Source: Auanema rhodensis
Taxonomy: Eukaryota; Animalia; Nematoda
Assembly: GCA_964057225.1 (NCBI GenBank)
Contig: OZ059899.1
Location: 10,168,001 to 10,232,000 of the forward strand
Length of the DNA stretch: 64,000 nt
Reading direction: 5' to 3'
Numbering within the stretch: the first letter of the stretch is position 1; the number at the start of each line of letters is the position of its first letter. A model generated the notes under the pieces. The model searched no databases, had not been told where the DNA came from, and saw only the letters and a program-made list of their open reading frames with translations. Below, piece by piece: positions 1 to 64,000 of the stretch. Made by a program: the position numbers and the translations under genes.

Positions 1-1129
1 TCTCTCATCACAATTGTCTTAGTTTTTTTTCTTATAAGAGTTTCTGAAATTTTAGGTGAACAAGGCCGTATATATTTTTTTCTGGAATTCGAAAGCATTT
101 GGGATGGAAATTAGAAAGAAAAGAACTAGTTTTTCCTATTTTAAAACAAACAAAAAAAATAAAATGAAAAAGATTGTTAGATATCCAATTTAAACTTATA
201 CATTTACTTCGATAAAGAGCCTATTAGTTTGAAATTTTATGTCTTACAGTTCTCCAACAGAACAGACTGATCCTGATATTTCTACGATTACATAAAACTC
301 TCGTTTGATATAAAAGCATATTGGATAGAAATTTCGAAAGCATTTGGGATGGAAATTAGAAAGAAACAAACTAGTTTTTCCTACTTTAAAACAAACAATG
401 AGAAACAAAATGAAAAGATTGTTAGATATCCAATTTTAACTTATACATTTACTTCGATGAAGAGCCTATTAGATTGAATTTTTATGTCTTACAGTTCTCC
501 AACAGAACAGACTGATCCTGATTTTTCTACGATTACATAAAACTCTCGTTTGATATACAAAAAGGAGAGGAATAACGTTTCCAGGATATCAATGATATCG
601 AATCTAGTGATATTGTAGAAAAATGTAATGTCAGCTCCATAGGTTTTCTTTTAATTTCTCTCATCACAATTGTCTCAGTTTTTTTTCTCATAAGAGTTTC
701 TGAAATCTTAGGTGTACAAGGCCGTATATATTTTCCTGGAATTCGAAAGGATTTGGGATGGAAATTAGAAAGAAAAGAACTAGTTTTTCCTACTTTAAAA
801 CAAACAATAGGAGATAAAATGAAAAAGATTGTTAGATATCCAATTTAAACTTATACATTTACTTCGATAAAGAGCCTATTAGTTTGAAATTTTATGTCTT
901 ACAGTTCTACAACAGAACAGACTGATCCTGATTTCTCTATGATTACATAAAACTCTCGTTTGATATACAAAAAGGAGAGGAATAACGTTTCCAGGATATC
1001 AATGATATCGAATCTAGTGATATTGTAGAAAAATGTAATGTCAGCTCCATAGGTTTTCTCTTAATTTCTCTCATCACAATTGTCTTAGTTTTTTTTCTCA
1101 TAAGAGTTTCTGAAATCTTAGTTGATCAA

Positions 1130-1202
1130 GGCCGCGTGGCGCAATGGATAACGCGTCTGCCTACGGAGCAGAAGATTGTAGGTTCGAATCCTGCCGTGGT
1201 CG
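1130..1202 (+). tRNA. tRNA-Arg(ACG)
   Basis: 73 nt. Acceptor GGCCGCG/CGTGGTC, A box TGGCGCAATGG, anticodon arm TCTGC-CT-ACG-GA-GCAGA, B box GGTTCGAATCC, followed by a T7 terminator. Confidence 0.97.
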
Positions 1203-1206
1203 TAAA

Positions 1207-1213
1207 TTTTTTT
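1207..1213 (+). terminator. RNA polymerase III terminator (T7), representative and present after every tRNA copy
   Basis: tcg-taaa-TTTTTTT-c, 4 nt downstream of the discriminator base. Confidence 0.9.
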
Positions 1214-1963
1214 CATTTCTCTTGTCATTTACAAAAATCGAATTTATCTTCTTCAACCATTTTTTTTGCAATGTGTCATAAGAATTTCACAGTTGAACAG
1301 AACGTTTTTTAAGAAGATTTTTTGTTGTCAACATATATATTTTTCTGGAATTCGAAAGCATTTGGGATGGAAATTAGAAAGAAAAGAACTAGTTTTTCCT
1401 ACTTTAAAACAAACAATAAAAAATGAAATGAAAAAGATTGTTAGATATTCAATTTAAACTTATACATTTACTTCGATAAAGAGCCTATTAGATTGAAATT
1501 TTATGTCTTACAGTTCTCCAACAGAACAGACTGATCCTGATTTTTCTACGATTACATAAAACTCTCGTTTGATATACAAAAAGGAGAGGAATAACGTTTC
1601 CAGGATGTCAATGATATCGAATCTAGTGATATTGTAGAAAAATGTAATGTCAGCTCCATAGGTTTTCTCTTAATTTCTCTCATCACAATTGTCTTAGTTT
1701 TTTTTCTCAAAAGAGTTTCTGAAATCTTAGGTGAACAAGGCCGTATATATTTTTTTCTGGAATTCGAAAGCATTTGGGATGGAAATTGGAAAGAAAAGAA
1801 CTAGTTTTTCCTACTTTAAAACAAACAATGAGAAATAAAATGAAAAAGATTGTTAGATATCCAATTTAAACTTATACATTTACTTCGATAAAAAGCCTAT
1901 TAGATTGAAATTTTATGTCTTACAGTTCTCCAACAGAACAGACTGATCCTGATTTCTCTATGA

Positions 1964-4900
1964 TTACATAAAACTCTCGTTTGATATAAAAAAAGAAGAG
2001 GAATAACGTTTCCAGGATGTCAATGATATCGAATCTAGTGATATTGTAGAAAAATGTAATGTCAGCTCCATAGGTTTTCTCTTAATTTCTCTCATCACAA
2101 TTGTCTTAGTTTTTTTTCTCAAAAGAGTTTCTGAAATCTTAGGTGAACAAGGCCGTATATTTTTTTTTCTGGAATTCGAAAGCATTTGGGATGGAAATTG
2201 GAAAGAAAAGAACTAGTTTTTCCTACTTTAAAACAAACAATGAGAAATAAAAAAAAAAAGATTGTTAGATATCCAATTTAAACTTATACATTTACTTCGA
2301 TAAAGAGCCTATTAGTTTGAAGTTTTATGTCTTACAGTTCTCCAACAGAACAGACTGATCCTGATTTCTCTATGATTACATAAAACTCTCGTTTGATATA
2401 AAAAAAGAAGAGGAATAACGTTTCCAGGATGTCAATGATATCGAATCTAGTGATATTGTAGAAAAATGTAATGTCAGCTCCATAGGTTTTCTCTTAATTT
2501 CTCTCATCACAACTGTCTCAGTTTTTTTTCTCATAAGAGTTTCTGAAATCTTAGGTGAACAAGGCCGTATATATTTTTTTCTGGAATTCGAAAGCATTTG
2601 GGATGGAAATTAGAAGGAAAAGAACTAGTTTTTCCTACTTTAAAACAAACAATAAGAAATAAAATAAAAAAGATTGTTAGATATCCAATTCAAACTTATA
2701 CATTTACTTCGATAGAGAGCCTATTAGTTTGAAATTTTATGTCTTACAGTTCTCCAACAGAACAGACTGATCCTGATTTCTCTATGATTACATAAAACTC
2801 TCGTTTGATATAAAAAAAGAAGAGGAATAACGTTTCCAGGATGTCAATGATATCGAATCTAGTGATATTGTAGAAAAATGTAATGTCAGCTCCATAGGTT
2901 TTCTCTTAATTTCTCTCATCACAATTGTCTTAGTTTTTTTTCTCATAAGAGTTTCTGAAATCTTAGGTGAACAAGGCCGTATATATTTTTTTCTGGAATT
3001 CGAAAGCATTTGGGATGGAAATTAGAAAGAAAAGAACTAGTTTTTCCTACTTTAAAACAAACAATAAGAAATAAAATAAAAAAGATTGTTAGATATCCAA
3101 TTTAAACTTATACATTTACTTCGATAGAGAGCCTATTAGTTTGAAATTTTATGTCTTACAGTTCTCCAACAGAACAGACTGATCCTGATTTCTCTATGAT
3201 TACATAAAACTCTCGTTTGATATAAAAAAAGAAGAGGAATAACGTTTCCAGGATGTCAATGATATCGAATCTAGTGATATTGTAGAAAAATGTAATGTCA
3301 GCTCCATAGGTTTTCTCTTAATTTCTCTCATCACAATTGTCTCAGTTTTTTTTCTCATAAGAGTTTCTGAAATCTTAGGTGAACAAGGCCGTATATATTT
3401 TTTTCTGGAATTCGAAAGCATTTGGGATGGAAATTAGAAAGAAAAGAACTAGTTTTTCCTACTTTAAAACAAACAATGAGAAATAAAATGAAAAAGATTG
3501 TTAGATATCCAATTTAAACTTATACATTTACTTCGATAAAAAGCCTATTAGATTGAAATTTTATGTCTTACAGTTCTCCAACAGAACAGACTGATCCTGA
3601 TTTCTCTATGATTACATAAAACTCTCGTTTGATATAAAAAAAGAAGAGGAATAACGTTTCCAGGATGTCAATGATATCGAATCTAGTGATATTGTAGAAA
3701 AATGTAATGTCAGCTCCATAGGTTTTCTCTTAATTTCTCTCATCACAATTGTCTTAGTTTTTTTTCTCAAAAGAGTTTCTGAAATCTTAGGTGAACAAGG
3801 CCGTATATTTTTTTTTCTGGAATTCGAAAGCATTTGGGATGGAAATTGGAAAGAAAAGAACTAGTTTTTCCTACTTTAAAACAAACAATGAGAAATAAAA
3901 AAAAAAAGATTGTTAGATATCCAATTTAAACTTATACATTTACTTCGATAAAGAGCCTATTAGTTTGAAGTTTTATGTCTTACAGTTCTCCAACAGAACA
4001 GACTGATCCTGATTTCTCTATGATTACATAAAACTCTCGTTTGATATAAAAAAAGAAGAGGAATAACGTTTCCAGGATGTCAATGATATCGAATCTAGTG
4101 ATATTGTAGAAAAATGTAATGTCAGCTCCATAGGTTTTCTCTTAATTTCTCTCATCACAACTGTCTCAGTTTTTTTTCTCATAAGAGTTTCTGAAATCTT
4201 AGGTGAACAAGGCCGTATATATTTTTTTCTGGAATTCGAAAGCATTTGGGATGGAAATTAGAAGGAAAAGAACTAGTTTTTCCTACTTTAAAACAAACAA
4301 TAAGAAATAAAATAAAAAAGATTGTTAGATATCCAATTCAAACTTATACATTTACTTCGATAGAGAGCCTATTAGTTTGAAATTTTATGTCTTACAGTTC
4401 TCCAACAGAACAGACTGATCCTGATTTCTCTATGATTACATAAAACTCTCGTTTGATATAAAAAAAGAAGAGGAATAACGTTTCCAGGATGTCAATGATA
4501 TCGAATCTAGTGATATTGTAGAAAAATGTAATGTCAGCTCCATAGGTTTTCTCTTAATTTCTCTCATCACAATTGTCTTAGTTTTTTTTCTCATAAGAGT
4601 TTCTGAAATCTTAGGTGAACAAGGCCGTATATATTTTTTTCTGGAATTCGAAAGCATTTGGGATGGAAATTAGAAAGAAAAGAACTAGTTTTTCCTACTT
4701 TAAAACAAACAATAAGAAATAAAATAAAAAAGATTGTTAGATATCCAATTTAAACTTATACATTTACTTCGATAGAGAGCCTATTAGTTTGAAATTTTAT
4801 GTCTTACAGTTCTCCAACAGAACAGACTGATCCTGATTTCTCTATGATTACATAAAACTCTCGTTTGATATAAAAAAAGAAGAGGAATAACGTTTCCAGG

Positions 4901-5258
4901 ATGTCAATGATATCGAATCTAGTGATATTGTAGAAAAATGTAATGTCAGCTCCATAGGTTTTCTCTTAATTTCTCTCATCACAATTGTCTCAGTTTTTTT
5001 TCTCATAAGAGTTTCTGAAATCTTAGGTGAACAAGGCCGTATATATTTTTTTCTGGAATTCGAAAGCATTTGGGATGGAAATTAGAAGGAAAAGAACTAG
5101 TTTTTCCTACTTTAAAACAAACAATAAGAAATAAAATAAAAAGATTGTTAGATATCCAATTTAAACTTATACATTTACTTCGATAGAGAGCCTATTAGTT
5201 TGAAATTTTATGTCTTACAGTTCTCCAACAGAACAGACTGATCCTGATTTCTCTATGA
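1964..5258. repeat. 4-monomer higher-order repeat (1648 bp) x2
   Basis: The variant order repeats at +1648: 1964/3612, 2376/4024, 2788/4436, 3200/4848. Confidence 0.85.
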
Positions 5259-8091
5259 TTACATAAAACTCTCGTTTGATATAAAAAAAGAAGAGGAATA
5301 ACGTTTCCAGGATGTCAATGATATCGAATCTAGTGATATTGTAGAAAAATGTAATGTCAGCTCTATAGGTTTTCTCTTAATTTCTCTCATCACAATTGTC
5401 TTAGTTTTTTTTCTCATAAGAGTTTCTGAAATCTTAGGTGAACAAGGCCGTATATATTTTTTTCTGGAATTCGAAAGCATTTGGGATGGAAATTAGAAAG
5501 AAAAGAACTAGTTTTTCCTACTTTAAAACAAACAATAAGAAATAAAATAAAAAAGATTGTTAGATATCCAATTTAAACTTATACATTTACTTCGATAAAG
5601 AGCCTATTAGTTTGAAATTTTATGTCTTACAGTTCTCCAACAGAACAGACTGATCCTGATTTCTCTATGATTACATAAAACTCTCGTTTGATATAAAAAA
5701 AAGAAGAGGAATAACGTTTCCAGGATGTCAATGATATCGAATCTAGTGATATTGTAGAAAAATGTAATGTCAGCTCCATAGGTTTTCTCTTAATTTCTCT
5801 CATCACAATTGTCTTAGTTTTTTTTCTTATAAGAGTTTCTGAAATCTTAGGTGAACAAGGCCGTATATATTTTTTTCTGGAATTCGAAAGCATTTGGGAT
5901 GGAAATTAGAAAGAAAAGAACTAGTTTTTCCTACTTTAAAACAAACAATAAGAAATAAAATAAAAAAGATTGTTAGATATCCAATTTAAACTTATACATT
6001 TACTTCGATAAAGAGCCTATTAGTTAGAAATTTTATGTCTTACAGTTCTCCAACAGAACAGACTGATCCTGATTTCTCTATGATTACATAAAACTCTCGT
6101 TTGATATAAAAAAAAGAAGAGGAATAACGTTTCCAGGATGTCAATGATATCGAATCTAGTGATATTGTAGAAAAATGTAATGTCAGCTCCATAGGTTTTC
6201 TCTTAATTTCTCTCATCACAATTGTCTTAGTTTTTTTTCTTATAAGAGTTTCTGAAATCTTAGGTGAACAAGGCCGTATATATTTTTTTCTGGAATTCGA
6301 AAGCATTTGGGATGGAAATTAGAAAGAAAAGAACTAGTTTTTCCTACTTTAAAACAAACAATAAGAAATAAAATAAAAAAGATTGTTAGATATCCAATTT
6401 AAACTTATACATTTACTTCGATAGAGAGCCTATTAGTTTGAAATTTTATGTCTTACAGTTCTCCAACAGAACAGACTGATCCTGATTTCTCTATGATTAC
6501 ATAAAACTCTCGTTTGATATAAAAAAAGAAGAGGAATAACGTTTCCAGGATGTCAATGATATCGAATCTAGTGATATTGTAGAAAAATGTAATGTCAGCT
6601 CCATAGGTTTTCTCTTAATTTCTCTCATCACAATTGTCTCAGTTTTTTTTCTCATAAGAGTTTCTGAAATCTTAGGTGAACAAGGCCGTATATATTTTTT
6701 TCTGGAATTCGAAAGCATTTGGGATGGAAATTAGAAGGAAAAGAACTAGTTTTTCCTACTTTAAAACAAACAATAAGAAATAAAATAAAAAAGATTGTTA
6801 GATATCCAATTTAAACTTATACATTTACTTCGATAAAGAGCCTATTAGTTTGAAATTTTATGTCTTACAGTTCTCCAACAGAACAGACTGATCCTGATTT
6901 CTCTATGATTACATAAAACTCTCGTTTGATATAAAAAAAAGAAGAGGAATAACGTTTCCAGGATGTCAATGATATCGAATCTAGTGATATTGTAGAAAAA
7001 TGTAATGTCAGCTCCATAGGTTTTCTCTTAATTTCTCTCATCACAATTGTCTTAGTTTTTTTTCTTATAAGAGTTTCTGAAATCTTAGGTGAACAAGGCC
7101 GTATATATTTTTTTCTGGAATTCGAAAGCATTTGGGATGGATATTAGAAGGAAAAGAACTAGTTTTTCCTACTTTAAAACAAACAATAAGAAATAAAATA
7201 AAAAAGATTGTTAGATATCCAATTAAAACTTATACATTTACTTCGATAAAGAGCCTATTAGTTTGAAATTTTATGTCTTACAGTTCTCCAACAGAACAGA
7301 CTGATCCTGATTTCTCTATGATTACATAAAACTCTCGTTTGATATACAAAAAGTAGAGGAATAACGTTTCCAGGATGTCAATGATATCGAATCTAGTGGT
7401 ATTGTAAAAAAATGTAATGTCAGCTCCATAGGTTTTCTCTTAATTTCTCTCATCACAATTGTCTTAGTTTTTTTTCTCATAAGAGTTTCTGAAATCTTAG
7501 GTGAACAAGGCCGTATATATTTTTTTCTGGAATTCGAAAGCATTTGGGATGGAAATTAGAAGAAAAGAACTAGTTTTTCCTACTTTAAAACAAACAATAA
7601 GAAATAAAATAAAAAAGATTGTTAGATATCCAATTTAAACTTATACATTTACTTCGATAAAGAGCCTATTAGTTTGAAGTTTTATGTCTTACAGTTCTCC
7701 AACAGAACAGACTGATCCTGATTTCTCTATGATTACATAAAACTCTCGTTTGATATAAAAAAAGAAGAGGAATAACGTTTCCAGGATGTCAATGATATCG
7801 AATCTAGTGATATTGTAAAAAAATGTAATGTCAGCTCCATAGGTTTTCTCTTAATTTCTCTCATCACAATTGTCTTAGTTTTTTTTCTTATAAGAGTTTC
7901 TGAAATTTTAGGTGAACAAGGCCGTATATATTTTTTTCTGGAATTCGAAAGCATTTGGGATGGAAATTAGAAAGAAAAGAACTAGTTTTTCCTACTTTAA
8001 AACAAACAATAAGAAATAAAATAAAAAAGATTGTTAGATATCCAATTTAAACTTATACATTTATACATTCACTTATACATTCTGAAAAACT

Positions 8092-11063
8092 ATGAGTAAG
8101 TTTTTAAAACGTTTTAATGAGCCAATGTAAGCTATGAGTTTTCTCTAAATATTAATGTATCATTATCAGTGACACCGAAGAAATTTTTGATAAAGTTCCT
8201 CGGATCGATGAGTTTAAGAAGGGTGAATACTTTTTTTTCTTGAATAAAAATAAGGTTATAAATTGTGATGATTTGTCTTACGATCCGTATAAACCTTGGA
8301 CAGGAGATGGTATTTACTTCAATGATATAATTGTTTTGTCGACTTTGTTCATTTCAGATGAGCGTGGTGTTCGTGTTACCGCAAAAAGTACTAAGTATTA
8401 TTTAGTTTTTGTGAATGGCGAGTGGGTGCTTGATAAAACATCAAAATGTTTCCAAATGAAAGTTATGAAATATGCTCATGCTAGAGCTCCGGGTTTCAGA
8501 AGAGAAGTGTTTTATTATTTTTCAATGAATATATTATCATTTCTAACTAAGATTGCTTTCATCTCGGATATGAACAAGAATCTTCTCTCTCACGTATTAT
8601 TCGTGTATATAGCTGAGGTTAGTTATCTACAGGTACTTAATGATGACATTGAATAAAAACCATTTAGAAAGATTTGCAAGCTCCTGAAGAACTATCAAAT
8701 CGAATTTTACCTTCATCTTCTAAGGCCGTGAAATTGGCACTACATCACAGATCATCTTCGGAAGCTAAAAAACTACTAGCTTCAAATGGAGTTTCCGTCA
8801 CTTCCGCAAAGGTAAACATTTTTTATCAAAAAAAAAATATATATATATATCCTATGGCTTAAATTATTGCATTCTTCTTCAATGGAAATTAATATTTGTA
8901 ATTTTTCAGATTTCTAGTTTATCCCGCTCAGTAGAAACTCACGTTAAGAGTAATATAGGAAGAAAACCTCCATCTAATTATTATAAGATAATGGACAGAT
9001 ATTTGCTTAAACATCATCTAGAAGAAAGACTAGAAAAACCCTATATAGAGGTCAATGGTAAGTTTTTATTTTTTTTTGTTTTGTGATGTCTATTCCAGAA
9101 AGTGGAAAAATAGTGCTACGTATTTTGATGGGATATCCATCAGCAATAAAATGTTTCTGTAAGTCGCTTCCAGAAACTGAAGAACTTTTCGAGCATCGTG
9201 TTCATGTTCGCAGACTTTTTAATATGGACGAAAAAGACGCCACTTTTTTTTTGGCAAGCGAACAAACCAAGTATGAAAAAATATATCAGTGTTTCAGATT
9301 CTTTCCTACAAACAACAAATTTGAGTGGTAGTCTTCCTGTTGTTGGAAGTGCTATATTAGTGGATACTACTTTTAGTTTGAGTACTTCTGAATACGTCAC
9401 ATTAGCATATGGAGTATCCGAAGATTTCAGGTAGTTTCAAATTTTTTGTAATTGTATACTTTAATTCAGATCAAAAAAATCAGGAAAAAACAGTTCAATT
9501 CTATTAGGTTTCATGATTCATTCTGAAAAAAGCTATGAAAACCATTGTGCCTTTTCAAAATTTTTGAACCAACTATTTTTTGAATGCGATCAAAACAAGA
9601 GGGTGAACTGTGTTTTACATGATGGAGAGTCAGCGTTCATGTGCTATAATACCGTATTCATCTTTTGATTCGTTATGAACTTTCTATAGTAAATTTAGGG
9701 AGATATTCTAGGTGATGCGATTTCTTTACGTTGTGACACACATAGACTAGCTAATATCAAGGAAACTACAAAGAATAATAAAGCAGTATTCGAAAATTTA
9801 CAAGAAATGCTATACGGAAAGAAAAAAACGTTAGTTCAAGTTTTTCTATTATTTTTTTTTTTTGAGTGATATTCGAGGAACTATTCTATACAAAGGAATT
9901 TTAAATATTTTGAACAAAAACAAATATGAGGAGAAAATGGCAAATTTGATTAATTCAGAAGAAGAATCTACTGCATCATGGTTAGAACCATTTAAGTTTT
10001 TTTAAATTTATCGTTACACATTAGGCTCCGAAAAAACACGAACAGCTTGTTCGAACATAATTCCATGTTGAGAAAACTTGAAGGTGGATGGCCTTTGCAG
10101 TTTTTGACTACTAACATAATTGAAAGCCGTAATGCTCATATAAAAAACATAATCACTACTAAAAAACCAGCAGAAAAAGTTCTCAATGATTTTTTGTCAA
10201 TACACAAAGGTTTTTCTATTTTCTCACTTTTAAAAGGTTTTAGTTCAGAAGAGATATTAATGAGAATGAATGCTATATCTGGGGAAGAAAGCACCTTAAT
10301 CTCGAGAACGTTCTACGATAAATCTGCATGGAATCACTTTACACTGATGGAAAAAAAAAACATACTAACATCTTTCGGTCTCGATCATCTAATTATTGAT
10401 GACAAATATGACGATTTACCAAGATGGATCTTTTTGGGCTAGATACTACGATAATGTTACAAATTAACTAAATAATGCATTTCAGAAAGTAAATACGAAG
10501 AAGATGTCTTGATCGGTATAGTTGAAAACTTTGATGTACATAGGAGCGAGAAAAACAAATCTTTTTTTTTTGGAGTGAATAAAGAAACGAGAGAGTAAGT
10601 GTTTAAGAAATTCCAAAAATTTTAATTTTCAGGAGCACTTTTCTCGAAAATGACAACGGTAAATTGAACTGTCACAACATTATCTGCAGAAAAAGAAAAA
10701 CATTCATAGAGGCTGTTTGTCCACACAAGTGAGTTAAAAAAAAAGAAAAAAAAGTAAAAGTGTTATAGGATAGCTGTGATAACGTCGCTGAATAACGAAG
10801 AGAAAAAAAACATTTTGAGTGTACTGGAAGAAAACAAAACTAGCACTACTTGCTTGTCACAAATGAGAAAACAACAAAATCCAAATGATGGCACTAAGTT
10901 TAAATGTAGACGAGGCAAACAGTTCAGCCATAATAACAAAACGCGACGGTTTGTATCACTTGTTAAGTAAGTAATCTTTTTGAGAACAAAAGTAAAAAAC
11001 TCATTTAGCAATACAATGAGTAGTTTAAATTCAAGTATCGAAGAAGACGGAAATTTTATCTGA
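8092..11063 (+). CDS. Spliced MULE-type DDE transposase with C-terminal SWIM-like zinc finger (17 exons, ~711 aa), copy 1
   Basis: Manual splicing gives one open frame MSKFLKRFNEPIDTEEIF...SSIEEDGNFI*. Introns used: 8127-8169, 8310-8357, 8507-8551, 8618-8667, 8812-8909, 9058-9098, 9159-9297 (uncertain), 9431-9469, 9654-9698, 9830-9866, 9981-10024, 10210-10248, 10438-10485 (GC-AG), 10595-10632, 10729-10768, 10967-11008. Motifs: ILVDTTFSL (D at 9363), VLHDGESAF (D at 9621), LRCDTH (CxxH at 9732), LTTNIIESRN (E at 10122), LNCHNIIC-x10-CPH (SWIM-like). Confidence 0.85.
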
Positions 11064-11260
11064 TATGTGTTTTAAATTGAATTACACCTGTTTTTTTTTT
11101 GAGAAAAAATAATAGTTAATCTTTGGGGTTTACTTACACTTACACGCAAAACTGTTAAATTCATAAACATAGTTTAATGAGAAAGCAAACATTTGACTGA
11201 GAAGGGCAAAGAAATATTTTTCAACTAAGCACAATACTAAAAAAAAGGTCTATACAGTTC

Positions 11261-11323
11261 GTGTCTCGTGTCGCAATGGTGTCAAAATAGTGTCAATGTT
11301 TTAGTGTCAACGTAGAAATGCCC
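11261..11323 (+). repeat. Putative right terminal/subterminal region of the MULE with five GTGTC(AA) direct repeats
   Basis: GTGTC at 11261, 11268, 11279, 11290 and 11304, followed by aacgtagaaatgccc. Repeated at ~15266-15328 and ~19272-19334. Confidence 0.7.
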
Positions 11324-11392
11324 GCGTGGCGCAATGGATAACGCGTCTGCCTACGGAGCAGAAGATTGTAGGTTCGAATCCTGCCGTGGTCG
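11320..11392 (+). tRNA. tRNA-Arg(ACG), chimeric 5' end (GCCC instead of GGCC) at MULE junction
   Basis: Identical to other copies from nt 3 onward. C2 mispairs with T71. Confidence 0.85.
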
Positions 11393-12072
11393 TAAATTTT
11401 TTTCATTTCACTTGTCATTTACAAAAATCAAATTTATCTTCTTCAACGATTATTTTTGCAATGTGTCATAAAAATTTCACAGTTGAACAAAACGTTTTTT
11501 AAGAATTTTTTTTGTTGTCAACATATATATTTTCCTGGAATTCGAAAGCATTTGGGATGGAAATTAGAAAGAAAAGAACTAGTTTTTCCTATTTTAAAAC
11601 AAACAAAAAAAAATAAAATGAAAAAGATTGTTAGATATCCAATTTAAACTTATACATTTACTTCGATAAAGAGCCTATTAGTTTGAAATTTTATGTCTTA
11701 CAGTTCTCCAACAGAACAGACTGATCCTGATTTCTCTATGATTACATAAAACTCTCGTTTGATATAAAAAAAGAAGAGGAATAACGTTTCCAGGATGTCA
11801 ATGATATCGAATCTAGTGATATTGTAAAAAAATGTAATGTCAGCTCCATAGGTTTTCTCTTAATTTCTCTCATCACAATTGTCTTAGTTTTTTTTCTCAT
11901 AAGAGTTTCTGAAATTTTAGGTGAACAAGGCCGTATATATTTTTTTCTGGAATTCGAAAGCATTTGGGATGGAAATTAGAAAGAAAAGAACTAGTTTTTC
12001 CTACTTTAAAACAAACAATAAGAAATAAAATAAAAAAGATTGTTAGATATCCAATTTAAACTTATACATTTA

Positions 12073-15000
12073 TACATTCACTTATACATTCTGAAAAACT
12101 ATGAGTAAGTTTTTAAAACGTTTTAATGAGCCAATGTAAGCTATGAGTTTTCTCTAAATATTAATGTATCATTATCAGTGACACCGAAGAAATTTTTGAT
12201 AAAGTTCCTCGGATCGATGAGTTTAAGAAGGGTGAATACTTTTTTTTCTTGAATAAAAATAAGGTTATAAATTGTGATGATTTGTCTTACAATCCGTATA
12301 AACCTTGGACAGGAGATGGTATTTACTTCAATGATATAATTGTTTTGTCGACTTTGTTCATTTCAGATGAGCGTGGTGTTCGTGTTACCGCAAAAAGTAC
12401 TAAGTATTATTTAGTTTTTGTGAATGGCGAGTGGGTGCTTGATAAAACATCAAAATGTTTCCAAATGAAAGTTATGAAATATGCTCATGCTAGAGCTCCG
12501 GGTTTCAGAAGAGAAGTGTTTTATTATTTTTCAATGAATATATTATCATTTCTAACTAAGATTGCTTTCATCTCGGATATGAACAAGAATCTTCTCTCTC
12601 ACGTATTATTCGTGTATATAGCTGAGGTTAGTTATCTACAGGTACTTAATGATGACATTGAATAAAAACCATTTAGAAAGATTTGCAAGCTCCTGAAGAA
12701 CTATCAAATCGAATTTTACCTTCATCTTCTAAGGCCGTGAAATTGGCACTACATCACAGATCATCTTCGGAAGCTAAAAAACTACTAGCTTCAAATGGAG
12801 TTTCCGTCACTTCCGCAAAGGTAAACATTTTTTATCAAAAAAAAAAAATATATATATATCCTATGGCTTAAATTATTGCATTCTTCTTCAATGGAAATTA
12901 ATATTTGTAATTTTTCAGATTTCTAGTTTATCCCGCTCAGTAGAAACTCACGTTAAGAGTAATATAGGAAGAAAACCTTCATCTAATTATTATAAGATAA
13001 TGGACAGATATTTGCTTAAACATCATCTAGAAGAAAGACTAGAAAAACCCTATATAGAGGTCAATGGTAAGTTTTTATTTTTTTTTGTTTTGTGATGTCT
13101 ATTCCAGAAAGTGGAAAAATAGTGCTACGTATTTTGATGGGATATCCATCAGCAATAAAATGTTTCTGTAAGTCGCTTCCAGAAACTGAAGAACTTTTCG
13201 AGCATCGTGTTCATGTTCGCAGACTTTTTAATATGGACGAAAAAGACGCCACTTTTTTTTTGGCAAGCGAACAAACCAAGTATGAAAAAATATATCAGTG
13301 TTTCAGATTCTTTCCTACAAACAACAAATTTGAGTGGTAGTCTTCCTGTTGTTGGAAGTGCTATATTAGTGGATACTACTTTTAGTTTGAGTACTTCTGA
13401 ATACGTCACATTAGCATATGGAGTATCCGAAGATTTCAGGTAGTTTCAAATTTTTTGTAATTGTATACTTTAATTCAGATCAAAAAAATCAGGAAAAAAC
13501 AGTTCAATTCTATTAGGTTTCATGATTCATTCTGAAAAAAGCTATGAAAACCATTGTGCCTTTTCAAAATTTTTGAACCAACTATTTTTTGAATGCGATC
13601 AAAACAAGAGGGTGAACTGTGTTTTACATGATGGAGAGTCAGCGTTCATGTGCTATAATACCGTATTCATCTTTTGATTCGTTATGAACTTTCTATAGTA
13701 AATTTAGGGAGATATTCTAGGTGATGCGATTTCTTTACGTTGTGACACACATAGACTAGCTAATATCAAGGAAACTACAAAGAATAATAAAGCAGTATTC
13801 GAAAATTTACAAGAAATGCTATACGGAAAGAAAAAAACGTTAGTTCAAGTTTTTCTATTATTTTTTTTTTGAGTGATATTCGAGGAACTATTCTATACAA
13901 AGGAATTTTAAATATTTTGAACAAAAACAAATATGAGGAGAAAATGGCAAATTTGATTAATTCAGAAGAAGAATCTACTGCATCATGGTTAGAACCATTT
14001 AAGTTTTTTTAAATTTATCGTTAGACATTAGGCTCCGAAAAAACACGAACAGCTTGTTCGAACATAATTCCATGTTGAGAAAACTTGAAGGTGGATGGCC
14101 TTTGCAGTTTTTGACTACTAACATAATTGAAAGCCGTAATGCTCATATAAAAAACATAATCACTACTAAAAAACCAGCAGAAAAAGTTCTCAATGATTTT
14201 TTGTCAATACACAAAGGTTTTTCTATTTTCTCACTTTTAAAAGGTTTTAGTTCAGAAGAGATATTAATGAGAATGAATGCTATATCTGGGGAAGAAAGCA
14301 CCTTAATCTCGAGAACGTTCTACGATAAATCTGCATGGAATCACTTTACACTGATGGAAAAAAAAAACATACTAACATCTTTCGGTCTCGATCATCTAAT
14401 TATTGATGACAAATATGACGATTTACCAAGATGGATCTTTTTGGGCTAGATACTACGATAATGTTACAAATTAACTAAATAATGCATTTCAGAAAGTAAA
14501 TACGAAGAAGATGTCTTGATCGGTATAGTTGAAAACTTTGATGTACATAGGAGCGAGAAAAACAAATCTTTTTTTTTTGGAGTGAATAAAGAAACGAGAG
14601 AGTAAGTGTTTAAGAAATTCCAAAAATTTTAATTTTCAGGAGCACTTTTCTCGAAAATGACAACGGTAAATTGAACTGTCACAACATTATCTGCAGAAAA
14701 AGAAAAACATTCATAGAGGCTGTTTGTCCACACAAGTGAGTTAAAAAAAAAGAAAAAAAAGTAAAAGTGTTATAGGATAGCTGTGATAACGTCGCTGAAT
14801 AACGAAGAGAAAAAAAACATTTTGAGTGTACTGGAAGAAAACAAAACTAGCACTACTTGCTTGTCACAAATGAGAAAACAACAAAATCCAAATGATGGCA
14901 CTAAGTTTAAATGTAGACGAGGCAAACAGTTCAGCCATAATAACAAAACGCGACGGTTTGTATCACTTGTTAAGTAAGTAATCTTTTTGAGAACAAAAGT

Positions 15001-15328
15001 AAAAAACTCATTTAGCAATACAATGAGTAGTTTAAATTCAAGTATCGAAGAAGACGGAAATTTTATCTGATATGTGTTTTAAATTGAATTACACCTGTTT
15101 TTTTTTGAGAAAAAATAATAGTTAATCTTTGGGGTTTACTTACACTTACACGCAAAACTGTTAAATTCATAAACATAGTTTAATGAGAAAGCAAACATTT
15201 GACTGAGAAGGGCAAAGAAATATTTTTCAACTAAGCACAATACTAAAAAAAGGTCTATACAGTTCGTGTCTCGTGTCGCAATGGTGTCAAAATAGTGTCA
15301 ATGTTTTAGTGTCAACGTAGAAATGCCC
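12073..15328 (+). mobile_element. Mutator-like DNA transposon, copy 2, left end truncated
   Basis: Near-identical to copy 1 (a few SNPs and homopolymer length differences). Confidence 0.85.
12101..15070 (+). CDS. Spliced MULE-type DDE transposase, copy 2
   Basis: Same exon structure and catalytic motifs as copy 1. Carries YDPY>YNPY and KPP>KPS substitutions. Confidence 0.85.
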
Positions 15329-15397
15329 GCGTGGCGCAATGGATAACGCGTCTGCCTACGGAGCAGAAGATTGTAGGTTCGAATCCTGCCGTGGTCG
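15325..15397 (+). tRNA. tRNA-Arg(ACG), chimeric 5' end at MULE junction
   Basis: Same as the 11320 copy. Confidence 0.85.
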
Positions 15398-16077
15398 TAA
15401 ATTTTTTTCATTTCACTTGTCATTTACAAAAATCAAATTTATCTTCTTCAACGATTATTTTTGCAATGTGTCATAAAAATTTCACAGTTGAACAAAACGT
15501 TTTTTAAGAATTTTTTTTGTTGTCAACATATATATTTTCCTGGAATTCGAAAGCATTTGGGATGGAAATTAGAAAGAAAAGAACTAGTTTTTCCTATTTT
15601 AAAACAAACAAAAAAAAATAAAATGAAAAAGATTGTTAGATATCCAATTTAAACTTATACATTTACTTCGATAAAGAGCCTATTAGTTTGAAATTTTATG
15701 TCTTACAGTTCTCCAACAGAACAGACTGATCCTGATTTCTCTATGATTACATAAAACTCTCGTTTGATATAAAAAAAGAAGAGGAATAACGTTTCCAGGA
15801 TGTCAATGATATCGAATCTAGTGATATTGTAAAAAAATGTAATGTCAGCTCCATAGGTTTTCTCTTAATTTCTCTCATCACAATTGTCTTAGTTTTTTTT
15901 CTCATAAGAGTTTCTGAAATTTTAGGTGAACAAGGCCGTATATATTTTTTTCTGGAATTCGAAAGCATTTGGGATGGAAATTAGAAAGAAAAGAACTAGT
16001 TTTTCCTACTTTAAAACAAACAATAAGAAATAAAATAAAAAAGATTGTTAGATATCCAATTTAAACTTATACATTTA

Positions 16078-19000
16078 TACATTCACTTATACATTCTGAA
16101 AAACTATGAGTAAGTTTTTAAAACGTTTTAATGAGCCAATGTAAGCTATGAGTTTTCTCTAAATATTAATGTATCATTATCAGTGACACCGAAGAAATTT
16201 TTGATAAAGTTCCTCGGATCGATGAGTTTAAGAAGGGTGAATACTTTTTTTTCTTGAATAAAAATAAGGTTATAAATTGTGATGATTTGTCTTACGATCC
16301 GTATAAACCTTGGACAGGAGATGGTATTTACTTCAATGATATAATTGTTTTGTCGACTTTGTTCATTTCAGATGAGCGTGGTGTTCGTGTTACCGCAAAA
16401 AGTACTAAGTATTATTTAGTTTTTGTGAATGGCGAGTGGGTGCTTGATAAAACATCAAAATGTTTCCAAATGAAAGTTATGAAATATGCTCATGCTAGAG
16501 CTCCGGGTTTCAGAAGAGAAGTGTTTTATTATTTTTCAATGAATATATTATCATTTCTAACTAAGATTGCTTTCATCTCGGATATGAACAAGAATCTTCT
16601 CTCTCACGTATTATTCGTGTATATAGCTGAGGTTAGTTATCTACAGGTACTTAATGATGACATTGAATAAAAACCATTTAGAAAGATTTGCAAGCTCCTG
16701 AAGAACTATCAAATCGAATTTTACCTTCATCTTCTAAGGCCGTGAAATTGGCACTACATCACAGATCATCTTCGGAAGCTAAAAAACTACTAGCTTCAAA
16801 TGGAGTTTCCGTCACTTCCGCAAAGGTAAACATTTTTTATCAAAAAAAAAAAATATATATATATCCTATGGCTTAAATTATTGCATTCTTCTTCAATGGA
16901 AATTAATATTTGTAATTTTTCAGATTTCTAGTTTATCCCGCTCAGTAGAAACTCACGTTAAGAGTAATATAGGAAGAAAACCTTCATCTAATTATTATAA
17001 GATAATGGACAGATATTTGCTTAAACATCATCTAGAAGAAAGACTAGAAAAACCCTATATAGAGGTCAATGGTAAGTTTTTATTTTTTTTTGTTTTGTGA
17101 TGTCTATTCCAGAAAGTGGAAAAATAGTGCTACGTATTTTGATGGGATATCCATCAGCAATAAAATGTTTCTGTAAGTCGCTTCCAGAAACTGAAGAACT
17201 TTTCGAGCATCGTGTTCATGTTCGCAGACTTTTTAATATGGACGAAAAAGACGCCACTTTTTTTTTGGCAAGCGAACAAACCAAGTATGAAAAAATATAT
17301 CAGTGTTTCAGATTCTTTCCTACAAACAACAAATTTGAGTGGTAGTCTTCCTGTTGTTGGAAGTGCTATATTAGTGGATACTACTTTTAGTTTGAGTACT
17401 TCTGAATACGTCACATTAGCATATGGAGTATCCGAAGATTTCAGGTAGTTTCAAATTTTTTGTAATTGTATACTTTAATTCAGATCAAAAAAATCAGGAA
17501 AAAACAGTTCAATTCTATTAGGTTTCATGATTCATTCTGAAAAAAGCTATGAAAACCATTGTGCCTTTTCAAAATTTTTGAACCAACTATTTTTTGAATG
17601 CGATCAAAACAAGAGGGTGAACTGTGTTTTACATGATGGAGAGTCAGCGTTCATGTGCTATAATACCGTATTCATCTTTTGATTCGTTATGAACTTTCTA
17701 TAGTAAATTTAGGGAGATATTCTAGGTGATGCGATTTCTTTACGTTGTGACACACATAGACTAGCTAATATCAAGGAAACTACAAAGAATAATAAAGCAG
17801 TATTCGAAAATTTACAAGAAATGCTATACGGAAAGAAAAAAACGTTAGTTCAAGTTTTTCTATTATTTTTTTTTTGAGTGATATTCGAGGAACTATTCTA
17901 TACAAAGGAATTTTAAATATTTTGAACAAAAACAAATATGAGGAGAAAATGGCAAATTTGATTAATTCAGAAGAAGAATCTACTGCATCATGGTTAGAAC
18001 CATTTAAGTTTTTTTAAATTTATCGTTAGACATTAGGCTCCGAAAAAACACGAACAGCTTGTTCGAACATAATTCCATGTTGAGAAAACTTGAAGGTGGA
18101 TGGCCTTTGCAGTTTTTGACTACTAACATAATTGAAAGCCGTAATGCTCATATAAAAAACATAATCACTACTAAAAAACCAGCAGAAAAAGTTCTCAATG
18201 ATTTTTTGTCAATACACAAAGGTTTTTCTATTTTCTCACTTTTAAAAGGTTTTAGTTCAGAAGAGATATTAATGAGAATGAATGCTATATCTGGGGAAGA
18301 AAGCACCTTAATCTCGAGAACGTTCTACGATAAATCTGCATGGAATCACTTTACACTGATGGAAAAAAAAAACATACTAACATCTTTCGGTCTCGATCAT
18401 CTAATTATTGATGACAAATATGACGATTTACCAAGATGGATCTTTTTGGGCTAGATACTACGATAATGTTACAAATTAACTAAATAATGCATTTCAGAAA
18501 GTAAATACGAAGAAGATGTCTTGATCGGTATAGTTGAAAACTTTGATGTACATAGGAGCGAGAAAAACAAATCTTTTTTTTTTGGAGTGAATAAAGAAAC
18601 GAGAGAGTAAGTGTTTAAGAAATTCCAAAAATTTTAATTTTCAGGAGCACTTTTCTCGAAAATGACAACGGTAAATTGAACTGTCACAACATTATCTGCA
18701 GAAAAAGAAAAACATTCATAGAGGCTGTTTGTCCACACAAGTGAGTTAAAAAAAAAGAAAAAAAAGTAAAAGTGTTATAGGATAGCTGTGATAACGTCGC
18801 TGAATAACGAAGAGAAAAAAAACATTTTGAGTGTACTGGAAGAAAACAAAACTAGCACTACTTGCTTGTCACAAATGAGAAAACAACAAAATCCAAATGA
18901 TGGCACTAAGTTTAAATGTAGACGAGGCAAACAGTTCAGCCATAATAACAAAACGCGACGGTTTGTATCACTTGTTAAGTAAGTAATCTTTTTGAGAACA

Positions 19001-19334
19001 AAAGTAAAAAACTCATTTAGCAATACAATGAGTAGTTTAAATTCAAGTATCGAAGAAGACGGAAATTTTATCTGATATGTGTTTTAAATTGAATTACACC
19101 TGTTTTTTTTTGAGAAAAAATAATAGTTAATCTTTGGGGTTTACTTACACTTACACGCAAAACTGTTAAATTCATAAACATAGTTTAATGAGAAAGCAAA
19201 CATTTGACTGAGAAGGGCAAAGAAATATTTTTCAACTAAGCACAATACTAAAAAAAAGGTCTATACAGTTCGTGTCTCGTGTCGCAATGGTGTCAAAATA
19301 GTGTCAATGTTTTAGTGTCAACGTAGAAATGCCC
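16078..19334 (+). mobile_element. Mutator-like DNA transposon, copy 3, left end truncated
   Basis: Near-identical to copies 1 and 2. Confidence 0.85.
16106..19075 (+). CDS. Spliced MULE-type DDE transposase, copy 3
   Basis: Same exon structure and motifs. YDPY as in copy 1, KPS as in copy 2. Confidence 0.85.
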
Positions 19335-19403
19335 GCGTGGCGCAATGGATAACGCGTCTGCCTACGGAGCAGAAGATTGTAGGTTCGAATCCTGCCGTGG
19401 TCG
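19331..19403 (+). tRNA. tRNA-Arg(ACG), chimeric 5' end at MULE junction
   Basis: Same as the 11320 copy. Confidence 0.85.
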
Positions 19404-21997
19404 TAAATTTTTTTCATTTCACTTGTCATTTACAAAAATCAAATTTATCTTCTTCAACGATTATTTTTGCAATGTGTCATAAAAATTTCACAGTTGAACA
19501 AAACGTTTTTTAAGAATTTTTTTTGTTGTCAACATATATATTTTCCTGGAATTCGAAAGCATTTGGGATGGAAATTAGAAAGAAAAGAACTAGTTTTTCC
19601 TATTTTAAAACAAACAAAAAAAAATAAAATGAAAAAGATTGTTAGATATCCAATTTAAACTTATACATTTACTTCGATAAAGAGCCTATTAGTTTGAAAT
19701 TTTATGTCTTACAGTTCTCCAACAGAACAGACTGATCCTGATTTCTCTATGATTACATAAAACTCTCGTTTGATATAAAAAAAGAAGAGGAATAACGTTT
19801 CCAGGATGTCAATGATATCGAATCTAGTGATATTGTAAAAAAATGTAATGTCAGCTCCATAGGTTTTCTCTTAATTTCTCTCATCACAATTGTCTTAGTT
19901 TTTTTTCTCATAAGAGTTTCTGAAATTTTAGGTGAACAAGGCCGTATATATTTTTTTCTGGAATTCGAAAGCATTTGGGATGGAAATTAGAAAGAAAAGA
20001 ACTAGTTTTTCCTACTTTAAAACAAACAATAAGAAATAAAATAAAGAAGATTGTTAGATATCCAATTTAAACTTATACATTTACTTCGATAAAGAGCCTA
20101 TTAGTTTGAAATTTTATGTCTTACAGTTCTCCAACAGAACAGACTGATCCTGATTTCTCTATGATTACATAAAACTCTCGTTTGATATAAAAAAAGAAGA
20201 GGAATAACGTTTCCAGGATGTCAATGATATCGAATCTAGTGATATTGTAGAAAAATGTAATGTCAGCTCCATAGGTTTTCTCTTAATTTCTCTCATCACA
20301 ATTGTCTTAGTTTTTTTTCTCATAAGAGTTTCTGAAATCTTAGGTGAACAAGGCCGTATATATTTTTTTCTGGAATTCGAAAGCATTTGGGATGAAAATT
20401 AGAAAGAAAAGAACTAGTTTTTCCTACTTTAAAACAAACAATAAGAAATAAAATAAAAAAAGATTGTTAGATATCCAATTTAAACTTATACATTTACTTC
20501 GATAAAGAGCCTATTAGTTTGAAATTTTATGTCTTACAGTTCTCCAACAGAACAGACTGATCCTGATTTCTCTATGATTATATAAAACTCTCGTTTGATA
20601 TAAAAAAAGAAGAGGAATAACGTTTCCAGGATGTCAATGATATCGAATCTAGTGATATTGTAGAAAAATGTAATGTCAGCTCCATAGGTTTTCTCTTAAT
20701 TTCTCTCATCACAATTGTCTTAGTTTTTTTTCTCATAAGAGTTTCTGAAATCTTAGGTGAACAAGGCCGTATATATTTTTTTCTAGAATTCGAAAACATT
20801 TGGGATGGAAATTAGAAAGAAAAGAACTAGTTTTTCCTACTTTAAAACAAACAATAAGAAATAAAATAAAAAAGATTGTTAGATATCCAATTTAAACTTA
20901 TACATTTACTTCGATAAAGAGCCTATTAGTTTGAAATTTTATGTCTTACAGTTCTCCAACAGAACAGACTGATCCTGATCTCTCTATGATTACATAAAAC
21001 TCTCGTTTGATATACAAAAAGGAGAGGAATAACGTTTCCAGGATATCAATGATATCGAATCTAGTGATATTGTAGAAAAATGTAATGTCAGCTCCATAGT
21101 TTTTCTCTTAATTTCTCTCATCACAATTGTCTTAGTTTTTTTTCTCATAAGAGTTTCTGAAATCTTAGGTGAACAAGGCCGTATATATTTTTTTCTGGAA
21201 TTCGAAAGCATTTGGGATGAAAATTAGAAAGAAAAGAACTAGTTTTTCCTACTTTAAAACAAACAATAAGAAATAAAATAAAAAAGATTGTTAGATATCC
21301 AATTTAAACTTATACATTTACTTCGATAAAGAGCCTATTAGTTTGAAATTTTATGTCTTACAGTTCTCCAACAGAACAGACTGATCCTGATTTCTCTATG
21401 ATTATATAAAACTCTCGTTTGATATAAAAAAAGAAGAGGAATAACGTTTCCAGGATGTCAATGATATCGAATCTAGTGATATTGTAGAAAAATGTAATGT
21501 CAGCTCCATAGGTTTTCTCTTAATTTCTCTCATCACAATTGTCTTAGTTTTTTTTCTCATAAGAGTTTCTGAAATCTTAGGTGAACAAGGCCGTATATAT
21601 TTTTTTCTAGAATTCGAAAACATTTGGGATGGAAATTAGAAAGAAAAGAACTAGTTTTTCCTACTTTAAAACAAACAATAAGAAATAAAATAAAAAAGAT
21701 TGTTAGATATCCAATTTAAACTTATACATTTACTTCGATAAAGAGCCTATTAGTTTGAAATTTTATGTCTTACAGTTCTCCAACAGAACAGACTGATCCT
21801 GATCTCTCTATGATTACATAAAACTCTCGTTTGATATACAAAAAGGAGAGGAATAACGTTTCCAGGATATCAATGATATCGAATCTAGTGATATTGTAGA
21901 AAAATGTAATGTCAGCTCCATAGTTTTTCTCTAAATTTCTCTCATCACAATAGTCTTATTTTTTTTCATAAGAGTTTCTGAAATCTTAGTTGAACAA

Positions 21998-22070
21998 GGC
22001 CGCGTGGCGCAATGGATAACGCGTCTGCCTACGGAGCAGAAGATTGTAGGTTCGAATCCTGCCGTGGTCG
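21998..22070 (+). tRNA. tRNA-Arg(ACG)
   Basis: Same 73-nt sequence as the 1130 copy. Confidence 0.97.
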
Positions 22071-24664
22071 TAAATTTTTTTCATTTGACTTGTCATTTGC
22101 AAAAATCAAATTTATCTTCTTCAACGATTATTTTTGCAATGTGTCATAAAAATTTCACAGTTGAACAAAACGTTTTTTAAGAATTTTTTTTGTTGTCAAC
22201 ATATATATTTTCCTGGAATTCGAAAACATTTGGGATGGAAATTAGAAAGAAAAGAACTAGTTTTTCCTATTTTAAAACAAACAAAAAAAAATAAAATGAA
22301 AAAGATTGTTAGATATCCAATTTAAACTTATACATTTACTTCGATAAAGAGCCTATTAGTTTGAAATTTTATGTCTTACAGTTCTCCAACAGAACAGACT
22401 GATCCTGATTTCTCTATGATTACATAAAACTCTCGTTTGATATAAAAAAAGAAGAGGAATAACGTTTCCAGGATGTCAATGATATCGAATCTAGTGATAT
22501 TGTAAAAAAATGTAATGTCAGCTCCATAGGTTTTCTCTTAATTTCTCTCATCACAATTGTCTTAGTTTTTTTTCTCATAAGAGTTTCTGAAATCTTAGGT
22601 GAACAAGGCCGTATATATTTTTTTCTGGAATTCGAAAGCATTTGGGATGAAAATTAGAAAGAAAAGAACTAGTTTTTCCTACTTTAAAACAAACAATAAG
22701 AAATAAAATAAAAAAGATTGTTAGATATCCAATTTAAACTTATACATTTACTTCGATAAAGAGCCTATTAGTTTGAAATTTTATGTCTTACAGTTCTCCA
22801 ACAGAACAGACTGATCCTGATTTCTCTATGATTACATAAAACTCTCGTTTGATATAAAAAAAGAAGAGGAATAACGTTTCCAGGATGTCAATGATATCGA
22901 ATCTAGTGATATTGTAGAAAAATGTAATGTCAGCTCCATAGGTTTTCTCTTAATTTCTCTCATCACAATTGTCTTAGTTTTTTTTCTCATAAGAGTTTCT
23001 GAAATCTTAGGTGAACAAGGCCGTATATATTTTTTTCTGGAATTCGAAAGCATTTGGGATGAAAATTAGAAAGAAAAGAACTAGTTTTTCCTACTTTAAA
23101 ACAAACAATAAGAAATAAAATAAAAAAAGATTGTTAGATATCCAATTTAAACTTATACATTTACTTCGATAAAGAGCCTATTAGTTTGAAATTTTATGTC
23201 TTACAGTTCTCCAACAGAACAGACTGATCCTGATTTCTCTATGATTATATAAAACTCTCGTTTGATATAAAAAAAGAAGAGGAATAACGTTTCCAGGATG
23301 TCAATGATATCGAATCTAGTGATATTGTAGAAAAATGTAATGTCAGCTCCATAGGTTTTCTCTTAATTTCTCTCATCACAATTGTCTTAGTTTTTTTTCT
23401 CATAAGAGTTTCTGAAATCTTAGGTGAACAAGGCCGTATATATTTTTTTCTAGAATTCGAAAACATTTGGGATGGAAATTAGAAAGAAAAGAACTAGTTT
23501 TTCCTACTTTAAAACAAACAATAAGAAATAAAATAAAAAAGATTGTTAGATATCCAATTTAAACTTATACATTTACTTCGATAAAGAGCCTATTAGTTTG
23601 AAATTTTATGTCTTACAGTTCTCCAACAGAACAGACTGATCCTGATCTCTCTATGATTACATAAAACTCTCGTTTGATATACAAAAAGGAGAGGAATAAC
23701 GTTTCCAGGATATCAATGATATCGAATCTAGTGATATTGTAGAAAAATGTAATGTCAGCTCCATAGTTTTTCTCTTAATTTCTCTCATCACAATTGTCTT
23801 AGTTTTTTTTCTCATAAGAGTTTCTGAAATCTTAGGTGAACAAGGCCGTATATATTTTTTTCTGGAATTCGAAAGCATTTGGGATGAAAATTAGAAAGAA
23901 AAGAACTAGTTTTTCCTACTTTAAAACAAACAATAAGAAATAAAATAAAAAAGATTGTTAGATATCCAATTTAAACTTATACATTTACTTCGATAAAGAG
24001 CCTATTAGTTTGAAATTTTATGTCTTACAGTTCTCCAACAGAACAGACTGATCCTGATTTCTCTATGATTATATAAAACTCTCGTTTGATATAAAAAAAG
24101 AAGAGGAATAACGTTTCCAGGATGTCAATGATATCGAATCTAGTGATATTGTAGAAAAATGTAATGTCAGCTCCATAGGTTTTCTCTTAATTTCTCTCAT
24201 CACAATTGTCTTAGTTTTTTTTCTCATAAGAGTTTCTGAAATCTTAGGTGAACAAGGCCGTATATATTTTTTTCTAGAATTCGAAAACATTTGGGATGGA
24301 AATTAGAAAGAAAAGAACTAGTTTTTCCTACTTTAAAACAAACAATAAGAAATAAAATAAAAAAGATTGTTAGATATCCAATTTAAACTTATACATTTAC
24401 TTCGATAAAGAGCCTATTAGTTTGAAATTTTATGTCTTACAGTTCTCCAACAGAACAGACTGATCCTGATCTCTCTATGATTACATAAAACTCTCGTTTG
24501 ATATACAAAAAGGAGAGGAATAACGTTTCCAGGATATCAATGATATCGAATCTAGTGATATTGTAGAAAAATGTAATGTCAGCTCCATAGTTTTTCTCTA
24601 AATTTCTCTCATCACAATAGTCTTATTTTTTTTCATAAGAGTTTCTGAAATCTTAGTTGAACAA

Positions 24665-24737
24665 GGCCGCGTGGCGCAATGGATAACGCGTCTGCCTACG
24701 GAGCAGAAGATTGTAGGTTCGAATCCTGCCGTGGTCG
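24665..24737 (+). tRNA. tRNA-Arg(ACG)
   Basis: Same 73-nt sequence. Confidence 0.97.
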
Positions 24738-27700
24738 TAAATTTTTTTCATTTGACTTGTCATTTGCAAAAATCAAATTTATCTTCTTCAACGATTATTT
24801 TTGCAATGTGTCATAAAAATTTCACAGTTGAACAAAACGTTTTTTAAGAATTTTTTTTGTTGTCAACATATATATTTTCCTGGAATTCGAAAACATTTGG
24901 GATGGAAATTAGAAAGAAAAGAACTAGTTTTTCCTATTTTAAAACAAACAAAAAAAAATAAAATGAAAAAGATTGTTAGATATCCAATTTAAACTTATAC
25001 ATTTACTTCGATAAAGAGCCTATTAGTTTGAAATTTTATGTCTTACAGTTCTCCAACAGAACAGACTGATCCTGATTTCTCTATGATTACATAAAACTCT
25101 CGTTTGATATAAAAAAAGAAGAGGAATAACGTTTCCAGGATGTCAATGATATCGAATCTAGTGATATTGTAAAAAAATGTAATGTCAGCTCCATAGGTTT
25201 TCTCTTAATTTCTCTCATCACAATTGTCTTAGTTTTTTTTCTCATAAGAGTTTCTGAAATCTTAGGTGAACAAGGCCGTATATATTTTTTTCTGGAATTC
25301 GAAAGCATTTGGGATGGAAATTAGAAAGAAAAGAACTAGTTTTTCCTACTTTAAAACAAACAATAAGAAATAAAATAAAAAAGATTGTTAGATATCCAAT
25401 TTAAACTTATACATTTACTTCGATAAAGAGCCTATTAGTTTGAAATTTTATGTCTTACAGTTCTCCAACAGAACAGACTGATCCTGATTTCTCTATGATT
25501 ATATAAAACTCTCGTTTGATATAAAAAAAGAAGAGGAATAACGTTTCCAGGATGTCAATGATATCGAATCTAGTGATATTGTAGAAAAATGTAATGTCAG
25601 CTCCATAGGTTTTCTCTTAATTTCTCTCATCACAATTGTCTTAGTTTTTTTTCTCATAAGAGTTTCTGAAATCTTAGGTGAACAAGGCCGTATATATTTT
25701 TTTCTGGAATTCGAAAGCATTTGGGATGGAAATTAGAAAGAAAAGAACTAGTTTTTCCTACTTTAAAACAAACAATAAGAAATAAAATAAAAAAGATTGT
25801 TAGATATCCAATTTAAACTTATACATTTACTTCGATAAAGAGCCTATTAGTTTGAAATTTTATGTCTTACAGTTCTCCAACAGAACAGACTGATCCTGAT
25901 TTCTCTATGATTATATAAAACTCTCGTTTGATATAAAAAAAGAAGAGGAATAACGTTTCCAGGATGTCAATGATATCGAATCTAGTGATATTGTAGAAAA
26001 ATGTAATGTCAGCTCCATAGGTTTTCTCTTAATTTCTCTCATCACAATTGTCTTAGTTTTTTTCTCATAAGAGTTTCTGAAATCTTAGGTGAACAAGGCC
26101 GTATATATTTTTTTCTGGAATTCGAAAGCATTTGGGATGGAAATTAGAAAGAAAAGAACTAGTTTTTCCTATTTTAAAACAAACAAAAAAAAATAAAATG
26201 AAAAAGTTTGTTAGATATCCAATTTAAACTTATACATTTACTTCGATAAAGAGCCTATTAGTTTGAAATTTTATGTCTTACAGTTCTCCAACAGAACAGA
26301 CTGATCCTGATTTCTCTATGATTATATAAAACTCTCGTTTGATATAAAAAAAGAAGAGGAATAACGTTTCCAGGATGTCAATGATATCGAATCTAGTGAT
26401 ATTGTAGAAAAATGTAATGTCAGCTCCATAGGTTTTCTCTTAATTTTTCTCATCACAATTGTCTTAGTTTTTTTTCTCATAAGAGTTTCTGAAATCTTAG
26501 GTGAACAAGGCCGTATATATTTTTTTCTGGAATTCGAAAGCATTTGGGATGGAAATTAGAAAGAAAAGAACTAGTTTTTCCTACTTTAAAACAAACAATA
26601 AGAAATAAAATAAAAAAGATTGTTAGATATCCAATTTAAACTTATACATTTACTTCGATAAAGAGCCTATTAGTTTGAAATTTTATGTCTTACAGTTCTC
26701 CAACAGAACAGACTGATCCTGATTTCTCTATGATTATATAAAACTCTCGTTTGATATAAAAAAAGAAGAGGAATAACGTTTCCAGGATGTCAATGATATC
26801 GAATCTAGTGATATTGTAGAAAAATGTAATGTCAGCTCCATAGGTTTTCTCTTAATTTCTCTCATCACAATTGTCTTAGTTTTTTTCTCATAAGAGTTTC
26901 TGAAATCTTAGGTGAACAAGGCCGTATATATTTTTTTCTGGAATTCGAAAGCATTTGGGATGGAAATTAGAAAGAAAAGAACTAGTTTTTCCTATTTTAA
27001 AACAAACAAAAAAAAATAAAATGAAAAAGTTTGTTAGATATCCAATTTAAACTTATACATTTACTTCGATAAAGAGCCTATTAGTTTGAAATTTTATGTC
27101 TTACAGTTCTCCAACAGAACAGACTGATCCTGATTTCTCTATGATTACATAAAACTCTCGTTTGATATAAAAAAAGAAGAGGAATAACGTTTCCAGGATG
27201 TCAATGATATCGAATCTAGTGATATTGTAGAAAAATGTAATGTCAGCTCCATAGGTTTTCTCTTAATTTCTCTCATCACAATTGTCTTAGTTTTTTTTCT
27301 CATTAGAGATTCTGAAATCTTAGGTGAACAAGGCCGTATATGTTTTTTTCTGGAATTCGAAAGCATTTGGGATGGACATTAGAAGGAAAAGAACTAGTTT
27401 TTCCTACTTTAAAACAAACAAAAAAAAATGAAATGAAAAAGATTGTTAGATATCCAATTTAAACTTATACATTTACTTCGATAAAGAGCCTATTAGTTTG
27501 AAATTTTATGTCTTACAGTTCTCCAACAGAACAGACTGATCCTGATTTCTCTATGATTACATAAAACTCTCGTTTGATATAAAAAAAGAAGAGGAATAAC
27601 GTTTCCAGGATGTCAATGATATCGAATCTAGTGATATTGTAGAAAAATGTAATGTCAGCTCCATAGTTTTTCTCTAAATTTCTCTCATCACAATAGTCTT

Positions 27701-27740
27701 ATTTTTTTTCATAAGAGTTTCTGAAATCTTAGTTGAACAA

Positions 27741-27813
27741 GGCCGCGTGGCGCAATGGATAACGCGTCTGCCTACGGAGCAGAAGATTGTAGGTTCGAAT
27801 CCTGCCGTGGTCG
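27741..27813 (+). tRNA. tRNA-Arg(ACG)
   Basis: Same 73-nt sequence. Confidence 0.97.
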
Positions 27814-30800
27814 TAAATTTTTTTCATTTGACTTGTCATTTGCAAAAATCAAATTTATCTTCTTCAACGATTATTTTTGCAATGTGTCATAAAAATTTCA
27901 CAGTTGAACAAAACGTTTTTTAAGAATTTTTTTTGTTGTCAACATATATATTTTCCTGGAATTCGAAAACATTTGGGATGGAAATTAGAAAGAAAAGAAC
28001 TAGTTTTTCCTATTTTAAAACAAACAAAAAAAAATAAAATGAAAAAGATTGTTAGATATCCAATTTAAACTTATACATTTACTTCGATAAAGAGCCTATT
28101 AGTTTGAAATTTTATGTCTTACAGTTCTCCAACAGAACAGACTGATCCTGATTTCTCTATGATTACATAAAACTCTCGTTTGATATAAAAAAAGAAGAGG
28201 AATAACGTTTCCAGGATGTCAATGATATCGAATCTAGTGATATTGTAAAAAAATGTAATGTCAGCTCCATAGGTTTTCTCTTAATTTCTCTCATCACAAT
28301 TGTCTTAGTTTTTTTTCTCATAAGAGTTTCTGAAATCTTAGGTGAACAAGGCCGTATATATTTTTTTCTGGAATTCGAAAGCATTTGGGATGGAAATTAG
28401 AAAGAAAAGAACTAGTTTTTCCTACTTTAAAACAAACAATAAGAAATAAAATAAAAAAGATTGTTAGATATCCAATTTAAACTTATACATTTACTTCGAT
28501 AAAGAGCCTATTAGTTTGAAATTTTATGTCTTACAGTTCTCCAACAGAACAGACTGATCCTGATTTCTCTATGATTATATAAAACTCTCGTTTGATATAA
28601 AAAAAGAAGAGGAATAACGTTTCCAGGATGTCAATGATATCGAATCTAGTGATATTGTAGAAAAATGTAATGTCAGCTCCATAGGTTTTCTCTTAATTTC
28701 TCTCATCACAATTGTCTTAGTTTTTTTTCTCATAAGAGTTTCTGAAATCTTAGGTGAACAAGGCCGTATATATTTTTTTCTGGAATTCGAAAGCATTTGG
28801 GATGGAAATTAGAAAGAAAAGAACTAGTTTTTCCTACTTTAAAACAAACAATAAGAAATAAAATAAAAAAGATTGTTAGATATCCAATTTAAACTTATAC
28901 ATTTACTTCGATAAAGAGCCTATTAGTTTGAAATTTTATGTCTTACAGTTCTCCAACAGAACAGACTGATCCTGATTTCTCTATGATTATATAAAACTCT
29001 CGTTTGATATAAAAAAAGAAGAGGAATAACGTTTCCAGGATGTCAATGATATCGAATCTAGTGATATTGTAGAAAAATGTAATGTCAGCTCCATAGGTTT
29101 TCTCTTAATTTCTCTCATCACAATTGTCTTAGTTTTTTTCTCATAAGAGTTTCTGAAATCTTAGGTGAACAAGGCCGTATATATTTTTTTCTGGAATTCG
29201 AAAGCATTTGGGATGGAAATTAGAAAGAAAAGAACTAGTTTTTCCTATTTTAAAACAAACAAAAAAAAATAAAATGAAAAAGTTTGTTAGATATCCAATT
29301 TAAACTTATACATTTACTTCGATAAAGAGCCTATTAGTTTGAAATTTTATGTCTTACAGTTCTCCAACAGAACAGACTGATCCTGATTTCTCTATGATTA
29401 CATAAAACTCTCGTTTGATATAAAAAAAGAAGAGGAATAACGTTTCCAGGATGTCAATGATATCGAATCTAGTGATATTGTAGAAAAATGTAATGTCAGC
29501 TCCATAGGTTTTCTCTTAATTTCTCTCATCACAATTGTCTTAGTTTTTTTTCTCATTAGAGATTCTGAAATCTTAGGTGAACAAGGCCGTATATGTTTTT
29601 TTCTGGAATTCGAAAGCATTTGGGATGGACATTAGAAGGAAAAGAACTAGTTTTTCCTACTTTAAAACAAACAAAAAAAAAATGAAATGAAAAAGATTGT
29701 TAGATATCCAATTTAAACTTATACATTTACTTCGATAAAGAGCCTATTAGTTTGAAATTTTATGTCTTACAGTTCTCCAACAGAACAGACTGATCCTGAT
29801 TTCTCTATGATTACATAAAACTCTCGTTTGATATAAAAAAAGAAGAGGAATAACGTTTCCAGGATGTCAATGATATCGAATCTAGTGATATTGTAAAAAA
29901 ATGTAATGTCAGCTCCATAGGTTTTCTCTTAACTTCTCTCATCACAATTGTCTTAGTTTTTTTTCTTATAAGAGTTTCTGAAATTTTAGGTGAACAAGGC
30001 CGTATATATTTTTTTCTGGAATTCGAAAGCATTTGGGATGGAAATTAGAAAGAAAAGAACTAGTTTTTCCTATTTTAAAACAAACAAAAAAAAATAAAAT
30101 GAAAAAGATTGTTAGATATCCAATTTAAACTTATACATTTACTTCGATAAAGAGCCTATTAGTTTGAAATTTTATGTCTTACAGTTCTCCAACAGAACAG
30201 ACTGATCCTGATTTCTCTATGATTACATAAAACTCTCGTTTGATATAAAAAAAGAAGAGGAATAACGTTTCCAGGATGTCAATGATATCGAATCTAGTGA
30301 TATTGTAAAAAAATGTAATGTCAGCTCCATAGGTTTTCTCTTAATTTCTCTCATCACAATTGTCTTAGTTTTTTTTCTTATAAGAGTTTCGGAAATTTTA
30401 GGTGAACAAGGCCGTATATATTTTTTTCTGGAATTCGAAAGCATTTGGGATGGAAATTAGAAAGAAAAGAACTAGTTTTTCCTACTTTAAAACAAACAAT
30501 AAGAAATAAAATAAAAAAGATTGTTAGATATCCAATTTAAACTTATACATTTACTTCGATAAAGAGCCTATTAGTTTGAAATTTTATGTCTTACAGTTCT
30601 CCAACAGAACAGACTGATCCTGATTTCTCTATGATTATATAAAACTCTCGTTTGATATAAAAAAAGAAGAGGAATAACGTTTCCAGGATGTCAATGATAT
30701 CGAATCTAGTGATATTGTAGAAAAATGTAATGTCAGCTCCATAGGTTTTCTCTTAATTTCTCTCATCACAATTGTCTTAGTTTTTTTCTCATAAGAGTTT

Positions 30801-32878
30801 CTGAAATCTTAGGTGAACAAGGCCGTATATATTTTTTTCTGGAATTCGAAAGCATTTGGGATGGAAATTAGAAAGAAAAGAACTAGTTTTTCCTATTTTA
30901 AAACAAACAAAAAAAAATAAAATGAAAAAGTTTGTTAGATATCCAATTTAAACTTATACATTTACTTCGATAAAGAGCCTATTAGTTTGAAATTTTATGT
31001 CTTACAGTTCTCCAACAGAACAGACTGATCCTGATTTCTCTATGATTACATAAAACTCTCGTTTGATATAAAAAAAGAAGAGGAATAACGTTTCCAGGAT
31101 GTCAATGATATCGAATCTAGTGATATTGTAGAAAAATGTAATGTCAGCTCCATAGGTTTTCTCTTAATTTCTCTCATCACAATTGTCTTAGTTTTTTTTC
31201 TCATTAGAGATTCTGAAATCTTAGGTGAACAAGGCCGTATATGTTTTTTTCTGGAATTCGAAAGCATTTGGGATGGACATTAGAAGGAAAAGAACTAGTT
31301 TTTCCTACTTTAAAACAAACAAAAAAAAATGAAATGAAAAAGATTGTTAGATATCCAATTTAAACTTATACATTTACTTCGATAAAGAGCCTATTAGTTT
31401 GAAATTTTATGTCTTACAGTTCTCCAACAGAACAGACTGATCCTGATTTCTCTATGATTACATAAAACTCTCGTTTGATATAAAAAAAGAAGAGGAATAA
31501 CGTTTCCAGGATGTCAATGATATCGAATCTAGTGATATTGTAAAAAAATGTAATGTCAGCTCCATAGGTTTTCTCCTAATTTCTCTCATCACAATTGTCT
31601 TAGTTTTTTTTCTTATAAGAGTTTCTGAAATTTTAGGTGAACAAGGCCGTATATATTTTTTTCTGGAATTCGAAAGCATTTGGGATGGAAATTAGAAAGA
31701 AAAGAACTAGTTTTTCCTATTTTAAAACAAACAAAAAAAAATAAAATGAAAAAGATTGTTAGATATCCAATTTAAACTTATACATTTACTTCGATAAAGA
31801 GCCTATTAGTTTGAAATTTTATGTCTTACAGTTCTCCAACAGAACAGACTGATCCTGATTTCTCTATGATTACATAAAACTCTCGTTTGATATAAAAAAA
31901 GAAGAGGAATAACGTTTCCAGGATGTCAATGATATCGAATCTAGTGATATTGTAAAAAAATGTAATGTCAGCTCCATAGGTTTTCTCTTAATTTCTCTCA
32001 TCACAATTGTCTTAGTTTTTTTTTCTTATAAGAGTTTCTGAAATTTTAGGTGAACAAGGCCGTATATATTTTTTTCTGGAATTCGAAAGCATTTGGGATG
32101 GAAATTAGAAAGAAAAGAACTAGTTTTTCCTACTTTAAAACAAACAAAAAAAAATAAAATGAAAAAGATTGTTAGATATCCAATTTAAACTTATACATTT
32201 ACTTCGATAAAGAGCCTATTAGTTTGAAATTTTATGTCTTACAGTTCTCCAACAGAACAGACTGATCCTGATTTCTCTATGATTATATAAAACTCTCGTT
32301 TGATATAAAAAAAGAAGAGGAATAACGTTTCCAGGATGTCAATGATATCGAATCTAGTGATATTGTAGAAAAATGTAATGTCAGCTCCATAGGTTTTCTC
32401 TTAATTTCTCTCATCACAATTGTCTTAGTTTTTTTTCTCATAAGAGTTTCTGAAATCTTAGGTGAACAAGGCCGTATATATTTTTTTCTGGAATTCGAAA
32501 ACATTTGGGATGGAAATTAGAAAGAAAAGAACTAGTTTTTCCTACTTTAAAACAAACAATAAGAAATAAAATAAAAAAGATTGTTAGATATCCAATTTAA
32601 ACTTATACATTTACTTCGATAAAGAGCCTATTAGTTTGAAATTTTATGTCTTACAGTTCTCCAACAGAACAGACTGATCCTGATCTCTCTATGATTACAT
32701 AAAACTCTCGTTTGATATACAAAAAGGAGAGGAATAACGTTTCCAGGATATCAATGATATCGAATCTAGTGATATTGTAGAAAAATGTAATGTCAGCTCC
32801 ATAGTTTTTCTCTAAATTTCTCTCATCACAATAGTCTTATTTTTTTTCATAAGAGTTTCTGAAATCTTAGTTGAACAA

Positions 32879-32951
32879 GGCCGCGTGGCGCAATGGATAA
32901 CGCGTCTGCCTACGGAGCAGAAGATTGTAGGTTCGAATCCTGCCGTGGTCG
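32879..32951 (+). tRNA. tRNA-Arg(ACG)
   Basis: Same 73-nt sequence. Confidence 0.97.
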
Positions 32952-33300
32952 TAAATTTTTTTCATTTGACTTGTCATTTGCAAAAATCAAATTTATCTTC
33001 TTCGACGATTATTTTTGCAATGTGTCATAAAAATTTCACAGTTGAACAAAACGTTTTTTAAGAATTTTTTTTGTTGTCAACATATATATTTTCCTGGAAT
33101 TCGAAAACATTTGGGATGGAAATTAGAAAGAAAAGAACTAGTTTTTCCTATTTTAAAACAAACAAAAAAAAATAAAATGAAAAAGATTGTTAGATATCCA
33201 ATTTAAACTTATACATTTACTTCGATAAAGAGCCTATTAGTTTGAAATTTTATGTCTTACAGTTCTCCAACAGAACAGACTGATCCTGATTTCTCTATGA

Positions 33301-36300
33301 TTACATAAAACTCTCGTTTGATATAAAAAAAGAAGAGGAATAACGTTTCCAGGATGTCAATGATATCGAATCTAGTGATATTGTAAAAAAATGTAATGTC
33401 AGCTCCATAGGTTTTCTCTTAATTTCTCTCATCACAATTGTCTTAGTTTTTTTTCTCATAAGAGTTTCTGAAATCTTAGGTGAACAAGGCCGTATATATT
33501 TTTTTCTGGAATTCGAAAGCATTTGGGATGGAAATTAGAAAGAAAAGAACTAGTTTTTCCTACTTTAAAACAAACAATAAAAAATAAAATAAAAAAGATT
33601 GTTAGATATCCAATTTAAACTTATACATTTACTTCGATAAAGAGCCTATTAGTTTGAAATTTTATGTCTTACAGTTCTCCAACAGAACAGACTGATCCTG
33701 ATTTCTCTATGATTATATAAAACTCTCGTTTGATATAAAAAAAGAAGAGGAATAACGTTTCCAGGATGTCAATGATATCGAATCTAGTGATATTGTAGAA
33801 AAATGTAATGTCAGCTCCATAGGTTTTCTCTTAATTTCTCTCATCACAATTGTCTTAGTTTTTTTTCTCATAAGAGTTTCTGAAATCTTAGGTGAACAAG
33901 GCCGTATATATTTTTTTCTGGAATTCGAAAGCATTTGGGATGGAAATTAGAAAGAAAAGAACTAGTTTTTCCTACTTTAAAACAAACAATAAGAAATAAA
34001 ATAAAAAAGATTGTTAGATATCCAATTTAAACTTATACATTTACTTCGATAAAGAGCCTATTAGTTTGAAATTTTATGTCTTACAGTTCTCCAACAGAAC
34101 AGACTGATCCTGATTTCTCTATGATTATATAAAACTCTCGTTTGATATAAAAAAAGAAGAGGAATAACGTTTCCAGGATGTCAATGATATCGAATCTAGT
34201 GATATTGTAGAAAAATGTAATGTCAGCTCCATAGGTTTTCTCTTAATTTCTCTCATCACAATTGTCTTAGTTTTTTTCTCATAAGAGTTTCTGAAATCTT
34301 AGGTGAACAAGGCCGTATATATTTTTTTCTGGAATTCGAAAGCATTTGGGATGGAAATTAGAAAGAAAAGAACTAGTTTTTCCTATTTTAAAACAAACAA
34401 AAAAAATAAAATGAAAAAGTTTGTTAGATATCCAATTTAAACTTATACATTTACTTCGATAAAGAGCCTATTAGTTTGAAATTTTATGTCTTACAGTTCT
34501 CCAACAGAACAGACTGATCCTGATTTCTCTATGATTACATAAAACTCTCGTTTGATATAAAAAAAGAAGAGGAATAACGTTTCCAGGATGTCAATGATAT
34601 CGAATCTAGTGATATTGTAGAAAAATGTAATGTCAGCTCCATAGGTTTTCTCTTAATTTCTCTCATCACAATTGTCTTAGTTTTTTTTCTCATTAGAGAT
34701 TCTGAAATCTTAGTTGAACAAGGCCGTATATGTTTTTTTCTGGAATTCGAAAGCATTTGGGATGGACATTAGAAGGAAAAGAACTAGTTTTTCCTACTTT
34801 AAAACAAACAAAAAAAAATGAAATGAAAAAGATTGTTAGATATCCAATTTAAACTTATACATTTACTTCGATAAAGAGCCTATTAGTTTGAAATTTTATG
34901 TCTTACAGTTCTCCAACAGAACAGACTGATCCTGATTTCTCTATGATTACATAAAACTCTCGTTTGATATAAAAAAAGAAGAGGAATAACGTTTCCAGGA
35001 TGTCAATGATATCGAATCTAGTGATATTGTAAAAAAATGTAATGTCAGCTCCATAGGTTTTCTCTTAATTTCTCTCATCACAATTGTCTTAGTTTTTTTT
35101 CTTATAAGAGTTTCTGAAATTTTAGGTGAACAAGGCCGTATATATTTTTTTCTGGAATTCGAAAGCATTTGGGATGGAAATTAGAAAGAAAAGAACTAGT
35201 TTTTCCTATTTTAAAACAAACAAAAAAAAATAAAATGAAAAAGTTTGTTAGATATCCAATTTAAACTTATACATTTACTTCGATAAAGAGCCTATTAGTT
35301 TGAAATTTTATGTCTTACAGTTCTCCAACAGAACAGACTGATCCTGATTTCTCTATGATTACATAAAACTCTCGTTTGATATAAAAAAAGAAGAGGAATA
35401 ACGTTTCCAGGATGTCAATGATATCGAATCTAGTGATATTGTAGAAAAATGTAATGTCAGCTCCATAGGTTTTCTCTTAATTTCTCTCATCACAATTGTC
35501 TTAGTTTTTTTCTCATAAGAGTTTCTGAAATCTTAGGTGAACAAGGCCGTATATATTTTTTTCTGGAATTCGAAAGCATTTGGGATGGAAATTAGAAAGA
35601 AAAGAACTAGTTTTTCCTATTTTAAAACAAACAAAAAAAAATAAAATGAAAAAGATTGTTAGATATCCAATTTAAACTTATACATTTACTTCGATAAAGA
35701 GCCTATTAGTTTGAAATTTTATGTCTTACAGTTCTCCAACAGAACAGACTGATCCTGATTTCTCTATGATTACATAAAACTCTCGTTTGATATAAAAAAA
35801 GAAGAGGAATAACGTTTCCAGGATGTCAATGATATCGAATCTAGTGATATTGTAAAAAAATGTAATGTCAGCTCCATAGGTTTTCTCTTAATTTCTCTCA
35901 TCACAATTGTCTTAGTTTTTTTTCTCATAAGAGTTTCTGAAATCTTAGGTGAACAAGGCCGTATATATTTTTTTCTGGAATTCGAAAGCATTTGGGATGG
36001 AAATTAGAAAGAAAAGAACTAGTTTTTCCTACTTTAAAACAAACAATAAAAAATAAAATAAAAAAGATTGTTAGATATCCAATTTAAACTTATACATTTA
36101 CTTCGATAAAGAGCCTATTAGTTTGAAATTTTATGTCTTACAGTTCTCCAACAGAACAGACTGATCCTGATTTCTCTATGATTATATAAAACTCTCGTTT
36201 GATATAAAAAAAGAAGAGGAATAACGTTTCCAGGATGTCAATGATATCGAATCTAGTGATATTGTAGAAAAATGTAATGTCAGCTCCATAGGTTTTCTCT

Positions 36301-37828
36301 TAATTTCTCTCATCACAATTGTCTTAGTTTTTTTTCTCATAAGAGTTTCTGAAATCTTAGGTGAACAAGGCCGTATATATTTTTTTCTGGAATTCGAAAG
36401 CATTTGGGATGGAAATTAGAAAGAAAAGAACTAGTTTTTCCTACTTTAAAACAAACAATAAGAAATAAAATAAAAAAGATTGTTAGATATCCAATTTAAA
36501 CTTATACATTTACTTCGATAAAGAGCCTATTAGTTTGAAATTTTATGTCTTACAGTTCTCCAACAGAACAGACTGATCCTGATTTCTCTATGATTATATA
36601 AAACTCTCGTTTGATATAAAAAAAGAAGAGGAATAACGTTTCCAGGATGTCAATGATATCGAATCTAGTGATATTGTAGAAAAATGTAATGTCAGCTCCA
36701 TAGGTTTTCTCTTAATTTCTCTCATCACAATTGTCTTAGTTTTTTTCTCATAAGAGTTTCTGAAATCTTAGGTGAACAAGGCCGTATATATTTTTTTCTG
36801 GAATTCGAAAGCATTTGGGATGGAAATTAGAAAGAAAAGAACTAGTTTTTCCTATTTTAAAACAAACAAAAAAAAATAAAATGAAAAAGTTTGTTAGATA
36901 TCCAATTTAAACTTATACATTTACTTCGATAAAGAGCCTATTAGTTTGAAATTTTATGTCTTACAGTTCTCCAACAGAACAGACTGATCCTGATTTCTCT
37001 ATGATTACATAAAACTCTCGTTTGATATAAAAAAAGAAGAGGAATAACGTTTCCAGGATGTCAATGATATCGAATCTAGTGATATTGTAGAAAAATGTAA
37101 TGTCAGCTCCATAGGTTTTCTCTTAATTTCTCTCATCACAATTGTCTTAGTTTTTTTTCTCATTAGAGATTCTGAAATCTTAGTTGAACAAGGCCGTATA
37201 TGTTTTTTTCTGGAATTCGAAAGCATTTGGGATGGACATTAGAAGGAAAAGAACTAGTTTTTCCTACTTTAAAACAAACAAAAAAAAATGAAATGAAAAA
37301 GATTGTTAGATATCCAATTTAAACTTATACATTTACTTCGATAAAGAGCCTATTAGTTTGAAATTTTATGTCTTACAGTTCTCCAACAGAACAGACTGAT
37401 CCTGATTTCTCTATGATTACATAAAACTCTCGTTTGATATAAAAAAAGAAGAGGAATAACGTTTCCAGGATGTCAATGATATCGAATCTAGTGATATTGT
37501 AAAAAAATGTAATGTCAGCTCCATAGGTTTTCTCTTAATTTCTCTCATCACAATTGTCTTAGTTTTTTTTCTTATAAGAGTTTCTGAAATTTTAGGTGAA
37601 CAAGGCCGTATATATTTTTTTCTGGAATTCGAAAGCATTTGGGATGGAAATTAGAAAGAAAAGAACTAGTTTTTCCTATTTTAAAACAAACAAAAAAAAA
37701 TAAAATGAAAAAGATTGTTAGATATCCAATTTAAACTTATACATTTACTTCGATAAAGAGCCTATTAGTTTGAAATTTTATGTCTTACAGTTCTCCAACA
37801 GAACAGACTGATCCTGATTTCTCTATGA
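33301..37828. repeat. ~2470-bp 6-monomer higher-order repeat x~2
   Basis: Variants recur at +2469/2470 (33301/35770, 33713/36182, 34535/37005, 34947/37417). Confidence 0.8.
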
Positions 37829-39659
37829 TTACATAAAACTCTCGTTTGATATAAAAAAAGAAGAGGAATAACGTTTCCAGGATGTCAATGATATCGAATC
37901 TAGTGATATTGTAAAAAAATGTAATGTCAGCTCCATAGGTTTTCTCTTAATTTCTCTCATCACAATTGTCTTAGTTTTTTTTCTTATAAGAGTTTCTGAA
38001 ATTTTAGGTGAACAAGGCCGTATATATTTTTTTCTGGAATTCGAAAGCATTTGGGATGGAAATTAGAAAGAAAAGAACTAGTTTTTCCTATTTTAAAACA
38101 AACAAAAAAAAATAAAATGAAAAAGTTTGTTAGATATCCAATTTAAACTTATACATTTACTTCGATAAAGAGCCTATTAGTTTGAAATTTTATGTCTTAC
38201 AGTTCTCCAACAGAACAGACTGATCCTGATTTCTCTATGATTACATAAAACTCTCGTTTGATATAAAAAAAGAAGAGGAATAACGTTTCCAGGATGTCAA
38301 TGATATCGAATCTAGTGATATTGTAGAAAAATGTAATGTCAGCTCCATAGGTTTTCTCTTAATTTCTCTCATCACAATTGTCTTAGTTTTTTTCTCATAA
38401 GAGTTTCTGAAATCTTAGGTGAACAAGGCCGTATATATTTTTTTCTGGAATTCGAAAGCATTTGGGATGGAAATTAGAAAGAAAAGAACTAGTTTTTCCT
38501 ATTTTAAAACAAACAAAAAAAAATAAAATGAAAAAGATTGTTAGATATCCAATTTAAACTTATACATTTACTTCGATAAAGAGCCTATTAGTTTGAAATT
38601 TTATGTCTTACAGTTCTCCAACAGAACAGACTGATCCTGATTTCTCTATGATTACATAAAACTCTCGTTTGATATAAAAAAAGAAGAGGAAAAACGTTTC
38701 CAGGATGTCAATGATATCGAATCTAGTGATATTGTAGAAAAATGTAATGTCAGCTCCATAGGTTTTCTCTTAATTTCTCTCATCACAATTGTCTTAGTTT
38801 TTTTTCTCATTAGAGTTTCTGCAATCTTAGGTGAACAAGGCGGTATATATTTTTTTCTGGAATTCGAAAGCATTTGGGCTGGATATTAGAAGGAAAAGAA
38901 CTAGTTTTTCCTACTTTAAAACAAACAATAAGAAATAAAATGAAAAAGATTGTTAGATATCCAATTAAAACTTATACATTTACTTCGATAAAGAGCCTAT
39001 TAGTTTGAAATTTTATGTCTTACAGTTCTCCAACAGAACAGACTGATCCTGATTTCTCTATGATTATATAAAACTCTCGTTTGATATGAAAAAAGAAGAG
39101 GAATAACGTTTCCAGGATGTCAATGATATCGAATCTAGTGATATTGTAGAAAAATGTAATGTCAGCTCCATAGGTTTTCTCTTAATTTCTCTCATCACAA
39201 TTGTCTTAGTTTTTTTTCTCATAAGAGTTTCTGAAATCTTAGGTGAACAAGGCCGTATATATTTTTTTCTGGAATTCGAAAACATTTGGGATGGAAATTA
39301 GAAAGAAAAGAACTAGTTTTTCCTACTTTAAAACAAACAATAAGAAATAAAATAAAAAAGATTGTTAGATATCCAATTTAAACTTATACATTTACTTCGA
39401 TAAAGAGCCTATTAGTTTGAAATTTTATGTCTTACAGTTCTCCAACAGAACAGACTGATCCTGATCTCTCTATGATTACATAAAACTCTCGTTTGATATA
39501 CAAAAAGGAGAGGAATAACGTTTCCAGGATATCAATGATATCGAATCTAGTGATATTGTAGAAAAATGTAATGTCAGCTCCATAGTTTTTCTCTAAATTT
39601 CTCTCATCACAATAGTCTTATTTTTTTTCATAAGAGTTTCTGAAATATTAGTTGAACAA

Positions 39660-39732
39660 GGCCGCGTGGCGCAATGGATAACGCGTCTGCCTACGGAGCA
39701 GAAGATTGTAGGTTCGAATCCTGCCGTGGTCG
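39660..39732 (+). tRNA. tRNA-Arg(ACG)
   Basis: Same 73-nt sequence. Confidence 0.97.
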
Positions 39733-42700
39733 TAAATTTTTTTCATTTGACTTGTCATTTGCAAAAATCAAATTTATCTTCTTCAACGATTATTTTTGCA
39801 ATGTGTCATAAAAATTTCACAGTTGAACAAAACGTTTTTTAAGAATTTTTTTTGTTGTCAACATATATATTTTCCTGGAATTCGAAAACATTTGGGATGG
39901 AAATTAGAAAGAAAAGAACTAGTTTTTCCTATTTTAAAACAAACAAAAAAAAATAAAATGAAGAAGATTGTTAGATATCCAATTTAAACTTATACATTTA
40001 CTTCGATAAAGAGCCTATTAGTTTGAAATTTTATGTCTTACAGTTCTCCAACAGAACAGACTGATCCTGATTTCTCTATGATTACATAAAACTCTCGTTT
40101 GATATGAAAAAAGAAGAGGAATAACGTTTCCAGGATGTCAATGATATCGAATCTAGTGATATTGTAAAAAAATGTAATGTCAGCTCCATAGGTTTTCTCT
40201 TAATTTCTCTCATCACAATTGTCTTAGTTTTTTTTCTCATAAGAGTTTCTGAAATCTTAGGTGAACAAGGCCGTATATATTTTTTTCTGGAATTCGAAAG
40301 CATTTGGGATGGAAATTAGAAAGAAAAGAACTAGTTTTTCCTACTTTAAAACAAACAATAAGAAATAAAATAAAAAAGATTGTTAGATATCCAATTTAAA
40401 CTTATACATTTACTTCGAAAAAGAGCCTATTAGTTTGAAATTTTATGTCTTACAGTTCTCCAACAGAACAGACTGATCCTGATTTCTCTATGATTATATA
40501 AAACTCTCGTTTGATATAAAAAAAGAAGAGGAATAACGTTTCCAGGATGTCAATGATATCGAATCTAGTGATATTGTAGAAAAATGTAATGTCAGCTCCA
40601 TAGGTTTTCTCTTAATTTCTCTCATCACAATTGTCTTAGTTTTTTTTCTCATAAGAGTTTCTGAAATCTTAGGTGAACAAGGCCGTATATATTTTTTTCT
40701 GGAATTCGAAAGCATTTGGGATGGAAATTAGAAAGAAAAGAACTAGTTTTTCCTACTTTAAAACAAACAATAAGAAATAAAATAAAAAAGATTGTTAGAT
40801 ATCCAATTTAAACTTATACATTTACTTCGATAAAGAGCCTATTAGTTTGAAATTTTATGTCTTACAGTTCTCCAACAGAACAGACTGATCCTGATTTCTC
40901 TATGATTACATAAAACTCTCGTTTGATATAAAAAAAGAAGAGGAATAACGTTTCCAGGATGTCAATGATATCGAATCTAGTGATATTGTAAAAAAATGTA
41001 ATGTCAGCTCCATAGGTTTTCTCTTAATTTCTCTCATCACAATTGTCTTAGTTTTTTTTCTTATAAGAGTTTCTGAAATTTTAGGTGAACAAGGCCGTAT
41101 ATATTTTTTTCTGGAATTCGAAAGCATTTGGGATGGAAATTAGAAAGAAAAGAACTAGTTTTTCCTATTTTAAAACAAACAAAAAAAAATAAAATGAAAA
41201 AGATTGTTAGATATCCAATTTAAACTTATACATTTACTTCGATAAAGAGCCTATTAGTTTGAAATTTTATGTCTTACAGTTCTCCAACAGAACAGACTGA
41301 TCCTGATTTCTCTATGATTACATAAAACTCTCGTTTGATATAAAAAAAGAAGAGGAATAACGTTTCCAGGATGTCAATGATATCGAATCTAGTGATATTG
41401 TAAAAAAATGTAATGTCAGCTCCATAGGTTTTCTCTTAATTTCTCTCATCACAATTGTCTTAGTTTTTTTTCTTATAAGAGTTTCTGAAATTTTAGGTGA
41501 ACAAGGCCGTATATATTTTTTTCTGGAATTCGAAAGCATTTGGGATGGAAATTAGAAAGAAAAGAACTAGTTTTTCCTATTTTAAAACAAACAAAAAAAA
41601 ATAAAATGAAAAAGATTGTTAGATATCCAATTTAAACTTATACATTTACTTCGATAAAGAGCCTATTAGTTTGAAATTTTATGTCTTACAGTTCTCCAAC
41701 AGAACAGACTGATCCTGATTTCTCTATGATTACATAAAACTCTCGTTTGATATAAAAAAAGAAGAGGAATAACGTTTCCAGGATGTCAATGATATCGAAT
41801 CTAGTGATATTGTAAAAAAATGTAATGTCAGCTCCATAGGTTTTCTCTTAATTTCTCTCATCACAATTGTCTTAGTTTTTTTTCTTATAAGAGTTTCTGA
41901 AATTTTAGGTGAACAAGGCCGTATATATTTTTTTCTGGAATTCGAAAGCATTTGGGATGGAAATTAGAAAGAAAAGAACTAGTTTTTCCTACTTTAAAAC
42001 AAACAATAAGAAATAAAATAAAAAAGATTGTTAGATATCCAATTTAAACTTATACATTTACTTCGATAAAGAGCCTATTAGTTTGAAATTTTATGTCTTA
42101 CAGTTCTCCAACAGAACAGACTGATCCTGATTTCTCTATGATTACATAAAACTCTCGTTTGATATAAAAAAAGAAGAGGAATAACGTTTCCAGGATGTCA
42201 ATGATATCGAATCTAGTGATATTGTAGAAAAATGTAATGTCAGCTCCATAGGTTTTCTCTTAATTTCTCTCATCACAATTGTCTTAGTTTTTTTCTCATA
42301 AGAGTTTCTGAAATCTTAGGTGAACAAGGCCGTATATATTTTTTTCTGGAATTCGAAAGCATTTGGGATGGAAATTAGAAAGAAAAGAACTAGTTTTTCC
42401 TATTTTAAAACAAACAAAAAAAAATAAAATGAAAAAGATTGTTAGATATCCAATTTAAACTTATACATTTACTTCGATAAAGAGCCTATTAGTTTGAAAT
42501 TTTATGTCTTACAGTTCTCCAACAGAACAGACTGATCCTGATTTCTCTATGATTACATAAAACTCTCGTTTGATATAAAAAAAGAAGAGGAATAACGTTT
42601 CCAGGATGTCAATGATATCGAATCTAGTGATATTGTAGAAAAATGTAATGTCAGCTCCATAGGTTTTCTCTTAATTTCTCTCATCACAATTGTCTTAGTT

Positions 42701-43562
42701 TTTTTTCTCATTAGAGTTTCTGAAATCTTAGGTGAACAAGGCGGTATATATATTTTCCTGGAATTCGAAAGCATTTGGGATGGAAATTAGAAAGAAAAGA
42801 ACTAGTTTTTCCTATTTTAAAACAAACAAAAAAAAATAAAATGAAAAAGATTGTTAGATATCCAATTTAAACTTATACATTTACTTCGATAAAGAGCCTA
42901 TTAGTTTGAAATTTCATGTCTTACAGTTCTCCAACAGAACAGACTGATCCTGATTTCTCTATGATTACATAAAACTCTCGTTTGATATAAAAAAAGAAGA
43001 GGAATAACGTTTCCAGGATGTCAATGATATCGAATCTAGTGATATTGTAAAAAAAATGTAATGTCAGCTCCATAGGTTTTCTCTTAATTTCTCTCATCAC
43101 AATTGTCTTAGTTTTTTTTCTCATAAGAGTTTCTGAAATTTTAGGTGAACAAGGCCGTATATATTTTTTTCTGGAATTCGAAAGCATTTGGGATGGAAAT
43201 TAGAAAGAAAAGAACTAGTTTTTCCTACTTTAAAACAAACAATAAGAAATAAAATAAAAAAGATTGTTAGATATCCAATTTAAACTTATACATTTACTTC
43301 GATAAAGAGCCTATTAGTTTGAAATTTTATGTCTTACAGTTCTCCAACAGAACAGACTGATCCTGATTTCTCTATGATTATATAAAACTCTCGTTTGATA
43401 TAAAAAAAGAAGAGGAATAACGTTTCCAGGATGTCAATGATATCGAATCTAGTGATATTGTAGAAAAATGTAATGTCAGCTCCATAGTTTTTCTCTTAAT
43501 TTCTCTCATCACAATAGTCTTATTTTTTTTTCATAAGAGTTTCTGAAATCCTAGTTGAACAA

Positions 43563-43635
43563 GGCCGCGTGGCGCAATGGATAACGCGTCTGCCTACGGA
43601 GCAGAAGATTGTAGGTTCGAATCCTGCCGTGGTCG
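43563..43635 (+). tRNA. tRNA-Arg(ACG)
   Basis: Same 73-nt sequence. Confidence 0.97.
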
Positions 43636-46600
43636 TAAATTTTTTTCATTTCACTTGTCATTTACAAAAATCAAATTTATCTTCTTCAACGATTATTTTT
43701 GCAATGTGTCATAAAAATTTCACAGTTGAACAAAACGTTTTTTAAGAATTTTTTTTGTTGTCAACATATATATTTTCCTGGAATTCGAAAGCATTTGGGA
43801 TGGAAATTAGAAAGAAAAGAACTAGTTTTTCCTATTTTAAAACAAACAAAAAAAAATAAAATGAAAAAGATTGTTAGATATCCAATTTAAACTTATACAT
43901 TTACTTCGATAAAGAGCCTATTAGTTTGAAATTTCATGTCTTACAGTTCTCCAACAGAACAGACTGATCCTGATTTCTCTATGATTACATAAAACTCTCG
44001 TTTGATATAAAAAAAGAAGAGGAATAACGTTTCCAGGATGTCAATGATATCGAATCTAGTGATATTGTAAAAAAATGTAATGTCAGCTCCATAGGTTTTC
44101 TCTTAATTTCTCTCATCACAATTGTCTTAGTTTTTTTTCTCATAAGAGTTTCTGAAATTTTAGGTGAACAAGGCCGTATATATTTTTTTCTGGAATTCGA
44201 AAGCATTTGGGATGGAAATTAGAAAGAAAAGAACTAGTTTTTCCTACTTTAAAACAAACAATAAGAAATAAAATAAAAAAGATTGTTAGATATCCAATTT
44301 AAACTTATACATTTACTTCGATAAAGAGCCTATTAGTTTGAAATTTTATGTCTTACAGTTCTCCAACAGAACAGACTGATCCTGATTTCTCTATGATTAC
44401 ATAAAACTCTTGTTTGATATAAAAAAAGAAGAGGAATAACGTTTCCAGGATGTCAATGATATCGAATCTAGTGATATTGTAGAAAAATGTAATGTCAGCT
44501 CCATAGGTTTTCTCTTAATTTCTCTCATCACAATTGTCTTAGTTTTTTTTCTCATTAGAGTTTCTGAAATCTTAGGAGAACAAGGCCGTATATATTTTTT
44601 TCTGGAATTCGAAAGCATTTGGGATGGAAATTAGAAAGAAAAGAACTAGTTTTTCCTACTTTAAAACAAACAATAAGAAATAAAATAAAAAAGATTGTTA
44701 GATATCCAATTTAAACTTATACATTTACTTCGATAAAGAGCCTATTAGTTTGAAATTTTATGTCTTACAGTTCTCCAACAGAACAGACTGATCCTGATTT
44801 CTCTATGATTATATAAAACTCTCGTTTGATATAAAAAAAGAAGAGGAATAACGTTTCCAGGATGTCAATGATATCGAATCTAGTGATATTGTAGAAAAAT
44901 GTAATGTCAGCTCCATAGGTTTTCTCTTAATTTCTCTCATCACAATTGTCTTAGTTTTTTTTCTCATTAGAGATTCTGAAATCTTAGGTGAACAAGGCCG
45001 TATATGTTTTTTTCTGGAATTCGAAAGCATTTGGGATGGACATTAGAAGGAAAAAAACTAGTTTTTCCTACTTTAAAACAAACAAAAAAAAATGAAATGA
45101 AAAAGATTGTTAGATATCCAATTTAAACTTATACATTTACTTCGATAAAGAGCCTATTAGTTTGAAATTTTATGTCTTACAGTTCTCCAACAGAACAGAC
45201 TGATCCTGATTTCTCTATGATTACATAAAACTCTCGTTTGATATAAAAAAAGAAGAGGAATAACGTTTCCAGGATGTCAATGATATCGAATCTAGTGATA
45301 TTGTAAAAAAATGTAATGTCAGCTCCATAGGTTTTCTCTTAATTTCTCTCATCACAATTGTCTTAGTTTTTTTTCTTATAAGAGTTTCTGAAATTTTAGG
45401 TGAACAAGGCCGTATATATTTTTTTCTGGAATTCGAAAGCATTTGGGATGGAAATTAGAAAGAAAAGAACTAGTTTTTCCTATTTTAAAACAAACAAAAA
45501 ATAATAAAATGAAAAAGATTGTTAGATATCCAATTTAAACTTATACATTTACTTCGATAAAGAGCCTATTAGTTTGAAATTTTATGTCTTACAGTTCTCC
45601 AACAGAACAGACTGATCCTGATTTCTCTATGATTACATAAAACTCTCGTTTGATATAAAAAAAGAAGAGGAATAACGTTTCCAGGATGTCAATGATATCG
45701 AATCTAGTGATATTGTAAAAAAATGTAATGTCAGCTCCATAGGTTTTCTCTTAATTTCTCTCATCACAATTGTCTTAGTTTTTTTTCTTATAAGAGTTTC
45801 TGAAATTTTAGGTGAACAAGGCCGTATATATTTTTTTCTGGAATTCGAAAGCATTTGGGATGGAAATTAGAAAGAAAAGAACTAGTTTTTCCTACTTTAA
45901 AACAAACAATAAGAAATAAAATAAAAAAGATTGTTAGATATCCAATTTAAACTTATACATTTACTTCGATAAAGAGCCTATTAGTTTGAAATTTTATGTC
46001 TTACAGTTCTCCAACAGAACAGACTGATCCTGATTTCTCTATGATTACATAAAACTCTCGTTTGATATAAAAAAAGAAGAGGAATAACGTTTCCAGGATG
46101 TCAATGATATCGAATCTAGTGATATTGTAGAAAAATGTAATGTCAGCTCCATAGGTTTTCTCTTAATTTCTCTCATCACAATTGTCTTAGTTTTTTTCTC
46201 ATAAGAGTTTCTGAAATCTTAGGTGAACAAGGCCGTATATATTTTTTTCTGGAATTCGAAAGCATTTGGGATGGAAATTAGAAAGAAAAGAACTAGTTTT
46301 TCCTATTTTAAAACAAACAAAAAAAAATAAAATGAAAAAGATTGTTAGATATCCAATTTAAACTTATACATTTACTTCGATAAAGAGCCTATTAGTTTGA
46401 AATTTTATGTCTTACAGTTCTCCAACAGAACAGACTGATCCTGATTTCTCTATGATTACATAAAACTCTCGTTTGATATAAAAAAAGAAGAGGAATAACG
46501 TTTCCAGGATGTCAATGATATCGAATCTAGTGATATTGTAGAAAAATGTAATGTCAGCTCCATAGGTTTTCTCTTAATTTCTCTCATCACAATTGTCTTA

Positions 46601-47463
46601 GTTTTTTTTCTCATTAGAGTTTCTGAAATCTTAGGTGAACAAGGCGGTATATATTTTTTTCTGGAATTCGAAAGCATTTGGGATGGATATTAGAAGGAAA
46701 AGAACTAGTTTTTCCTACTTTAAAACAAACAATAAGAAATAAAATGAAAAAGATTGTTAGATATCCAATTAAAACTTATACATTTACTTCGATAAAGAGC
46801 CTATTAGTTTGAAATTTTATGTCTTACAGTTCTCCAACAGAACAGACTGATCCTGATTTCTCTATGATTATATAAAACTCTCGTTTGATATAAAAAAAGA
46901 AGAGGAATAACGTTTCCAGGATGTCAATGATATCGAATCTAGTGATATTGTAGAAAAATGTAATGTCAGCTCCATAGGTTTTCTCTTAATTTCTCTCATC
47001 ACAATTGTCTTAGTTTTTTTTCTCATAAGAGTTTCTGAAATCTTAGGTGAACAAGGCCGTATATATTTTTTTCTGGAATTCGAAAACATTTGGGATGGAA
47101 ATTAGAAAGAAAAGAACTAGTTTTTCCTACTTTAAAACAAACAATAAGAAATAAAATAAAAAAGATTGTTAGATATCCAATTTAAACTTATACATTTACT
47201 TCGATAAAGAGCCTATTAGTTTGAAATTTTATGTCTTACAGTTCTCCAACAGAACAGACTGATCCTGATCTCTCTATGATTACATAAAACTCTCGTTTGA
47301 TATACAAAAAGGAGAGGAATAACGTTTCCAGGATATCAATGATATCGAATCTAGTGATATTGTAGAAAAATGTAATGTCAGCTCCATAGTTTTTCTCTAA
47401 ATTTCTCTCATCACAATAGTCTTATTTTTTTTCATAAGAGTTTCTGAAATATTAGTTGAACAA

Positions 47464-47536
47464 GGCCGCGTGGCGCAATGGATAACGCGTCTGCCTACGG
47501 AGCAGAAGATTGTAGGTTCGAATCCTGCCGTGGTCG
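47464..47536 (+). tRNA. tRNA-Arg(ACG)
   Basis: Same 73-nt sequence. Confidence 0.97.
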
Positions 47537-49718
47537 TAAATTTTTTTCATTTGACTTGTCATTTGCAAAAATCAAATTTATCTTCTTCAACGATTATTTT
47601 TGCAATGTGTCATAAAAATTTCACAGTTGAACAAAACGTTTTTTAAGAATTTTTTTTGTTGTCAACATATATATTTTCCTGGAATTCGAAAACATTTGGG
47701 ATGGAAATTAGAAAGAAAAGAACTAGTTTTTCCTATTTTAAAACAAACAAAAAAAAAATAAAATGAAAAAGATTGTTAGATATCCAATTTAAACTTATAC
47801 ATTTACTTCGATAAAGAGCCTATTAGTTTGAAATTTTATGTCTTACAGTTCTCCAACAGAACAGACTGATCCTGATTTCTCTATGATTACATAAAACTCT
47901 CGTTTGATATGAAAAAAGAAGAGGAATAACGTTTCCAGGATGTCAATGATATCGAATCTAGTGATATTGTAAAAAAATGTAATGTCAGCTCCATAGGTTT
48001 TCTCTTAATTTCTCTCATCACAATTGTCTTAGTTTTTTTTCTCATAAGAGTTTCTGAAATCTTAGGTGAACAAGGCCGTATATATTTTTTTCTGGAATTC
48101 GAAAGCATTTGGGATGGAAATTAGAAAGAAAAGAACTAGTTTTTCCTACTTTAAAACAAACAATAAGAAATAAAATAAAAAAGATTGTTAGATATCCAAT
48201 TTAAACTTATACATTTACTTCGATAAAGAGCCTATTAGTTTGAAATTTTATGTCTTACAGTTCTCCAACAGAACAGACTGATCCTGATTTCTCTATGATT
48301 ATATAAAACTCTCGTTTGATATAAAAAAAGAAGAGGAATAACGTTTCCAGGATGTCAATGATATCGAATCTAGTGATATTGTAGAAAAATGTAATGTCAG
48401 CTCCATAGGTTTTCTCTTAATTTCTCTCATCACAATTGTCTTAGTTTTTTTTCTCATAAGAGTTTCTGAAATCTTAGGTGAACAAGGCCGTATATATTTT
48501 TTTCTGGAATTCGAAAGCATTTGGGATGGAAATTAGAAAGAAAAGAACTAGTTTTTCCTACTTTAAAACAAACAATAAGAAATAAAATAAAAAAGATTGT
48601 TAGATATCCAATTTAAACTTATACATTTACTTCGATAAAGAGCCTATTAGTTTGAAATTTTATGTCTTACAGTTCTCCAACAGAACAGACTGATCCTGAT
48701 TTCTCTATGATAACATAAAACTCTCGTTTGATATAAAAAAAGAAGAGGAATAACGTTTCCAGGATGTCAATGATATCGAATCTAGTGATATTGTAAAAAA
48801 ATGTAATGTCAGCTCCATAGGTTTTCTCTTAATTTCTCTCATCACAATTGTCTTAGTTTTTTTTCTCATTAGAGTTTCTGAGATCTTAGGTGAACAAGGC
48901 GGTATATATTTTTTTCTGGAATTCGAAAGCATTTGGGATGGATATTAGAAGGAAAAGAACTAGTTTTTCCTACTTTAAAACAAACAATAAGAAATAAAAT
49001 GAAAAAGATTGTTAGATATCCAATTAAAACTTATACATTTACTTCGATAAAGAGCCTATTAGTTTGAAATTTTATGTCTTACAGTTCTCCAACAGAACAG
49101 ACTGATCCTGATTTCTCTATGATTATATAAAACTCTCGTTTGATATAAAAAAAGAAGAGGAATAACGTTTCCAGGATGTCAATGATATCGAATCTAGTGA
49201 TATTGTAGAAAAATGTAATGTCAGCTCCATAGGTTTTCTCTTAATTTCTCTCATCACAATTGTCTTAGTTTTTTTTCTCATAAGAGTTTCTGAAATCTTA
49301 GGTGAACAAGGCCGTATATATTTTTTTCTGGAATTCGAAAACATTTGGGATGGAAATTAGAAAGAAAAGAACTAGTTTTTCCTACTTTAAAACAAACAAT
49401 AAGAAATAAAATAAAAAAGATTGTTAGATATCCAATTTAAACTTATACATTTACTTCGATAAAGAGCCTATTAGTTTGAAATTTTATGTCTTACAGTTCT
49501 CCAACAGAACAGACTGATCCTGATCTCTCTATGATTACATAAAACTCTCGTTTGATATACAAAAAGGAGAGGAATAACGTTTCCAGGATATCAATGATAT
49601 CGAATCTAGTGATATTGTAGAAAAATGTAATGTCAGCTCCATAGTTTTTCTCTAAATTTCTCTCATCACAATAGTCTTATTTTTTTTCATAAGAGTTTCT
49701 GAAATATTAGTTGAACAA

Positions 49719-49791
49719 GGCCGCGTGGCGCAATGGATAACGCGTCTGCCTACGGAGCAGAAGATTGTAGGTTCGAATCCTGCCGTGGTCG
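49719..49791 (+). tRNA. tRNA-Arg(ACG)
   Basis: Same 73-nt sequence. Confidence 0.97.
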
Positions 49792-52700
49792 TAAATTTTT
49801 TTCATTTGACTTGTCATTTGCAAAAATCAAATTTATCTTCTTCAACGATTATTTTTGCAATGTGTCATAAAAATTTCACAGTTGAACAAAACGTTTTTTA
49901 AGAATTTTTTTTGTTGTCAACATATATATTTTCCTGGAATTCGAAAACATTTGGGATGGAAATTAGAAAGAAAAGAACTAGTTTTTCCTATTTTAAAACA
50001 AACAAAAAAAAATAAAATGAAAAAGATTGTTAGATATCCAATTTAAACTTATACATTTACTTCGATAAAGAGCCTATTAGTTTGAAATTTTATGTCTTAC
50101 AGTTCTCCAACAGAACAGACTGATCCTGATTTCTCTATGATTACATAAAACTCTCGTTTGATATGAAAAAAGAAGAGGAATAACGTTTCCAGGATGTCAA
50201 TGATATCGAATCTAGTGATATTGTAAAAAAATGTAATGTCAGCTCCATAGGTTTTCTCTTAATTTCTCTCATCACAATTGTCTTAGTTTTTTTTCTCATA
50301 AGAGTTTCTGAAATCTTAGGTGAACAAGGCCGTATATATTTTTTTCTGGAATTCGAAAGCATTTGGGATGGAAATTAGAAAGAAAAGAACTAGTTTTTCC
50401 TACTTTAAAACAAACAATAAGAAATAAAATAAAAAAGATTGTTAGATATCCAATTTAAACTTATACATTTACTTCGATAAAGAGCCTATTAGTTTGAAAT
50501 TTTATGTCTTACAGTTCTCCAACAGAACAGACTGATCCTGATTTCTCTATGATTATATAAAACTCTCGTTTGATATAAAAAAAGAAGAGGAATAACGTTT
50601 CCAGGATGTCAATGATATCGAATCTAGTGATATTGTAGAAAAATGTAATGTCAGCTCCATAGGTTTTCTCTTAATTTCTCTCATCACAATTGTCTTAGTT
50701 TTTTTTCTCATAAGAGTTTCTGAAATCTTAGGTGAACAAGGCCGTATATATTTTTTTCTGGAATTCGAAAGCATTTGGGATGGAAATTAGAAAGAAAAGA
50801 ACTAGTTTTTCCTACTTTAAAACAAACAATAAGAAATAAAATAAAAAAGATTGTTAGATATCCAATTTAAACTTATACATTTACTTCGATAAAGAGCCTA
50901 TTAGTTTGAAATTTTATGTCTTACAGTTCTCCAACAGAACAGACTGATCCTGATTTCTCTATGATTACATAAAACTCTCGTTTGATATAAAAAAAGAAGA
51001 GGAATAACGTTTCCAGGATGTCAATGATATCGAATCTAGTGATATTGTAAAAAAATGTAATGTCAGCTCCATAGGTTTTCTCTTAATTTCTCTCATCACA
51101 ATTGTCTTAGTTTTTTTTCTTATAAGAGTTTCTGAAATTTTAGGTGAACAAGGCCGTATATATTTTTTTCTGGAATTCGAAAGCATTTGGGATGGAAATT
51201 AGAAAGAAAAGAACTAGTTTTTCCTATTTTAAAACAAACAAAAAAAAATAAAATGAAAAAGATTGTTAGATATCCAATTTAAACTTATACATTTACTTCG
51301 ATAAAGAGCCTATTAGTTTGAAATTTTATGTCTTACAGTTCTCCAACAGAACAGACTGATCCTGATTTCTCTATGATTACATAAAACTCTCGTTTGATAT
51401 AAAAAAAGAAGAGGAATAACGTTTCCAGGATGTCAATGATATCGAATCTAGTGATATTGTAAAAAAATGTAATGTCAGCTCCATAGGTTTTCTCTTAATT
51501 TCTCTCATCACAATTGTCTTAGTTTTTTTTCTTATAAGAGTTTCTGAAATTTTAGGTGAACAAGGCCGTATATATTTTTTTCTGGAATTCGAAAGCATTT
51601 GGGATGGAAATTAGAAAGAAAAGAACTAGTTTTTCCTACTTTAAAACAAACAATAAGAAATAAAATAAAAAAGATTGTTAGATATCCAATTTAAACTTAT
51701 ACATTTACTTCGATAAAGAGCCTATTAGTTTGAAATTTTATGTCTTACAGTTCTCCAACAGAACAGACTGATCCTGATTTCTCTATGATTACATAAAACT
51801 CTCGTTTGATATAAAAAAAGAAGAGGAATAACGTTTCCAGGATGTCAATGATATCGAATCTAGTGATATTGTAGAAAAATGTAATGTCAGCTCCATAGGT
51901 TTTCTCTTAATTTCTCTCATCACAATTGTCTTAGTTTTTTTCTCATAAGAGTTTCTGAAATCTTAGGTGAACAAGGCCGTATATATTTTTTTCTGGAATT
52001 CGAAAGCATTTGGGATGGAAATTAGAAAGAAAAGAACTAGTTTTTCCTATTTTAAAACAAACAAAAAAAAATAAAATGAAAAAGATTGTTAGATATCCAA
52101 TTTAAACTTATACATTTACTTCGATAAAGAGCCTATTAGTTTGAAATTTTATGTCTTACAGTTCTCCAACAGAACAGACTGATCCTGATTTCTCTATGAT
52201 TACATAAAACTCTCGTTTGATATAAAAAAAGAAGAGGAATAACGTTTCCAGGATGTCAATGATATCGAATCTAGTGATATTGTAGAAAAATGTAATGTCA
52301 GCTCCATAGGTTTTCTCTTAATTTCTCTCATCACAATTGTCTTAGTTTTTTTTCTCATTAGAGTTTCTGAAATCTTAGGTGAACAAGGCGGTATATATTT
52401 TTTTCTGGAATTCGAAAGCATTTGGGATGGATATTAGAAGGAAAAGAACTAGTTTTTCCTACTTTAAAACAAACAATAAGAAATAAAATGAAAAAGATTG
52501 TTAGATATCCAATTAAAACTTATACATTTACTTCGATAAAGAGCCTATTAGTTTGAAATTTTATGTCTTACAGTTCTCCGACAGAACAGACTGATCCTGA
52601 TTTCTCTATGATTATATAAAACTCTCGTTTGATATAAAAAAAGAAGAGGAATAACGTTTCCAGGATATCAATGATATCGAATCTAGTGATATTGTAGAAA

Positions 52701-52796
52701 AATGTAATGTCAGCTCCATAGTTTTTCTCTTAATTTCTCTCATCACAATAGTCTTATTTTTTTTTCATAAGAGTTTCTGAAATCCTAGTTGAACAA

Positions 52797-52869
52797 GGCC
52801 GCGTGGCGCAATGGATAACGCGTCTGCCTACGGAGCAGAAGATTGTAGGTTCGAATCCTGCCGTGGTCG
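52797..52869 (+). tRNA. tRNA-Arg(ACG)
   Basis: Same 73-nt sequence. Confidence 0.97.
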
Positions 52870-55051
52870 TAAATTTTTTTCATTTCACTTGTCATTTACA
52901 AAAATCAAATTTATCTTCTTCAACGATTATTTTTGCAATGTGTCATAAAAATTTCACAGTTGAACAAAACGTTTTTTAAGAATTTTTTTTGTTGTCAACA
53001 TATATATTTTCCTGGAATTCGAAAGCATTTGGGATGGAAATTAGAAAGAAAAGAACTAGTTTTTCCTATTTTAAAACAAACAAAAAAAAATAAAATGAAA
53101 AAGATTGTTAGATATCCAATTTAAACTTATACATTTACTTCGATAAAGAGCCTATTAGTTTGAAATTTCATGTCTTACAGTTCTCCAACAGAACAGACTG
53201 ATCCTGATTTCTCTATGATTACATAAAACTCTCGTTTGATATAAAAAAAGAAGAGGAATAACGTTTCCAGGATGTCAATGATATCAAATCTAGTGATATT
53301 GTAAAAAAATGTAATGTCAGCTCCATAGGTTTTCTCTTAATTTCTCTCATCACAATTGTCTTAGTTTTTTTTCTCATAAGAGTTTCTGAAATTTTAGGTG
53401 AACAAGGCCGTATATATTTTTTTCTGGAATTCGAAAGCATTTGGGATGGAAATTAGAAAGAAAAGAACTAGTTTTTCCTACTTTAAAACAAACAATAAGA
53501 AATAAAATAAAAAAGATTGTTAGATATCCAATTTAAACTTATACATTTACTTCGATAAAGAGCCTATTAGTTTGAAATTTTATGTCTTACAGTTCTCCAA
53601 CAGAACAGACTGATCCTGATTTCTCTATGATTACATAAAACTCTTGTTTGATATAAAAAAAGAAGAGGAATAACGTTTCCAGGATGTCAATGATATCGAA
53701 TCTAGTGATATTGTAGAAAAATGTAATGTCAGCTCCATAGGTTTTCTCTTAATTTCTCTCATCACAATTGTCTTAGTTTTTTTTCTCATTAGAGTTTCTG
53801 AAATCTTAGGAGAACAAGGCCGTATATATTTTTTTCTGGAATTCGAAAGCATTTGGGATGGAAATTAGAAAGAAAAGAACTAGTTTTTCCTACTTTAAAA
53901 CAAACAATAAGAAATAAAATAAAAAAGATTGTTAGATATCCAATTTAAACTTATACATTTACTTCGATAAAGAGCCTATTAGTTTGAAATTTTATGTCTT
54001 ACAGTTCTCCAACAGAACAGACTGATCCTGATTTCTCTATGATTATATAAAACTCTCGTTTGATATAAAAAAAGAAGAGGAATAACGTTTCCAGGATGTC
54101 AATGATATCGAATCTAGTGATATTGTAGAAAAATGTAATGTCAGCTCCATAGGTTTTCTCTTAATTTCTCTCATCACAATTGTCTTAGTTTTTTTTCTCA
54201 TAAGAGTTTCTGAAATCTTAGGTGAACAAGGCCGTATATATTTTTTTCTGGAATTCGAAAACATTTGGGATGGAAATTAGAAAGAAAAGAACTAGTTTTT
54301 CCTACTTTAAAACAAACAATAAGAAATAAAATAAAAAAGATTGTTAGATATCCAATTTAAACTTATACATTTACTTCGATAAAGAGCCTATTAGTTTGAA
54401 ATTTTATGTCTTACAGTTCTCCAACAGAACAGACTGATCCTGATTTCTCTATGATTACATAAAACTCTCGTTTGATATACAAAAAGGAGAGGAATAACGT
54501 TTCCAGGATATCAATGATATCGAATCTAGTGATATTGTAGAAAAAATGTAATGTCAGCTTCATAGTTTTTCTCTTAATTTCTCTCATCACAATAGTCTTA
54601 TTTTTTTTTCATAAGAGTTTCTGAAATCTTAGTTGAACAAGGCCGTATATATTTTTTTTCTGGAATTCGAAAGCATTTGGGATGGATATTAGAAGGAAAA
54701 GAACTAGTTTTTCCTACTTTAAAACAAACAATAAGAAATAAAATAAAAAAGATTGTTAGATATCCAATTTAAACTTATACATTTACTTCGATAAAGAGCC
54801 TATTAGTTTGAAATTTTATGTCTTACAGTTCTCCAACAGAACAGACTGATCCTGATCTCTCTATGATTACATAAAACTCTCGTTTGATATACAAAAAGGA
54901 GAGGAATAACGTTTCCAGGATATCAATGATATCGAATCTAGTGATATTGTAGAAAAATGTAATGTCAGCTCCATAGTTTTTCTCTAAATTTCTCTCATCA
55001 CAATAGTCTTATTTTTTTTTCATAAGAGTTTCTGAAATCTTAGTTGAACAA

Positions 55052-55124
55052 GGCCGCGTGGCGCAATGGATAACGCGTCTGCCTACGGAGCAGAAGATTG
55101 TAGGTTCGAATCCTGCCGTGGTCG
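55052..55124 (+). tRNA. tRNA-Arg(ACG)
   Basis: Same 73-nt sequence. Confidence 0.97.
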
Positions 55125-56484
55125 TAAATTTTTTTCATTTGACTTGTCATTTGCAAAAATCAAATTTATCTTCTTCAACGATTATTTTTGCAATGTGTCA
55201 TAAAAATTTCACAGTTGAACAAAACGTTTTTTAAGAATTTTTTTTGTTGTCAACATATATATTTTCCTGGAATTCGAAAACATTTGGGATGGAAATTAGA
55301 AAGAAAAGAACTAGTTTTTCCTATTTTAAAACAAACAAAAAAAAATAAAATGAAAAAGATTGTTAGATATCCAATTTAAACTTATACATTTACTTCGATA
55401 AAGAGCCTATTAGTTTGAAATTTTATGTCTTACAGTTCTCCAACAGAACAGACTGATCCTGATTTCTCTATGATTACATAAAACTCTCGTTTGATATAAA
55501 AAATGAAGAGGAATAACGTTTCCAGGATGTCAATGATATCGAATCTAGTGATATTGTAAAAAAATATAATGTCAGCTCCATAGGTTTTCTCTTAATTTCT
55601 CTCATCACAATTGTCTTAGTTTTTTTTCTCATAAGAGTTTCTGAAATCTTAGGTGAACAAGGCCGTATATATTTTTTTCTGGAATTCGAAAGCATTTGGG
55701 ATGGAAATTAGAAAGAAAAGAACTAGTTTTTCCTACTTTAAAACAAACAATAAGAAATAAAATAAAAAAGATTGTTAGATATCCAATTTAAAGTTATACA
55801 TTTACTTCGATAAAGAGCCTATTAGTTTGAAATTTTATGTCTTACAGTTCTCCAACAGAACAGACTGATCCTGATTTCTCTATGATTACATAAAACTCTC
55901 GTTTGATATAAAAAAAGAAGAGGAATAACGTTTCCAGGATGTCAATGATATCGAATCTAGTGATATTGTAGAAAAATGTAATGTCAGCTCCATAGGTTTT
56001 CTCTTAATTTCTCTCATCACAATTGTCTTAGTTTTTTTTCTCATAAGAGTTTCTGAAATCTTAGGTGAACAAGGCCGTATATATTTTTTTCTGGAATTCG
56101 AAAGCATTTGGGATGGAAATTAGAAAGAAAAGAACTAGTTTTTCCTACTTTAAAACAAACAATAAGAAATAAAATAAAAAAGATTGTTAGATATCCAATT
56201 TAAAGTTATACATTTACTTCGATAAAGAGCCTATTAGTTTGAAATTTTATGTCTTACAGTTCTCCAACAGAACAGACTGATCCTGATTTCTCTATGATTA
56301 CATAAAACTCTCGTTTGATATAAAAAAAGAAGAGGAATAACGTTTCCAGAATGTCAATGATATCGAATCTAGTGATATTGTAGAAAAATGTAATGTCAGC
56401 TCCATAGGTTTTCTCTTAATTTCTCTCATCACAATTGTCTTAGTTTTTTTTCTCATAAGAGTTTCTGAAATCTTAGGTGAACAA

Positions 56485-56557
56485 GGCCGCGTGGCGCAAT
56501 GGATAACGCGTCTGCCTACGGAGCAGAAGATTGTAGGTTCGAATCCTGCCGTGGTCG
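56485..56557 (+). tRNA. tRNA-Arg(ACG)
   Basis: Same 73-nt sequence. The upstream flank is ggtgaacaa type. Confidence 0.97.
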
Positions 56558-57505
56558 TAAATTTTTTTCATTTCACTTGTCATTTACAAAAATTAAATTT
56601 ATCTTCTTCAACGATTATTTTTGCAATGTGTCATAAAAATTTCACAGTTGAACAAAAAGTTTTTTGAGAATTTTTTTTGTTGTCAACATATATATTTTCC
56701 TGGAATTCGAAAGCATTTGGGATGGAAATTAGAAAGAAAAGAACTAGTTTTTCGTATTTTAAAACAAACAAAAAAAAATAAAATGAAAAAGATTGTTAGA
56801 TATCCAATTTAAACTTATACATTTACTTCGATAAAGAGCCTATTAGTTTGAAATTTTATGTCTTACAGTTCTCCAACAGAACAGACTGATCCTGATTTCT
56901 CTATGATTACATAAAACTCTCGTTTGATATACAAAAAGGAGAGCAATAACGTGTCCAGGATATCAATGATATCGAATCTAGTGATATTGTAGAAAAATGT
57001 AATGTCAGCTCCATAGGTTTTCTCTTAATTTCTCTCATCACAATTGTCTTAGTTTTTTTTCTCATAAGAGTTTCTGAAATCTTAGGTGAACAAGGCCGTA
57101 TATATTTTTTTCTGAAATTCGAAAGCATTTGGGATGGATATTAGAAGGAAAAGAACTAGTTTTTCCTACTTTAAAACAAACAATAAGAAATAAAATAAAA
57201 AAGATTGTTAGATATCCAATTTAAACTTATACATTTACTTTGATAAAGAGCCTATTAGTTTGAAATTTTATGTCTTACAGTTCTCCAACAGAACAGACTG
57301 ATCCTGATTTCTCTATGATTACATAAAACTCTCGTTTGATATAAAAAAAGAAGAGGAATAACGTTTCCAGGATGTCAATGATATCGAATCTAGTGATATT
57401 GTAGAAAAATGTAATGTCAGCTCCATAGGTTTTCTCTTAATTTCTCTCATCACAATTGTCTTAGTTTTTTTTCTCATAAGAGTTTCTGAAATCTTAGGTG
57501 AACAA

Positions 57506-57578
57506 GGCCGCGTGGCGCAATGGATAACGCGTCTGCCTACGGAGCAGAAGATTGTAGGTTCGAATCCTGCCGTGGTCG
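57506..57578 (+). tRNA. tRNA-Arg(ACG)
   Basis: Same 73-nt sequence. The upstream flank is ggtgaacaa type. Confidence 0.97.
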
Positions 57579-58936
57579 TAAATTTTTTTCATTTCACTTG
57601 TCATTTACAAAAATTAAATTTATCTTCTTCAACGATTATTTTCGCAATGTGTCATAAAAATTTCACAGTTGAACAAAAAGTTTTTTGAGAATTTTTTTTG
57701 TTGTCAACATATATATTTTCCTGGAATTCGAAAGCATTTGGGATGGAAATTAGAAAGAAAAGAACTAGTTTTTCCTATTTTAAAACAAACAAAAAAAAAT
57801 AAAATGAAAAAGATTGTTAGATATCCAATTTAAACTTATACATTTACTTCGATAAAGAGCCTATTAGTTTGAAATTTTATGTCTTACAGTTCTCCAACAG
57901 AACAGACTGATCCTGATTTCTCTATGATTACATAAAACTCTCGTTTGATATACAAAAAGGAGAGGAATAACGTGTCCAGGATATCAATGATATCGAATCT
58001 AGTGATATTGTAGAAAAATGTAATGTCAGCTCCATAGGTTTTCTCTTAATTTCTCTCATCACAATTGTCTTAGTTTTTTTTCTCATAAGAGTTTCTGGAA
58101 TCTTAGGTGAACAAGGCCGTATATATTTTTTTCTGGAATTCGAAAGCATTTGGGATGGAAATTAGAAAGAAAAGAACTAGTTTTTCCTACTTTAAAACAA
58201 ACAATAAGAAATAAAATAAAAAAGATTGTTAGATATCCAATTTAAACTTATACATTTACTTCGATAAAGAGCCTATTAGTTTGAAATTTTATGTCTTACA
58301 GTTCTCCAACAGAACAGACTGATCCTGATTTCTCTATGATTATATAAAACTCTCGTTTGATATAAAAAAAGAAGAGGAATAACGTTTCCAGGATGTCAAT
58401 GATATCGAATCTAGTGATATTGTAAAAAAATGTAATGTCAGCTCCATAAGTTTTCTCTTAATTTCTCTCATCACAATTGTCTTAGTTTTTTTTCTCATAA
58501 GAGTTTCTGAAATCTTAGGTGAACAAGGCCGTATATATTTTTTTATGGAATTCGAAAGCATTTGGGATGGAAATTAGAAAGAAAAGAACTAGTTTTTCCT
58601 ACTTTAAAACATACAATAAGAAATAAAATAAAAAAGATTGTTAGATATCCAATTTAAACTTATACATTTACTTCGATAAAGAGCCTATTAGTTTGAAATT
58701 TTATGTCTTACAGTTCTCCAACAGAACAGACTGATCCTGATTTCTCTATGATTACATAAAACTCTCGTTTGATATACAAAAAGGAGAGGAATAACGTTTC
58801 CAGGATATCAATGATATCGAATCTAGTGATATTGTAGAAAAATGTAATGTCAGCTCCATAGTTTTTCTCTTAATTTCTCTCATCACAATAGTCTTATTTT
58901 TTTTTCATAAGAGTTTCTGAAATCTTAGTTGAACAA

Positions 58937-59009
58937 GGCCGCGTGGCGCAATGGATAACGCGTCTGCCTACGGAGCAGAAGATTGTAGGTTCGAATCCTG
59001 CCGTGGTCG
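58937..59009 (+). tRNA. tRNA-Arg(ACG)
   Basis: Same 73-nt sequence. Confidence 0.97.
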
Positions 59010-59955
59010 TAAATTTTTTTCATTTGACTTGTCATTTACAAAAATCAAATTTATCTTCTTCAACGATTATTTTTGCAATGTGTCATAAAAATTTCACAGT
59101 TGAACAAAACGTTTTTTAAGAATTTTTTTTGTTGTCAACATATATATTTTCCTGGAATTCGAAAGCATTTGGGATGGAAATTAGAAAGAAAAGAACTAGT
59201 TTTTCCTATTTTAAAACAAACAAAAAAAAATAAAATGAAAAAGATTGTTAGATATCCAATTTAAACTTATACATTTACTTCGATAAAGAGCCTATTAGTT
59301 TGAAATTTTATGTCTTACAGTTCTCCAACAGAACAGACTGATCCTGATTTCTCTATGATTACATAAAATTCTCGTTTGATATAAAAAAAGAAGAGGAATA
59401 ACGTTTCCAGGATGTCAATGATATCGAATCTAGTGATATTGTAGAAAAATGTAATGTCAGCTCCATAGGTTTTCTCTTAATTTCTCTCATCACAATTGTC
59501 TTAGTTTTTTTTCTCATAAGAGTTTCTGAAATCTTAGGTGAACAAGGCCGTATATATTTTTTTCTGGAATTCGAAAGCATTTGGGATGGAAATTAGAAAG
59601 AAAAGAACTAGTTTTTCCTACTTTAAAACAAACAATAAGAAATAAAATAAAAAAGATTGTTAGATATCCAATTTAAACTTATACATTTACTTCGATAAAG
59701 AGCCTATTAGTTTGAAATTTTATGTCTTACAGTTCTCCAACAGAACAGACTGATCCTGATTTCTCTATGATTACATAAAACTCTCGTTTGATATACAAAA
59801 AGGAGAGGAATAACGTTTCCAGGATATCAATGATATCGAATCTAGTGATATTGTAGAAAAATGTAATGTCAGCTCCATAGTTTTTCTCTAAATTTCTCTC
59901 ATCACAATAGTCTTATTTTTTTTTCATAAGAGTTTCTGAAATCTTAGTTGAACAA

Positions 59956-60028
59956 GGCCGCGTGGCGCAATGGATAACGCGTCTGCCTACGGAGCAGAAG
60001 ATTGTAGGTTCGAATCCTGCCGTGGTCG
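59956..60028 (+). tRNA. tRNA-Arg(ACG)
   Basis: Same 73-nt sequence. Confidence 0.97.
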
Positions 60029-62207
60029 TAAATTTTTTTCATTTCACTTGTCATTTACAAAAATTAAATTTATCTTCTTCAACGATTATTTTTGCAATGT
60101 GTCATAAAAATTTCACAGTTGAACAAAAAGTTTTTTGAGAATTTTTTTTGTTGTCAACATATATATTTTCCTGGAATTCGAAAGCATTTGGGATGGAAAT
60201 TAGAAAGAAAAGAACTAGTTTTTCCTATTTTAAAACAAACAAAAAAAAATAAAATGAAAAAGATTGTTAGATATCCAATTTAAACTTATACATTTACTTC
60301 GATAAAGAGCCTATTAGTTTGAAATTTTATGTCTTACAGTTCTCCAACAGAACAGACTGATCCTGATTTCTCTATGATTACATAAAACTCTCGTTTGATA
60401 TACAAAAAGGAGAGGAATAACGTGTCCAGGATATCAATGATATCGAATCTAGTGATATTGTAGAAAAATGTAATGTCAGCTCCATAGGTTTTCTCTTAAT
60501 TTCTCTCATCACAATTGTCTTAGTTTTTTTTCTCATAAGAGTTTCTGAAATCTTAGGTGAACAAGGCCGTATATATTTTTTTCTGGAATTCGAAAGCATT
60601 TGGGATGGATATTAGAAGGAAAAGAACTAGTTTTTCCTACTTTAAAACAAACAATAAGAAATAAAATAAAAAAGATTGTTAGATATCCAATTTAAACTTA
60701 TACATTTACTTTGATAAAGAGCCTATTAGTTTGAAATTTTATGTCTTACAGTTCTCCAACAGAACAGACTGATCCTGATTTCTCTATGATTATATAAAAC
60801 TCTCGTTTGATATAAAAAAAGAAGAGGAATAACGTTTCCAGGATGTCAATGATATCGAATCTAGTGATATTGTAAAAAAATGTAATGTCAGCTCCATAAG
60901 TTTTCTCTTAATTTCTCTCATCACAATTGTCTTAGTTTTTTTTCTCATAAGAGTTTCTGAAATCTTAGGTGAACAAGGCCGTATATATTTTTTTATGGAA
61001 TTCGAAAGCATTTGGGATGGAAATTAGAAAGAAAAGAACTAGTTTTTCCTACTTTAAAACATACAATAAGAAATAAAATAAAAAAGATTGTTAGATATCC
61101 AATTTAAACTTATACATTTACTTTGATAAAGAGCCTATTAGTTTGAAATTTTATGTCTTACAGTTCTCCAACAGAACAGACTGATCCTGATTTCTCTATG
61201 ATTATATAAAACTCTCGTTTGATATAAAAAAAGAAGAGGAATAACGTTTCCAGGATGTCAATGATATCGAATCTAGTGATATTGTAAAAAATGTAATGTC
61301 AGCTCCATAAGTTTTCTCTTAATTTCTCTCATCACAATTGTCTTAGTTTTTTTTCTCATAAGAGTTTCTGAAATCTTAGGTGAACAAGGCCGTATATATT
61401 TTTTTATGGAATTCGAAAGCATTTGGGATGGAAATTAGAAAGAAAAGAACTAGTTTTTCCTACTTTAAAACATACAATAAGAAATAAAATAAAAAAGATT
61501 GTTAGATATCCAATTTAAACTTATACATTTACTTCGATAAAGAGCCTATTAGTTTGAAATTTTATGTCTTACAGTTCTCCAACAGAACAGACTGATCCTG
61601 ATTTCTCTATGATTACATAAAACTCTCGTTTGATATACAAAAAGGAGAGGAATAACGTTTCCAGGATATCAATGATATCGAATCTAGTGATATTGTAGAA
61701 AAATGTAATGTCAGCTCCATAGTTTTTCTCTTAATTTCTCTCATCACAATAGTCTTATTTTTTTTTCATAAGAGTTTCTGAAATCTTAGTTGAACAAGGC
61801 CGTATATATTTTTTTCTGGAATTCGAAAGCATTTGGGATGGATATTAGAAGGAAAAGAACTAGCTTTTCCTACTTTAAAACAAACAATAAGAAATAAAAT
61901 AAAAAAGATTGTTAGATATCCAATTTAAACTTATACATTTACTTCGATAAAGAGCCTATTAGTTTGAAATTTTATGTCTTACAGTTCTCCAACAGAACAG
62001 ACTGATCCTGATTTCTCTATGATTACATAAAACTCTCGTTTGATATACAAAAAGGAGAGGAATAACGTTTCCAGGATATCAATGATATCGAATCTAGTGA
62101 TATTGTAGAAAAATGTAATGTCAGCTCCATAGTTTTTCTCTAAATTTCTCTCATCACAATAGTCTTATTTTTTTTTCATAAGAGTTTCTGAAATCTTAGT
62201 TGAACAA

Positions 62208-62279
62208 GGCCGCGTGGCGCAATGGATAACGCGTCTGCCTACGGAGCAGAAGATTGTAGGTTCGAATCCTGCCGTGTCG
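62208..62279 (+). pseudogene. tRNA-Arg(ACG) with 1-nt deletion in the 3' acceptor strand
   Basis: Reads ...gccgtgtcg rather than ...gccgtggtcg (72 nt). It could be a sequencing error. Confidence 0.6.
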
Positions 62280-62815
62280 TAAATTTTTTTCATTTGACTT
62301 GTCATTTACAAAAATCAAATTTATCTTCTTCAACGATTATTTTTGCAATGTGTCATAAAAATTTCACAGTTGAACAAAACGTTTTTTAAGAATTTTTTTT
62401 GTTGTCAACATATATATTTTCCTGGAATTCGAAAGCATTTGGGATGGAAATTAGAAAGAAAAGAACTAGTTTTTCCTATTTTAAAACAAACAAAAAAAAA
62501 TAAAATGAAAAAGATTGTTAGATATCCAATTTAAACTTATACATTTACTTCGATAAAGAGCCTATTAGTTTGAAATTTTATGTCTTACAGTTCTCCAACA
62601 GAACAGACTGATCCTGATTTCTCTATGATTACATAAAATTCTCGTTTGATATAAAAAAAGAAGAGGAATAACGTTTCCAGGATGTCAATGATATCGAATC
62701 TAGTGATATTGTAAAAAAATGTAATGTCAGCTCCATAGGTTTTCTCTTAATTTCTCTCATCACAATTGTCTTAGTTTTTTTTCTCATAAGAGTTCCTGAA
62801 ATCTTAGGTGAACAA

Positions 62816-62888
62816 GGCCGCGTGGCGCAATGGATAACGCGTCTGCCTACGGAGCAGAAGATTGTAGGTTCGAATCCTGCCGTGGTCG
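62816..62888 (+). tRNA. tRNA-Arg(ACG)
   Basis: Same 73-nt sequence. The upstream flank is ggtgaacaa type. Confidence 0.97.
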
Positions 62889-63833
62889 TAAATTTTTTTC
62901 ATTTCACTTGTCATTTACAAAAATTAAATTTATCTTCTTCAACGATTATTTTTGCAATGTGTCATAAAAATTTCACAGTTGAACAAAAAGTTTTTTGAGA
63001 ATTTTTTTTGTTGTCAACATATATATTTTCCTGGAATTCGAAAGCATTTGGGATGGAAATTAGAAAGAAAAGAACTAGTTTTTCCTATTTTAAAACAAAC
63101 AAAAAAAATAAAATGAAAAAGATTGTTAGATATCCAATTTAAACTTATACATTTACTTCGATAAAGAGCCTATTAGTTTGAAATTTTATGTCTTACAGTT
63201 CTCCAACAGAACAGACTGATCCTGATTTCTCTATGATTACATAAAACTCTCGTTTGATATACAAAAAGGAGAGGAATAACGTGTCCAGGATATCAATGAT
63301 ATCGAATCTAGTGATATTGTAGAAAAATGTAATGTCAGCTCCATAGGTTTTCTCTTAATTTCTCTCATTACAATTGTCTTAGTTTTTTTTCTCATAAGAG
63401 TTTCTGAAATCTTAGGTGAACAAGGCCGTATATATTTTTTTCTGGAATTCGAAAGCATTTGGGATGGAAATTAGAAAGAAAAGAACTAGTTTTTCCTACT
63501 TTAAAACAAACAATAAGAAATAAAATAAAAAAGATTGTTAGATATCCAATTTAAACTTATACATTTACTTCGATAAAGAGCCTATTAGTTTGAAATTTTA
63601 TGTCTTACAGTTCTCCAACAGAACAGACTGATCCTGATTTCTCTATGATTACATAAAACTCTCGTTTGATATACAAAAAGGAGAGGAATAACGTTTCCAG
63701 GATATCAATGATATCGAATCTAGTGATATTGTAGAAAAATGTAATGTCAGCTCCATAGTTTTTCTCTAAATTTCTCTCATCACAATAGTCTTATTTTTTT
63801 TTCATAAGAGTTTCTGAAATCTTAGTTGAACAA

Positions 63834-63906
63834 GGCCGCGTGGCGCAATGGATAACGCGTCTGCCTACGGAGCAGAAGATTGTAGGTTCGAATCCTGCCG
63901 TGGTCG
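63834..63906 (+). tRNA. tRNA-Arg(ACG)
   Basis: Same 73-nt sequence. Confidence 0.97.
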
Positions 63907-64000
63907 TAAATTTTTTTCATTTGACTTGTCATTTACAAAAATCAAATTTATCTTCTTCAACGATTATTTTTGCAATGTGTCATAAAAATTTCACAGTTGA

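Follow-up and report, generated by a model that had tools for sequence, protein, structure and literature searches.

Structure of the Locus

The window, meaning the whole 64,000-nt stretch of DNA that was analyzed, is a satellite array with tRNA-Arg(ACG) genes. Within it, the right tip of a damaged Mutator-type element is joined to base 4 or 5 of one such gene. The features of the locus are as follows.

1-64000, plus strand: host array of 412-nt gene-less units (28% GC) and 606-609-nt units with tRNA-Arg(ACG) (60% GC)
8049-8082, plus strand: left junction, crossed by contigs in public runs X3 and X5
8064-11322, plus strand: Mutator-like element (MULE), copy 1, which keeps its right tip but not its left end
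8092-11063, plus strand: intron-rich transposase gene, from exon-by-exon comparison with CAI4220887.1/CALQYR020003942.1
9363-9374, plus strand: first catalytic D (DTTF), in an exon 61% identical to CAI4220887.1 residues 284-324
9621-9743, plus strand: second catalytic D (DGE, 9621) and CxxH (CDTH, 9732), with an intron between the two
10107-10124, plus strand: catalytic E (TTNIIE)
10670-10726, plus strand: candidate SWIM-like zinc finger, C-x4-C-x10-C-x-H, weakly matching the same place in CALQYR020003942.1
11260-11322, plus strand: right terminal repeat, the best match of the JU1783 inverted repeat among all window 60-mers
11267-11279, plus strand: subterminal 13-mer resembling tRNA nt 6-18 (A-box region), 12/13 match
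11320-11392, plus strand: tRNA-Arg(ACG), first 3 (or 4) bases element-derived, C2-U71 mismatch
11397-11403, plus strand: T7 Pol III terminator
12073-15397, plus strand: element copy 2 with tRNA, in a tandem unit of ~4005 nt
16078-19403, plus strand: element copy 3 with tRNA

The element is 3.26 kb long and has lost its left end and promoter. On that side the satellite stops at 8063, and the ~19 nt that follow resemble duplicated flank of the satellite (ACTTATACATT motif); contigs from runs X1 and X9 branch at 8083. This junction lacks 266 nt or more of satellite, together with the 5' part of the tRNA and the left end of the element, whose left inverted repeat was not found anywhere in the 64,000-nt window. 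The right terminal repeat features a terminal motif ending in CC and five GTGTC subterminal repeats.

The exon model of the transposase gene was built with CALQYR020003942.1 as guide, and searches were made exon by exon. It comprises about 17 introns of 37-98 nt and about 740-760 codons. Except where splicing starts from the donor at 9159, a frameshift of one base lies near the T9 run at 9244-9252, and the GC splice donor at 10438 is weak; judging by its sequence, the gene is probably decayed. The motifs that the sequence-only reading had named, SWIM-like finger included, are present at the positions listed. DTTF, DGE, CDTH and TTNIIE follow in order and are conserved in CAI4220887.1. The candidate zinc finger had no match to the Pfam SWIM domain, and a single-sequence AlphaFold model (pLDDT 36) was too low in confidence for use.

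Relatives and Superfamily

The sole close relative found is a complete element of Auanema sp. JU1783 (protein CAI4220887.1, contig CALQYR020003942.1), with both inverted repeats (146 nt, 86%). Exon matches to its protein are colinear at 25-64% identity, reaching 42-64% in the core exons. The two elements have intron positions in common, are similar in size (3.3 kb for JU1783) and possess a homologous terminal repeat that starts with GG and contains short subterminal repeats. They differ in that the JU1783 element is complete at both inverted ends, whereas the copy described here keeps the homologous right end only; the JU1783 record holds the element without flanking DNA. A more distant relative, C. 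elegans K06B9.4, has the same catalytic motifs (26-30% identity to CAI4220887.1), broken frames and an MSP-like tail. Neither inverted ends nor a tRNA were found in its 4.3-kb contig, and the missing tRNA speaks against the regional target bias discussed below.

Among the contigs listed for the public runs, no other was at least 80% similar to the terminal repeat, so these yielded neither a left end nor a second close copy. In metagenome contigs, the terminal 21-mer had 0 matches and CAI4220887.1 had none. One exon and two CAI4220887.1 regions, used in word-index protein searches that see similar-length proteins only, returned only CAI4220887.1. A full HMMER scan with exon 10026-10436 returned CAI4220887.1, a C. 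elegans fragment and a sigma-70-region protein, the last rejected as a chance match. The MULE lineage is so far seen only in Auanema nematodes.

The element is a MULE and not a Dada transposon. The superfamily proposed from sequence alone is upheld by the DDE core with CxxH and by the JU1783 relative, whose protein has MULE as its nearest Atlas clusters (features 0.95; structure TM 0.83 over the MULE domain). Neither the exons nor CAI4220887.1 matched the Pfam MULE domain, and the sole match in Pfam and PDB sequence searches was a weak one to DUF7747. The element resembles Muta1 of Aedes aegypti (PMC5499845) and maize Mu in its DDE core with CxxH, its candidate SWIM-like finger, its terminal motif, which begins with G and precedes short tandem subterminal repeats, and a length of ~3.2 kb; unlike them, it lies in a tRNA gene, has lost one end and lacks a Pfam MULE match. 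Like the MULE described here, Dada elements are DNA transposons found in multicopy small RNA genes near the A box, with a subterminal motif common to element and target (PMC3706591, PMC8869645). However, Dada lacks terminal inverted repeats, whereas this lineage has them at 146 nt; Dada has DxxH, in contrast to CxxH here and in CAI4220887.1; and the N-terminal CCCC and C-terminal CCHC fingers of Dada are replaced by the candidate SWIM-like finger. Dada elements are also 4.7-11 kb long, with one target per family and a target duplication of 6-7 nt at nt 8-13 or in the anticodon arm, while the junction here, at nt 4-5, is upstream of the A-box site at nt 8-13.

The Junction Between Element and tRNA

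Across the tRNA junction, the element copies read ..GTAGAAAT GCCC GCGTGG (at 11320, 15325 and 19331), whereas the other 18 tRNA-Arg(ACG) genes read CAA GGCC GCGTGG at the same position. A single unitig (8971-11351) crosses the right junction in each of runs X1 and X3, while contigs in runs X3 and X5 cover the left one; neither is therefore an assembly artefact. Both junctions are common to the three copies, which have only 2-8 differences in 3.3 kb and thus represent one event. These results bear out the junction and the single amplified event as first read from the sequence.

That reading had also taken the junction for the element's terminus, at 11323, and had named a deletion breakpoint as the competing possibility. 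When all window 60-mers on both strands were compared with the JU1783 right end, the top match fell at 11322, which is the best placement of the tip (11323 as alternative). The terminus stands, one base short of where it had been put, and by this comparison the junction lies at the true tip of the element rather than at a deletion breakpoint.

Target Choice

The tRNA makes up 2.6% of array bases, in line with the few percent initially estimated. In this array, 3.1% of random 9-mer insertions would touch a tRNA and 0.2% would start at nt 1-6. The observed position is thus unlikely under uniform insertion, which agrees with the earlier argument as far as the site itself is concerned; this one insertion fits a possible preference of the family. 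Because random insertion touches tRNA only ~3% of the time here, some insertion bias is likely. Any 9-mer of the array with at least 7 G/C overlaps a tRNA, and where the count is 8 it starts at nt 1-5. The insertion site is one of the most GC-rich 9-mers in an array whose GC content is 28%. The A. rhodense genome carries 19,554 tRNA genes, and its tRNA arrays are found in eliminated DNA (10.64898/2026.08.27.747507); the present array may likewise be germline-limited.

We put at roughly 50% the probability that a MULE transposase made the junction, that the lineage has a regional bias toward Pol III genes, and that the whole tRNA is a by-product. The transposase would have joined the right tip to tRNA nt 4 (or 5), with a target duplication of ~9 nt over nt 4-12 (alternatively 5-13); target duplications of MULEs measure 8-11 nt. 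The bias would act by region and not by single nucleotide, as tRNA genes are presumably the only GC-rich, open DNA within a satellite that is rich in AT and probably both germline-limited and silent, and contact with Pol III factors possibly assists insertion. A later deletion took the left end, the promoter and the left target copy, and the remnant was triplicated together with the array. Insertions in tRNA-Arg would be tolerated, since the gene has hundreds of copies. Maize Mu prefers open, GC-rich regions (PMC2774946) and favors Pol II gene starts without enrichment at tRNA genes (PMC7337890; 10.64898/2026.05.18.725947), so being open and rich in GC is not enough for DNA to attract every MULE. 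The evidence for target preference is one insertion, with its left flank deleted and the JU1783 record lacking flanks.

It is somewhat doubtful that there is no true family preference and that a common MULE, slightly favoring GC-rich targets, inserted by chance into a tRNA in a tRNA-rich genome, such cases being the ones that survive and are noticed. There is only a single event to explain, and were the insertion rate to double with every G/C, 17% of insertions in this array would touch tRNA and 5% would start at nt 1-6; even so, five of six would still be expected in the satellite. By a rough count, the GC-richest 9-mers in ~20,000 tRNA genes equal in number those in 60 Mb at an assumed 33-36% GC. 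The four fixed letters of the maize Mu duplication motif, C.C...G.G, occur in the array only at tRNA nt 4-12, bar one variant site. However, the full 15-nt Mu motif scores only 5/12 at this site, not exceeding its score at neighboring sites, so the four-letter match is selective, and maize Mu favors GC only mildly (56% vs 47%; PMC2774946).

The sequence-only reading had gone further and proposed targeting with target repair. The 73-nt gene does retain its A box, B box and T7 terminator with one acceptor mismatch, as that reading described. It differs only by G2>C, whereby the G2-U71 wobble pair becomes the C2-U71 mismatch, and the rebuilt tRNA is predicted to fold 4.5 kcal/mol more weakly (-20.7 vs -25.2 kcal/mol), with the acceptor end open in the centroid. 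The match between tip and tRNA start, 2/3 bases (p 0.16) or 3/4 bases (p 0.05), is within chance, and repair as a strategy was not upheld. Because the promoter is internal and the element inserted 5' of the A box, an entire gene downstream is the automatic outcome, and CC is how MULE tips end; the apparent rebuilding of the tRNA is more probably a by-product than repair.

It is improbable that the transposase reads the A-box region in Dada-like fashion, cuts at a fixed place and has a tip selected to restore the acceptor stem. Such specificity would agree with the 13-mer at 11267-11279, whose 12/13 match was reached by 0/3000 shuffles (the 13-mer having been picked after the fact), with the short target motifs in Dada ends and the many Dada sites in the A box, and with an old array deletion that breaks within 1-2 nt of the junction position. 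Yet motif units belonging to the terminal repeat itself account for 6 of those 13 bases, and the A-box mimic is not conserved in the JU1783 element (best match 10/13). The CC at the tip is fixed by the family terminus, the restoration is partial and yields a weaker stem, and hundreds of tRNA gene copies would leave little selection for repair. That the right junction arose by deletion, recombination or misassembly with no transposase role is very improbable and largely refuted: the left end of the element is such a breakpoint, the right junction has 2-3 nt of microhomology and the old array deletion broke at the same place, but CALQYR020003942.1 predicts a tip no more than one base away from the junction, which is crossed by unitigs from two runs.

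Implications

A literature search found no paper on tRNA-targeting MULEs. MuTAnT (PMC4486113), also a MULE family, preferentially inserts into a harmless repeat, though its target is TA microsatellites in a plant and not Pol III genes. As cited in passages of PMC7337890 and PMC3706591, Ty1/Ty3 and TRE5 also associate with Pol III genes, with a tethering model via Pol III factors; these are retroelements that land beside the gene and not inside it. If the preference is true, eukaryotic DNA transposons would have acquired small-RNA-gene targeting independently a second time, here in the superfamily of maize Mu, a model member that shows no enrichment at tRNA genes. The preference would also tie transposon survival to germline-limited DNA and could yield a compact safe-harbour insertion tool. 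Tentatively, the Auanema lineage may have evolved dedicated Pol III gene targeting, through TFIIIB/TFIIIC contact or by reading an A-box-like sequence also present in its ends, with germline-limited tRNA arrays as a safe harbour; cut-and-paste at tRNA 5' ends may then have caused the satellite-forming deletion. The copy described here is a damaged single witness. Target choice is directly testable, since MULE transposases, as exemplified by Muta1, function both in vitro and in yeast, and a laboratory nematode, Auanema sp. JU1783, carries a relative that looks complete.

Published repeat probes of A. rhodense had no match to this satellite. A motif of the host, TTGTCAAC, which lies 130 nt beyond the tRNA, was considered as a cryptic end behind the satellite deletion and rejected: the break lies 1 nt after the motif, vs 11 nt for the tip.

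Structure and Classification of the Element

The window is occupied by a single tandem array, in which nothing is foreign except a 3.26-kb element that occurs in three copies:

Whole window: single tandem array in which 412-nt units without a gene are interspersed with 606-609-nt units bearing tRNA-Arg(ACG)
8064-11322: element, copy 1; copies 2 and 3 start at 12073 and 16078 (repeating unit about 4005 nt)
11320-11392, + strand: tRNA-Arg(ACG) gene abutting copy 1

All 21 tRNA genes in the window lie on the + strand, and units bearing them make up about one sixth of the units of this very large array, GC content being 28% in the array and 60% in the tRNA. Both the tRNA and the splice signals are of nematode type. 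The genome of A. rhodense contains 19,554 tRNA genes, and about 61% of it is eliminated from the soma, the lost DNA comprising tRNA arrays as well as repeats 167-504 nt long (10.64898/2026.08.27.747507), a setting that the window array would fit. In the public sequencing run X1, depth is 38 for the element's three copies, compared with about 30 for long contigs in which tRNAs are dispersed, which would fit under-represented germline DNA.

The element is a Mutator-like element (MULE), as indicated by its motifs and by the structure and inverted ends of a relative. Three-frame translation reveals DTTF, DGE, CDTH, TTNIIE and a SWIM-like finger, carried on exons that short introns separate. Protein searches were run exon by exon, and a full HMMER scan using one of the exons as query returned a single close relative, the unnamed protein CAI4220887.1 of Auanema sp. 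JU1783 (48% identity, E 1.6e-21), with which the element's exons share order and intron positions at 25-64% identity. A Pfam search of this protein gave no MULE match; the Atlas clusters closest to it, in features as well as in structure, consist of MULE transposases. Its 3319-nt contig, CALQYR020003942.1, holds the element alone, with GG at the start, CC at the end and inverted repeats of 146 nt. This contig (1-3319) is apparently a complete, unannotated MULE whose gene has been divided into two by annotation; its ends differ at bases 3-4, and some tRNA A boxes are similar to GGTGTA, the motif of its repeats. Membership of Dada, a DNA transposon superfamily inserting in small RNA genes, was rejected as the element fails the Dada tests; it may work like Dada.

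The Junction With tRNA-Arg(ACG)

The three element-linked tRNA genes start with GCCC, preceded by ..GTAGAAAT, whereas the other 18 start with GGCC, preceded by CAA; the former are otherwise unaltered and retain a T7 terminator. This difference, reported in the sequence-only reading, is real DNA: a single unitig (8971-11351) spans the right junction in runs X1 and X3, and contigs of X3 and X5 span the left. A two-allele break at 8970 in the run contigs corresponds to a difference among assembled copies. Because the copies differ at just 2-8 positions and share both junctions, they represent one amplified event, as had been cautioned.

The proposal that the junction is a terminus also withstood comparison with a deletion breakpoint. 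When the right end of the JU1783 contig was aligned to all window 60-mers on both strands, the top score (46) fell at 11322 and equivalent sites in copies 2 and 3, the best unrelated site reaching 38, and both ends carry a terminal motif that begins with G and then short repeats, an arrangement also found in Muta1 (PMC5499845). On these sequence comparisons, the junction is the element's true tip, inside the tRNA start. Its exact base, previously placed at 11323, is 11322 by the JU1783 register, with 11323 as an alternative since that contig's end could be one base off; the tRNA accordingly resumes at nt 4 or 5.

Is the tRNA Rebuilt?

It had further been suggested that the tip rebuilds the tRNA by design, which the data do not bear out. 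The tip supplies GCC for GGC (2/3 match, p 0.16) or GCCC for GGCC (3/4 match, p 0.05), and CC at the tip end is a family trait. The GCCC start abolishes the G2-U71 wobble, shifting the predicted fold energy from -25.2 to -20.7 kcal/mol, with the acceptor end open in the centroid structure. With a type 2 Pol III promoter, any insertion that falls 5' of the A box and makes a duplication leaves the entire internal promoter downstream. In a very large array where one unit in six carries a tRNA, selection for repair would also have little to act on. The complete-looking tRNA is thus read as a by-product.

A different likeness lies at 11267-11279, where 12 of 13 positions agree with tRNA nt 6-18 (0 of 3000 shuffles reach 12). 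This match, chosen after the fact, would favor sequence reading by the element; roughly half of the stretch belongs to the unit of the terminal repeat itself, and the JU1783 contig lacks the motif. Dada ends likewise share motifs with their targets (PMC3706591).

Chance, Composition, or Targeting

If insertion were uniform, a 9-mer target in this array would touch a tRNA in 3.1% of cases and begin at tRNA nt 1-6 in 0.2%, making chance alone an unlikely cause, but this feature was the reason for picking the window. Every 9-mer that contains at least seven G/C overlaps a tRNA, the five richest include the presumed target, and a GC weight of 2 per base raises the proportions to 17% and 5%. In maize, Mu has a preference for open, GC-rich regions (PMC2774946) but is not enriched at tRNA genes (PMC7337890; 10.64898/2026.05.18.725947). 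Within this array, the four letters that are fixed in the Mu duplication motif are almost confined to tRNA nt 4-12, which may be taken as a hint only, because the whole motif scores poorly there.

A transposase-made junction combined with a bias to Pol III genes is the reading we infer, at a probability of roughly 0.5; dedicated targeting of such genes is more tentative. Searches of run contigs, metagenome contigs and proteins yielded no second insertion with flanks, and literature searches no MULE aimed at tRNA genes; MuTAnT provides a precedent for a target-biased MULE (PMC4486113). The C. elegans contig carrying the distant relative K06B9.4 has no tRNA and no recognisable element ends; K06B9.4 itself (1487-4199 of that contig) is a broken relative of the transposase with an MSP-like tail.

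Several features of the host array were also observed. The 412-nt unit equals the tRNA unit minus about 197-199 nt, the missing stretch running from tRNA nt 5-6 to a point about 130 nt beyond the gene (7914-7935 versus 62816-63025), and the left break of this deletion lies at most 1-2 nt from the element junction; the common spot may be a hot spot or an older excision's scar. Host sequence at 11510-11530, 130 nt beyond each tRNA, is 76% identical over 21 nt to the element's subterminal end, and sequence of this type adjoins the satellite deletion. A unit variant at the window start (88-557) has a 245-nt deletion, and the tRNA-Arg copy at 62208-62279 lacks one base in the 3' acceptor strand.

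The Left End and State of the Copy

The 9-nt target duplication expected from the superfamily (PMC6446971) is unreadable here because the left side is deleted: the satellite ends 266 nt short of the expected tRNA start, followed by about 19 nt repeating the flank. At 8049-8082 the flank motif ACTTATACATT occurs twice, resembling templated insertion by end-joining repair. Contigs of runs X1 and X9 both begin exactly at 8083, a branch point, and in these samples a different sequence may lie upstream, perhaps the lost left end.

With the JU1783 contig as guide, the transposase gene appears to have a one-base frameshift near 9250, unless 32 codons are skipped via a donor at 9159, and a weak GC donor at 10438. 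Reads agree with the letters at the putative frameshift and the GC donor. Upstream of the ATG, 28 nt remain, compared with 215 in the JU1783 contig, and the window holds no left inverted repeat of the element, so that this damaged copy is immobile as it stands. The element appears in none of the listed RNA runs, from which silence does not follow. Depth over the 5' part (8083-8817) exceeds the rest of the element by 16-70% in all four runs. X5 shows a branch at 8651, and X1 has a piece 95% identical to 8857-8978; these observations probably reflect a further partial copy elsewhere.
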